Of a stretch of 64,000 nt of DNA, positions 1 to 64,000 are shown piece by piece. Both the position numbers and the translations under genes were made by a program. Under the pieces are notes generated by a model that was given only the letters and a program-made list of their open reading frames with translations, was not told the origin of the DNA and did no database searches. Numbering within the stretch: position 1 is the first letter of the stretch; each line of letters opens with the position of its first letter. Source of the DNA: Schizochytrium sp. TIO01 (lineage: Eukaryota > Protista > Bigyra: Labyrinthulomycetes); NCBI GenBank assembly GCA_004764695.1, contig SMSO01000006.1, forward strand, positions 1,069,859 through 1,133,858, given 5' to 3'.

Positions 1-725
1 ATGTTGGGGTAAGCATGCATGGGCTCCATCATTAAATATTTTGCCGAGCTTTTATTCTCTTTGAAAAACTGAGCACAATATTCAAGGTTAATAAACTTGC
101 TTGAAAAATCGTCAGCCTCATCTGTTTTCTTAATGGGGACATCGTTAACCATACTAGGTGTTATCCCTCTAAGACTGAATAAAGTAGACTTATCAGATGG
201 ACGAATGCCATCATTGTCAACAATTGCAAAGGTCGCATCAGTAAATTGCTCAGGTGGTACTTGTTTCATCACCCATGATAAAGGTTTTAAATCTATTTCA
301 AATGGCTGGAACATTTCTTGACCTTCTTCTGTTGAATAGATTCACCAAATATTTTTAAAGGCCCCAAAATTCACCTTTTTCATGATGGAAGTACTACGAG
401 GAAACATTTTCAAAGAGATGATCATTTTACTGGTTAAACACAGTTGCTCGAAGCCATTCGTAAAATCATTTTTGGATACCATGTCAATCCACTCCACGTA
501 GCATTTTGCAACAAGCATCCAAAATTTTGGTATTCTTTTCAAAAGCGAAGCACTCAAGACCAAACCAGCGATGGTATCCAGTGGAGCGTCTGACATGAAA
601 ACCTTTAGATCATGTAACACGATTTTAGTGACGAAGTTTTCGAGATAGTCAGTATCTTCAAAGATTAAACACCACAGATGGCTATCAAACGAGGTTTTCT
701 CCAGGCCGCAACATTCGATAAACAA
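1..725 (-). pseudogene. Interrupted coding-like reading frame of unknown product, running off the left edge
   Basis: The ORF 725-342 ends at a TGA (344-342). The same frame then stays open to base 1 (IYSTEEGQEMFQPFEIDLKPLSWVMKQVPPEQF...). There are further in-frame stops upstream at 794-792 and 830-828. No family recognised. Confidence 0.35.
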
Positions 726-1774
726 AGATATCGCAGTTGTGGTAAATCGAATATTTACAAAGAAGCAGCTTACTTCCTCGTCACCCTTGACTCAAGAGAG
801 TCTAAGGCTCAGCTCCAACTTTATGGCTTAGATCATTTCCTCTATAGTCGATATATCGCAGTCCCTATCAAAACCCTCGTGGACTTTCTTCGCGGCCCTT
901 GGCATTTCCTACTTTCCCGACTGTCCATACCAAACTTTGAACGGTCCCTAACATCGAAGTTACGCATTCTCCAGTACTCACAGAACAAAGAAAGCCCATA
1001 AAAATGTTTCGCCTAATGTCCAACAGTATATTGACATCAAAGATTCTGCTTCTATGTTCTTGTATATAATTACATTCCCATACGACACTCTTCACACAAT
1101 CTCCTATGTATGTGTTGCCCAGAAATAAATGTATCCTCTTCAAGGACGAAGACCGTCTCTTTCATTACATAGAGTCCATTCCATAATGATAGATAATTAC
1201 CTATTCTTTGCTAAGCTCTTTCGGCCCTTCAACATAATATACATGGGAAAAAAGTATTCCGAGGAATTTACCTCCATGCCTTCGCAAGGTGATCATGGGT
1301 TCTAAGTACCTAGTCTCAACGTACCCTAGGTACTTATTTCGCAATACCTATCTTTACGTAACCAGTACTTAATTGATCAGGAAATTCTCTTAAAATTTTT
1401 AGGCTCTCATACGTGTTAATTATATGGTAAGTAAATATACGGATGAGGATTGATTCCAGCGAAAGGAAACGAGTCCCTATCTGCTATAATATTGGTCAAA
1501 TTCTGACTCCAGATGATTGCATGAAGTATTGGAAAACAGACCCTAACGAAATAATGTGGATTATCCTTGGGCACTAATACGCTAACCCTAAGCCAGACTA
1601 GAGCCAAATTAATCAGGTTACATCTTCCATCACTCCCCAGGAAAGATATTTGATAGACATAGATTTATCTGAATTGTGGCTCATATGAATTATTCTCCAA
1701 GCAACATGACTTCCTTTATGTGAAATCAAAAGATTTGAAGAACATATAACTGCTGACAGACAGATGTCTTGCGA

Positions 1775-3238
1775 CTACTTGTGTTCTGCAAGAGATTTTC
1801 TTGATACATGCTTAGGATTTGTTGCAAGCTTGTGGGGAATCTCTTTAACTTGTTGATGAATGATGCCAGCACTTTCATCTTCGCCCATTTCTTCCTCTTC
1901 CCCGTCCTCTTCTTCAATAGGTTCATCGATAATGAGATGTGTTGGTTCCGGAGGATTTTTGTCACGAGCCAGAGAATATCGAGCTTTAAAAACGCGAAGA
2001 CCAGGGCTCTGAAAAGGTTCTAAATCTCTTAACCAACTTAGGCGAGGACGATCAGCTCGCTCTCCTGCAAGGCCAAGATTATGTGAGCTCCCCTGTTTTC
2101 CACGTCGTCGAGTATCTACAGACCATGCATAACGTGGACGTGCAGACTCAAACGATTCATTGAATACCTCTTGGTCATTGTCATTTGAGTTTTCCTCGCC
2201 TTCTTCCTCAACATCTCGCAATGAACCTTGCTTGCCAAAGGACTGATCCTTTCCTTTGTGTTTATGGGCCTTGTTTTTATGCAGTTTATTCAACTTCTTG
2301 AGACGCTTTTTCTCTTCCTTTTTGCTGTCATCACTCTTCTTTGTTTCTGCAGAGAAGCGGGAAGATGATGAAGACTCCGAGGAGTCCTGAACAGAGTCTT
2401 CCACAATTTCTGAGTCATCCTGTGTGGAGCTATCTGTGGATTGAAAGTCTGGGACGGCTGTAACCGTGGCCCTTCGTTGGGGAAGCCCATTGCGCAAATT
2501 ATCTTGATGGTGCTGTGGAATAGGACGGCTTGCCCCAGGAGCATCAAGCCCATTCCCCAGAGCAATACGCCTATACATAGGAAAGAGTGAGTCTGCACTT
2601 GAAATGAGCATTTCAGTCACATAAATGGCCAAATGAATCTTGCTTGTTGCCTCTGAGCTTGAAAAATGCTGTAGAAAAAACACAGGCGCGAAGCAAATCG
2701 CCAATGCATGAACAGACATCTTTGTTGTATCCTTTTCTGCCGCCACAATGCGCAGAAAATTAAAAACTTTGGCGAGTACAGCAGCACTAGTGCTCGACAA
2801 CGTTCGTGTGAGTACACGAAGAGATTTGTTGAATTTAGCAAGGTCTCGCCGGTTCTTTGAGGACTCTGGGTCGGTTGGCAAAGTTAGCTGCACTTTAGAT
2901 GCAGCACGAACCAGTTGCTGCGCCTGACTTCGAAGTAGAATGGGGCTGATGGAGTCCATTAAGTATTTCTTAAAGAGACTGGCCACATCGTTAGGCTCGA
3001 TGCCAACAGCAGAAGCAAGAGCGTCCATGTCACCCAACTCATATTTCTCTACAAGATCATCGACCACATCTTTCCTGCCAGGAACTCGGAAAACAAACTC
3101 AGGGATGTCCACCTTGAGGAAATCCACGCAGTCCGAAACAACTTTGAGAAGCGGCGCTCGAAGCCTCGGTGTGTTGGGCAAAATACTGGACTCTTGCGTT
3201 GATGAGCGCCTCCTTCGCGACAGTCTCTGTAGCAACAT
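1775..3238 (-). CDS. RhoGAP-domain protein with long disordered C-terminus
   Basis: RhoGAP motifs: VVSDCVDFL, FRVPG (arginine finger), DVASLFKKYL, and FNFLRIVAAEKDTTKMSVHALAICFAPVFF. First ATG at 3238 (the ORF track starts at TTG 3268). The true start is uncertain. Confidence 0.85.
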   Translation of the reverse strand: MLLQRLSRRRRSSTQESSILPNTPRLRAPLLKVVSDCVDFLKVDIPEFVFRVPGRKDVVDDLVEKYELGDMDALASAVGIEPNDVASLFKKYLMDSISPILLRSQAQQLVRAASKVQLTLPTDPESSKNRRDLAKFNKSLRVLTRTLSSTSAAVLAKVFNFLRIVAAEKDTTKMSVHALAICFAPVFFLQHFSSSEATSKIHLAIYVTEMLISSADSLFPMYRRIALGNGLDAPGASRPIPQHHQDNLRNGLPQRRATVTAVPDFQSTDSSTQDDSEIVEDSVQDSSESSSSSRFSAETKKSDDSKKEEKKRLKKLNKLHKNKAHKHKGKDQSFGKQGSLRDVEEEGEENSNDNDQEVFNESFESARPRYAWSVDTRRRGKQGSSHNLGLAGERADRPRLSWLRDLEPFQSPGLRVFKARYSLARDKNPPEPTHLIIDEPIEEEDGEEEEMGEDESAGIIHQQVKEIPHKLATNPKHVSRKSLAEHK

Positions 3239-6200
3239 TTGGTCTCGGCAGGAAGTAGAATACAACAAGTGCAGCGCAAGTTGTTGAATTTAGTGTTTGG
3301 TCTAGTACTCGAGCTGGGTTTTGTACTAGTAGGTACCTCTTATATGGGACTTGAAGTAGAGCTTTCACAAAGTCCCGAATCCTTGCTTGAAAGGACTGAA
3401 CTGAAGGATGCCAAAAAATTATTTGCTTGATGTCGTCAAGAGCAGAGGCTATAAGATATCAGTACAACTATTCTTCTGATGCCAGAGTTGCTGCTCTTAT
3501 GACTTGCGAAGAAAAGAGTAAGTCACTCAGGCAATGTTTCCTCTAATTATGAATGATGTGCGTGCTTTTGGACAGGGTAAGCTTTCCTGTTCACTTTTTA
3601 TTGCTTGCGAACCAGGCTGGCCGAAAATCTAGTAGTCTTTCGCAAAGTTGAAGCCCTCAAGCTAGACTTTCGTGCCTGTACTCGTATTGAGCCAATCTTC
3701 AGCCCCTCGATTTGAGCACAAATATATGGGCCAAAATAAAGAATCTAAGGATATAGATGCTTATAATGCACTCTGTAAATCCTTTTGCCCTGTATGTTTT
3801 GGCTGAAGATCCAACTCCGCTTTCAATATCCTAATTTTGCTCCTCTTCTCGAATAGTCCTTGTGTTAACTCGCTATACAAAGTAATTTTCGAGCTTGAGA
3901 TGGAATGGAATGATTTAGACCGCTCCTAGCATAACTTCCTGACCTCTCGCAGGTTGTAATCACAGTCTGTCTGAAGCAAAGGCTGTCTCGCCCCCCCCCC
4001 CTAGTTGCAGAGGCAACGAACGCCTCGCTCGTGAGCAAGGTCGTCTCCGAGCGGCTGGGCTGTCCGACAACTAAAGTCCCACAGCGCACGGGACTTTGTT
4101 CAACTAATCTACAAAAGTAGTTGGACGAAACTTTCTGGACAAGCCGCCAAAACTGCCAAGCCCGGTTTGACTACTGTCACAGAAACTAAGCAAAGGCCTT
4201 CTTACACGGCTGCGATAACAGGCTGCGCTTTGCGTAGGAGGGTTTTGTCTCAAGCTGAGGCGGGAGATCTGTTGCGAAAAGCTTAAATTTACAGAATCAA
4301 CAATCAGGTGTCGAAAACAGTGTGTGCGGGACAGGAAGCGTACGAACTGCGCTGCCAAGAATAGCCACGCCTCCCAGAGCACCTCCTGAAGTCCTGTAGA
4401 GCACCGTACCTTGCACCGCGCAGCTTTGCACGTCAGCCATGCAAAGTTCTCCGCCAAGGAATACTTATCCTGGTTTCGAGTTTTGTAGACGAAGAACAGA
4501 AACCTTTTTTCCTATTTCATTTTTTTAACTTTATATCAGAGGCCCAAATACCAGTAGAGTAAATAAATATATACAGCTTTAAAAAAAATACTCAAATCCA
4601 AATTATATATTACGTATGGTCACGGTTGATGCCTATATCGATTTTATTTTATTTATTTATTAAATATATATATATAACTAAAATAAAGCAAAGACCTATG
4701 GTCCTCTTACTCAATGCTACGATGGTAAAACTCATTTTGTTAGAAATAAAAGTGCCCAGAGACACTGATACGAGCAGCTATAATGTCCTAAAATAGAGTG
4801 ACGTGTGTATTTTATTCGTACCCACCTACATGCATCATAGAGATTATTATATGACCATCGATTGGTGTAGTTGTATTGCACACGCACGAAGCCGAGCTCG
4901 CGTTGCGTACTTTGATAACCCCAGCTGCGAATTATCACAGATTAAAAGACTCGTGGAGCGGGCAGCACAGAGTGTTTGGAATCTACCTCAGAATGGGAAA
5001 TTTGCCATAAAACGAAAACCTTAGTGTTCGATTTTGGCTGCGCAATTTCCTCCAGAGAGACATGTAGATAGCCATGGGACTTACCTATGTTACGCAAATA
5101 AACGACTGCTTTCTTCAAGTTGCAGGGGAAGCTGGTCACCAGCTTGAAACATACAGTCGCGCTGCAAAGAGATCGATCTTGTACTACATTAAAAGAAATG
5201 AGGGAGCTAAAGTTATCCTTCCCACTTCGGTTGGTGACAAAAGGTGTGCTCTCGCGGAGCTTTCTCTTTCTTCATTTCTGCAGTTCAAGAATCCAAGTTG
5301 ATCAAGTGCGTTGCCGGCTTGAACGAGCTCGGATGGAGCAGAGCCAGGCGCAATTCGCTTTCTAGATTTCCCATGCTCGTGGTGGTCCAGCTGGGTGCTG
5401 ACCATCACACTAAATTGATCCATCCATTCACACATTCACATTTGCAGCTTGAGGCTGAGTTATCAGTAGCAAAACACCCTCGCTCGGAAGGCTTTGTTAA
5501 ACTTTGTGGTGTCTTTGATGATTAGCCAGAACAGGTACTGGTACAAACTAGCCCTGTAAATATGTGGCTCTCACGCTTTCGCTGAGTCTCATTATATTAG
5601 TCTTTCTTACTTTCTTTCTTTCTTTCTCTCTTTGTCTTTTCATGTCATTTCAAAAGTTTTGATTGTTGTTACCGAGCTTAATGTAGTAGGTTTTGAAGAA
5701 AGATCACGAGAGAGCTTGCAGTCCTTTGACTCTGTTCGCAACCAATATATGTGCTTTGCACAGATTGACTACTCAATTTGTTCAACTTTTTAGAATTCTT
5801 CACGATAGTTCGATGGCTCTAATGCAGAGAAAAGATGGCATTGAACGAATGAATCATACTTTTCAACTTTTTCCTGGACAATCTCCAAAGTAGAAAGAAA
5901 TTGATCAAATATTTCCAATTGTTTAATTATTTCCCATCAAGTGCGAATAACATTGCACTTGACTAATGCCTGAAAATTGCCTCTTTTCAACGTTAGCAAG
6001 CCTAATGCATCACACTCGTGAAAGATACTGAGAAGCTGATTTATAGAATCATTAGGTTTGATGGCTCTGACACCTCAAGTTTCGATGAAACGCGGTTTTG
6101 TAAAACTCAGCGTGTGTCAATCAAGACTTTCAGGTTTACCCTTACGAAGATATATGACTCTAACTGCGGGATGCACTGTGACTTGCATTTATTTATAAAA

Positions 6201-6990
6201 GATTTGAATTCCGCAACTGGATTCTTCAAGCACAGATAGTAGACACCCAGACTATCAATAGAGCTCCTTATGAGACGCATACATATGATCTTGTTCTTAA
6301 TGGCACAGAAAATATCTGATTACATACTATTCATTTAAAAAAACGCATTGCACACTGTTGGCAAACATCTGTGAACTTTTTTCCAAAGCTGGGCTAACGG
6401 GAAAATGCATAATGTCAAACATCTTAATGAAAAAAATCTAAACAAAAAACGTTTTCTTGTTGTGATCTAGCTACCAGATATAGGTTCCAGATTGTGACTA
6501 GTCAGGTATGATGCTAGTTTTGAGTTAGTATTTTGCGCTCTAAACTTTCAAGATTTACACTTAAACGTAAAACAATTCGAATTTACCATTGTTTCGTCTT
6601 TAGGATATCCTCTATTTATCAACTTAATTGCAAACATCTTTCCAGACTATCTTCAATAAGATGGTTTACTTAGAATGCTTCGTAAGCTTGCTCTCAGTGA
6701 CACTACCAAGTTAAAGTTCAAGCTCTGAATCTCACAATGAGGATCGAACCAGAGTCATCTAGAAGATGAAGTTTCTCTGTAAGGTATGGATCGCAATTCT
6801 ACATGCTGAATACGTGATTTTGTGGGAAGTAAATCTATCCTGCTATGGCAATTGGTGATGTGATATACTTTCACTTGAACTCTTTCGAATCAGAGGCTAA
6901 CTTTATCAACCCTCTGGCTTGGGTAAACATCAAGTCAGATACATCCCTTATGTGAATATTTCATGAGTTAGAATATTCAGCTCAAAGAAC

Positions 6991-7405
6991 TGCTGAGATC
7001 TCCAATCGAAGGAACTAGTGGACAAGACATTGCTAGAGTTCTTGGTGTCCCTTTGTAAAACCCATTAGAAATAAGGTTTGCATTAGAACAAGAATAAGCA
7101 GCCAGATTTATGTGGCTGCTGAAGCCAAGAACTAGAAGTGTAATTACACATCACTGACTCCCAAAGCTTGGTTAGCTTGGATCGATGGTGGAGAAGGTTG
7201 GATAACCTAACCCCATCAATTATCTCTAACCACATTCAAGAATGTCTTAATCTCCCTAACTACTACATGAATCCATCTGTCCTGGAATTCATTCCTCAGG
7301 ACAGCAGTTCGCTAACTCTTAAATCAGCCTTCTTATAGCCTTCATCTAGCCTTCTACCTTCATCTTTACAGTCAACCTCACGCTAATCAATATCACCTCT
7401 CAGCA
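6991..7405 (+). repeat. 5' LTR (415 bp)
   Basis: Starts TGCTGAGA and ends TCTCAGCA (8-bp terminal inverted repeat). No differences from the 3' LTR seen by eye. Confidence 0.97.
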
Positions 7406-7418
7406 GGTTATAGGCCCA
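7406..7418 (+). promoter_or_regulatory. Primer-binding site, half-tRNA(iMet) type (copia/Ty5-like)
   Basis: GGTTATAGGCCCA directly abuts the LTR. It differs at one position from the Drosophila copia-type PBS GGTTATGGGCCCA, which is complementary to the anticodon arm of initiator tRNA-Met. Confidence 0.8.
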
Positions 7419-7478
7419 AAATTACTTCGAGACTAACCAAGATGAACCAAGAACGCTCGTACTGATCAGGCCCAAGCC

Positions 7479-9452
7479 ATGTCGGCCTCAACTAGTAACT
7501 CCACGTCCTCGTCGACCTCGTCTTCCTCGACATCCACCAACCCGGATCAGTTCCAAACTGGACCCGGAGGCTCCTCGGACTCGATGAGAACGGAGAGTCT
7601 TCTCGCCCAACTGGAACATCAAGGGGTAGACTCTCGTAACCCCCTTGCCCAAGCGGAGTCCAGGTCTGCCGACGCTACAGATCCAACTCAAGAAAACTCC
7701 CAACCCGGAACTGACACCGACTCAGCTCCAAATGCACTACATGCACCTGAAAGTTCCAGTGGCCAGGAACCCCTACAGTCCAACCCAGACGGTACTGGAC
7801 AACTGACCGATAGAGCGATGGAGAGCATGTCTCCAGCTGCCCTATCACAACGTTACGGGGACATCACTCAGGTTGTTGATCATGATGGGTGGACTCGAAC
7901 ACTATTCCCACCTCCAAACGTTAAAGAACTGTTCCTGCAAGCACGGGAGGATCACCTGGCGAGACAACGCCACAAAGGACTAGTAACTCATGGTAGCAAC
8001 GCGACAAATCTCTACCAACAGTCGCATCTTCCTACCGTCGACCTAACTGAACTTGGAGGGAACCGTGGGAACCCAAACAACTCAGGGCACACCCCTTATC
8101 TCAGGTCTCAGATTGGCACTCGACCTCCTGGAAAACTCTCCTATGACCTTTTCCGGAATGCCAAGCATAAACTTCCCCTCATGTCGGAGGACATGACGGG
8201 AACCTGGGATCAGTATAGAATCAAACTCTTCAATTTTCTCGGCACCTATGGTCTCACACCCGAGAACATCGCCAACGCCCCCACACCGGAAATCTGGTTT
8301 GACCGAGATCAAAAGCTGTACCAGATCCTGACTCAGGCAGCTGAAAATGCTCAAGATAAACTATATGTTATCACCGCCTCAAACCCACACAAGTCTGGTA
8401 CCCAGGCGTGGTATCGCCTCAACGAACTGTTTGCAGAGTCTAGTGCACGAGGTAAAGTACAAATACTCCAACGACTACAAAAGGTACTTCAGTCTCCACG
8501 TGTCCCTGCAGCTGGTGAGAGTTTTGAAGTATGCAATGGATACTTCTATCAAATCATCAACCTAGGAGAACAACTAGTCGCACTCAACTCTGACCCACTC
8601 GAACTAGTTACACTGCTTGCTCTGATACGCTTCCATGAAGTCACTGGAGGCAAATACGAGGTAGCTATCAATGAGGTACTCAATGAACCTCGACTCCAGA
8701 TCACCAAAGCCGTTCATACTATTCAAAGGGCGGTAGCCAATCATCCACGCCAACCCAAATCAAATGACCAAACTACCGCTGATCTCTGGGCGTTATCGGC
8801 TGTTTCCAAGACCCCTACGAATTCCAAGCAATCCAAGTTTCATCAGCACATTACTTGTTCCAACTGTGGTCGCCGCGGCCACTATGGGCGCGACTGCAGA
8901 GCGTCATCTAACTCTGCTCAACAACAAGCTCATCCTCTACCAAACAAACGTACCAAACGCAACAAACGCAAATCTCCGATTCCTCAAACATACTCGCGTT
9001 TGGATCCGAACCTGGCTTATCTCAGTCACGTCACTCATCCTTCGACAGGCCCAATTTCCTTTATGGCTCTGTCACAGTCTATTCCGTCTGATGTCATTCT
9101 CTTAGACAGCGGCTGTTCCAAAACAATGACCGGTGATCGCAACTTATTCCAATCCTTGGAACAACTTCCTGCACCTCGACGCATCACAGTTGCAAACGGT
9201 GAAACCATGGAAATCACCCAAGTAGGACAAATTCAAGTTAAAATGAAAACCACCAAAGGGAAAACCATCACTGTAACCATTGATGCAGACTATGTTCCCT
9301 CACCAGCACCCACTCTCGTTGCGGTTCGCGACCTCACGGATCGCAACTTTGTGGTCTCATTGGGACCACAACGATGGGAGCTCTCTACTCCAAGGGGAGA
9401 TACCGTCATTCTCGGTGACTATCATGGTTCACCATGCATACGCCAAGAGTGA
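7479..9452 (+). CDS. gag: Retrotransposon Gag + aspartic protease
   Basis: Copia-like gag core (SGTQAWYRLNELF), CCHC zinc knuckle CSNCGRRGHYGRDC, protease ILLDSGCSKTM...ITVANG. Ends in TGA followed by CTAG. Confidence 0.95.
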   Translation: MSASTSNSTSSSTSSSSTSTNPDQFQTGPGGSSDSMRTESLLAQLEHQGVDSRNPLAQAESRSADATDPTQENSQPGTDTDSAPNALHAPESSSGQEPLQSNPDGTGQLTDRAMESMSPAALSQRYGDITQVVDHDGWTRTLFPPPNVKELFLQAREDHLARQRHKGLVTHGSNATNLYQQSHLPTVDLTELGGNRGNPNNSGHTPYLRSQIGTRPPGKLSYDLFRNAKHKLPLMSEDMTGTWDQYRIKLFNFLGTYGLTPENIANAPTPEIWFDRDQKLYQILTQAAENAQDKLYVITASNPHKSGTQAWYRLNELFAESSARGKVQILQRLQKVLQSPRVPAAGESFEVCNGYFYQIINLGEQLVALNSDPLELVTLLALIRFHEVTGGKYEVAINEVLNEPRLQITKAVHTIQRAVANHPRQPKSNDQTTADLWALSAVSKTPTNSKQSKFHQHITCSNCGRRGHYGRDCRASSNSAQQQAHPLPNKRTKRNKRKSPIPQTYSRLDPNLAYLSHVTHPSTGPISFMALSQSIPSDVILLDSGCSKTMTGDRNLFQSLEQLPAPRRITVANGETMEITQVGQIQVKMKTTKGKTITVTIDADYVPSPAPTLVAVRDLTDRNFVVSLGPQRWELSTPRGDTVILGDYHGSPCIRQE

Positions 9453-12400
9453 CTAGCTCCTTCTCATGCATTGTTGGCCGTCTCCTCTAATCGTCAGAGA
9501 GATTGGCTTGCCGCTCACCTGCGCTTAGGCCATGCCAACACCACTCGTATGGCTCGTGCTCTCCAAATCTCTCCGTCCAAAATACAGTTTTCGTGTCCGA
9601 CCTGTGCTTTAGCCAACATCAAAACCAGACCTGTCCCTCAAGGCCCTCACGAGTCCAGGGCAACTGCACCTCGACAGGCTGCTACATTAGACGTAGTTGG
9701 CCCGTTCCAATCATCATTCATACATGGCTACAAGCATGCCCTAGTGATTCGGGATCTGGTTTCTGGCATCGCACAATGTTATGGATTAAAATCTCTCACT
9801 CAAGTCACGACTGCTCTTCACCAATGGAGGGCAGACTGGCATGGTTTTGAAACCAGACGGGCACGACTATATGTTGATGGAGCTTCCTATTTCGTTGGCG
9901 GCACATTCAAAGAAACTTGCACACAATGGGGATGGAGTCTTTCAATTAGTCCCAGCGGGGCTCATGCTCTTCACCCAGCTGAATCCTTGAATGGGGTTCT
10001 CCTTCGGATGGCCAGAGCCATGCTTATGGCGGCTGAACTTCCCTCTCGCTGTTGGTATTTTGCGTATGAATACGCCTGTTACATTCGCAACAGACTTCCA
10101 TCCCAGCGTTCCACACGATCTCCCTTTGAGACTCACTATGGTCGTTCGCCGTCTCTAGACAACCTTCATATTTTTGGTTGTGACGTCGTGTTTAAAGATC
10201 AGGCTCCACCAAACAAGCTCGCTCCACGCGGTTTAAGTGGCAAGTTTCTGGGTGTGGCACGACATCATAACTACTCTACATATCTCATCCTGAACAACCG
10301 CACTACACATCTCATCACTACACGGGATGTACGGTTCTTCGAGAATTCCATTGTTGACAGGGTCATGAACTCCTTCCCACGGTTCTCCAACAACCCAAAC
10401 ACCGTTGAACAAGGTGGTTCTCAACCAATGGGGGAGCATCTACGCTCCGACTCGAGAAAAGACTCTTCTCTTCGGTTCAAATCCGTCTATTTTCCTGCGA
10501 CGCCTGACCTTAACTGGTCGAACTCCTCTTCCTTGTCCTCAATGACCGCTTCCAGCTCAGGTCCAAGTGACCCACTGGTAGCCTCCTCTTCCAATTTAGG
10601 ATCTGCGTCCAGCTCTCACAGGCTGTGTGACAACGATGCCGTCTCCGTGGATTCACCCAGTCGCATACTGTCGACATCTCGACCTGATCACTCGAGCAGG
10701 GTTAGAAATCTACAGGACTTGATACAACCTGATTTCGAGCATGACCTGTCCCAATCTCAAAGACAGGCAAATGCTGGTCAGGGTGAGCCCCGACAGGATG
10801 GGATAGCGTCCCGTGACCTATCGGAGACTCACGATAATCTATCTTTGCCAGAACTCTCCTCTAGAGGAGAAACTTCTCCGGCGAATATGAGCTCATCACA
10901 TACTAGTTCTGATGTAGCTGATTCAACTAACATTGAATCCAACCTAGACTGTATGTCTATTCCTCCGCATGATACTGCGGAGTCTGACTCAAACTCTCCA
11001 CCTTGGTTGAATCCCGATGAGGATCCCAAGGAGTCCGTACCCAATACAGAGGTACGGACCAGGAGTGGACGAATTTCCCGCCGCACCCAATGGATGAATG
11101 CGGACGCGGCTGCCCTGGGGAGGGCCAATACCTATAGCTATCCCTCTCATGTTTTACAGGCATCTTCTTTTGAACATTCCCCGTCCTTTGTCCCGGGGGA
11201 GCAGGTATCACAAGCCTATGATGGGACAAAAGCACTACAGAAACGGACAAGTTATGACCACCGTAACAGTCATTCTGCAATACACCAAATGTATAGTCCA
11301 TCAAAGAAGAAGAAGTCTCAATCCACACTGGTTGGACTTGACCCAAAAGTAAAACACGACCACCAATCAAAACCCATTGTAACGCCTCGAAATTTCAGCG
11401 AGTATCTTCGGTTACCACACCAGGAACGTCAAATATGGACTGAGGCGATAAGAAAAGAATGGTCTAATCTTGAGAGGAGTGGGACCTTCCTCATTGTACC
11501 TAAAAAGGAGGCAAAAGGCGCTATCATCAATGCCGCATGGATTTTCACATACAAAACACTTCAGCAAACCGCCAAGGCCAGGCTAGTTGCTCAAGGGACT
11601 AATGAACCCCTAACATCTCCGTGGGATGTCTTCGCCCCAACCACGGACAGATTATCGCTGAGAACAGCCATTATTGTTGCTCTCACTAAGAACTGGTCAT
11701 TCGCGATATTGGATGTATCGGCTGCATTCTTACAAGCAGAAATCGATCATGAAAAGGAACCCATCTACATCCGACCACCAAGAGGTGTACAAGTACCAGA
11801 AGGATGCATCTTCAAACTTGCTAGATCTCTCTATGGACTGAGAACAAGTCCTCGAAGGTGGGCTGAACACCTAGCCCAAACCCTAGAAGGTTGTGGACTT
11901 CGGAAAAGCAAGTTCGACCCAAGTTGCTTTATTGGACCCGAAGCCATTGTCATCAGTCATGTGGACGACCTATTAATCACAGAAACTCCAAATTCAGTGA
12001 AGAGAACAATCAACACTCTAAAAGCAAAGTATGACGTCAAGTGTGAGATAAACCCAGCCACTGCCACCTACTTAGGTAACAAACATGAGTTCAACCTGGA
12101 TGCAAAAACATGCAAGATTTCCCAGGCAGTCCATATAGAAAAGACCTTAAAGGATCACGGGATGGACAAAGCTAACTCATGTAAAACACCAATGGAGGCT
12201 AAGTGCTATCTTCCTGACCATGACAAAGATGAACAACACCCAGACTACCGAACAATTGTGGGAAAGCTCATGTACCTCAGCTGCACACGAATTGACCTTG
12301 GATACCCACTTCACCAACTATCTAGACACGGACACAAGAATGGACCAGTACACATGGACGCATGTAAGAGGACCCTCAGATATCTTAGAGGAACCACAAA

Positions 12401-12995
12401 TGATGGTCTTGTGCTAAAAGGTCAGAACTCGGTGAATGATATCAAGATTAATGTATTTGCTGATGCAAGCTTTGGTCAGATCAACGACCCACACATGAAA
12501 TCGGTAAGTGGATACGTAGTAAGGCTCAATGATAGTGCTGTGTTATGGAAATCAACCAAACAGACTATTACAGCTCAAAGCACCTTTGAAGCAGAACTCA
12601 TTAGCATATACGAAGCTAGTCGGGCTGCGGAAGGTGTCCGACATTTACTAGAAGAATTCGGGATCAACATCAGTTGCATTAATATTTACACCGACTCTCA
12701 AGCAGTAGTAAATGTAGTGGAGAGGGGCTGTTGGCAATCACGAAACAAGCACCTATCGTTGAAGTACCTTGATCTGTCAATCAAGCTGAACGCAGGTGAC
12801 ATTCGCATCACACATATCCCCGGCACACTGAACCCTTCCGATTGTCTCACCAAGTCACTGCCTCGCATCGATCATGTACGACATAGTCACACACTACTGA
12901 ATGCACAGACTGTGGACTTGAGGGGAGTGCTGAGATCTCCAATCGAAGGAACTAGTGGACAAGACATTGCTAGAGTTCTTGGTGTCCCTTTGTAA
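9453..12995 (+). CDS. pol: Retrotransposon Pol (integrase, reverse transcriptase, RNase H), in frame with gag-PR behind a single UGA
   Basis: Integrase: HLRLGH...CPTC, LDVVGP, VDGASYF, AESLN. RT: KARLVAQG, LDVSAAFLQA, SLYGLRTSPRRW, HVDD. RNase H: FADASF, STFEAEL, TDSQA, NPSDCLTK. Same frame as 7479, and 9453-9470 is six sense codons. Confidence 0.95.
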   Translation, partial: LAPSHALLAVSSNRQRDWLAAHLRLGHANTTRMARALQISPSKIQFSCPTCALANIKTRPVPQGPHESRATAPRQAATLDVVGPFQSSFIHGYKHALVIRDLVSGIAQCYGLKSLTQVTTALHQWRADWHGFETRRARLYVDGASYFVGGTFKETCTQWGWSLSISPSGAHALHPAESLNGVLLRMARAMLMAAELPSRCWYFAYEYACYIRNRLPSQRSTRSPFETHYGRSPSLDNLHIFGCDVVFKDQAPPNKLAPRGLSGKFLGVARHHNYSTYLILNNRTTHLITTRDVRFFENSIVDRVMNSFPRFSNNPNTVEQGGSQPMGEHLRSDSRKDSSLRFKSVYFPATPDLNWSNSSSLSSMTASSSGPSDPLVASSSNLGSASSSHRLCDNDAVSVDSPSRILSTSRPDHSSRVRNLQDLIQPDFEHDLSQSQRQANAGQGEPRQDGIASRDLSETHDNLSLPELSSRGETSPANMSSSHTSSDVADSTNIESNLDCMSIPPHDTAESDSNSPPWLNPDEDPKESVPNTEVRTRSGRISRRTQWMNADAAALGRANTYSYPSHVLQASSFEHSPSFVPGEQVSQAYDGTKALQKRTSYDHRNSHSAIHQMYSPSKKKKSQSTLVGLDPKVKHDHQSKPIVTPRNFSEYLRLPHQERQIWTEAIRKEWSNLERSGTFLIVPKKEAKGAIINAAWIFTYKTLQQTAKARLVAQGTNEPLTSPWDVFAPTTDRLSLRTAIIVALTKNWSFAILDVSAAFLQAEIDHEKEPIYIRPPRGVQVPEGCIFKLARSLYGLRTSPRRWAEHLAQTLEGCGLRKSKFDPSCFIGPEAIVISHVDDLLITETPNSVKRTINTLKAKYDVKCEINPATATYLGNKHEFNLDAKTCKISQAVHIEKTLKDHGMDKANSCKTPMEAKCYLPDHDKDEQHPDYRTIVGKLMYLSCTRIDLGYPLHQLSRHGHKNGPVHMDACKRTLRYLRGTTNDGLVLKGQNSVNDIKINVFADASFGQINDPHMKSVSGYVVRLNDSAVLWKSTKQTITAQSTFEAELISIYEASRAAEGVRHLLEEFGINISCINIYTDSQAVVNVVERGCWQSRNKHLSLKYLDLSIKLNAGDIRITHIPGTLNPSDCLTKSLPRIDHVRHSHTLLNAQTVDLRGVLRSPIEGTSGQDIARVLGVPL
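12920..12927 (+). promoter_or_regulatory. Polypurine tract
   Basis: GAGGGGAG immediately before the TG of the 3' LTR. Confidence 0.8.
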
Positions 12996-13342
12996 AACCC
13001 ATTAGAAATAAGGTTTGCATTAGAACAAGAATAAGCAGCCAGATTTATGTGGCTGCTGAAGCCAAGAACTAGAAGTGTAATTACACATCACTGACTCCCA
13101 AAGCTTGGTTAGCTTGGATCGATGGTGGAGAAGGTTGGATAACCTAACCCCATCAATTATCTCTAACCACATTCAAGAATGTCTTAATCTCCCTAACTAC
13201 TACATGAATCCATCTGTCCTGGAATTCATTCCTCAGGACAGCAGTTCGCTAACTCTTAAATCAGCCTTCTTATAGCCTTCATCTAGCCTTCTACCTTCAT
13301 CTTTACAGTCAACCTCACGCTAATCAATATCACCTCTCAGCA
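12928..13342 (+). repeat. 3' LTR (415 bp)
   Basis: Direct repeat of 6991-7405, followed by TSD AGAAC. Confidence 0.97.
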
Positions 13343-15738
13343 AGAACGTAGAAAAAGTATTCTATCCATAATCTAATGATGAAATATAGTGGGCAAAATT
13401 AATGATTCTATAAGGAACTGTATCTAAGTCATGAAATCCTGTATATAGTGTATGAGGTATAGTCGCAATCAACCAACAAGAAATGTGCAACACTTGGCAA
13501 ACCTAGACCTGATCAAGCATGGATCAAACACAGGACAAGCCCAGGACAAGAATTGAGATCACCATGACTACAGACAATACACATTTCTCTAATATGCACC
13601 AGGCGACTTAAATGAGGCTTCGCTAGGCAAACTCTGGACGAAAGCCACTCAAATCAGGATGTGTCTGAAGCTTAAGAAATCCATGAGCTCCCAACAAAAT
13701 CAGCCTTATTCAAACCAGGAATGCCAAGTAAGTTGCAACAATAAGAAGCCACAATACATTAATTCGTAGAATCCGCAACATGAACCGATTAGCTCTGGAA
13801 GATAACAATATTCAATACTTCCAAGGTAAATACTGGAATCTAAATCTGGTTTAGAGATTGATCGTGAATATGAGGGCAAGAGGATTGAAAAAGGCTTGAT
13901 AACTTTGGCTTCAAGAGTTAGCGGTGTGCTGTCCTTGAGGTTCGGCTCCAAGGCAGGCAGATTTAGGTCATTATTTGTAGACCAAAACAAACTTGACGTG
14001 TACTAGAGACGATTGAAGAGGTTAGGTTAACTTGTCTCTTCAAACATCAATCCTGATTTACTCATATTTGATTCTAGCTAATGTGAATGCACATTTTAGT
14101 TCTCGTCTATTTTGCGTTCATATCCACGCATCTGGTTGTCTCGTTCTGTTCCTGAACTGCCTCTTTCTCTTTCTCCTGAGTTCGGCATCCTTGTCAGACT
14201 ACCTCTGCACGCTTCACAGCACAAGCTACTCTGCATTTGAACCCCAGTAATTTATACATGTTGCTTCGATTAGAGATCCCAGCAATAACTATCACAGATC
14301 CGCGATCATGGAGGACAGGACAAAGTGATTTGCCCGCGCTTGGTTTCTCTTTCTTTGTCAAAATTACTTTTTTGGTCTTGGAGGAGCCCCCAACATTATA
14401 AAAATACGAAAGAAAATGACTGCAGAAACCTGGCTTGCTCAACAGCTTTACGCAAACATGAGACTCGACCCAAGTAGAGAACATAAATAGCAGATTAGCC
14501 TACCAATTCGGGCCTGAACTGCTATCTCTCTACCCCTTATACACAACAAATACACTCGGCGTGCAAAACATTATTTCCCGGCTATTTTTATCCTACTGCA
14601 CTCCTTGTCAAACTGAGTAAATTAGTGGTTCTATACACAATAAACTTGTTGGAGTATCTTCAGTATCTTCAGTCTCAAGGAATCCTGATCCAGCAGGTAA
14701 GGAAGACTATGTAACAATCTCTTTCTGAGAAGTTGTATGTATGCATTCATAACTTGTTAGAGACCCTTCAACAGCTATACGTTAACAATCTAGCATTCGT
14801 CCTGATATTCGAGGTACTATGATTCAATTATGAATCCTCGCTCATAGTGTTGAGCTGATCTGCGCCAACATGCAAATATTCCCAAATCATGCCTAAATTG
14901 TAAACAGTCATACTGTCTTACTCTTGCAAATGTTGAACGAATCGCCTCAACTCTGGTCAAGGCTATGACACAACACTTGCTTCAACCCTAACACGAAAAT
15001 ATTTAAGGCCACTGAGTTTATTCTCGATCCATATACTTTCCACCTAACAGATTGCAATCTTCTTCTTCTGTGAGTTTCCTCTACAAGCCTGAATTATCTG
15101 TGCAGAAAGGACCATTTTCTCGAAGTATCCTACCTGTACTAGCTCTCTATTCTATTACTATGAGCGCAGCACTAAAACACAAAGCAAACTCTTGTTGTAT
15201 CCACTACAGCTTTCATCGTCGTGCGACAGCTGCTGCTTGGAGACTGGCTCAAGAATCCATTATCAAAGTTTGCGTGGCCAGTCTATATAAATCTCATAGT
15301 TTTGACTCGCCAAGAACCCATCTTAGTAAGCAACATACTCCGTTTTCCCAATCCTCCAAAGCTATCTATATTTCTGATGCCACGCGACCTGAGAAGGTAT
15401 AACCTACCTACCTGCAATTGCAGAGCACCTCCTTGCCGGATTTCCCTCTGCCATCACCTCGTTTGCCGGATATCCGCATTCCCATACAAACCCCTCGAGT
15501 TGCCATTATTTCAACTTATACTGTCAATCACAGCGTTCCTTCCCGTTCCTAACTCTTGCTAAGCTGAGCCGCGCCCGCAGGTCTCTGTCTTTCTAGAACG
15601 GTGTGACTTGTCTACGTTAGTGTTGACAATAGTCCATCGTCGAGAAAACCCATCTCTTTCTCGACTTTCTCGCGCTGTCTCTTCTTATGTAGAGCTACCC
15701 ATCTCTTAGTGCCTCCCTATTGCCTTTTCAACATTTGC

Positions 15739-15851
15739 TTTTCTTTCCTTTTCTTTTCTTTTCTTTTCTTTCTTTCTTTTCTTTTCTTTTCTTTTCTTTT
15801 CTTCTTTTCTTTTCTTTTCTTCTTTTCTTTTCTTTTCTTTGCTTTTCTTCT
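15739..15851. repeat. (TTTC/TTTTC)n polypyrimidine microsatellite
   Basis: Seen directly in the sequence. Confidence 0.9.
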
Positions 15852-16296
15852 TACCCCCTCTCTTTCCCACTGAGCCTCTCCGCCGCTTATCCTCCTCCTT
15901 TATCTCTATACAGTGCTCTTTTAATTATCGCCAAACCAACTTGAAATTGCCCGCGCCCCAACACTCTCTCTATGCACCCCATTGAGGGGTACTTCCCTAA
16001 AGAAGCTGTGTAGGATAGGGAGGCAAACTGGGATTATTATCACTGCCACTGTGTCCTCACATTTGCCTCCGCTCCGCATTGCAAGAAATAGCAAAGAGAT
16101 CACGATTCGATTCTACGCATGGTACATACACGAGCGAATGCGCCTTAAGGCCCTGCCAAATACACGTTCCGTTGCCCCGCAAGACACCCGCGACGGTCCT
16201 CCTCCCGCTCACCTTTCCCCTGCCCTCCTCGGCTTCTGCATCAATCTCGAGCTCCTCTTCAGCTTCGTAGATTGCAATGTAAAAAAAATGATGAAT

Positions 16297-16580
16297 ACAA
16301 TGCAATGCATTGCAATGCAATGCAATTCAATTCAATTCAATTTGATACAAAGCAATGCAATGCAATTCAATTCAATTCAATTCAATCAGATACAAAGCAA
16401 TGCAATGCATTGATCGCATTGCACATGCTTTGAATGCAATGCAATGCAATGTAATGCAATGCAATGCAATGCAATGCAATGCAATGTAATACAATGCAAT
16501 ACAATGCAATGTAATGTAATCTATTAATAAGCAATGCAGTGAAAAGCAAAGCAATGCAATGCGATGCGATAAATGCAAAC
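16297..16580. repeat. Degenerate (AATGC)n / (AATTC)n pentanucleotide array
   Basis: Seen directly. Includes a higher-order duplication of GATACAAAGCAATGCAATGCA. Confidence 0.9.
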
Positions 16581-16787
16581 TCGGCTGCTATTGTTAGTGT
16601 TAGATGTGCGCTAAGAGTGCGGTGCAATTAATCAATGGACTGAGATAGTATTTGTTACCGCCCATAAATCACTGTGAAGAATAGGATACTGTAGTTTAGA
16701 GTACTTGCGCACAATAAGAACAGATAGGTATATCATAGTACTATGGTGCATAATGAATGCCATAGTCAAATATAGAGATGGAGATAG

Positions 16788-16792
16788 AAGAA

Positions 16793-16828
<36 letters not shown>

Positions 16829-16829
16829 A

Positions 16830-16865
<36 letters not shown>

Positions 16866-16934
16866 GCATCGATTGGCACAACCAATTAATTAGATTAGGA
16901 AAGGAAAGACACAAAGAGAGAGAGAGAGAGAGAG
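16788..16934. repeat. (AAAG)n and (AG)n microsatellites upstream of HSP10
   Basis: Seen directly in the sequence. Confidence 0.9.
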
Positions 16935-17021
16935 GAGTAAACAGGTTGAAGGGGAAAGCAATTCCGAAATCGATTAGCTCTCTCACACCTTGTATCTCAA
17001 GTCAGCAGCAGCAACAAGAAC

Positions 17022-17321
17022 ATGTCTGGCCTCAAGAAGCTCATCCCCCTCGCGGACCGCGTGCTCGTGAAGCGCGCCATGCCTGTGCAGAAGACTGCTG
17101 GCGGCATCTTCCTCCCGGACTCTGCCACCAAGAAGGAGCCTGAGGCCGAGGTCGTCGCTGTCGGCCCTGGCCGCCGCGACCAGAACGGCAACCTCGTGCC
17201 CATGTCTGTCAGCGTCGGCGACAAGGTCCTCCTCCCCGAGTACGGTGGCCAGGCCATTAACATGGGCGATGAGGAGTTCCAGCTCTTCCGCAACGATGAC
17301 ATCCTCGGCAAGTACGAGTGA
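17022..17321 (+). CDS. HSP10: 10-kDa chaperonin (HSP10/GroES family, mitochondrial type)
   Basis: LIPLADRVLV, KTAGGIFLP, VVAVGPG, VGDKVLLPEYGG, FRNDDILG. 99 aa with strong GC3 codon bias. Confidence 0.97.
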   Translation: MSGLKKLIPLADRVLVKRAMPVQKTAGGIFLPDSATKKEPEAEVVAVGPGRRDQNGNLVPMSVSVGDKVLLPEYGGQAINMGDEEFQLFRNDDILGKYE

Positions 17322-19242
17322 TTTGTGATTTGATTGATCCTTTTCTGCTTTGTTTCTTCACTCTTTCTCTTTCCTTATCCCTTCCCACTTCACTCAACAA
17401 CTAGAAATTCTTTACAGGAGTTTCCTGTTGACGAAGCGTCCAATCCATGTCCAGTTTGTCGGCTTGCCAACAACTATCGAGCAGATTGGCTAGTCTTCTA
17501 ACCTCCCCCGACGACCTCAGCTCATGATGTGGCTGCTTCTGCAAAGGATGATTTCCTTCAGAGCAATCCTTTCCAGATGAGTAGCCATATTATGAGTAGT
17601 AGGATGGGCGGCGGTAGCACTCGAACATTTTTTTATGAGATCATATCAGCATGCTGAACACATCCACCTTTTAACCGACTCTCTTCAATCTTGGACTCTT
17701 GTAATTCGTGATCTTGTTAACTTGAGTTTTCTACATGCATGCCCACGAATCCCTGCATTGCAGTGATTAATCTTGCACTTGTTTTGGTCCAGTCATCTCT
17801 AAATTTGACCGAGCATAACGCACAGCGCATTCTCTGATATATATATACATATATGGTTTCTTGCTGCTTTGCCACGTCGATTGCTCGACTTCAACCAAGC
17901 AAATACACGTTTGGCAATTCATGGGTCTTTGACGTTTGTGATTGCAGGAGCACCAACAGTGATAAGGTCTCCGTAGCACATGCAGCAATGATGCGGCTCC
18001 TCCTTCCACACAAAGATCCCCAAAATGATAGAACCTGTTCTTAATGATGACGCTGCTGTTTCCTTGCTCAATAGAAATCGTTTTGTGATTTTGTATTGCA
18101 GACTAGATCTAGTTGTTTGATCTTCACAATGATACCATTGATCTTCTCCTAGCCTGACTCAGACTCACATCTTCGTTACAATAGAGAACTGTTGAGTACA
18201 GTCTTTCATAAGCTAGTCTCGCCAGACACACTAGGACCTGAAAATGATTTCGGAGGTACCAATTGACTACACGCCCAACTAGCCACGAGATGCTATGCTC
18301 CGAATATCAAGTGAATTTGCAACACCTTTTCTCTTTTCTTTTCTTGACTACAAATATGAATAAATGTAAATATAAATTTAAGCTTAAAGATTGACACTCG
18401 TATCGTGCAGGGGCCGTCCCTGGTCAAGATTTTCTTCAGCAGCGTATTTTGCGCTCTTGCGGACAATCGGTCCTCTATGCTTATTTCGCTTTACAGATAG
18501 TTCCTCTTTTGTTGCTTCTGACAACCTTAGTTCGATTGAGATCTCTCATCTTACGGGTGAAACGCGTCGTCCGAGTATTCGTACGAAAGACAAAGTAGCA
18601 AAGCCAATGTACCTTAAGGTTTCTACTAATTGTGCCTTGTGTGTTTTAATTCGGACGGCTTTTCGTTTTAGATTCGCACACCGTCCTGATGGTCAAGCAA
18701 TAGAGCGTCTGACATATCACTTACCAATGAGCACAGCTCGACTCAGCGACGACACGGTCAGCCTTGTCACTTACATAACAAAGGCAGCTAGTCCCAACTT
18801 GGAGATAATCCTCGCAATTCGCCGTAGCTGTTCGAAGTTATACAAATGAGAAGAAAGAAAGAGAAAAAGAAAGAGTCAAGATCAAGACCAAGATCAATAT
18901 CTGCACTAACTCCTTCTTTACGTTGCAAATCCAAAGATATTTAATCTGTTAACCAATCGATCTCCTGGACGAGACAAATATCAAAGCCGAACTCATAACA
19001 GCTGACTCATAGTTTACAGCAATACAAGAAACTCTTTTGGTTCTGGGTCTTCAAGTTTCACACTGTAAATTGTACTAAAAGCTCTTAGGTTCTGTAATAA
19101 TAACAAAAAAAAAGAGAAGAAGAAGTCATTCCGCAATCTAGTAGGTCTAATCGAAGATCTAGCAAACCCTCAAATAATCTATCCTCTAGGTCAAGCTCAT
19201 TATTTGACTGGGAGACAACGCAAGCCAATCAGCCAGCTCGCA

Positions 19243-20577
19243 ATGTCCGGCTCGGGTGGTGTATTCGAAGACCTTTCTCCAACAGCCTCCAGCGGGAGCG
19301 GTGACATTGGTTTCGATGTGGACCAGCTTAACGTCCCCCTCATCGACCTCGATGCGTTGCCAACCTCCGCAGAAGACCAGCTTGCCGCAGGTCTCATCCC
19401 TACCCTGCCTGAAGATGAGGACACCGAGGGCGATGTCCAGACTTCTGGTGGTGGTGGTGCTGTGCTCACTGCAGAGTTCACTCAAGAGGTGGATGTCCGC
19501 AGAGAAGTTGACGGTACCAAGTTCGTGAACCAGTATAAAAAAATCGCGAAGCTCGCAGCTGGCGCACTTTGCACGGTCAAGTTGTACCAGAATTCAGAGA
19601 ATGGGCAATACGTAGCGATTAAAAGCTACCATAAATCTCGCCTGGCTCGGCTCAAGACGTACTACACAGACTCAGACGGACGGATGGCGATGCGGACGGC
19701 CATGGATCATCTGCAGCGCGAAATAGACTTGCTTTCAGGGCTGACGCCACATGAAAACATTTGTAAGCTTTTGCATGTTATGGATGATGAAGAGCACCAT
19801 AAAACATACCTGGTCTTTCCGTACTATGGAGGCGGCACGCTGATGCTTTTCGATAGCAAGAACTCGGTGTTCTATCACCATTCGCAGACGGGAACACGAG
19901 GTCTCGAAAATGGCTGCCCAACTATGCTTAATCTAAATGCTGCGATAACCTACCTCGCCAACGCAGCCTGCGGGCTTGCGCATCTACATCTTCACAATAT
20001 TGCGCATCGAGATGTTAAACCATCAAACATTCTTTTGTCAACCTCTCGAAAGCGGGCAGTACTTGCAGACTTAGGATCCGCGAAACAGTTCATGCCTTGT
20101 GAAGCATGCTCAGAAGATGGTTCAGATGCAACCAGTCATGAAAATTGTGGTGGCAATGAGTCCGGAGGAAATACTGGTGACGGCGTCCTCAGAGAGACGG
20201 AAGGTACATACTCCTTTTTTGCACCCGAAATGTGTCGTGGGGAGCCTTTCAATGCTTACTCTGCTGATGTTTGGGCTCTTGGTGTCACCGCGTTTTCAAC
20301 AATCATTTCCCTCTTACCCTTTTCATCTTCGAATCCGAAGGACCTTTTCGAACTTATTGGAAAGTACAAAGGAGAAGATCTCCCAAGCCCAAAGCTCGAC
20401 GAGGCAGACCAAAACCCGCGTCTCTGTGCTCACCTCGAAATCATTCAGAGTCGCTTGCAAAACACACATGTTCGCAAACTTTTGCAGGCCCTTTTGAACC
20501 CAGTTGCTAGTCTGCGCCCCTCTGCTCAGGAAGCAGCCGACCTTTTGTTGGCCACTGCAAAGGAACTTGCCAACTGA
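19243..20577 (+). CDS. Ser/Thr protein kinase, CaMKK/GRIK/Sak1-like
   Basis: FVNQY, VAIK, REI, DDEEHHKTYLV, HRDVKPSN, DLG, TEGTYSFFAPE, ADVWALG. First ATG at 19243. The subfamily assignment is inferred from motifs. Confidence 0.88.
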   Translation: MSGSGGVFEDLSPTASSGSGDIGFDVDQLNVPLIDLDALPTSAEDQLAAGLIPTLPEDEDTEGDVQTSGGGGAVLTAEFTQEVDVRREVDGTKFVNQYKKIAKLAAGALCTVKLYQNSENGQYVAIKSYHKSRLARLKTYYTDSDGRMAMRTAMDHLQREIDLLSGLTPHENICKLLHVMDDEEHHKTYLVFPYYGGGTLMLFDSKNSVFYHHSQTGTRGLENGCPTMLNLNAAITYLANAACGLAHLHLHNIAHRDVKPSNILLSTSRKRAVLADLGSAKQFMPCEACSEDGSDATSHENCGGNESGGNTGDGVLRETEGTYSFFAPEMCRGEPFNAYSADVWALGVTAFSTIISLLPFSSSNPKDLFELIGKYKGEDLPSPKLDEADQNPRLCAHLEIIQSRLQNTHVRKLLQALLNPVASLRPSAQEAADLLLATAKELAN

Positions 20578-23125
20578 TTCGCGATCTTGCTATTTACTCA
20601 ACCTTCATCATGTACTTTTCCCTTTGTAGGTGTATACAAATCCTTTTATAACCCACCCCCACCCTTCCTAGATCATCTAATGTCTAATTCTGCATTAACC
20701 TATATTTTCTCTACTGTCATGTTCTGCTGCTTTCGTAAATTGTTATTATATTTAATACTTGAACTGAAAGCAGTCACACCTTCTTGGAAAAGACTGAAGT
20801 TAACTCGTAAGTAGAGCTATTAAGTTGGAAATTAGTGCGCGTCTCGAGCCAAAATTCAGTAATCAATTCAATACATTACAGGCTATCCACTGTGAAGCCA
20901 ACTGCCTTATCGAGCGTGACTTCCTGTGTGTTTTTGCGGCTTTAGGATATTTCTCATGTTTTGCAACATCTCAACTCTGCGCCTAATTCTCGTAACTTAA
21001 GCAACTCCTTCAGAATTCTTGCACAGCAATGTCCCAAAAAAACTCTGCGCTTAAACATTCTCTACAGCCACGCTCGAATCACTAATAAGGTTCATTCAAA
21101 TTCAACTTAATCCAGGTCCAAGAAATTGATTAAGAAAAGCATAGGAGGGCACCCTGAAGTTCAAAATGCCATCGCGCTGCTCTAATGTAGATAAAGAACT
21201 TGAGCAGGATCCTTTTTGAGTACATTTTATTATTTTAGTATTTATCTTCAACTTTAAGATTATAAACTTTTTATCAAACTCTTTTTTTTCTTTCCTTTGT
21301 TAATTTTTTATTATAAAATAGTTTCACATATATTTCGAGGCTCTTTTCTTAAACTTTGAAGAGATTATTAGCCTACAAAATTTGCAAGACTTCAAGTTGC
21401 ATTTCCTATGGTGCCTGAAGGCCCAATCGCAGGATAAATACCAAGCCACGACTCAAAGACAATTTTCAAGCCCTGTCTCTGGATAAGTAGCGCAAAATCA
21501 TGACTATGGCTGAGCGGATATCACGACCGGCTACGTGCTTGGATTTTTGTGTGGCCTTTGAAAAACTGACAATGCTCCCAGCTTGTTTTTCATGCATTGC
21601 ATGGTTTTGAAGTGCAATCATCTCGGAAAATGACAGTTTACACCATTGGCGGGGGGTCCTCGGCGTTATGAATGGGCGCTTGTCAAAAGCCAACGAACGA
21701 CACGACATTCGAGCTATCTTGATTTTGATCCATCTTGTCAACTTGTTGAGGTTGCGAATTTAGGCAGAAGAATAACACCATAGTTTTCACAGAACTAAAG
21801 TGCAAGCTTGCAGTGAGTCTCGGTTGTCCTGTAGAGAGCGCAAGCCCGACCTTTTGAAGTTCAAGTTGACCCCGATACCGATACTTTTTAGACGACTGTG
21901 GCGTCTGGACAGGCACGCTGGAGAGCACCAACCAGACATTCGAAATCCTCTTTTCGCTTCTCTGGAGTATATAATGTTACGGTCAGTGCTGCGTTGCTCG
22001 CGTCCGTCGGTACAAACCCCAGCCATATCCATGCTCAACGTCTTCACTTGCGCATTTGCGATTGCCTCCAGGGAAGCACCCGGAGCTCACTTGCCGAGAC
22101 AACAAACTGCTGAACAAACTGCTGGCTGCAGTGCTTTGCTGGCTTGGATTGAAGGTTTGCGTCACTTGCAGCGTTTAGAGCGTGGCGGTTCCTTGGCCAT
22201 TCCATTTTCTTACCTAATCTCCACCACTTTGACAAAATCCTTAACAATTACCATCATGATACGTAGATCGTTTCCGCGATGGGCAGCACACATAAACACA
22301 GTTTAATTTCATTAATTTCAATTTGCACGGTGCAGATCAGGGCAGCTTGTGTTGCGAGATCGCATTTTCTCTGCGCTTGAATGATCTCGTGAGGTAGCAC
22401 GCCTCAAGCCCATGCTCGAGGCACTCCGAACGTTCTCATACCAACGATGCGACTGTCAAATTTTAGAATACCTGCCTCAAGGTATTCCCCGATTGCGCTT
22501 CGCTCTCTGCTCAACAACATCGAAAGTTGACACTGCATCCAACTTAAGGTTTCCCCATCCGGTGTCGTTCTAGGAACACAGATTCTATTCCAGGATTGTT
22601 CCCGCGGTACCGCCACACGGCCAACCTTTGGAAGCTTTCAGTGAATAGAAGCATTCTATTCTGAGAGCGCCTCCTGGTTATGGTTTCCTAGTACAGTAGT
22701 CATCCCTGCTTCTCACGGTCGAGTGGATTCTCAGAGCGATGCGATGTTGTGGACCCACTGAGGCGCTTCACAGACTCCCAGACGAGACCCGGACAGGATC
22801 GGTTCTGGTTTGCAGAACGTAGCTCCACACTGCTGCACCCTTAATTCGATCACTAGCTAGAGATTAAGCCACTCTCCTAAGACTATCGGCACATAGTAGT
22901 ACTCTCTCCATCATCCATTGTAACAGCGCGTAGTACAGTCTGGGCGTTAATTAGTGCAAGCCTCGCTCTCGCTCCACTCCTGTCGTCCATTGCTCTACTT
23001 AGGTCGAGCCTTGTTGGTCTTTTCTAATGATCGAAAACTTACTGGGCAGTTCGGGATGCAAAACCAAATCAAAGCTGCTAGACTTAGGACAAGAACTCTG
23101 CTTGCAGTGGCCAAGGTGAAGTAGC

Positions 23126-24250
23126 ATGGATAGCACAGGAGCAGGGATCAGGGAAAAGGAAGCATCGGAGTCCAAACCGAGATTCATTTTGACGATTGAG
23201 GAGGACAGCGAGGATGAAACAGAGTCCTTATCCCCTCTCGTTAACGATTATGCGCCTTCAGCAATCGAGGAGAGTCATGGCGTCGAGGTAGACTCAAAAC
23301 AAGATGCGAAAGGTTTTGTTACCTCAGCAGCTGGTGAATCGTCCGTCCAAGCCCAGGAGAACAACGAAGTAAATGAACCAGCCTCAATGGATGCAAGTGC
23401 TGGGCTCAAATCTACACACCTGAACAAGACAAAGAACCAGAACAAAGTGGATGCCAGCGAAATCTCGAGCTCCGAAGCGGAAATGTCAGATCAAGAGGAC
23501 CTAGATCGAGAGGAGCGTCAAAGGTCTTCGTCAAAGAAGCTGGCCAAGGACGAAGCCACCGTCGCGAGGATTCTCAAACGAGTTTCCGACCTTAAGTGTG
23601 AGAATTTAGAGCCTCGAAAAGTCGTCTTTGGCAAACCTTGGAAGGGTGGCAGAGGTGTTCAAATAAGGGTTGACGATTACCATATTCCAGCTAAAGAAAT
23701 CCACTTTGAAGCTGGAGCCTCGTTAAATGCCATAAGGGCACTCACTCGCAACTGTCGGAATGCTGACCAACAAACTGATGTGATTAACAAAATCCTCCAG
23801 GCTGATGGCTGCAAAGTCAGGGTTCGCAATGCAAACTTCTGCAAACCTGAACAAAGCAATGGTGAGTGTTTTGGTACTATCGAGATTTTCAGAACCCAAG
23901 GATTACATTTCAAGTTGTCTCACTTAAAGGAGAAATCTATGGCAACTACAAATATTCAACAAGTGGAACGTATTAAACGCCGACGCCTAAACAAAGGTGC
24001 GTCAGGTGCTTCGTCTGCACAAATTGCCGCGCAAATTACCAGTAGCAGGAATTGTGGTGGTGATGACACTGCCAGTCTAAATCCTAGCGGACGTGACAGC
24101 GCAACCTCAAGTGAAGCAACTCAAAGCAACACTATAGAGGAAGTAGCTAATGCGAAGCAACGCTTTGCATTTTTGTACGCAATGGCTCCCAGTGATGTAA
24201 AACTTCAACTCTTGAAAGAGAGTTTAGAAAAGCTACAAGATTTTTCCTAA
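23126..24250 (+). CDS. Uncharacterised paralogue 1 (B-type repeat domain only, plus C-terminal helix)
   Basis: 374-aa ORF. Shares VVFGKPWKGGRGVQIRVD...FGTIEI and RFAFLYAMAPSDVKLQLLKESL with the downstream paralogues. Confidence 0.85.
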   Translation: MDSTGAGIREKEASESKPRFILTIEEDSEDETESLSPLVNDYAPSAIEESHGVEVDSKQDAKGFVTSAAGESSVQAQENNEVNEPASMDASAGLKSTHLNKTKNQNKVDASEISSSEAEMSDQEDLDREERQRSSSKKLAKDEATVARILKRVSDLKCENLEPRKVVFGKPWKGGRGVQIRVDDYHIPAKEIHFEAGASLNAIRALTRNCRNADQQTDVINKILQADGCKVRVRNANFCKPEQSNGECFGTIEIFRTQGLHFKLSHLKEKSMATTNIQQVERIKRRRLNKGASGASSAQIAAQITSSRNCGGDDTASLNPSGRDSATSSEATQSNTIEEVANAKQRFAFLYAMAPSDVKLQLLKESLEKLQDFS

Positions 24251-27089
24251 GGTGGGCCAGCGTAATCTTGTGAACGACAGACAAACTAATTACATATAAA
24301 GGCTATATTTTCTTGAAATTGGAGTACTTCCACTTTGTCTCTATGTTGTTTTATTTGTATTTTTGTTTTTTTCAGGATTTGAAAAAAGGCAAAATCAATA
24401 TAAACCAGTACCCCGACCCATAGCTTTCCAGTGAAATCATGTAACGCAGCTTACATTTGACCTTGTTTGTTTTGAATCACGTTTCATTGATACGCGTGAC
24501 TGTTTGCATGCAGCGTCTAACCTTGCTCAAATGAATTCAATCATTATTTTACAAGTCAAATTCAGATTATGACTAGCTAGAGAAAGATGGATACATAACT
24601 TTGTTTCATGGTGAGAAGAGATGCTATTCCAGCAAAATGGAGCCGAGGCGTAAAAGGTGGGAATTTGTTCATTTCGAGGTATTAGTCAATGTTGCATAGA
24701 CTCTTGCAATACTGTAAGGACTAACTAATATATATACTTTTAATGATTTTAGTTTTTTTGATTCAATTGTTGCCTGATCATGGAAGTAAGTTTTCACAAC
24801 GTTAAATGGTCAATTCAATCGGATTGATCTTTCGTGTTGATAAACAGCTGATTCAACGACTGCCTGTTCTGGTCTCCTAGCTGATTTACCTCGCCAAAAC
24901 GGGCGGTATCCCTTCCATCGATACTCAAAGGCTTATGGAGGTCGACATAATTTCCTTTTATGTGGATTCTCAATCGATGTGTTTTTCACGTCTGCCTACC
25001 CCTATCAATGAGCACTTTTTCTTGGCATGCTCAATTGTGCACCTCTAAGCATTTATGCGTTCAAGAGGTACCGCTTGATTTGTTTCATATGCTTTAAAAC
25101 TTTCCTCTGCGCAAGCACTAGACGTATATGTACAGGTGTGCATTCATTGGCGGTCAGATCTTTTTCAATCGCGCATAGTGTAGTCTGCTTCTGCTCCAAG
25201 GAGCTTCAGCTATTCGGTATGCAATAGACCAAGCAAGCATTCCTTCATAGGACAAACCAGGCCTATTTGTGCTAAACGCGCTTCCTCCTTGGCTCAGAAT
25301 AAGTATCAAAGCATTTCCTCCTTCCAGTGGCATCTCATGCAGAGTCACACGACGCAGTATATCGACCTTGTTTGTTTAAAGTCACATGACCATTCGTACA
25401 TGTGTCTGCATGCAAAATATGCATCCAACTTGCTCAATCCAATCGAAATCCGATCAAATCATCATTATGCATTTCAAAATAGCTAGAAGTCGACTGACAC
25501 AAACATGCTTAGAGCTCTGGTTTTTGATGAGCAGGTCTGATACTAAGAAAACGGAATAGAGACGATCAATTCAGTAATTTGCTCATGTCGGTGTCGACAT
25601 CTATGTTGTACGGATCCGTGCAATGCTGGAAGGACATGTTAAGCGTACATGTATTGACATGAAATTTGGTTTCCTCAACGAAAAATGGTCGATTCAAGCG
25701 CTGGTTGCTTTGGTCTGTCATATCCAGTGCCTTGCCAACCTAAGTTGTGTGTTTCTAACAACACCAAAATAGTAATGCAGTTTGCACGCATCCCTTGAAA
25801 TCTGAAAATTATCCCTATTAAAGTATATACAACAGCGAAGAGTATACGCAACTTTGTACATCGGCGATTATCTTCAGTAGGGTATGCTTTACGTTTTACT
25901 CCTATCTATTGTTTTCCTATATATCTCCGTCCGCGTCATCTCTCGTTGATCGCTTCACGCTCTCTTGCAATACACTCGAGGACTCTGATCATCTGAATAA
26001 TTCGGCAGTACCCTTTCAATGTAGATCTTCATTGAACATCTTGCACGTCCAGCAGCCTCAATCAAGGTATTATTAACCAATAAACTTCCCTCCTGGCGCG
26101 GTCAGCTACGCTCTTCTAGCTATCTCTGTGCTCAAAAGACGCCTCTTGACCCGTCAAACACACTCCAACGTGTTAGGGCGATATCTACATTTGTGCTCAT
26201 TTGTGGTCAAAGTGCTTTGGATACCGCACAGACATGTCCTCCTATCCGTCGCAACATGCGTTATCCACTAACCATACCCACCAGCAAGACAATTTTTTAA
26301 GGATGTCATTTCGCCAGAACTACCTTACCATCGGAAGATCGTTGCACCCCCAAATTCTGTTCTTTCTGTAGGGCTCTTTACATTCGGTGAGCTTTTGAGG
26401 AAGAACCCAAGCTTGAGCTAAGCTTCGATTGGTCAACTCGATATCGTCATGGTGGTAAACGATATAGGGCCTTTCTCCAAACAATAATGGAACCCCAAAT
26501 CATGGGTTCCTTGGTATCGCTATCAGTAGTACCTCAACAAGAGTTACTATAGTAACTTGCTTGACAGTACTTAAACGCGTAGCTGGGCAGAGTCCTTTGC
26601 GTCGTTGCTTTCGTTAGATACCGTTCGCTAAAGGCGATACCGTCCAGGTGTTTAAAAAAAGAAAAAAGAAAAAGACTGAAAACTCAATATCCCTTTCAGA
26701 AGGCAGCCGCTCTCAAAAGGCGCTCTCAAGAAATTGTGGAAAACTTCTTCTCCCACAGCCCCCTTACATCACCAAAACTTGAATCATTTGCGGCAGTCTG
26801 CTCTGGTGAATAAAAAATCAGTACACCTTGATAGGTACCTCCACACCTCCTCACATTACCACTGTGTATATTTAGGTGGTAGTGAGGCTCCTAACCTCCT
26901 CACAGTACCACTGCATTTTATTTGGGTGGTAGTGGGGTTTCTATATGTGAGGAGAAACTAAATTTTATTCTTAGCATTCAGCTTTTGAAGGCGTGCCCCT
27001 CACATCTCCACTGACGTACCTGGTTGATCGAAGCGATAGACTTTATTGCAAATCCAAATCACCTCAGGCTGATCTTGAGGAACAAAGCA

Positions 27090-29042
27090 ATGAGCGAGGA
27101 CGACGGTATGCGCGAGTCTAGTGTGGTTTACATCAGCGACAACGAAAGCAATGATGAAGGCAATGATCCATCATCTCGCTTAGGTAGGCCCAGGTCTCCG
27201 TCGAGGGCAAATGATATTGCTAAGGGAGATCTTCTGCAGGAGTCTCGACAAAATGAGGAGCTCGGAGAAGCTGCGAGCCCCTCACATCGAGCCGAAGAAG
27301 ACAGCCATGAGGACAACCAGGAAGATGACCTGGAAGACGTACGAACGACACAAGGAGACGGTGATGACGCGGAGTCTGTGAACCAAGAACGCGACGAAGA
27401 AACGCAACATGGCTATGACGCCCATAATTCGAATGACAGCGAGAAGGAGGAGGACGCAGGGCAAGAGGAGCGCGTAAAGCGGAGAGGCGAAGCCAAGAGA
27501 ACGAATAATTCTCAACGTCAAAATGTTGAATCAGACGGTTTAGCGAGAAAGGCCAGAGCTGTGCTCATGAAAATTATCAATTATCTTCATGAACATAAGA
27601 TAAAACCTCCTCAGGTTTTAACAGTTCAATTTTTCAAGACTACCAACGGTAAGCAACTAAGACTAAACAATAAACGCGTCTCTGCAAGAGCTATTAGGTA
27701 TGGACCTGGACTTATTTGGGATGATATCAGGCCCCTCGTTTCTGGCACGGACGTTCATGAAGATAAAAGAGCAGAAGCACTCAACAAACTCCTTGCTGCG
27801 GACGATCGCGGGTTCGAAATCAAGAAGTTGGAGCGATTTGAAGGAAGGGAGGACAACATGATTGGGTCGTTCGAGATTCATTTCAATGAAGAAATGACTT
27901 CCACACATTCAGACTTGGCTGATGCTCGTAACGAATCGGATGAAAGCGAAGGAGAGGCTTCGGATGATGAGGACTCAGATGACGAGGAGCATCAAGGATC
28001 TCCGTCAAAGAAGAAGCAGAAAAGAAAGAAGGGTCTAACTACAGATCAGTCAATAATTGTGAGGATTATCAAAAGGATTGTTCGTCTCACGTCTCAGACT
28101 TCCGCGCCTCGGGAAGTTGTCTATGGCAAACCTTTGAAGGGTGGTAGTGGTGTTCAAATAAGGGTTGATAATAAGCACATCCCAGCAAGATATGTTCACT
28201 CCAAGGCTGGGCCCTCGCTAGATGCAATTAGGGCACTGACTTGCAACTGTGACAGCATTGATCAGCAAACTAATGTAATCAACGGCATCCTCGAGGCTGC
28301 TGGCTGCCAAGTCAGAGTCCGCAAGGTAAACTTCACCAAGGCCGAAGAAAGCGAAGACAAGGTCTTTGGCACTTTCAGAATCGAAATGCCAAAGTCAGGA
28401 TCGCCCAGCTTGAGGAGGGCATCCACGGAGGCTGCAAGGGATGATGATTTGCCCCGGAGGAAGTCAAAACGTCTTCAGAAGGAAACCAGTTTTTTTCGTG
28501 ACCCTGAACACTGTCGCGGTTCTAAACGCATACGGGAAACGGATCGTGGTGCGGGTACAGGTACTTTGTCGCAGAAGGCTTCATCGAAGAAGGCTTCAAC
28601 CCGAAGTAGCAGTGAGAACACTCAAAGCAATCCCATGCGCGAATGCAGAAGAAAGGCTGATATAGAGGGCGCCACTTCGCCTACTCTGGGTGCAACCCAA
28701 CGTGTCAGTAGCAGTAGCAGTAGCCGCAGCGATACAAACGGCGCGAACAATAGTCGTAGCGATGGTGATGCACATATCCCGCCTGGCCAGACTGCTGCCC
28801 AAAGTGTCAGTAGCAGCAGCCGTGACAGTACGAGCAACCAAGGGGATGCAAGCGTTCCCATTCCGCCTATTTCCGAGAGGTTCTCAAGAGAATCTTCCCA
28901 AAGCAACAATGACTCGCCATCTGTTGTTCCTAATCATGTGTTCAGAGAAGTTTTGCAGAGCCTGTCCACGGAAGCACAGGTGGAAATAGGAAATGGTTGG
29001 ATTTCCCGTTATGTTCTTAGTGAACCACACTCTAATAAATGA
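27090..29042 (+). CDS. Uncharacterised paralogue 2 (A+B domains, divergent C-terminus)
   Basis: Intact ORF from ATG 27090. Domain A at ~27546-27890, acidic/basic linker PSKKKQKRKK, domain B at ~28045-28390. Confidence 0.88.
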   Translation: MSEDDGMRESSVVYISDNESNDEGNDPSSRLGRPRSPSRANDIAKGDLLQESRQNEELGEAASPSHRAEEDSHEDNQEDDLEDVRTTQGDGDDAESVNQERDEETQHGYDAHNSNDSEKEEDAGQEERVKRRGEAKRTNNSQRQNVESDGLARKARAVLMKIINYLHEHKIKPPQVLTVQFFKTTNGKQLRLNNKRVSARAIRYGPGLIWDDIRPLVSGTDVHEDKRAEALNKLLAADDRGFEIKKLERFEGREDNMIGSFEIHFNEEMTSTHSDLADARNESDESEGEASDDEDSDDEEHQGSPSKKKQKRKKGLTTDQSIIVRIIKRIVRLTSQTSAPREVVYGKPLKGGSGVQIRVDNKHIPARYVHSKAGPSLDAIRALTCNCDSIDQQTNVINGILEAAGCQVRVRKVNFTKAEESEDKVFGTFRIEMPKSGSPSLRRASTEAARDDDLPRRKSKRLQKETSFFRDPEHCRGSKRIRETDRGAGTGTLSQKASSKKASTRSSSENTQSNPMRECRRKADIEGATSPTLGATQRVSSSSSSRSDTNGANNSRSDGDAHIPPGQTAAQSVSSSSRDSTSNQGDASVPIPPISERFSRESSQSNNDSPSVVPNHVFREVLQSLSTEAQVEIGNGWISRYVLSEPHSNK

Positions 29043-29249
29043 ATCATTTTCTCTTTAAGATGAGAGTGTTCTAAGTCTTAGATAATCTTTCCAGCTTTCA
29101 CTCACATAAAAAAATAGGTATTAAATCAGTCTTTCTTTCTAAGATTTATATTTGAGGTCTCAAACCAGCTGCTGAGATCGCAAATCAAAGAGTCGTGAAG
29201 ACAACACACCATTGGACCCCTCGGCATACTATTCTAAGTCCCCATCGAC

Positions 29250-29665
29250 TGCTGAAAGACGATAATGATCAGCTTGAGGTTGACTGTAAAGATGAAGGCA
29301 AGGGTCTTGATGAAGGTTTTAAGAAGGCTGATTTAAGAGTTAGCGAACTTCTGTCCTGGAGAATGAATTGCAGGAAAAGGATCCATGTAGTAATTAAGGA
29401 GATTCAGAAATTCTTGAAGGGTTTTAGAGATAATCGATGGGGTTAGGCTAATTCAACTACTTCAACCATCAATTCAAGTTACACCATACTTGGATGTAGG
29501 TAGTCTGTAGTCACACTTCTGGTTCTTAATCTCTGGCATCCATATGAATCTGGCTGCCTACTCTTGCTCTATTGTAAACCTGATGTCTTCTGGGGTTTCG
29601 CACAGGGGCGCCAAGAACTCTGGCAATTTCTTGTCCACTAGTTCCTTCGATTGGAGATCTCAGCG
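29250..29665 (-). mobile_element. Diverged solo LTR related to the copia element
   Basis: The reverse complement aligns end to end with the 415-bp LTR, e.g. TTGTCCACTAGTTCCTTCGATTGGAGATCTCAGC and GAGGTTGACTGTAAAGATGAAGG. Many substitutions and no clean TSD. Confidence 0.9.
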
Positions 29666-29872
29666 CATCTTTCAACAGCACAGTATTTCGAAACCAACAA
29701 GGTCGATTTAAAAGTATATCGTGTCGTGTGGTCTTGCATAAGACCCTACTAGCTAGCTATGGATGAAACTGACAGCATGAGCATAGTAAATATAGTTCAG
29801 TTTTCAAGAAAATACAATCTATATATGTAATTATTTTGGCTACTATTCTTAAGATCACACTTATTGGGATTA

Positions 29873-31165
29873 TCAAAACTTCTTTACGTTCGCGAAACTT
29901 TCTTTTAGGAGCTGAAGTTTTACATCATTGGGAGATATTTTGAACAAGAATTCGAATCTTCTCCTAGCAGCCTCTTCTTCTGCAGTGCTACTTTGAAAAA
30001 TATCACTTGAGGCCGTATCCGGCGTGTTTGTGTCCATAGCGTCTACACCACCTCGGCTGCTGCTGCTTGTGCTACCACATTCACTACGAATGGTACTGGT
30101 GGTGCCATCCCCTCTATGAGTGCTGCTACTGACGCCTGGGACGGGAGTTTGGGCAGACAAATTAGACGAAGTTTTTCTGGCACCTACGTTTTGGTGTCGA
30201 CGTTTGGGACTGCGACTGTATTGGCTACTATTGGAACCTCGTCGATGACGCTTCGGTTTGTTGCTGGGAATTTCTTGAACTTTTCTTCTTCTATCAAACT
30301 TCCTCGCCGCTGAGTCTGATTGTTTGGGAGTCGATTCATCATTTATGTGCATCTCAAAAGTCCCAACAAGGTTGTTCTCGCTTGCCTCGTATGTCTTGAG
30401 ATTAAGAACTGTGAAATTACAATCGCTAGTGTCAAGAGCTCCGTTGAGTACAGTAGTTGTCTCGTGAATATTCTTGCTAGAGATGAGGACCTTAATAGCA
30501 TCCCAAATCCTTCCAGGGTTGTAGTTAAGATCTCTTTTTTTGACACGATTTTGGTTTAGCTTCAATATAATACGGCTGCTTTCCCTGGAAAACACAACGT
30601 GAATCGGCCGAGAGAAGTTTTGCTTATGTTTAGCAACATATCTGAAAATCTTTGCAATTGCAGATTTGGCTTTCTTTTCAGTATGATTTAGAACAGCAGC
30701 TTGAAGTTGTGCTCCGCGACCTTTGATGCTATTTACCTCGCTTCTTGGGCCAGAAGTTCTCCCCTGGTTTGCCTTATCCTGATGTGTGCCATGCGGATCT
30801 ACATTATCATCCTCCCCGTTGGCATCCCGACCAATTGGCGTATTATCTTCTTCTTCGGAAGATACCTCGTCATATAACTCCTGCGTACTTGCTGGGACTT
30901 CCTGGTCACCATCTTGTGTGTCCACATGATCATCTTCCTGGGTTTGACCTGGCACTCTCACGCCTCCTACGAGCTCCGTGTCTATTCGAGACCTGGACTC
31001 ACGCTTTGAAGCATTTTTCACAAGAACTTCCCCCTCCTGCTCCTTCTCTTCTGCTGAAGGTCTAGACCTATCAAAACGAGGTGTTGAAGCATTGGCCTTG
31101 TCATCACTGTCGCTGCAGGAAGTGGAGGTCTTGCCCGCCTCGTGCATACCGTTGCCCGAGCTCAT
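29873..31165 (-). CDS. Uncharacterised paralogue 3 (A-type repeat domain only, plus C-terminal helix)
   Basis: 430-aa ORF. KAKSAIAKIFRY...YNPGRIWDAIKVL...LVGTFEMHINDE matches domain A. Ends RRFEFLFKISPNDVKLQLLKESF. Confidence 0.85.
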   Translation of the reverse strand: MSSGNGMHEAGKTSTSCSDSDDKANASTPRFDRSRPSAEEKEQEGEVLVKNASKRESRSRIDTELVGGVRVPGQTQEDDHVDTQDGDQEVPASTQELYDEVSSEEEDNTPIGRDANGEDDNVDPHGTHQDKANQGRTSGPRSEVNSIKGRGAQLQAAVLNHTEKKAKSAIAKIFRYVAKHKQNFSRPIHVVFSRESSRIILKLNQNRVKKRDLNYNPGRIWDAIKVLISSKNIHETTTVLNGALDTSDCNFTVLNLKTYEASENNLVGTFEMHINDESTPKQSDSAARKFDRRRKVQEIPSNKPKRHRRGSNSSQYSRSPKRRHQNVGARKTSSNLSAQTPVPGVSSSTHRGDGTTSTIRSECGSTSSSSRGGVDAMDTNTPDTASSDIFQSSTAEEEAARRRFEFLFKISPNDVKLQLLKESFANVKKF

Positions 31166-31837
31166 CGTCTATCACCCAAACCTATTCAGGAATTGCAGTC
31201 TTCGTCGACTTGAACTTACCTCTACAATCACAGTAACTAATGTGAGGGACGCCTTCGAAAGCTGAAAACACTGATATTGATCCACCTTGCCTTCTTACCA
31301 CAAACTGTTCCTGCCCTCTGCCAACTGGTAAGCAAAACATCCACCATGCTACGCTCTGAAAACCCAACTTAACACATACAGGCGGGGGCCGCTCTCAAGG
31401 CTGGACTGCTCCCACTCACACCATACCCTCCTCAGCAGCCAAGAAAGTGAAATCAATGGTCGGCCAATCATGTGAGGAAGGGACTGTGTCTGTCCTCTGA
31501 TTGGCTCTGGCCTATGCTCGAGAGGGACATCAATGTAGTTGCGTGAATTTCATTTGAAGGATTGGAGCTCTTTCTGGAGGCTCGAGATCGAGAGCCTGCT
31601 CAAAGTCTCTCCCGTCTAACCAATTACAGAATTCGGTAAAAGTCTTAACCAACAATAAAATAAACATGGATAGACAGGAGTGCCAAAAACTCGAAGGAAA
31701 GCGAAGGCAAAGTGAAAGTCGATAGAAACTAAATCCATTTTCGGGAGACAGAGAACGAGCTTCACGATTACTGAGGGAGAGCAAGCGTCGACGGAGCAGG
31801 AGCCCGGCAGCAAGGAGACAACCCCACCAGCAAAAAG

Positions 31838-33535
31838 ATGGCTGAGTTGTGCCACCTTAGCGACAGTGATTCAGACAACGACCTAGAATTGAAAGAGAAG
31901 AAAGGCAAGCCTCGACGAGAGCCACAGCTCGCGGAGGCGTCGACCTCGTCTACTCAAGCGCAGGGAAATGACCAGGAAGGTGAACGAGCGTCACAGAGTA
32001 CGCAGTCTGCGTCTAACTCATTAAAAGAAAAGCGCAACCTTGGCGAAACCCAACCTGGTGGGGACGACGACGAATCGACTGTAGACGGGGAAGAGGCTCC
32101 GGGCTCAAGGAGCAAGGTAGATAATACCGAAGGACGCCGAGCTCAACGTCGAAATGCTGAATCAGACGATTTATCGAGAAAGGCCAGAGCTGTGCTCATG
32201 AAAATTATCAATTATCTTCATAAACATAAGATAAAACCTCCTCAGGTTTTAACAGTTCAATTTTTCAAGACTACCAACGGTACGCAACTAAGACTAAACA
32301 ATTCTCGCGTCTCTGCAAGAGATATTGGGTATGGACCTGGACTTATTTGGGATGATATCAGCCCCCTCGTTTCTGGCACGGACGCTCATGAAGATAAAAG
32401 AGCAGAAGCACTCAACAAACTCCTTGCTGCGGACGATCGCGGGTTCGAAATCGAGAAGTTGGAGCGATTTGAAGGAAGAAAGGACAACATGATTGGGTCG
32501 TTCGAGATTCATTTCAATGAAGAAATGACTTTCACACATTCAGACTTGGCTAATGCTCGTAACGAATCGGATGAAAGCGAAGGAGAGGCTTCGGATGATG
32601 AGGACTCAGATGATGAGGACGCAGATAATGAGGACGCAGATGATGAAGGGCATCAAAGATCTCCGTCAAAGAAGAAGCAGAAAAGAAAGAAGGGTCTAAC
32701 TACAGCTCAGTCAATAATTGTGAGGGTTATCAAAAGGATTGCTCGTCACACGTCTCAGACCCCCGCGTCTCGGAAAGTTGTCTATGGCAAACCTTTGAAG
32801 GGCGGTAGGGGTGTTCAAATAAGGGTTGGCGATGAGCACATCCCAGCAAAAGATGTTCACTTCGAGGCTGGAGCCTCGCTAGATGCAATCAGGGCACTGA
32901 TCCACAACTGTGACAGCATTGACCAGCAAACCAATGCAATCAACGACATCCTCGAGGATGCTGGTTGCAAAGTCAGAGTCCGCAAGGTAAACTTCACCAA
33001 GGACGAAGAAAGCGAAGACAAGGTCTTTGGCACTTTCAGAATCGAAATGCCAAAGTCAGGATCGCCCAGCTTGAGAAGGGCATCCACGGAGGATGCAGAG
33101 GATGAAGATTCGCGGCCCAGCTCTAGTCGTGTCCAGACGAAAACCTCATTTTATCATAACACTGAGCACTGCCACGGTTCTAAACGCAAACGCGACATGG
33201 ATGCTGGTACAAGTAAAGATAATTTGTCCAAGAAGACTTCACCTCAAGGTGCCAGTAGCAGTAGCCGCAGCGATGCAAACACCGCGAGCATGAGCCATAG
33301 TACTGGTGATGTCAGCAACCAGAGTAAAAATGATGACGGGAGCAAGCGCCGTAAGGGGGTTACCAGTGCAAGCAACACGAGCCAGGGTGATGCAACTGCC
33401 AGCAATACGAACACTTCGGATACTGCAGAAGATGTTGCTACGAGAAGATTTAAATTGTTGTTTGAAATGGCTCCTAAAGATGTACAACTTCAGCTCCTAA
33501 AAGAAAGTCTCGCGAGCATAGAAAAGTTTGGATAA
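31838..33535 (+). CDS. Uncharacterised paralogue 4 (A+B domains plus C-terminal helix)
   Basis: 565-aa ORF. Domain A is near-identical to paralogue 2. Domain B and the tail are near-identical to paralogue 5. Confidence 0.88.
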   Translation: MAELCHLSDSDSDNDLELKEKKGKPRREPQLAEASTSSTQAQGNDQEGERASQSTQSASNSLKEKRNLGETQPGGDDDESTVDGEEAPGSRSKVDNTEGRRAQRRNAESDDLSRKARAVLMKIINYLHKHKIKPPQVLTVQFFKTTNGTQLRLNNSRVSARDIGYGPGLIWDDISPLVSGTDAHEDKRAEALNKLLAADDRGFEIEKLERFEGRKDNMIGSFEIHFNEEMTFTHSDLANARNESDESEGEASDDEDSDDEDADNEDADDEGHQRSPSKKKQKRKKGLTTAQSIIVRVIKRIARHTSQTPASRKVVYGKPLKGGRGVQIRVGDEHIPAKDVHFEAGASLDAIRALIHNCDSIDQQTNAINDILEDAGCKVRVRKVNFTKDEESEDKVFGTFRIEMPKSGSPSLRRASTEDAEDEDSRPSSSRVQTKTSFYHNTEHCHGSKRKRDMDAGTSKDNLSKKTSPQGASSSSRSDANTASMSHSTGDVSNQSKNDDGSKRRKGVTSASNTSQGDATASNTNTSDTAEDVATRRFKLLFEMAPKDVQLQLLKESLASIEKFG

Positions 33536-34071
33536 TCCAGCAAGTGTGATCTTGGGAATGCCAGACAAAATAACTACATAAGTAGGCTATAACTTGTTGA
33601 GGATTACATTGGTTTCATTAATTTTGTTCTCAAAGTGTTCTCTATTTTGAAAAACTTCATTTTAACCTCTGAGAAATGAGCGAAGTAAGGTATCGAATCA
33701 GACAGCTAGCCCTTCCACAGTTTTTCATTAGTACCCCACGCAAAGTCATACAACATAGGATTCACCAAACGCAAGCTTACATGTATTGAATCACACGGCC
33801 CTTGGTACATGTGACTATCTGCTATGAGACATCCAGTCCAACCAGATCGAGCCTATCTAATCAACATACTGGAAATCAAAGTCATAACAACTTGAAGTTT
33901 TAAAAAGAGAATCGATGTATGATACAGTTAGAATCATTCATCTCCATGAACATGTGTCTTGGAAGATGGTAGAAGTGAGACTTCCAAGCTAAGAGTCTAT
34001 TAATTTGGGAGCCCAAGTTAAGACTACACGAATTGTTTCAATTCTGGAATGACGACGATAAGTTTATTGAT
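32141..34071 (+). repeat. Recent tandem segmental duplication, copy 1 (copy 2 is 36937-38996)
   Basis: High nucleotide identity through the coding region and ~535 bp of 3' flank, ending GACGACGATAAGTTTATTGAT. Confidence 0.9.
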
Positions 34072-34470
34072 ACAGTATCAGATGGATGCGATTGCAAGCT
34101 TCGAGAATGAAATGGCTCTGTATGAGGAACTGCGACCGCTGATGGGCATTCACGTTCCATTCTACTTGTTCGGTGGAAGGCACATGTTCAACGATTTACT
34201 GATTGCAGTCTTGTGTACCACGGTGACGCACTTTCTCGGCTACCAAAAGCGTCGATCACCAGTGAGATCAAGGGCAAGGCGCGTGCAGCACTGTCAGCTG
34301 TGCACGAGTATGGCGTTGCGCACAATGACATTCGGTTGAACAACTTTGTCGTTGACCACATTGAAGCGGTGAGGGTGATTGACTTCGGCATGTCAACGAT
34401 TGGAGCAAGTGACAAGATGGTTGCAGATGACAATGCTGCTTTTGACAAGCTCTTTGCGTTTGTTGAATAA
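34072..34470 (+). pseudogene. 5'-truncated, frameshifted protein-kinase-like fragment
   Basis: ENEMALYEELRPLMGIHVP...FGG, then a frameshift near 34212, then ALSAVHEYGVAHNDIRLNNFVV...VRVIDFGMS (catalytic loop and DFG). The N-lobe is missing. Confidence 0.8.
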
Positions 34471-36486
34471 TAATAAAAAATCAAACAAACGAGCAAAGTT
34501 TAACATTTAACATTTAAGTTTTAGTTTTAGTTGGAATCAATCTTTAAAATCGGCGGGACGCGATGGGGACTCACCGCCGAGGTACGCACACATTTCTGGA
34601 AAGTGGCGATTGTAGTACAAGCATGCACGAAAACACTGAGCAACACTGCGCATCTCACCGCCATAAGGATTTTGACCAAAAGGGAAGAATTTTGTCGCCA
34701 CATGCAGGCGCAAAGCATGCGCTCTCACCTCCCTCCTCAAACAATCCGAGTAAAGCTTGACAGGAACTCTTTCCATTTCACAAGGAAGGCGATTTATCGG
34801 TGGGTAATAGGCCCCTCCTAGACGGTTATAATGATATAGCGCCACGCGTAAAGGAGAAACAGGATTGAGATTTATTACTGCAGCAATCCATTTGGAGTCT
34901 GAATCAATCGAACTTTCTACGCAAATATGAGCATCACATGGCCAGTTCGTGATAAGTTGCAACAAGTCAAATAACACATGCACAATACTGAATGATCTAG
35001 ACACGTTACTATCATAACCTTTATGCCCCGTAAAGGAAATCGTGAGAAAACGAGGACGTGCGATGCACACGCACTTTTTTAATATCGCACGCATTGCTTT
35101 TGCATTCAAATCATCGATAGTAAACGAGAGAAAGAGGAACCTTGTGCTATGTGTACACCGTTCTTCTATCCATTGATCACTGCATTGTTCGATGTTACTA
35201 TAGAACGTAAACGCAAAGCCGTTAATAGCTTGCGATCGTGTACAGAAGTCAGATTGGCAAATGGTATAGAATCAGGTGTTCACGACGAGGGTAATTGATT
35301 TCGGGTCCAATCATTTAGGTCTGTCATGTGCCTTACAGTTTTAACAGTATGATTTGAGTTCTTCCATATATATACAAGAGTACGCAATTCTTGAGATCTC
35401 AGAATGGCTCTAGTATTCTAGTCTTGTTAAAATAGGACAATAACATCCTTTGATTGCAGCTCTTTTTACATCTATGAATTCCGATAGGTTGGATTAACGC
35501 AGCTAATGCATGACCTACGCATTGTCTTTCTTTTCCTCTTGCTCAGTTACTGTAACAATAGCTATCGCGATACTCAGCAGGTTCCTCTTAATCTGCCCAA
35601 AATATTTTAAAATTACCTACTTGGTGGGCGCTCAAACTGCTCGTGGGATTTATGTTTGGAGTGTGCAGGCACTGTACTCGGACATGGCTGGTGTCTTTTT
35701 TCATAAGCTGGAGTGCTTGTAGGGAGATTTGCTATTCAGTGTACGATCAATCAGATGATGCATCATATCAACTGCTGCTCAACCTACTTCCCCCTGACCA
35801 TTGGAAAGATAGCGGGTCCACCAAATTCACAGTTTTACGTGCAGCGAGTTTTCGAAGAGCCCTCCATGCTGATCTTCATAGTGGAATAAAGGTTTACCAG
35901 ACAATGAACTATTGCACCCCGTTTTGTCAGTTCTGTTCTGGTTTGTTGATTGTAGGTATCTTGTTATGTTATGCTTCGACGCCAATCCGTACACGTAATA
36001 GCAAGCTGAAGGGTGAGAGGTAGTTATAACAGCAGGCCCAGCCCTATGCGCCTGTTCGCTCCTACGTTATTGGAAAGGTAGACTGCGCTGCCCCAGGTTT
36101 TCCGGAAAGCCGCGGCACCGCTCTCAAAAATTCCAATTCCTATGCTCCTGCACTTCCCACAGCCCCTCCCAGTCTCTACAGAGACAATGTGAAAGAATTG
36201 CGATTGTCCTCTATCAGGTTTGTGAGGAGGTCAATGTCATTGCAGTCTTAATTCCACTGAGGATTTTCAGTATTAATTTAGAGAGAAAAGTCCATTTAAA
36301 CCGGTTTTTAACACCTTAAAAGCTTTTTCTCCCTCAGACCCCCACTGCAATGTAAACAACTTTTAAAGAAAAGTATTTAAAGCAAGTATTAAAGCAAAAC
36401 CAGAAGCAGCAGTGAAAGCAAAACCATATTAGAATCAGGTCAAGCGTAGAAAGACGCAGAGCGAGCATCACGGTTACTGAGGAACC

Positions 36487-38460
36487 ATGAGCAGCGAAGG
36501 AGCAGGAAGTTCGAGCAACAACGCGGCAAAGCCCAAAGGAGTCGTCGATTTGTGTGACCTGAGCGATAGTGACAGCGATGATGAGAGCAATGACAGCGTC
36601 TCAGGCAAGGAATGCCCCGACCCCTCGGCCTCTGCCCCGGATCCAATATTAAAAGAGGAGCCCGGGGAGCCTGAACCAACCCTCCAGTGCACAGGATCGT
36701 CGAGCTCGTCTACTCAAGTTCAAGATGATGACTCCCAAGTCGGAAGGGTTCCAAAATGTGCTGAGTCTGAGTCTAAGTCTGGAAAAGAAAAGCAGGACCA
36801 CGGCGAAGTAGTGGACAATTGCAGCGACAACGAAAATGATAGCAGCGGAGCGGCGGACGACACAGAGCGGAACGACTCAGCTCAAAAGGAGAATCCCGGC
36901 CTCAGCAACATAGCAAACATGACTGAGGGTCCCCAAGCTCAACGTCGAAATGCTGAATCAGACGATTTAGTGAAAAAGGCCAGAGCTGCGCTAATGAAAA
37001 TTATCAATTATCTTCATAAACAAAAGGAAGAGCCTCCTCAGGTTTTAACAGTTCAATTTTTCAAAACTTTCAGGGGTAGGGAACTTAAACTGAACAATTC
37101 TCCCGTCTCTGCAAGAGATGTTGGGTATGGACCTGGACTTATTTGGGATGACATCAGCCCCCTCGTTTCTGGCACGGACGCTCATGAAGATACAAGAACA
37201 GAAGCACTCAACAACGCTCTTGCTAGGAACCACTACTGGTTCAAAATCGAGAAGTTGGAGCGATTTGAAGAAAGGGACGGCAGCATGATAGGGTCGTTCG
37301 AGATTCATTTCAATGAAGAAATGACTTTCACACATTCAGACTTCGCTGATGCTCGTAACGAATCGGATGAAAGCGAAGGAGAGGACTCAGATGACGAGGG
37401 CTTAGATGACGAGGGCTTAGATGACGAGGGCTTAGATGACGAGGACTCAGATAATGAGGGGCATCAAAGATCTCTGTCAAAGAAGAAGCAGAAAAGGAAG
37501 AAGGGCCCAACTACTATAATTGTGAGAATTATCAAAAGAATTGCTCGTCACACGTCTCAGACTTCCGCGTCTCGAAAAGTTGTCTATGGCAAACCTTTGA
37601 AGGGCGGTAAGGGTGTTCAAATAAGGGTTGATGATGAGCCTATCCCAGCAAAAGATGTTCACTTCGAGGCTGGAGCCTCGCTAGATGCAATCAGGGCACT
37701 GATCCACAACTGTGACAGCATTGACCAGCAAACTAATGCAATCAACGACATCCTCGAGGATGCTGGTTGCAAAGTCAGAGTCCGCAAGGTAAACTTCACC
37801 AAGGACGAAGAAAGCGAAGACAAGGTCTTTGGCACTTTCAGAATCGAAATGCCAAAGTCAGGATCGCCCAGCTTGAGGAAGGCATCCACGGAGGATGCAG
37901 AGGATGAAGATTCGCGGCCCCGCTCAAGACGTGTCCAGACGAAAACCTCATTTTATCATAACACTGAGCACTGCCACGGTTCTAAACGCAAACGCGACAC
38001 GGATGCTGGTACAAGTAAAGGTAATTTGTCCAAGAAGACTTCAACTCGAGGTGCCAGTAGCAGTAGCCGCAGCGATGCAGACACCGTGAGCATGAGTCAT
38101 AGTAGTGTTGATGCCAGCAACCAGAGTAGAAATGATGACGGGAGCAAGCGTCGTAGGAGGGGTAGCAACGCAAGCAACACGAGCCAGGGTGATGTAACTG
38201 CTATCAATACGAACACGTCTGATACAGCCTCAGTCGTAACGACTCAAAGTAACGCTGTAGAGGAAGAACAAAGACAAGAAGAAGAAGAACAACAAGAAGA
38301 AAAAGAAAAAGAAGAACAAGAAAAAGAAGAACAAGAACAAGAACAAGAACAAGAAGATGATGCTACGAGAAGATTTAAATTGTTGTTCCAAATGGCTCCT
38401 AAAGATGTACAACTTCAGCTCCTAAAAGAAAGTCTCGCGAGCATAGAAAAGTTTGGATAA
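36487..38460 (+). CDS. Uncharacterised paralogue 5 (A+B domains, E/Q-rich expansion, C-terminal helix)
   Basis: 657-aa ORF with the same architecture as paralogue 4. Contains 15-bp DDEGL repeats and a GAA/CAA tract. Confidence 0.88.
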   Translation: MSSEGAGSSSNNAAKPKGVVDLCDLSDSDSDDESNDSVSGKECPDPSASAPDPILKEEPGEPEPTLQCTGSSSSSTQVQDDDSQVGRVPKCAESESKSGKEKQDHGEVVDNCSDNENDSSGAADDTERNDSAQKENPGLSNIANMTEGPQAQRRNAESDDLVKKARAALMKIINYLHKQKEEPPQVLTVQFFKTFRGRELKLNNSPVSARDVGYGPGLIWDDISPLVSGTDAHEDTRTEALNNALARNHYWFKIEKLERFEERDGSMIGSFEIHFNEEMTFTHSDFADARNESDESEGEDSDDEGLDDEGLDDEGLDDEDSDNEGHQRSLSKKKQKRKKGPTTIIVRIIKRIARHTSQTSASRKVVYGKPLKGGKGVQIRVDDEPIPAKDVHFEAGASLDAIRALIHNCDSIDQQTNAINDILEDAGCKVRVRKVNFTKDEESEDKVFGTFRIEMPKSGSPSLRKASTEDAEDEDSRPRSRRVQTKTSFYHNTEHCHGSKRKRDTDAGTSKGNLSKKTSTRGASSSSRSDADTVSMSHSSVDASNQSRNDDGSKRRRRGSNASNTSQGDVTAINTNTSDTASVVTTQSNAVEEEQRQEEEEQQEEKEKEEQEKEEQEQEQEQEDDATRRFKLLFQMAPKDVQLQLLKESLASIEKFG

Positions 38461-38996
38461 TCCAGCAAGTGTGATCTTGGGAATGCCAGACAAAATAACT
38501 ACATAAGTAGGCTATAACTTGTTGAGAGTTACATTGGTTTCATTAATTATGTTCTCAAAGTGTTCTCTATTTTGAAAAACTTCATTTTAACCTCTGAGAA
38601 ATGAGCAAAGCAAGGTATCGAATCAGAAGGCCAGCCCTTCCACAGTTTTTCATTAGTACCCCACGCAAAGTCATACAACATAGGATTCACCAAACGCAAG
38701 CTTACATGTATTGAATCACACGGCCCTTGGTACATGTGACTATCTGCTATGAGACATCCAGTCCAACCAGATCGAGCCTATCTAATCAACATACTGGAAA
38801 TCAAAGTCATAACAACTTGAAGTTTTAAAAAGAGAATCGATGTACGATACAGTTAGAATCATTCATCTTCATGAACATGAGTATTAGAAGATGGTAGACG
38901 TGAGACTTCTAAGCTAAGAGCCTATTAATTTGGGAGCCCAACTCAAGACTGCACGAATTGTTTCAATTCTGGAATGACGACGATAAGTTTATTGAT
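36937..38996 (+). repeat. Recent tandem segmental duplication, copy 2
   Basis: Aligns with 32141-34071. Confidence 0.9.
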
Positions 38997-40380
38997 TGAC
39001 AACCAGGTATAGAATCAGGTGTTCACGACGAGGGTGATTGATTTCGGGTCCAATTGTTTTGGTCTATAAAATGATATATTTTGTGAAGCCTGATATGTTA
39101 GTATTTATTGATAACTTTAATGCTATACCATTATATATTTGTTGAAATTTGAAAATTATTCAAAGGACTTTAGAGGTTCAATTACTAGGTTAACATTGTT
39201 CACACTAGTCTCCATCTTTCGCCCTCGATTTGCTGAAGCACTCGAAAATCAACATTTCCAGTTAGACAGAACCGTAAGTTTGAAAGTTGAACTATGAGTT
39301 TTAGATAATTTTGCTCCGGTTAAGTACGAGTTCGTGCGCATGAAACTAGATCGTGTCTTATGATAGCACCATTCAGTTTTGTTAACTATAGCGCTTTCAA
39401 ATTCGCCTGGTGCGATTGAATTATAATGTTATACTTAAAAAAGTATCCTGAGTTTAAGAAATGTCCTTAAGTTATACTCAATTCCTAGAGATGGATAAGC
39501 AAATAGCATATCGAGTACCGGTATGTCTGCTCTTCCCCCTTGACATAATTTTAAGTTTGTTCTGATTTAACATCATGTACATATATATACATAGGTAACA
39601 TATATGGAAGCAGTATAAATAAACTCCTGCGGGAACTGAATAGCAGGTTTGCAATTTGCAGCTATCTTTTTCGCCTCCTTTGTGCAAGGAAAAAGTAGAC
39701 ATTTTTGTTTTAGCTTCTTTGAGTATAACAATGACCAATTTCAGAAAATGTCTGGACGACTGAAACGACTCCTCTTACTTGCTGTCATGCGGGCAATGCT
39801 GTTTAACTTATCATGAACTTTCGCAGAATCTCAAGCCGTGCATGTGTTGGTTTCTACCATGCAATAAGGACCTCTACGTGTTGAGTCTTGCGGTATCGCT
39901 GTATCTATACTGGCATAGTACAGTGAAACTTTTATGAGAGTGTGAAAGTCCGAGCATCAATTCCGAACTGCAGATCGCACGGACCGTGGTGACGTGGGTT
40001 TGTTTTTATCATTGAACTCAAGCTACTCCATCTTCATTTCCTTGCACTCCGCAGCCATGCCATCTCCAAATCTCAACAGCACATAGGAATTTCAGCCCAA
40101 GTTTCACGATCGCAGACACAGCAAGATTTGGTAGTTGCCTCGCGCAATTGGAATCTACACTTCTTCTTCATCGCAACAATCGCAATAATACCTCCTTCTT
40201 CCTTTTCTTTCCACTCGCATTCCACGTCAAGGGTTCTTCACTTCTGCATTTTCGCATGCTCTGTCAGCCTTCAGCTTTTACAAAGTCATTTACAACTACT
40301 AGGCGTGCTTAATATAGAATTTTAATTAAGTGCAGCAGTCTTCAGCAAATGTCGAACTCTTCTTGAGGAAAGTAGAAAGG

Positions 40381-40698
40381 ATGCCTGTGTCTCGCAACGC
40401 CAAGACCGCCGTGGGCCTCGTGGCCTTCGTGAGCGTGTGCTCCGCAATCCCTCTGTGGTCGAGCTACACCATGAAGAACAAGCAGAAGAACCTCACACAG
40501 TCCGAGAAGGCTCTTACGGGCACCCAGGTCATCCGAGGCGCCTACCTAAACACAGGATCCAAGGACGCTGGCGTGGACCCTGACTGGGACTTCGAGAACC
40601 GCGTGTGGCGAGGAAAACGCACGCAGCACCCCCCCCGCCCCGAAGGATTTGCCCACCAGCCCGCCGACGCCGCCCCGGCCGCCACAAGTCAGGAGTGA
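40381..40698 (+). CDS. Small conserved single-transmembrane protein (RGAYLNTGSKD.G.DP motif)
   Basis: N-terminal hydrophobic helix AVGLVAFVSVCSAIPLW and a GC3-biased ORF. The motif resembles an uncharacterised plant/algal small-protein family (recalled, not searched). Confidence 0.75.
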   Translation: MPVSRNAKTAVGLVAFVSVCSAIPLWSSYTMKNKQKNLTQSEKALTGTQVIRGAYLNTGSKDAGVDPDWDFENRVWRGKRTQHPPRPEGFAHQPADAAPAATSQE

Positions 40699-40971
40699 GG
40701 TCACAGAGAGACCTCACCAAGCAGCGCCAACAACCACCCCGAGGACGGCACCGTCTACGCCTTTAGCGACCTGCAAAGCGTCCCCGTCATCGGCCACGCC
40801 TGCACCACGCAACTTCAATGAGGGAGGGCGCCATCGCTCGCTGTGGGGTCGAGTCTGCTTGGCGCCGCCTTGAGTCCCCGCTGCTTCGAGGTGCCGCAGA
40901 GAGGGCGCTGTGGTGCTGCCCTCACAGCAAGCACCGCGAAACACGCACGCGGCGGGGTCTGTAGTAACAGT

Positions 40972-41005
40972 AGCTATAGCTAGCTAGCTAGCTAGCTAGC
41001 TAGCC
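40972..41005. repeat. (TAGC)n microsatellite
   Basis: Seen directly in the sequence. Confidence 0.85.
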
Positions 41006-41270
41006 AAGGAGAAGGCTTCGCTTAGGAGCACTTTCTGATGATAATGATGTAGTGCAAACAAGGCCAAGTGATTCCTAAAAAATGAAACATGTTAGAGAGT
41101 ATACATCACGCGAGAGCCAAGACCGATCAGTGTACCGCCATGCCATGGGCACCCTGGTAGGACGCGATGAAAGGAAAGCTGGCTGGCCAAAGTGGGCCCA
41201 GAACCAGAAAAGATGACCCAAAACATAACCAAAACACTCACAATTCACATTGTTGGACAAGGCAAAGAAC

Positions 41271-41324
41271 ACATACATTCATACATACATTCATACATTC
41301 ATACATTCATACATTCATACATAC
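41271..41324. repeat. (CATA/CATT)n microsatellite
   Basis: Seen directly. Lies upstream of the likely methyltransferase ATG. Confidence 0.85.
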
Positions 41325-41479
41325 AGAGGAGGACTAAGGTACCTCTAGAGCTACATACTGTTAGCGACGAGACAGATTGTAGCAGTGGTGCGGAGAATTT
41401 GGACGTCAGCGAAGCCGTATTGAGGCAGGTTTCGAGGAGCAGACTGCGACGGAGAAGACGAAGCAGGGGCTTAGGTAAA

Positions 41480-42484
41480 ATGGCCACGGCTGCTCCTGAG
41501 GTCGAGGGCACAAGGGCCGGCGTGGAAGAGATGAGCGAAGGTGCGAGGAATGGTGATCCGGCTATGGGCTTTCGTGGACAAGGTTATGCTGGAGACATTT
41601 CTAATGCGCCAGGACAATCGCAGATGCAGGAGAATGTCGAGGACCTTGCGGAAAAGTTTACTAATGCCAATTTGCAAGATTCAACAGAACATCAGAAAGA
41701 GGCTAGCAAAACTGAAGAAGAAAGCGATGAGGAAGACTTTCATTTCGACCCGTCAATCTTCCTGCCTAAACCTGACGATGCTGTTCTAGTCGACTTTGAC
41801 TTTCTTGGCAAAAAGGTTGAACTCTTCGTGCAAAAGGCAAACGCAACTGCTTTTGACATGACTGGTGTTATTGTCTGGCCTGTCTCGCAATTGCTCGCGT
41901 GGTATCTGGTTGCACACCAGGAGCTTGTGCAAGGTCAGAATGTCGTTGAGATTGGCGCTGGTTGTGGACTTGTCAGCTTTACCGCCGCCCAGCTCCAGCC
42001 TGCGTCTGTCTGTATTACAGATGGCGAAGACATCGTCTGTGAAATGTTGCGCCGCAGTGCCAAGCATGCCGAGGAGAACGCTCCTGTGGACTCACCGCCT
42101 ATTCACGTGCAGAAGCTGCTTTGGGGCGATGATAACGAATCATTAGATGAGCTCGTTAAATCTTCAGCCTTCCAGCCAACATCTGTGGTCGTTGGCGCAG
42201 ATGTTTTCCATCCGTCATTCGGTAACCCGGAGGAGGTCTTTGAGCTGGTTGAGGCCCTCGCTTCGCGTACACAAGGTGGTGCTGGTGAGGTAAAATTCAT
42301 TTGTGGGTTTGTGGATCGCTGTAATCAGCCCAGTGTCTTTAAAGCTGCTGAAACCTGTGGATTTACAATGGAATCCGAGGATCCGGATTCATTCTTGCCT
42401 TCTCATATTCGTGCAGCTGACCTTAGCCAGCGCCAGCTTCAATTGCTTCGTTTTTCAAAGAATTTGCCTGCTTCTTCTGCTTAG
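41480..42484 (+). CDS. Seven-beta-strand protein methyltransferase, Methyltransf_16/METTL21-like family
   Basis: TGVIVWPVS, motif I VVEIGAGCG, post-I ITDG, KLLWG, motif II GADVFH. Likely ATG at 41480. Confidence 0.9.
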   Translation: MATAAPEVEGTRAGVEEMSEGARNGDPAMGFRGQGYAGDISNAPGQSQMQENVEDLAEKFTNANLQDSTEHQKEASKTEEESDEEDFHFDPSIFLPKPDDAVLVDFDFLGKKVELFVQKANATAFDMTGVIVWPVSQLLAWYLVAHQELVQGQNVVEIGAGCGLVSFTAAQLQPASVCITDGEDIVCEMLRRSAKHAEENAPVDSPPIHVQKLLWGDDNESLDELVKSSAFQPTSVVVGADVFHPSFGNPEEVFELVEALASRTQGGAGEVKFICGFVDRCNQPSVFKAAETCGFTMESEDPDSFLPSHIRAADLSQRQLQLLRFSKNLPASSA

Positions 42485-44019
42485 TTTAGTGCAACAATTC
42501 TGTACTGATCTATACATGCGAACAATTCTATTGCACCTCCTGAGAGTGCTAACCCTTCGTTTTCTTTTAAAGTACTCGTACTTCTCTCTCTCCTTCACTC
42601 TGTGAATAATTCTCTTCTACTTCTTCGAGACCAATCCTCATTTCTCAATTAATCGTTTTCTGAATTGATGAAGACTCTAGTACCTACACCATGCGCTGCT
42701 ATTATACTCAAGCCCAATATAAACTTGCATACTCATTTAATTGTTGCTGATTACGTTCAGGATGAACTAAGTAGTCTCCGTATTTAAATATAACTTGCAT
42801 GCTGTTTACTTTTTGCAATTCCTAAAGTTATAAAAGTCTGATAAGGGTGACCGCTTGGGTTCGCTCGTGATTACCTGGGGTCTTTCTAGGCTGCATCGAT
42901 CACTTGTTTTGCTGTTTGAAAAGAATAAGGAATTTGCAAAGAGGGACATATTCATTAACCTCAAGACACCACTTAAGTGTCGTAATATTAATAAAAAAAG
43001 AATTAGACTACGATAGATCTATTGCTTAGCGGAAATTATTAAGATTATAAAACGCATTCGATCTTGAAAACCTTCATTTTGCCGAATGTAGAACCACTGG
43101 CTATATCTTTCAATTTTAATTTTTGAAAAAAAACGTCCTCAAATCGATGTTGACTTCTGGTACCCGGTGAAGGTCGAGGTTACCAGCCCTTTGAACTATT
43201 ACAGAATGTTTTTTTGTCTAATTTAAGTTTATAGCTTCCATGGATGGTCGCATGTTGCGATTTCCACTCATGAATATCGCAAGTTAGTAATCACATTATC
43301 TTTTCAGAATACACATCTCTTCTCCTAATGCCGCAAGATGGAAAAAACTGCAGCGATTCGGGCAGGAGCGTGCATGATTGCACATTATCCCATTTCTAAA
43401 TTCACATTTCGAGCATTTTCCATTTACCAAGTTCAACGCTGTCAACCATCACATAAGCAAAACGATAAATCTTCACATACTTGACCATCGCTGGACATGC
43501 TATCCAGATGCCACTTCAATTCCTGCTCTAACTTACCTTTAGTATTGACTTCCATTTATTTTTTAAAGTAGCATCAGTTAAATTTTTTACCAAGACGCAA
43601 GAACGTTGGTGACTTCTATTGTTTGTATTATGTAATCGCTAGCTTGAAATGACGAAAAACTTGGTTCACAGGAGAAAGAAAGGGAAACAAATCAACTAAT
43701 AAATAGACTACTATCCAAACGAACAAGACAGCAGCAAGCAAACCACGATTGATCGGCGAGTCAGCGAGTTCCTACGCCCAGGTAGACCTTAGTCTCATCT
43801 CAGTGCCTTCTCTGTTCTTAGCGGGAGGGGGGTCACGCAGGTGTTTGCGAACTGGACGGCGGCGGATTCAGTCGAGCGGCACCGAGAGAAATTCGTTCCT
43901 TGCTTGATCTCTTGCAGATATCTGATATCTGACACACCAGGAAGCACGGAAAGAGAACTCAAGGTACCGCACGAGAGGTGTTTACGAAAGTACCGAAGAA
44001 CTTTGAACCCCTGAAGAAA

Positions 44020-44373
44020 ATGAGTAGCAGCAGTAGCAGTAGCAGCAACAATGCCGCTTCTGGAGCAGCAGGAGGCGTCGCGACGAAGCGAACTTATGTC
44101 AAATTGATCAGTGCAGAGGGTCATGAATTCTTTTTGGACAAGGATATTGCGATGATCGCCAAGACCATTGCTGCAATGCTCACAGGCAACTTCTCAGAGT
44201 CCAAGGGCGAGATCAGATTTCCGGAGATTTCAACAAAGGTTTTGGAGAAAGTTGTGCAGTATTTGCACTACAGACAAAAGCATACCAATTCCACGCAGCC
44301 TATTCCGGAGTTTCACATCGACCCGGCAATTGTTGCTGATCTCCTCATGGCAGCCAACTTTCTCAATTGCTAG
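44020..44373 (+). CDS. ELOC: Elongin C
   Basis: YVKLISAEGHEF, TIAAML, FSESKGEIRFPEI, VLEKVVQYL, IPEFHI, LLMAANFLNC. ATG at 44020. Confidence 0.96.
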   Translation: MSSSSSSSSNNAASGAAGGVATKRTYVKLISAEGHEFFLDKDIAMIAKTIAAMLTGNFSESKGEIRFPEISTKVLEKVVQYLHYRQKHTNSTQPIPEFHIDPAIVADLLMAANFLNC

Positions 44374-45263
44374 ATCTCTCTTCAATCATATACACGATAC
44401 CTTTCTCAGTTGTTTAACATTCTCGTCGTATCTCTGCTACTGCCAAAAAGCACAGGTGCGATTGTTTACCTATCTTCACTACATAAATCGCGCAGCGAAA
44501 CTATACTTCAAACCGATAGTCCATATACCTTTACCAGTAATACTTTGCAAAATCATCTCTTTGTCTCTTTTGTTTTTGCTCTCTTGTTTATAAAGATCAA
44601 TGTGATGTGTTGGATCAAAGGGTGCACCGGTCACTATATACATTTTATTTTATTTTTTGCAGAAATCCAAATTAGTCTATACAAAAACCCAATGCGTTGC
44701 ATCCATTATTAGAAACCTGTCCTTGCGGCATCTGTTTCCACAGAGGAAGTTCAGCAACATCGCTCGGTTATCCTCTCTTGGAAAAGCTCTACGCATCAGA
44801 ACTAAGTACATTTAATGTCCTCTCAGCCACCAAACCAGGAGAAACAATCATACGTAGACATACTTGAGACATTGAAACAAGGATTCGGAGAGGTAATTCA
44901 ACGCTCCGGATGAAAATCTAGCAACGTAAAGTAGAAGGCAGAAGGATGAGCAAGCACAACCACTTTGTGAAATGACTATTTGTCTTGCGGAAAAAAGAGA
45001 AGTATGAATCAAATGGTCTGTTAAGTAAAATTAGTTGTGACTTTTGTGCTGCACTTTGCATCGTCAAGTCGAGCTCATTACGAGATTCATCAAGAGCTTC
45101 GATTGGCATGGGATATTGAAATTGAAAGAAAAAGTTATGAATCAATGAATTTGTTATTTTTATAAATGCAAACTTTGTAAAGGAGTAGTGTTCAAAATTC
45201 AAGGGATACTACTGATCGGAATTTGGTGAAGTCAAGTGAGATGAGGCGGAATAAATCTTAATC

Positions 45264-48200
45264 TTACTTGCCGGCAGCCTGCGGGGCATGAGTGTAGTCG
45301 AAGATAACCTCGTACATCTCCCAACTCTGCAGAGTGTACACGAGCACATTTGCACCCTGGGACTTGCCCTTCTTGCTGCCATCGTCGTAGGCCATCCAGC
45401 AGTATTCCACAGAAGCACCGTATTTGTAAATCTTGCGGTACCAGAAGTCCTGGGTGATCTCAAGCTTGCCACCAGGGGCCTCCTGGAGGAAGTGGATACC
45501 ATCCTTATCAACACCAATGGTAATGTCGTCGGGGGTATCGGCCTGGCGACCAGCAAAGAGTGTCATACCGTAGACAGGACTCTTCTTACATACATTGACG
45601 AAGTACTGGCGGAGCTTAGATGGGTTGCGCGACATCTTGACCCCGAGGTTGACAGCAACGCGGGCCCAGTCCTCAGGCCGCTTGCGGCGGCGCCAATCCG
45701 GGCTGAGGTTCTCCACAAGCAAAGCTCCGGAGAGATCCTCAGGCTTGGGCAGCTTGTACTTGTCTGACTGCAGAGCCAAAGCAAGCAGAGCTGCCTCTGC
45801 AGCGTGGGCCTCCTCATTGAATACAAGGTCTCCAGCGCGGATGTCGCCCAGGAGCTGCCAAAAGAGGAGCTCATCACCTTCATCAATATTGTCGAGGAAC
45901 AAACGGCGCTTGAACTCGAAGAGAGGTTCTTTGCCCTGTGCCGTCATGCGCAGGAAGACGTCTCCCATATGAGACCACCACGGCAGAGGCCATGCGGAGA
46001 CGGGCGCCGGGGGTGGCTTACGATTGGTTGTAAGACCCAGCATCTTCGCGGCATGGAGTGCGCCGGTGACGGAGGCAGAGAGGAATCCCTTCTTCTTGCT
46101 ATCGTCCTCCTCAGGCTCAGGACCGTACTTCTCCATAAGCTTGGCAAAAAGTTCGTCTTCCTTGCCAGCCCAGTGCTCGAGGAAGAGGTCGATGTGCTTG
46201 AGCTTGTCCGGGTTGTAGTGCTTGTAAAAGCGCTTAAGACGATCGCGAGGGTTCATCTTACCAGTTTCCTTGGCATCCTTCACAAAGATACCGTACACAG
46301 AGGTCTCAGGGTCATCCTCAATGTTGTTCTGGCGGCGGATGAGCTCGAGCACCTGACCGATGCGGAGGTCCGGGGACACAGGGTACTGCACAATGTTGCC
46401 CTTGATCATCTTGATCGAGGCAAGGACGGGAGGACGCTTGCGGTAGCTCTGGATCTCCTCAAGGTTAGGCTTGAAGAAGGAGGCGCCAAGCTCAATGGTG
46501 GCATCAAGCTGCACAATACAGAGCGAGGCGTAGTTACCCTGGAGACCAGCAAGGGATTGGTGACGAATAAGGAAGTTGAGCAAGAAGTTCGTGAATTGCT
46601 CGGTCGGGGGGAAAGTCTTGGTGGCCATGCACATGAGCAGCCAGGCACGATCGGCGGACTCCGGCTTTGGGTTGGCGTGAATGTGCTTGCAAAGCTGCAT
46701 GTAGATCTCGTCGCACATCTCAGGGTCCTCGAGGCCCTTGACTAAAATGTATTGAGCAAGTGTCGCCGGGAAACTGGTCGACATCTCACCACAGTACTGG
46801 AGAATGGCGCGGTTTACACGCAAAGCAGTGCGGTTCTGCTCATCAGAGAGGGCGAGCAAACTCTTGGGAATGGGCTTGTTACGGGCCCAGAGCTTGTGCT
46901 TCGCGGCCATAACACGCTCATCAGCAGGGAGGGGCTCGGTGAAGTCCTCATCAGTGCGCAGGCGGTAGTAGTTCTTGAGGTCGTATACAGAGTCGTCGCG
47001 AGATGCCTCAAGACGTGCTGCATGGGCCTCTGAAGCAAGACTTGCCAAACGCCGCATTGACTGCTCCTCAATGTCGTCCTTGGACGCCTCGCGAAGCTTC
47101 TCGAGGCGCTCTTGGCGGCTCGAAGCGAGCGCATCTGCGTTCTCATGAGCCTCGACCTGCTGAATATCGCCGACCCAGTAACGGACCTTCTTGGCCTCCT
47201 TCGTGGCAATACCGAGCTCCTGGCACTGAGCGAGGAGCTCGATCAGGGTGTCCTTGTTGCGCCTCTTTACGTTGAGCTTCTCCTTCGCCGGGGCGCTCTC
47301 TACATCCTTACAGATCTCAACAAGCTTAGCCTGAACCTTGGCCTGGTTGTCAATGCGCTCAAGGAGGCCTTCGGCGTCCTTGATTGCAGGCGACATCTCC
47401 GCATCGAGACCTGTATCCTTTGCCTCCTTGAGAGCAGCCTCGAGACTCTGCAGGTCCGATTCGTGGACTCCATCCTCTGATTGCGCCTTGTGCTGCACAG
47501 AGCGGACTTCTGCTGCAAGTGCTGCGGTCTTGTCCCTGGCAGATTCCAATTTCTGCCGGAGAACCATTGCTTGCTTCACAATTTCGTTCTCCTCGAGACC
47601 AATCTTGAGTACGGCGACCTCGAGATCGAGCAAAGTTGTAAGGTCCCTTCTTTCCATAGCTTCCTCGAGCTCCCTGAGAAGACGGGTCTTCTCGTTCTCG
47701 TGTTCTCTGGACCACTGGGCCTGCTCCTTGACGAACTCCTCGGCACGTGCGATGAGCTCGTCGTCGCTGGAGACACCCAAACTGACAAGCCTGTTCATGC
47801 ACTCGCGCACCTTGGCCACATTGCTGTCCTTGAGGGCGCCCTCGAGGTCGCTACGCACATGCTCTTCCTCCTCAAGGCGGTTGAGAAGAGCCTCTGCATC
47901 ACGGGCCTCGACAGCATTGCCAATGTTCTGGCGGTCAGCAAGTTTGAGTGCCTCGCGAAGAGCATTCTTGTCGGCCTTGTCAACGGCGTCACGAAGGGCG
48001 GCGCGAACCTTGCGGTTCTCGATGATACGCTCCTCGGTGTCGTGAGCACGTGCAAGGAGAGCATCGTCCTTGAGCTTGATCTTGTCGGCAGCCTTGAGAG
48101 CCGACTGGATCTCGGCAAGATCCTCGGACTCGATAGCTGCTGTGAGCAGGTTGGTCACACGCTCGATCTCGCGGAGAATGGCCAACTTGGCCTGGGCGTC

Positions 48201-50744
48201 CTGGATCTGGGGCAGATGACGACCACCAAAGGGAAGATCTCCAACAGCAAGGAGTGCCTTCTCCAGAGGACCAGATTTGCCTTCCTTGAGGGCAGAGCTG
48301 ACGTTGGTGAGAATCTCCTGCCACTCGTGGAACTTCATGCGGGCAAGGAAGCCACGGACAGCACGTTGTGCGACAATGACGGAGTCTGTGAGCACGCGCT
48401 CGCGCTCGGTCTCGATAATCTCGTATTGCTGGTCACGCATAAAGACCTTGGCGTTACCGACGGCATAATCGTGGGGATCCAGAATACCGTCCTTCTCAAG
48501 TGAAGCACAAAGCGCCTTAGCGTCAGTGTTGCCAATGCTCGCGGAGTCTTTGGCAAGGATGCGGTAGGAGAGCACAAACTGCTTGAACTCCTTGCGGACA
48601 GGGAAACCGAGCTTGCGGATGCGGCAGACCTCGAGCACACCTGCGTAGCGCAGCTGGTCAAGAACCATGTGGCTTGTGAAGCGGTTAGGCAGCTTCTCTG
48701 CGTTGGGCTTAACACAGCGAACGAAGGAAGGCTCAGTGGACTGCAAACGATCCATGAGAACGTTAAGCTGGTCGCGGAATTGGATTCCCAAACTCTTCTT
48801 CTTGGCATCAGGGTCGACAGTTGCCTTGAAAAGCTTGCAAAGAAGGTCGTTCTTGGAAGTGATACCGGCCTCGTAAAGACCACGCTGCAGAATATCGCGG
48901 TTCTTTTCAACAAAGCCGTCGACGTTGTAGGCAACGTTACCAGCGTAGTGCAAGAAGACGAAGCAGTTCTTCAAGTGAGCGTCCTTCTTACCCATCTTGG
49001 GCTCGGAGATAATACCATCACTAGTGGGCGCCATGCTGAGGATCTTTTCCAGGATAACAGAGTCAGCAACATCACGACCAGACTTGATAGCTTCGTCGAT
49101 CACACTAAGGATACCCTGTCCACGACCCTGGTCAATCACCTTGATCACATTTGAGTTATCCTTGAACTCGAACTTGTCAAGCTTCACGCCCTCGCGCTCG
49201 TACTCGGCCATCTCCAGCTTGAAGATATGGTCATTGAAGTGGCCTTGAAGACGCTCGTTGGTGTAGTTGATGCACAATTGCTCGAAGGAGTTCTTCTCGA
49301 AGTCCTCAAAACCAAAGATATCGAGGACGCCAATGTTACGGATTTCCTTTGCAGACGTGCTTACCTTCGCGAGGGACTCGTTGATACGGTCAATCAGGTA
49401 GTCAAAGAGAACAGAGTAGATGGCCTTCGCGAGGGCATCACGGGCATCACCTGCTTTGACAGCGTCAAGACCAGACCAAATAGGAGACTGTCCAGGCACA
49501 CGACGGAGGGTGTTGGTGATGGCCTGGCCAAGAGTAGCTGGGTCAATGGAGAGCTGGCTGGCAGCAAGATCAAGCATATCTTTGTTCTTGATGGAGCAAG
49601 TGTCGCTCTTGCCGGCATCAAACTGGATGTTGCCGAGGTGAAGAATACCACAGAGGAGCGAGATGATGCAATCCACTTCGGAATCCTTGAGGGCGATGAC
49701 CTCCATGGCACGACGAGTAGACTGCCACTCGTCAGAGTCATCGAGCCCGTCAATGGTAATGGCAGATCGCTTGCTCTGGTTCAAGAAGTAGTACTGACTG
49801 GCATCAGAAAGCTGGTACTTGGACTTGAGGTCAGGGTCAATCTGGGCAGCGGCACACAGCTGGTAAAAGATGTGATAGTTACGCTCACCCTCGCCCTGGG
49901 TCACAAGACGACTCTTTTCGAGCAGATAGTTCTGTACACTGCCTCCAAGGATGGCACCGGCACCGCTAAATTCTACGTTGATAAACTTACCGAAACGGGA
50001 AGAGTTATCGTTACGCACAGTCTTGGCGTTGCCAAAGGCTTCCATCAGAGGGTTGGCTTCGAGCACCTTCTGCTGAAGGCTCTCGTCGCCGGGGCCAGAG
50101 GAAGTCATTCCCTTCGCCTCCATCTCGCGACGCGACTTCTCAGCAATGTACTGAAGAAAGAGCTTGGTTGCCTCAGTCTTACCGGCACCGGACTCACCGG
50201 AGACAATGCAGGACTGGTCAGCCTCCTCGAGCTTGTTGCTCTGCATGGCGCGGAAAGAGTCGTCGGCGACACCGTAAATATGGGGCGGGAGGTTGCGAGA
50301 ACCCTTAGCAAGGTAGTCATCCATAACCTGAGGATCGTAGATGGGAAGCATCTTGAAAGGGTTGAGTGAGATGAGAATCTTGGACACCCACGTGTAGATG
50401 TTGTCCTGGTCGTAACGGAGCTTCAAGTTGTAGTGGATCGAGGCCTCATCAAGGCTCTTGAGCTGCACCATATCGTCAATGGACTCGAGAGACTCCTTCT
50501 CCATACGAATACATTTTGCCGAGTCCTCAGCAGACAAGCGGATCGGCTTGGAGAGACTTTGCCTGAAGCTCTTGCGGCTCTTGGACTTACGGCTTGAGCT
50601 CTTGCGGCTCTTGGCCTTGACCGTCACACGACGCACCTGGCCAGCGCTACCGCGCTCGAACTTGGCCACTACCTGGGCCGGGACCATGTACTCGTCATCA
50701 TCAGGGATCCAGATGTACTCGTCAGCAGGGAAAACGTTCGCCAT
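45264..50744 (-). CDS. Unconventional myosin heavy chain with IQ, helical neck, MyTH4 and FERM-like tail
   Basis: P-loop GESGAGKT, switch I NDNSSRFGK, switch II DIFGFE, IQ-like AQRAVRGFLAR, MyTH4 DEIYMQLCK...AWLLM...TFPP, and FERM-type C-terminus SPVYGMTLF...IGVDKDGIHFL. Intronless, 1826 aa. Confidence 0.96.
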   Translation of the reverse strand: MANVFPADEYIWIPDDDEYMVPAQVVAKFERGSAGQVRRVTVKAKSRKSSSRKSKSRKSFRQSLSKPIRLSAEDSAKCIRMEKESLESIDDMVQLKSLDEASIHYNLKLRYDQDNIYTWVSKILISLNPFKMLPIYDPQVMDDYLAKGSRNLPPHIYGVADDSFRAMQSNKLEEADQSCIVSGESGAGKTEATKLFLQYIAEKSRREMEAKGMTSSGPGDESLQQKVLEANPLMEAFGNAKTVRNDNSSRFGKFINVEFSGAGAILGGSVQNYLLEKSRLVTQGEGERNYHIFYQLCAAAQIDPDLKSKYQLSDASQYYFLNQSKRSAITIDGLDDSDEWQSTRRAMEVIALKDSEVDCIISLLCGILHLGNIQFDAGKSDTCSIKNKDMLDLAASQLSIDPATLGQAITNTLRRVPGQSPIWSGLDAVKAGDARDALAKAIYSVLFDYLIDRINESLAKVSTSAKEIRNIGVLDIFGFEDFEKNSFEQLCINYTNERLQGHFNDHIFKLEMAEYEREGVKLDKFEFKDNSNVIKVIDQGRGQGILSVIDEAIKSGRDVADSVILEKILSMAPTSDGIISEPKMGKKDAHLKNCFVFLHYAGNVAYNVDGFVEKNRDILQRGLYEAGITSKNDLLCKLFKATVDPDAKKKSLGIQFRDQLNVLMDRLQSTEPSFVRCVKPNAEKLPNRFTSHMVLDQLRYAGVLEVCRIRKLGFPVRKEFKQFVLSYRILAKDSASIGNTDAKALCASLEKDGILDPHDYAVGNAKVFMRDQQYEIIETERERVLTDSVIVAQRAVRGFLARMKFHEWQEILTNVSSALKEGKSGPLEKALLAVGDLPFGGRHLPQIQDAQAKLAILREIERVTNLLTAAIESEDLAEIQSALKAADKIKLKDDALLARAHDTEERIIENRKVRAALRDAVDKADKNALREALKLADRQNIGNAVEARDAEALLNRLEEEEHVRSDLEGALKDSNVAKVRECMNRLVSLGVSSDDELIARAEEFVKEQAQWSREHENEKTRLLRELEEAMERRDLTTLLDLEVAVLKIGLEENEIVKQAMVLRQKLESARDKTAALAAEVRSVQHKAQSEDGVHESDLQSLEAALKEAKDTGLDAEMSPAIKDAEGLLERIDNQAKVQAKLVEICKDVESAPAKEKLNVKRRNKDTLIELLAQCQELGIATKEAKKVRYWVGDIQQVEAHENADALASSRQERLEKLREASKDDIEEQSMRRLASLASEAHAARLEASRDDSVYDLKNYYRLRTDEDFTEPLPADERVMAAKHKLWARNKPIPKSLLALSDEQNRTALRVNRAILQYCGEMSTSFPATLAQYILVKGLEDPEMCDEIYMQLCKHIHANPKPESADRAWLLMCMATKTFPPTEQFTNFLLNFLIRHQSLAGLQGNYASLCIVQLDATIELGASFFKPNLEEIQSYRKRPPVLASIKMIKGNIVQYPVSPDLRIGQVLELIRRQNNIEDDPETSVYGIFVKDAKETGKMNPRDRLKRFYKHYNPDKLKHIDLFLEHWAGKEDELFAKLMEKYGPEPEEDDSKKKGFLSASVTGALHAAKMLGLTTNRKPPPAPVSAWPLPWWSHMGDVFLRMTAQGKEPLFEFKRRLFLDNIDEGDELLFWQLLGDIRAGDLVFNEEAHAAEAALLALALQSDKYKLPKPEDLSGALLVENLSPDWRRRKRPEDWARVAVNLGVKMSRNPSKLRQYFVNVCKKSPVYGMTLFAGRQADTPDDITIGVDKDGIHFLQEAPGGKLEITQDFWYRKIYKYGASVEYCWMAYDDGSKKGKSQGANVLVYTLQSWEMYEVIFDYTHAPQAAGK

Positions 50745-53137
50745 GGTTGCTTAAACGCGATTTATATGTTCTGCGCGCAAGGTTCCACTGTCAAACTACA
50801 CAAGGGTAGGTGTAATAACCTAGCAAAGAAGTAAATGAAGACAAAGAAAAAAACAAAAAACACAGCTGGTGCACGCGCAATTACAGCAGCGACGAGCAAC
50901 CAAACCTAGTCAACAAAAACAACACTGATTAGCTCCACGCTCCAACACACAGAGATACGTAGGTAATGAGCAAGAGATCAAGTGATCTGCGCGTCTTCAA
51001 TGAAGCAGACGCGAGTCACCCAAACAAACTCGAGCACAGCGCTTCGAGTTGAGTTTTGCCAGGTAGCGAAAGTACTACCTACTGCCGCCACGTGCGTAGT
51101 AAGTCAACAACAAGTCGAGCTCCTCCGCGAGTCGCTGGTAGAATCGATAGAAAAGAGGTCTGTCTCGGACCTCGCGTACGAGCGGAGCCTTGCTCACGCT
51201 CTAGTTGATTGATTGTTTGTTTGTTTGATCGATAGATCGATCGATCGTTGAAGAATCGATCGATTCTATTTATGTGCAATCCAGGTCTGCTGCGTGCGCA
51301 TCGACCCAGCGAGGATGCGGCCCTCTTACTCCAGTGAGGTGGTGCTCTGCCCACCTCCACACCTACTCATCTGTGGGTAGTTTGTGAGGGCATTAATTTT
51401 AATTTGTAGAGCTCCCATACCAAATTTCGTGCACGCGCCCTTTTCATACAGAAAGGGCCGGATATAGCTGCGGGATAATTAACGTGACTATATAGTCCTT
51501 TTATGACACACATCCGTCTCTAGCTCCACTGGTAAATTATACCCTCCTCCACTGGAAAATCTCCATGTGTGAGTTAGTCATCTAATAGCTATTAAAGTAG
51601 TACCCCCCACAGCCCATTGAAGTGCGTACTCCTCTTCAGAGTGCCGTGAGAAAGTGCACAATATCTAGGAGGGGACTCTTTCTCTGTTTCACTATTCCAT
51701 CTCACACGAGTGAGTAGCGAAGTTCCTACCATAAACCATAAGAAGTCGGCCCTGTTTAGTTCGGGCGCTTTCTCAGGCTGTCTTCTTTTTTGCTTTACTT
51801 TAGTTTACATTTTTTGCAAACTTAAAAAGTCATTAATCTGCCTCGAAACAAACAGAACTTGCAGGATTTCAATCCTCAGGCTTTCCAAGTTCGCTCGCTC
51901 GCTCGCTCGCTCGCTCACTTTATATTGTTTCTCAATCGTTGCTTGCACTAGCAGCAGTCGGGGCTACACTCCTGAGCAACTATAGGGATCGAAAGGTAGA
52001 GTGAGTGCACGATGAATATTGCAATTTTCAAGTCACTCTCTGACTTCTTCGTTGCCATGGTCAATAAGAAGTTCTTCTTCCTTTTCCCTGCACTTTTTTA
52101 TTATTTATTTTTTAGTATTATTACCCGCATTACCGTGATCACTTTTTATTTTATTTTATTTAAAACTAAAAGTTTTAAAAAATGATGAACAGTAACAGCA
52201 ACAATAAGAGAAAAGGAAAAAGTAGAAACCATAGTTTATTTCGAAAGCGGCTTAATGAACGAAAAAGCAAAAGAAAGAAAGCAAAACTTGACTAAAAGCG
52301 GCGCAAGCCCATCCTGCACAGAGTCCCCTCCTCGCTCCAGCGATAGGAGAAAGAGGAGCGAGCGGCCACAAACGAGACCGCGCGAGCCGCAGAGCTGCGA
52401 GCCAGCTTGCTTCTCGTTCCCTCGCTCAACTCTGCCCGTCATCCCAAACACAAGGATGCCTCGCTGCCCTTTCTCTCTCTCTATTTTATGGTTATTGTCA
52501 CTTCGACCTTTTGATAAACAATCTGAGAATGCATACATATTTTCTATTTATTCTTTCATTCATTTTAGCTCAAATAACTTGAACGTCAATACGACATACG
52601 ATAAGTTAATTTGAAAAGAAAAAGAAAAAGAAAGAAAAGTGATTAGCCTGAATGATGGTGATAACACGAAGTAATTCACTCGGTTTAGGATTGCATAGGT
52701 ATGATTGCTTTCAAAGTAAACACTGTCACACAGCGAGGCTTTCGTAGTTCCTCGGAAATACTAAATGAGAAATCTTGTCTTGTTGAGCAAATGGCAGCAA
52801 TACTTAGGGAAAAGGTACGCTATCTATGATAGTGCTATAGTTCAAGATAAATCATTTTCACAAAGAGTTTTTCTTTTCTCCCTTACACGCACGCACGTGC
52901 ACTCACTCTCTGCTTGCTTGCTTGCTTGCTCGCTTGCTTGCTTGCGTGCGTGAGGTTTTGCACAGACCCCGGAGCTTTCGAAGGACCTCGCGTCAGGCAG
53001 GCTGCAGCGCCGGGGCCAGCTCAAGCGAATGTCGTCGAGAAAGAAGTCAGAGAGGCTTCGTGTGTCCAAAAGTTTATCTTCTTCAACTAAAGCCCTTTTT
53101 CGCGAGGAACTTGAGGTGCACACACGCGCTGCATAAC

Positions 53138-53138
<1 letters not shown>

Positions 53139-53168
<30 letters not shown>

Positions 53169-53234
53169 CATACATACATACATACATACATACATACATA
53201 CATACATACATACATACATACATACATACATACA
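53139..53234. repeat. (TACA)24 microsatellite
   Basis: Seen directly in the sequence. Confidence 0.95.
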
Positions 53235-56200
53235 GCCAACTTATCAGCAGACAGATAGACTCAGAGAAGAGTGGCTGATCCATAAAGATGTAAGCTCTCG
53301 GAGGTTGCTGCATTAGCATCTCCTACCTGCTATCGTGCACAATGATCGTCAGCGGGTCACAGCCCAAGCGGAGGAACCTAGGAAGTAGGTCGTGGGCGTC
53401 AAGGTGTGAGGGGACCCCAGCGGAGAGAATAAAGGAGAGGGAATACCCTCGCTCGAGGCGTGCACGTGCTGGTCAGGAATAAAAGGGCTTTTCTCCTATG
53501 CCGCTGTAGTGATGGCAGTGGCAGGTAGTAGATAGCTAGCCAGCTATAGCTATAGCTGGCGGTAAATGCAAAGTCGCCTAGATGGAATTCTTGTTCTTTA
53601 GCGAGGTGCTCTGTTTTGGCTTGGCAGGGTTTATGGGGTGCTTGAACTGCGCCTTGGGAAATGCTGGGGAAGGCTGACTTGGCTTGGGGTTTGCCTTCTG
53701 GTCTGGGGATTAGGGATGAAGTCGGGCAAGGATAGTCGTTGCGTCACGGTTCACTCGAGCTGACGTGCGAACGAAACAATAGTTTTGCGAAGCACTACTG
53801 TACTAGTTCTGACTGCCTGCTTCAAGAAAGACGTGGTGACTACACTTGAGTGATCGTGCATCTTCAAATTGGCAGACTTGAAGGAATAGCTACCTGCAGG
53901 ACCCGCTCGCATGCGTAGACCAACACATTTTGTAAATTAAGTTGGAAACCGATTCTAGCCAGCTAGTTCCTGTACGATGATTCTCCAGCGTTTTCGTCTC
54001 CTTTACTTTGTGGCTTTCGAATCAAGCTCTGATATCTGCCTCGCAGGTACGTAGTATTTATTTTTCTGAATAAAAGGTACCTAGTACCTAGTTCTAGGAA
54101 AACCCTACCGCCAGAACCAACCTTAACCTGAGGATAGCGTTATACCGAGCGACTTGGGCTTACAAATTCAACCTAAAGTTGTTGATTGAACTTTAGCTCT
54201 GCACTCCTTATTGTTCAATCAGCGGTTCAATCAGCAAGGCCACTAGGTACTAACTAGTCTAGTATCTCAAAGTTTCCAAGACAATTTTTCGCGACAAGGC
54301 TGTTGTCTATTTGATGATTCGTCCCCGCTAGTAGAGACCATGGCAGTGGCGGCACACCGTGAGTATCGTGGTGTGAATGTGTCCACTCTCAAAGCACAAT
54401 TTCATTTACTGCTTTCATATTTGTGTTACTCCTAGTAACATTATAAGTATTTAGGTCGAATAGTTCACTTACATTGAACTGAAAGGTCGTGTTCCTTACC
54501 CTGCCTCTACTCACTCTCGCACATTGCTAGTGAAATGCAAAGACGTGCCTTGGCACTGTCGAAAATCACATCGCTGGCGCGATGGGATCGAGCGAACTGC
54601 TATCATTTTGCACAAGAAAAGGGATGTACCCACGATCAGTGTTCGAAGTTCGATTTCAGACTCAACTTCGTCTCCTTTACCTATTTACTATAATATACTA
54701 TTAGTATCGACAATCTCCATCCTCCGCCAACGCTGATTTGTCTTTAAACCCAAATAGTCTATCCTTCTTCTTGAGTAACCTACACGATTCTACGCTTGAT
54801 TCGCTGACTTTCACATGTTTCTTTCATTTTCTCCAAGCTGGTGCATTTTAAACCTTTTCAATCTTAAAAACAAATATTAAAATTTTAAAACACCTTTATT
54901 TGTTAAAATAGAAAGTTTGTATTACTTTTTAAGTAAAACATATGTGGCATAGGCCCACAACTAACAATCAGTAATCATTTGATTCAGAGTTTGGCTGGCT
55001 CATCGGAATTCACAGCGGCACGCGCTCCGCAACTCTGGGTAGGCGCCAGAACGAGCTCGAAGAGCATGATAGATTCTTAAGAGTAGCCGGCAGCAGCTTT
55101 TGGGAAGAGAATACACTCAGCCAGTGCCTGCCCCACGAGTTCGAGCTGTAAGCCCGCAGAAATTGCTATTCTTCTCCTTGATCAATGATTTACATTTCAT
55201 GTTTTCAATAGTACTTCTTATTATTTAATAAAATAAAGAATTAAAAAATATCTACGTAGGCTAATAATAACATGTGGATTAAAATGAAAATGTTTCTTTT
55301 TTTCTTTCAAATTTTAAAATAAAAAACAAACAAAAACTTGAAAAACATTGTTTTCTGTTTAGATAATTCCAAAGTTCAAGCTTAAATTTCTAAATAGAAT
55401 CAGGTCGTGTTGTGGAACTCTACCTAAATTTAGCTAGAGAGAAAACGGTAGCCACCATGGATCAGATGGCCTTTGCTTTGATAGATGACGATATGATTTC
55501 GACTTGAGATATGCTAGCTTCCCCACCTTCGATCAGTTTTTACTTGTTTAACTTCTTGTTCAACTTCATGTTCAACTTCCTTCATGTTCGCTTTTGATGA
55601 TTCGCTTCATCCAGTTGTTTAAAACATCGACGCAGGTCCTCAACGGATCAGCTCGCTCGCTTGCTCGCTCGCCTAGAAATCACACGCCCGCTCGATCGCT
55701 TTCGCTCTCTCAGAACTCTACATCTCTCCAGGTACCTTCGCCAATCGCTGGTCGCGGCAGCTCCTGATGTCTATCTGAGGATTCCAAGTATTGATGATAT
55801 TGGCCACCGTCGCGGCTTGTACCAGCTTATAATCGATTCGTTCGCCGCACCTTGCAGCTGATTTGGGCAAGGAACTCGCTGTCAACCCTGCGGATGCTAC
55901 CTTGCAATGTTCACAACGTTCTGGACCTCTTCCTCTAACTCGATGGTGTCAAGGTCGCTTCTGATGGTGGTGACAATCTCTGAGACAGCCTTTGTAATAT
56001 CATGTCATGGCACGTGCAACTCGACTGGGAGGAGGACTTTCTCAAAGTTATTGCTAGTGATGACAACCATTGCTCTATCGAATTGTTTATAAATCAGATT
56101 GTCATTTGATAACAACTAAAGTGCAGCCGTTGTGCCCAATGTGGACTGGTTTTAACACAATGTCCAGGCAAAATGGTGAGCACAAGTCGATTCGCCACCA

Positions 56201-59200
56201 AAGCGGATTCGTGATGCAGCTGATAGCAATCGCTGATGGGCAGCTGTTGTTTTCATTCATGTAGAAAGAATGTGTGTTCCCGAGAACTCTTCTCTCTCTA
56301 CTGCTGACGCCCTTGCCGAAAGGAATATATCTTGCTCTTGCGAACAGCTCGTATCTGAAAATCCTGCTTATCGCCTGCATGCTAGAGCTCAATCCACCGG
56401 AGAGCACTAGAAGACCATCTTGCTTCGCCAAGGCTCGCTAGGCGGGGGCTCAAAGCTTGGCCTTTTGACGTTAGTGCCAGGGAGGTGAAAACTTGACAGC
56501 TCACTTGGTGACAATTTGGGAGTGAGACAACAATGGACTTTCCAACTATGCAGTATTATTACCTAGTACTAGACCAAGATAAAGAAATATGTGTGTAGAT
56601 GTGTTTCTCCTTTAAACTTTACACATCACCCACATCATCAGTACCTAAAATATCTTCTTCTGCTGCCTGGCAATTTTGAGTAGCAGCACTGGAACCTTAC
56701 ATACTTAAGAAGGCGCCACTAGGTAGGTGGCGCCTTCCTACTGATTGCCGTGGCAAGAAAAACAACAGCTCATGCCGTAGGAGAAGGCGTTCTTCCACCT
56801 GTACGACAACTAGGAGTGCACGAGTTGCTGTGCTATTCGTTGCACCATCGTCAATCTTCAAGTAAGAATGTAGGGCAGCCTTGAACGATTAAAACATGAA
56901 TGAATAATCGAGAGTTTCTGCAGGTTCTGAACCTTGACTCCCATTAAAACCTCTAAGGAAGGCAAATCTTGCCTATCTCGAAATGCTCTTGCCTTCAACT
57001 TCAGACTTTTGCGAAATGCTATAATAGATAGATATAATAGATAAGGAACTCGAGCTTGTGATTCTACCTGAGTTTATTTGACATAGTTTTTCTATTTTCT
57101 ATTTTTAATTTCTAGCTAGCTAGGTTAAGAAATATGAACAGAATATCAAGCGCTTCATACGACTACTGGCATTTAGAAATCCATAATTTATGTGGACTCA
57201 AACTCTCGAGTTGATTTACCACTTTCTTCCAGATTTGTTACACCTCATATGTTGCCCAAAACACTTAGGACTTGGACTGCCTCACTGCTATTTTTGGCAT
57301 TTAGTAAACTACCTAGCTGCTCATAGTTAGCACTAATAGGAAAGCAGGAAGATATAAAGCAAAGTCCTTCTTTTACCTTTTTTTACGTTTGCTATTATAA
57401 AGTCTGTAGGAAAGAAACAAAAGCCTGAGCAGAAGAATGAAACAAATATTGAAAAAAAAAATTAAAAAGTCAAACGAGGCAGCGCAAGGTACGTGAGATG
57501 AACTACTTGTTTAAGGATGATTCGCTGCCTTTTATCTTCATCAACTCAAACTTTTCACAACCTTGTTTTCCCCCTTTTCGAATTAGTAATAAAGGGAAAG
57601 TTATGTTGAGTTTTTTTTTTTAATTACTGATGTTCCTCAGGCCTCAAAGTTTCAATTTTTAATTTTAATCTTTTCTTTTACTCCTTAATACAAAATCTTT
57701 TAGTATATAATGTCTTGAAACCAGTACACACCATGGTGCACACCCGCTGATTTGGGCTGGCACTTGCTGATCATTTGTCTGAAGAACTTAACTTGAACCC
57801 GAGACTTTGAGAGCTTGAAGTGCAATCATTTGGTTGGAAACTCTGCTTAGAACCTACATCTAAAAATCGAGAGGCAAGCAAAAGAACCATGCAAGTAACT
57901 CACACAACGAGAATGTGCAGCTGTAGCCGAGCCGGCGCGAGACATAGGTCCCCGGCATTTGCTCGGACACGGCACGTGAAAGACAAACTACTACTAGAAA
58001 GAAGGTGAATTCCAAGATGGCAGCATGGAAATTACTGCTGCTTCTACCTAGGTAGGTACCGTCGTACGCACTGCACGCCCAATAAGGTGGCGCACGCTCC
58101 AGGTGCTTCCGCCTTCTAGCGAGCTTGCATTCAAGCTGCACTGCCTTGTGCTAATACCATACGCACGTGGCACATAGCACTCACTGCTCATGCGATTTAC
58201 AATCTCTGTGGGAGTTAAAGGAGATCTAGAAAACGTAGTGACACCAGTTCGTAAGGATAGTTGCACACAGCAGCGAAAGTGAGCCTCGGGATACCGCGTA
58301 GAACTGAGGGAGCAGCCGGGCAGTCTGGCTGAGATATTGGTGTATCCTTGCAACAGAGGACAGCTTGATGCCCTTATTCGAAGCCCCATGATTCTGCAGT
58401 GGCACGTGCTTCAAAGGGTAGAAAGGCCTTCTTTTTTTCTTTTTTCTTTTTTCTTTTCTTCTTTTCTGCTTTAATGCTTAGCAGACGGGCGAAAGGGTCA
58501 AACACATACCTACTTAGTATAAGTCAGTCAAGGGAACTCGAGGGTCAGTCTGACTTGAGATTGATTTGAAAGGTGCGCACGCCCATTTTTGCCGTTTGCA
58601 ATTTGTGAGACTCTATCAGACAGCTGGGAGGAACACCTTCAAAATTTCTTCGGGTCTTTTGAGAATCTGCCTTGAGCAGGCGAAAAGGATCCGTGTTGAA
58701 AAATAAAATAGTCGTAGGTTGGTGGTGCTGATTCCCGTGGATAAATTTACGTTGTCGAGTTGACCAAATAAGCTGTGCTGCAATTGAGCACCGAAGCAGC
58801 ATTCGCGAGATCGAATGAGCCTTGACGTGTACTTTAGAACTAGCGTGACTACCAGTTGCATGCGAGCGTGCGTGGGAAAGGCGTGCGTGCGATCGACAAT
58901 TAATGATCGCTCATCATCATCGAACTTAACCCAGATAGTCACATTGAATGCCATCATAAGACCCAAATTGTAGGAACGTGTCATTGATATCCCATGATGT
59001 GCTTCTGAGCGAGGGCAATTGTTCGCGCTTCGTCTAAAATTTGAAGATGTACTCTATAAAAAAGTGCTGACGCTCAATAATCTCGCTGTGAGCAAGCAAC
59101 TTGATTAAGTGACAAGCACTGCGCTGGACAACGGAGAACCGTTGGCCCGTGGCCCGGTGGCCTCAGCCAAAAGCCCACGCGCTCAAAGCGTGACAGTCGA

Positions 59201-60446
59201 GCCGCAGCCTCCAACTTTCTGTTGTCGGAGCCAGTCCAATAAGAATAAAACGAGAGCCACAGTGCATTCATATTGTTGTCAATTACATTGGCAATCACAC
59301 TTTCATAATACCTCCATTTTTGTCGAAACATTCCAGTTTTTAGAGCCAAATTTGAAAGCAGCAACAACTTTGAATCGAAACAAACAAACAAAACCAAGCG
59401 AAGCCAGGGGAAAGCACCCACCACATCAGGAGGCTCGAATGACTGACTATACCAGGCTAGAGGGTCAGTGATTGGAGATAAATACGGTGCTACTCTAACC
59501 AGAGTACCTAACATAACATCACTGTAATGAAAACACAAAACCTGAAGGACTGCATCTGGTTAGACCCAATGGTTAGACCCAATGATAGTGAATCACTAAA
59601 AAAAGAGGAAAAGACATGACAAACACTTCTCGCTCAAACCTGTCAAAGGCCAAAAGAAATGTAGAGCGCTGTTTTTGAGGTGAAAGACTATTTTTTTCGA
59701 CAGTGCCAACGCTCGAGTAAATAAAATCTACATAAAGGAGAAAAAATGATCAAGTCGTAAACTCTATTGGGATAATATATATATATAACTTATGGCTCAT
59801 TGCATGTGCTTGAAGCACACACCTTCTCCTTTCTGCAAGCCAGCCCACCCCCAGTCAATGAAACTCTTGAGTTTTACAGGTGACAAGACGTTACGAGTAT
59901 GCGTGTGTTCCCTCCAACTTGGCTTTTAGGTGGCTGCATTCAATAGTCAATAGTCAACTAACAGGTTATGTGTGTCTTGTCTTTCGTCCATAAATGGTTT
60001 TGCCCATCAGTACTTTCGCAATGCCAAACGAGTGTTAATACTGACTTGAATCATCCTTCAGATGTTTTGTACCAAAAATATCGCAGTAGATAGACAAATT
60101 ACGTGAAAAATCCAGATTTTCAGGTGCATGCAAAATTCACCAATACTGACCGAGACCATTAAAAAAATGCCATCATATAATGCAGCATGAATTGTATAAT
60201 AAGAACTAGAACTGGAACGAAAGGCATAAGACATTTGTGGCTTTTGCTTTCTCTCATCTGCGTGCATCATTTTTCATACTACTGCTTCAAAGCATCAGCA
60301 GATTCGTTCGAAAATACAATATCAGAAGCACTAACTGTCCTCGATACATACACAGCAATTAATCTCCAGTTCACAATGACGATTACAATTGAGATGATAT
60401 GTTTATTAATGCGAATCGCATGAATTGAACACGCTAGTAGCGAATA

Positions 60447-61226
60447 TTACATATTTTTGCGGCGCTGATCATTTACCCGTCGTGCTCTAGTATCGTATCC
60501 GGTAGTCTCGTCATCCTCGTCATCCTCGTCCTCAAACTGCACTGCAGAATATGCGTGGGGAGTCGCGCTGGTAGACGCTGCTGCGGAGGTTTCAGCCGCT
60601 GCACGCCTGAATTTGGTCGCAAGGGCACTAAACTTGGTTTTCGCTGCTTCGCTCAGTTCGTTCCATGCATGATGTAAATCGTTCGAAGATGACGACCCCG
60701 AGGAGGTTGTCTGGGCCCGAAACTCGGCATGCTGAGCCAGTTCATTGCGAAAGCCTTCGTTTGCAAGCATCTTCGCGAATAGCTCATCCTGGCGAATCTG
60801 CTCTTCGCGAGCTCTCGCCACGGTGATACCCACTGGAAGTCTCAAGAAGTCCTCAGGAAGTGGTTTCCGCCATGAGTTCTGCTTCGAACCGACCTCTTTG
60901 ATCTCCTTCGGAGCTGAAGGAGGATCTTTGGCATCGACGTCGCCTAAATCTGAACCTCCACCGCTCAAAAAGGTTTCAAGATCCTGCTCTGTATAGTCCT
61001 GGATGATATCTATTTGGCCTGCTGCAGATTCCTGAGCATTGGATTTGGCCTGAGCCGCATCGCTGTCAGAGGCTGCTCCTTCCTCAGACTGCTCTGCGGC
61101 CATTTTCAAGAGTTGGTCCAATGCCCTGTCGGCGTCTCCGCCACTTGCCTCGAGCACAATCTCCACGACGGCACGGTCTATTTGCTCAAACATTGCACAG
61201 AGTGCATCCACGCTGGACGCCGCCAT
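60447..61226 (-). CDS. CUE-domain ubiquitin-binding protein (CUEDC1-like)
   Basis: N-terminal CUE: LCAMFEQIDRAVVEIVLEASGGDADRALDQLLKM. Downstream PLPEDFLR and QDELFAKMLANEGF motifs are of the CUEDC1/Cue5 type. Confidence 0.85.
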   Translation of the reverse strand: MAASSVDALCAMFEQIDRAVVEIVLEASGGDADRALDQLLKMAAEQSEEGAASDSDAAQAKSNAQESAAGQIDIIQDYTEQDLETFLSGGGSDLGDVDAKDPPSAPKEIKEVGSKQNSWRKPLPEDFLRLPVGITVARAREEQIRQDELFAKMLANEGFRNELAQHAEFRAQTTSSGSSSSNDLHHAWNELSEAAKTKFSALATKFRRAAAETSAAASTSATPHAYSAVQFEDEDDEDDETTGYDTRARRVNDQRRKNM

Positions 61227-61987
61227 CTTGCCAGATGAACGTGAACTACTTCAGCTGCTTCTTCACAACGTCCCGTAGAATTTCAGATTCCAATGTCCTA
61301 GGATGTTACAAAGCCCACGCTCAACCCCACCTTCGAGCTGTGTGCCGGTGACAACAAAGGCAAGCCAACCCGTTCGCAGTTCAGGTTCTGCCTGGTGTCG
61401 TCTTTGATTAGTGTGTATATAAATAAGCATTTAATCTGTTGCACAGAATTCATCGCGTGTATTCCCCAATAGCTCAGGTACTCTCAAGTCTTCTGGCTGT
61501 GGCTAGGTAGTTCTGTCTTAGTCTTGGAGTTTCCCAGCAAAGCGCGACTTCTTTGGTTTGAACGCACCTGCAAAACTGAGCGCATGGCTATATATTTCTC
61601 AATGACGTCGAAGAACTTGAAGATATTATCGATGTGTACCTGCCTAGTAGCTAGGTAGGAACTTGTAGAACACAGAATATGGGACCAATCAAGGTACCAT
61701 GTAGGACCTTCATTTTACACGAGGATTATAGTTGAGTCTTAGAAGTATATAAGCACTAGGTAAGTGTACCTATCAGTGTTGTTAATAAGGAGGTTAGGCC
61801 TAACCTAACAGAGTGTATAGTAGTACTTAGGTAGTTCTTTTGTTATGTTGATGTTCATTGTAATGATTGTATTCATTCACCTTCATTTTCGTCTCGTACA
61901 GACTGTGATCAGGGCCGAGGACGAAGGAGTCACCGTGCGAGGCTAATTCTCAGCGGATCGAAGACACCCGTGGTGGCCTTCCCTGCG

Positions 61988-64000
61988 ATGCTTTCTGCGT
62001 TTTCGAAGTACTTTGCAGAAGGCTTTGAGGAGGTCGAAGTCGAGGAGGTCGATGGTGAACTCCGTGTTGTGAACAAGGATACCGGTGACCAACGTGACCA
62101 AGGTGACGAAGCCCAGAGTAACAACAATAACACAGAACAACACGAGATTCAGCATGGCCAAAGTCAACAGCTTGGATTTCAGGATGGTCAACAATATTAT
62201 GATGACCAACAGTACTGTGCTCCCTCTCCAGAGTACTCGCAAGATGATCAGCAATACATATCAAACGGTCTTGGCTCACAGATGACGTTACAACAGGAGC
62301 ATAGTACCTCTCAAAACTACCCATATTCCTCTTACGAGCATGGCAAGCTGCAAGCTCAACATGAACATGAACATGAACCATATGTTCATGAAGGCTATGG
62401 TACATCTCAGAATGGTGACTATGCTGACTATAATAACTATACAGATTCATCAGGTCAAAGTCAGCAACACGGATATCACTACCCTGCACAATATAGCCAG
62501 GAGCAAAGTGACAATCTGAGTCCACAACAAGCAATATCGCAAGCCGATACACAAAATTGGCAGTCGAATTCATATCATCAGGGCTTTGATGGTCAGGGAT
62601 ACAGCTCACCCCCACACCACAGTCAACCTTACCAAGAACCGTTTTATCAGCAGCAGAACACATGGACTAAAACTCATGGGGAGAGCGCGAGCCAGGCGTG
62701 GGATGAGCAGCAACAAGAAGGATTCAACTATCCAAATGATGGTGAAGAGGTTAACGATGGAGCTGCAAGCTTGTTTGGAAACTCAACAGAGGAGGATCCA
62801 TTCACTCTTCCTCCTCAAAACGATAGCAATAGTCAATCTTCACAAATGATCTCACTGTCTGAACAAAGGCAGTTCCCTTCCACGCAACAATTCAACAGCA
62901 CGTTGAGTGACTCATCATCCAGTAGTCCTTCTAGCAATGGTCTAGCTGCAAGCGCAGCTAAAATCCCAAACCCTGATAATTCTGTTTATTTATCGCAAAG
63001 CTCTTCCAAATCTGCCTTGTCACTCCCTGATGACACCAGCAACCAAGACCAGTTGCAGCAGCAACAAAACCAGCAATACCAAGAGCAAGAGTCATTTGAT
63101 GTGCTACAAACTCAATCTAATGAGCAGGTTTCATTACACAATGGTGTACAATCTGTCAATTTGGGTTTGCAAAGCCATAATGCATTGTCCGAGCGGAATG
63201 ATTACCAGTACAATGCCCCAGTGCATAACATGGAAGATCAGTTCCCTGCATATTCATCTCAGGATGTCGAGGAGGAGCCATCGGATATGATTTATAAAAG
63301 TAGCGGCTTGCAAGAACAAGAGGAAACTGTCTTTGAAAGGCATGAGGGTGCTGATAATGTTCCTGAGCCCACCCCAAGCGCATCATCACCGAATCCGTCT
63401 AAAGAAAATGTATCATCGGGATCTAGTTTTTCGAATGTGTTTGGAAAACGCCTAACTCAACAATTTCGCAAACTCAGGGAGTTCACAAGAACTCCTCAGG
63501 ACGGATCCTCTGATGATATCTTTTCTGCTGCTCCAGATGTCAAAGAAAAAGAAACCGAGCATTCTGCCAATATTCAACATGACTCTTCACCAGACATGGA
63601 TGTTAGTTTGGAGGATGACAAACAAAATACAAAGAGTGATAGAGACGCCTTTCGAGAGGTCGATCTTGATGCTAGTATGGAGTCAATTGATTTGTTTGGT
63701 AAAAGCCCATCGCCTAAGGCGAAACACATTGGCAGACTCCCGACAACGATTGAAGATGTACCGTTACACTCAACAGGGAACATCCTTCAAGATGAGGAGG
63801 ATGTCCAAGATGACATTTTTTCACAGAGCCCCCGCAAGTCAAGGCGCCCGAACTCATTTGAAAATCCTCGTGAGCAAACGTCAATCTCAAATATGGTCTC
63901 TGATGAAAATTCTCCAATCGCAGGTAGCACAAACTTTGTTGATTCTCCGCAACACCCCGACAAATCAAATGAAGTCAACGATATTCATGAAAGTAAAAAG
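61988..64000 (+). CDS. N-terminal part (671 codons) of a large low-complexity protein, truncated by the window edge
   Basis: ATG at 61988 (MLSAFSKYFAEGFEEVEVEEVDGELRVV...). Read by hand as open to base 64000. Q/Y/S/H-rich, then acidic and S-rich. Absent from the ORF track because it has no stop codon. Confidence 0.8.
   Translation, partial: MLSAFSKYFAEGFEEVEVEEVDGELRVVNKDTGDQRDQGDEAQSNNNNTEQHEIQHGQSQQLGFQDGQQYYDDQQYCAPSPEYSQDDQQYISNGLGSQMTLQQEHSTSQNYPYSSYEHGKLQAQHEHEHEPYVHEGYGTSQNGDYADYNNYTDSSGQSQQHGYHYPAQYSQEQSDNLSPQQAISQADTQNWQSNSYHQGFDGQGYSSPPHHSQPYQEPFYQQQNTWTKTHGESASQAWDEQQQEGFNYPNDGEEVNDGAASLFGNSTEEDPFTLPPQNDSNSQSSQMISLSEQRQFPSTQQFNSTLSDSSSSSPSSNGLAASAAKIPNPDNSVYLSQSSSKSALSLPDDTSNQDQLQQQQNQQYQEQESFDVLQTQSNEQVSLHNGVQSVNLGLQSHNALSERNDYQYNAPVHNMEDQFPAYSSQDVEEEPSDMIYKSSGLQEQEETVFERHEGADNVPEPTPSASSPNPSKENVSSGSSFSNVFGKRLTQQFRKLREFTRTPQDGSSDDIFSAAPDVKEKETEHSANIQHDSSPDMDVSLEDDKQNTKSDRDAFREVDLDASMESIDLFGKSPSPKAKHIGRLPTTIEDVPLHSTGNILQDEEDVQDDIFSQSPRKSRRPNSFENPREQTSISNMVSDENSPIAGSTNFVDSPQHPDKSNEVNDIHESKK

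What the first reader, a model, noticed from the sequence alone, without database searches (positions are those of the whole stretch)
9441..9551. Candidate programmed UGA-CUAG readthrough placed AFTER the protease in a Ty1/copia element
Seen: Gag-PR ends CAA GAG TGA CTA GCT and pol continues in the same frame. This is the only stop in a 1838-codon frame, and it sits at the PR/integrase boundary. The first in-frame ATG after it (9549) lies past both His residues of the integrase HHCC finger, so AUG reinitiation would give a broken integrase. Established: UGA-CUAG is the well-characterised leaky context (e.g. AQP4, MDH1, LDHB; UGA-CUA in alphaviruses). Copia-type elements usually have one ORF or a frameshift, and MLV readthrough occurs before the protease. 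Inference: this element makes abundant Gag-PR and a minority Gag-PR-IN-RT-RH by readthrough, an ASLV-like stoichiometry reached by a different mechanism. I do not recall this being described for Pseudoviridae.
Basis: partly seen in the sequence, partly recalled or inferred. Interest (0 to 1): 0.9.

Follow-up and report, generated by a model that had tools for sequence, protein, structure and literature searches.

The report
Leaky-stop copia element, stop after protease
A young jumping gene (Ty1/copia type) in a thraustochytrid-like protist has one TGA stop, in the classic leaky TGA-CTAG context, between its protease and integrase; every copy that keeps this region has the stop, and the genes after it still evolve as working genes, so ribosomes most likely read through it, which no RNA or protein data yet confirm.

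Summary
The element spans 6991-13342, with identical 415-bp LTRs and a 5-bp target duplication. It has one 1838-codon frame broken only by TGA at 9450-9452, followed by CTAG. The stop lies 33 codons after the protease barrel and 22 codons before the integrase HHCC finger.

It is not a private mutation. All four copies in the 64-Mb genome that keep this region carry TGA-CTAG. They belong to three sublineages of a family that also left at least 33 solo LTRs.

IN-RT-RH, downstream of the stop, shows purifying selection on the branch joining stop-bearing lineages (24 synonymous, 17 non-synonymous; omega about 0.3; p = 2e-4). The closest sister family (57% identity in the integrase) has a single open frame with a homologous linker.

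A 51-nt in-frame "intron" can be drawn over the stop, but it fits none of the signals of four real introns from this genome. No SECIS and no significant 3' structure were found.

Best reading (about 0.6): programmed UGA-CUAG readthrough giving abundant Gag-PR and rare Gag-PR-IN-RT-RH.

The novelty claim is overstated. Tca2 and SIRE1 are Pseudoviridae with stop-codon bypass or suppression. What is unusual is the position after the protease.

No RNA evidence could be obtained. The scan also holds an unchecked note of another gag-TGA-protease element elsewhere in this genome.

The parts
6986..6990 (+). 5' target-site duplication AGAAC
   Evidence: the same 5 bases flank both ends of the element.
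6991..7405 (+). 5' LTR, 415 bp, TG...CA with terminal inverted repeat TGCTGAGA/TCTCAGCA
   Evidence: 100% identical to 12928-13342 over 415 bp. One search gives the ends.
7406..7420 (+). Primer-binding-site-like sequence next to the 5' LTR (GGTTATAGGCCCAAA)
   Evidence: copies C33 and C6 and the sister family all have GGTTATGGGCCCAAG here. Complementarity to the anticodon arm of initiator tRNA-Met (half-tRNA priming, as in Drosophila copia) is from memory and was not tested.
7479..9449 (+). ORF1 coding part: Gag with CCHC knuckle (8856-8897) and aspartic protease (barrel about 9099-9350, DSG at 9105-9113)
9450..9452 (+). In-frame TGA, the only stop in the 1838-codon frame
   Evidence: Conserved in all four copies that keep this region.
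9453..9456 (+). CTAG immediately 3' of the stop (UGA-CUAG leaky context)
   Evidence: About 1% chance for a random nonsense mutation. The motif's effect on readthrough was shown experimentally in mammalian cells (PMC4132726).
9453..9515 (+). PR-IN linker codons after the stop (LAPSHALLAVSSNRQRDWLAA)
   Evidence: alignable with the translated linker of the single-ORF sister family (ALLAV/ALAV, DWL.).
9516..9605 (+). Integrase N-terminal HHCC zinc finger (H-x4-H ... C-x2-C). The first in-frame ATG (9549) falls inside it.
   Evidence: H11, H16, C37 and C40 of alignment A2 are invariant across copia families of this genome.
9453..12995 (+). ORF2 in the same frame: integrase (SH3-like about 10137-10349), RT (RVT_2 about 11523-12197, HVDD at 11958-11969), RNase H (about 12447-12746). 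TAA at 12993-12995 lies inside the 3' LTR.
12914..12927 (+). Polypurine-tract-like GGACTTGAGGGGAG abutting the 3' LTR
   Evidence: sequence only; the role is inferred.
12928..13342 (+). 3' LTR
13343..13347 (+). 3' target-site duplication AGAAC

Best explanation
This is a recently inserted Ty1/copia LTR retrotransposon. Its family acquired a UGA stop in the linker between protease and integrase after splitting from a single-ORF sister family, and has kept it. Normal termination gives Gag-PR as the main product. In a minority of rounds a near-cognate tRNA decodes the UGA, helped by the 3' CUAG, and the ribosome continues in frame to make Gag-PR-IN-RT-RH. That fusion would be packaged through its Gag part and cut by the protease. 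The stop would thus set the structural-to-enzymatic protein ratio, with the protease on the abundant side, as in alpharetroviruses. Shown here: the anatomy, the conservation of the stop and its context, and selection on the downstream frame. Inferred: that the bypass is ribosomal readthrough, its efficiency, and its role in stoichiometry.
For: (1) Anatomy: one frame with a single TGA followed by CTAG, 33 codons after the protease barrel and 22 codons before the first His of the finger. (2) The stop is inherited. All four copies that keep this region have the identical TGA-CTAG. They have different flanks, and the three complete copies have their own 5-bp duplications. They sit in three sublineages of an LTR tree that also holds solo LTRs with their own duplications. 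(3) Pol after the stop is under purifying selection in stop-bearing lineages. On the internal branch (window+C33 versus C6+C32) there are 24 synonymous and 17 non-synonymous changes, omega about 0.31, p = 2e-4 against a spectrum-aware neutral expectation. Window versus C33, both with identical or nearly identical LTRs, gives dN/dS 0.21. (4) About 1% of possible nonsense mutations in this frame would land before CTAG. UGA-CUAG is the experimentally defined leaky context, and UGA-CUA alone gives about 1.5% readthrough (PMC4132726). Fission-yeast Tj1-type elements conserve GAA-TGA-CT(A/G) at their gag-pol stop, against GAG-TGA-CTA here (10.1101/2022.12.06.519325). (5) The linker after the stop is homologous to the translated linker of the sister family. 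(6) The first AUG after the stop would give an integrase lacking both His residues.
Against: There is no direct evidence of translation through the stop. No RNA run holds the element, and the four runs laid look like DNA contigs. Only four copies keep this region (three lineages, at most about 8% divergence), and two of them are degraded. The 40 nt around the stop are invariant, so the context cannot be shown to be more conserved than its neighbours. No relatives of the family were found outside this genome, so there is no deep conservation test. In Tca2, an equally suggestive gag-UGA-pol junction gave no readthrough in a yeast reporter (PMC2194720). No 3' structure stands out (z = -1.0). That is neutral for a CUAG-type site.
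Confidence: 0.6

Rival explanations
1. The TGA is an inherited defect. The family is non-autonomous for IN-RT-RH and is mobilised in trans by other elements (a lost stop-free master, or the sister family). The CTAG context is coincidence.
For: Newly inserted LTR elements are often dead on arrival (PMC9744471). Copy C6 has identical LTRs yet many indels and stops, and C33 has a frameshift and a gag deletion, so trans-mobilisation of defective RNAs seems to occur in this family. Only four copies keep this region.
Against: ORF2 downstream of the stop shows omega about 0.3 on the internal branch between stop-bearing nodes, and 0.21 between the two youngest copies. A trans-mobilised dead pol should drift at about 1. 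No stop-free copy exists in the genome. The sister family is only 57% identical in the integrase. The chance of a CTAG context is about 1%.
Confidence: 0.15
2. A small intron removes the stop. GT at 9449-9450 joined to AG at 9498-9499 would delete 51 nt in frame, so a spliced mRNA would encode the fusion (as the Ogre elements of plants are said to do; from memory).
For: The dinucleotides exist and the 51-nt deletion keeps the frame and the HHCC finger. A CTAAT lies at 9487-9491.
Against: Four real introns taken from two proteasome genes of this genome have GTAAGT or GTACGT donors, a CTAAC or CTGAC branch site, a 36-73 nt AG-free tail, a CAG acceptor and lengths of about 160-275 nt. The candidate has GTGACT, CTAAT only 8 nt from the AG, and 51 nt in all. 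The first AG (9496-9497) would give a 49-nt, frame-breaking excision. No donor-like or branch-like motif occurs anywhere in 9000-9800. The removed codons are homologous to translated codons of the sister family. None of the four runs laid showed a joint at this site, so no copy lacking these 51 nt was seen in them.
Confidence: 0.07
3. Pol is made without decoding the stop, by an internal promoter or subgenomic RNA, by non-AUG initiation (for example TTG at 9471), or by a non-canonical bypass as proposed for Tca2.
For: Tca2 has a weak junction promoter, and its UGA was not read through in a yeast reporter (PMC2194720). TTG codons follow the stop at 9471 and 9474.
Against: A free IN-RT-RH would lack the Gag part that normally brings Pol into particles (established for retroviruses and Ty1). 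Reinitiation after a 657-codon ORF is inefficient (general knowledge). This does not explain the CTAG context or why the frame is kept strictly continuous with ORF1 in the window copy.
Confidence: 0.1
4. The UGA is decoded as selenocysteine.
For: An unchecked scan note (s1-834132) suggests that this genome has selenoproteins.
Against: No SECIS or any other Rfam family matched in 6900-13450 even at E <= 1. The stop sits in a poorly conserved linker, not at a catalytic residue.
Confidence: 0.01

Closest known systems
Tca2 (pCal), Ty1/copia retrotransposon of Candida albicans
   Same: A Pseudoviridae element with gag and pol in one frame, separated by a single UGA that must be bypassed on the full-length RNA (PMC2194720).
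   Different: The Tca2 stop lies before the protease and is followed by a purine-rich tract and a putative pseudoknot (MLV-like). Its flanks did not drive readthrough in yeast. Here the stop lies after the protease, in a UGA-CUAG context with no significant 3' structure.
Tj1 / Tosmo1-3 / Tcry1 (Ty3/gypsy) of fission yeasts
   Same: An in-frame TGA with a short conserved context, GAA-TGA-CT(A/G), against GAG-TGA-CTA here. [quoted passage not shown] The Tj1 stop is reported to be essential for transposition (10.1101/2022.12.06.519325).
   Different: A different superfamily (Metaviridae). The stop lies between Gag and PR-RT-IN, so the protease is on the rare side.
Alpharetroviruses (ASLV) (gag-pro/pol layout recalled from memory)
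   Same: The protease is made with Gag in the abundant product, and only RT-IN needs recoding.
   Different: ASLV uses a -1 frameshift, not readthrough. Its domain order is RT-IN, not IN-RT. No common descent of the arrangement is implied.
Murine leukaemia virus gag-pol readthrough
   Same: In-frame stop suppression sets the Gag:Gag-Pol ratio (cited in PMC5580714 and PMC2194720).
   Different: MLV has a UAG plus an 8-nt spacer and a pseudoknot, placed before the protease. Neither feature is seen here.
Cellular UGA-CUAG readthrough genes (OPRL1, OPRK1, MAPK10, AQP4)
   Same: The same 7-nt signal (PMC4132726).
   Different: Those are host genes making C-terminal extensions of tens of residues, not a 1180-residue polyprotein of a mobile element. 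The signal has not been tested in stramenopiles.
SIRE1 (soybean retroelement)
   Same: PMC2194720 cites it as a retroelement that uses stop-codon suppression. From memory it is copia-type.
   Different: The suppressed stop lies between pol and an envelope-like ORF, not inside gag-pol.

Membership tests
Ty1/copia (Pseudoviridae) LTR retrotransposon | Direct LTRs ending TG...CA, flanked by a short (5-bp) target duplication | tested here: met
   415-bp LTRs 100% identical, ends TGCTGAGA...TCTCAGCA, duplication AGAAC on both sides.
Ty1/copia (Pseudoviridae) LTR retrotransposon | Domain order Gag-PR-IN-RT-RH with a copia-type RT (Pfam RVT_2) | tested here: met
   zf-CCHC and Pol_BBD in ORF1; SH3_retrovirus, RVT_2 (E = 6.5e-30) and RNase_H in ORF2. 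HHCC finger seen.
Ty1/copia (Pseudoviridae) LTR retrotransposon | Primer-binding site next to the 5' LTR (often the initiator tRNA-Met half) | tested here: inconclusive
   GGTTATGGGCCCAAG is conserved in C33, C6 and the sister family. The window copy has two G>A changes. The match to tRNA-iMet is from memory; no tRNA gene was compared.
Programmed stop-codon readthrough, UGA-CUAG type | UGA immediately followed by CUAG | tested here: met
   Chance is about 1% for a random nonsense mutation in this frame.
Programmed stop-codon readthrough, UGA-CUAG type | The stop and its context are conserved among relatives while other sites vary | tested here: met
   4 of 4 copies (92-99% identical overall) keep the 17-mer. 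A synonymous C/T difference lies 6 nt upstream. The sample is small and shallow.
Programmed stop-codon readthrough, UGA-CUAG type | The downstream frame is open and under purifying selection | tested here: met
   1180 codons without a stop; omega about 0.3 on the internal branch (p = 2e-4).
Programmed stop-codon readthrough, UGA-CUAG type | The readthrough product or ribosome density beyond the stop is observed | not testable with these tools
   No RNA holder was found. The contigs laid are DNA-like. No proteomics tool is on hand.
MLV-type readthrough signal | UAG (or UGA) followed by a spacer and a stable pseudoknot or stem-loop | tested here: not met
   the 121 nt from the stop fold at -31 kcal/mol, z = -1.03 against shuffles (31 of 200 shuffles fold as well). 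Pseudoknots as such were not modelled.
Stop-removing spliceosomal intron (Ogre-like) | Donor, branch site, AG-free tail and length typical of the host's introns | tested here: not met
   four host introns have GTAAGT/GTACGT, CTAAC/CTGAC, a 36-73 nt tail, CAG and 160-275 nt. The candidate has GTGACT, CTAAT 8 nt from the AG, and 51 nt.
Stop-removing spliceosomal intron (Ogre-like) | A spliced RNA junction is observed | not testable with these tools
   No RNA run was available.
Selenocysteine recoding | A SECIS element in the 3' untranslated region | tested here: not met
   no Rfam match at E <= 1 in 6900-13450, either strand.

The most novel reading that the evidence does not exclude
A copia (Pseudoviridae) lineage in a stramenopile protist evolved, from a single-ORF ancestor, a UGA-CUAG readthrough site placed after the protease. 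It would make abundant Gag-PR and rare Gag-PR-IN-RT-RH. That is an alpharetrovirus-like stoichiometry reached by readthrough instead of frameshifting, and the first indication that the CUAG readthrough signal works in stramenopiles.
Probability: 0.5. Interest if true: 0.65.

Novelty: new variant of a known kind. Interest (0 to 1): 0.55.

Why it matters
Retroelements must make much more Gag than Pol, and how they do so is a classic problem. Copia-type elements are mostly thought to solve it with one ORF plus splicing, protein degradation or frameshifting.

A copia family with a leaky stop after the protease would add a new layout, with the protease in excess, to the known set. It would be a natural, recent example of a recoding site arising from a single-ORF ancestor, because the sister family is still unbroken. 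It would also extend the UGA-CUAG signal, so far tested in animals and fungi, to stramenopiles.

The practical point is that annotation pipelines would call these copies broken. The selection test shows they are not.

Tried and rejected
RNA evidence. The look-up of sequencing runs found no run on record as RNA. The single read-laying run put contigs of four runs on 7406-12927. They run into flanking DNA and LTR junctions, so they are DNA-like. They showed no joint at the stop, and the table of differing letters was cut before position 9450. The stop in other strains could therefore not be read.

Relatives elsewhere. The search for homologous proteins with ORF2 gave nothing closer than 44% identity over a quarter of the query. 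Two metagenome scans gave nothing, or only 23-26% identical copia integrases. No out-of-genome test of conservation was possible.

Rejected readings:
- RIP-like or editing hypermutation as the source of the TGA. The substitution spectra of the copies are broad.
- A reassigned genetic code. Other copia families of the genome have open frames of up to 1734 aa under the standard code.
- SECIS.
- An MLV-like 3' structure.

An intron consensus search in the window itself was uninformative. The apparent split Skp1-like gene at 43978-44593 turned out to be an unsplit elongin-C-like ORF.

A 21-nt near-match with TGT in place of TGA on contig C34 has unrelated flanks and is not a family member.

Gao et al. 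2003, the survey of recoding in LTR retrotransposons, could not be fetched.
Full report
**1. What is there**

The finding sits inside a complete LTR retrotransposon at 6991-13342. Its two 415-bp LTRs (6991-7405 and 12928-13342) are 100% identical. They end TG...CA and are flanked by the 5-bp duplication AGAAC.

Between them lies one long frame. ORF1 (7479-9452, 657 aa) carries a CCHC knuckle and the retroviral-type aspartic protease barrel (PF22936, residues 541-624; DSG at nt 9105-9113). After a single TGA (9450-9452), the same frame continues for 1180 codons. These encode the integrase (HHCC finger at 9516-9605, SH3-like domain), a copia-type RT (RVT_2, E = 6.5e-30) and RNase H, ending at a TAA inside the 3' LTR.

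The first in-frame ATG after it (9549) lies behind both His residues of the finger.

**2. Is the stop private, or inherited?**

The window belongs to a 64-Mb, 37-contig eukaryotic genome. Earlier notes of this scan call it a thraustochytrid. I did not test that myself.

A DNA search of the whole genome finds only four copies that keep the PR/IN region. They are the window copy, C33 (99% identical), C6 (about 96%) and C32 (about 93%, truncated at its 5' end). All four have the identical 17-mer CAAGAGTGACTAGCTCC.

The copies have different flanks, and the three complete ones have their own 5-bp duplications: AGAAC, GTTAC and ATTAG. They are therefore separate integrations, not segmental duplicates.

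The family is much larger than four copies. The LTR search scored at least 40 LTR matches out of 309 first-look candidates. Of the 33 additional LTRs I fetched, most are solo LTRs with perfect 5-bp duplications. In an LTR tree, the four copies that keep the internal region fall in three sublineages of one 24-row clade, interleaved with solo LTRs.

By parsimony, the TGA was present in the common ancestor of these sublineages. Stop-bearing elements then went on to integrate many times.

**3. Is the part behind the stop still used?**

This is the key test. Codon-by-codon comparison of the four copies gives dN/dS of 0.21 for ORF2 between the window copy and C33, the two youngest copies. Both have identical or nearly identical LTRs, so their differences arose before insertion. 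The other pairs give 0.28-0.38.

I assigned changes to branches of the four-copy tree. The internal branch separates window+C33 from C6+C32, and both of its ends bear the stop. It carries 24 synonymous and 17 non-synonymous changes in ORF2, and 12 and 3 in ORF1.

The neutral expectation was built from the family's own substitution spectrum, which is conservative. It predicts that 31% of non-nonsense changes are synonymous. Against it, omega is about 0.31 with p = 2e-4 for ORF2.

A pol gene that had been dead since the stop arose, and copied only in trans, should show omega near 1. So the stop is compatible with, and probably part of, a working element.

The closest sister family has a single unbroken ORF of 1652 aa and near-identical LTRs. 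It is 57% identical in the integrase. Its linker has about the same length and is alignable (...GSP...ALAV...DWL.. against ...GSP..*..ALLAV...DWL..). The stop is therefore a derived feature of this family, sitting in translated linker sequence.

**4. How is the stop passed?**

*Readthrough.* UGA followed by CUAG is the best-characterised leaky context. The four efficiently read-through mammalian genes share it, mutagenesis confirmed the motif, and UGA-CUA alone gave 1.5% (PMC4132726). Fission-yeast Tj1-type retrotransposons conserve GAA-TGA-CT(A/G) at their gag-pol stop, and the Tj1 stop is reported to be essential for transposition (10.1101/2022.12.06.519325).

In this element's frame, only 4 of the 524 codons that are one step from a stop are followed by CTAG. 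A random nonsense mutation would land in this context about 1% of the time. By my own rough estimate it would fall in the roughly 55-codon PR-IN linker about 3% of the time.

No extra 3' structure is evident (z = -1.0). CUAG-type sites do not need one.

*Splicing.* An in-frame 51-nt excision (9449-9499) can be drawn. I took four real introns from two proteasome-subunit genes of this genome. They have GTAAGT or GTACGT donors, a CTAAC or CTGAC branch site, an AG-free tail of 36-73 nt, a CAG acceptor and lengths of about 160-275 nt. This agrees with an earlier unchecked note of the scan (s1-828569).

The candidate has GTGACT, CTAAT 8 nt from the AG, and 51 nt in all. Its first AG would break the frame. 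No donor-like or branch-like motif occurs anywhere in 9000-9800.

*Selenocysteine.* No SECIS or any other Rfam family matched at E <= 1.

*Reinitiation or separate pol expression.* The first AUG would truncate the zinc finger. A free Pol would also lack the Gag part that normally brings it into particles (established knowledge for retroviruses and Ty1).

I therefore put ribosomal readthrough at about 0.6. The rivals are an inherited defect with trans-mobilisation at 0.15, other bypass or separate expression at 0.1, splicing at 0.07 and Sec at 0.01.

**5. What could not be done**

No run on record as RNA holds the element. The four runs laid are contigs that behave like DNA: they run into flanks, and one holds the same truncation junction as copy C32. 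They show no joint at the stop, and the difference table was cut before the site. So there is neither expression evidence nor a reading of the stop in other strains.

Protein and metagenome searches found no close relatives outside this genome.

The comparative support therefore rests on four copies in three lineages with at most about 8% divergence. The 40 nt around the stop are invariant among them.

**6. Comparison with what is known**

Stop-codon bypass is not new for Pseudoviridae. Tca2 of Candida albicans has gag-UGA-pol, with pol proteins made from the full-length RNA. However, its junction gave no readthrough in a yeast reporter (PMC2194720). That paper also cites SIRE1 as using stop suppression for its envelope-like ORF.

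What differs here is the position. The stop lies after the protease, so the protease belongs to the abundant product, as in alpharetroviruses (which use a -1 frameshift; from memory). The signal type also differs, since it is the short CUAG context rather than an MLV-like pseudoknot.

Other strategies known for copia elements are a single ORF with splicing to a gag-only mRNA (Drosophila copia, BARE1, EVD), frameshifting (Ty1) and protein degradation (Ty5) (PMC5580714).

I found no paper describing a copia element with a stop between PR and IN. The searched library is limited, and Gao et al. 2003 could not be read.

**7. Verdict**

Programmed UGA-CUAG readthrough is the best-supported mechanism, but it is unproven. 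I class it as a new variant of a known kind, with interest 0.55.

The scan's notes list one other candidate, gag-TGA-protease without pol, elsewhere in this genome (s1-828488). I did not examine it.

Noticed in passing
window 7406-7420; C33 and C6 copies (L059, L060); sister element L108: The sequence next to the 5' LTR is GGTTATGGGCCCAAG in copies C33 and C6 and in the sister family. The window copy has two G>A changes there (GGTTATAGGCCCAAA) although its LTRs are identical. From memory, the conserved form is complementary to the anticodon arm of initiator tRNA-Met (half-tRNA priming, as in Drosophila copia).
   Followed up: partly
G000:C6:2097171-2103120 (L060): Copy C6 has two 100% identical LTRs and its own target duplication, yet it carries at least 13 indels and several stops in the coding region. 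It looks like a defective RNA that was recently mobilised in trans (dead on arrival), or like LTR homogenisation.
   Followed up: partly
whole genome, LTR matches (L065-L097): The family has dozens of solo LTRs (92-99% identical, most with perfect 5-bp duplications) but only four copies that keep the internal region, so LTR-LTR recombination removes elements efficiently. Several solo LTRs share identical flanks (L072/L073, L089/L090, L093/L096), some near contig ends, which points to segmental duplications.
   Followed up: partly
G000:C13:4255777-4256212 (L095): This LTR is followed by a primer-binding-site-like GGTTATGGACCC. It is therefore the 5' LTR of a further copy whose PR/IN region was not found by the searches, probably because it is truncated.
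   Followed up: no
window 12928-12995: The pol ORF ends 68 nt inside the 3' LTR. The single ORF of the sister family also runs into its LTR (L108).
   Followed up: no
window 7479-8050: Gag has a Ser/Thr-rich, low-complexity N-terminal extension of about 190 residues that the sister family lacks. Copy C33 has a 98-nt deletion in it, and other strains show indels there.
   Followed up: no
G000:C34:1918512-1918532 (L064): A 21-nt stretch matches the stop region in 20 of 21 positions, with TGT in place of TGA, in otherwise unrelated sequence. It is probably chance, but it is rarer than expected for a 64-Mb genome.
   Followed up: partly
G000:C32:1719900-1721500 (L062); G000:C35:2500800-2502500 (L063): Only 2 of about 15 proteasome-subunit genes have introns. 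The four introns share GTAAGT/GTACGT donors, a yeast-like CTAAC or CTGAC branch site, a long AG-free tail (36-73 nt) and a CAG acceptor.
   Followed up: yes
window 8170 (read laying, run X2): A contig of another labelled organism (B) holds exactly the 5' truncation junction of copy C32. That insertion is therefore shared between strains or species labels, so these runs are very close relatives of the window's organism.
   Followed up: no
window 43978-44373: A small ORF with a Skp1_POZ domain ends ...LLMAANFLNC. It looks like elongin C, is unsplit, and is unrelated to the finding.
   Followed up: partly
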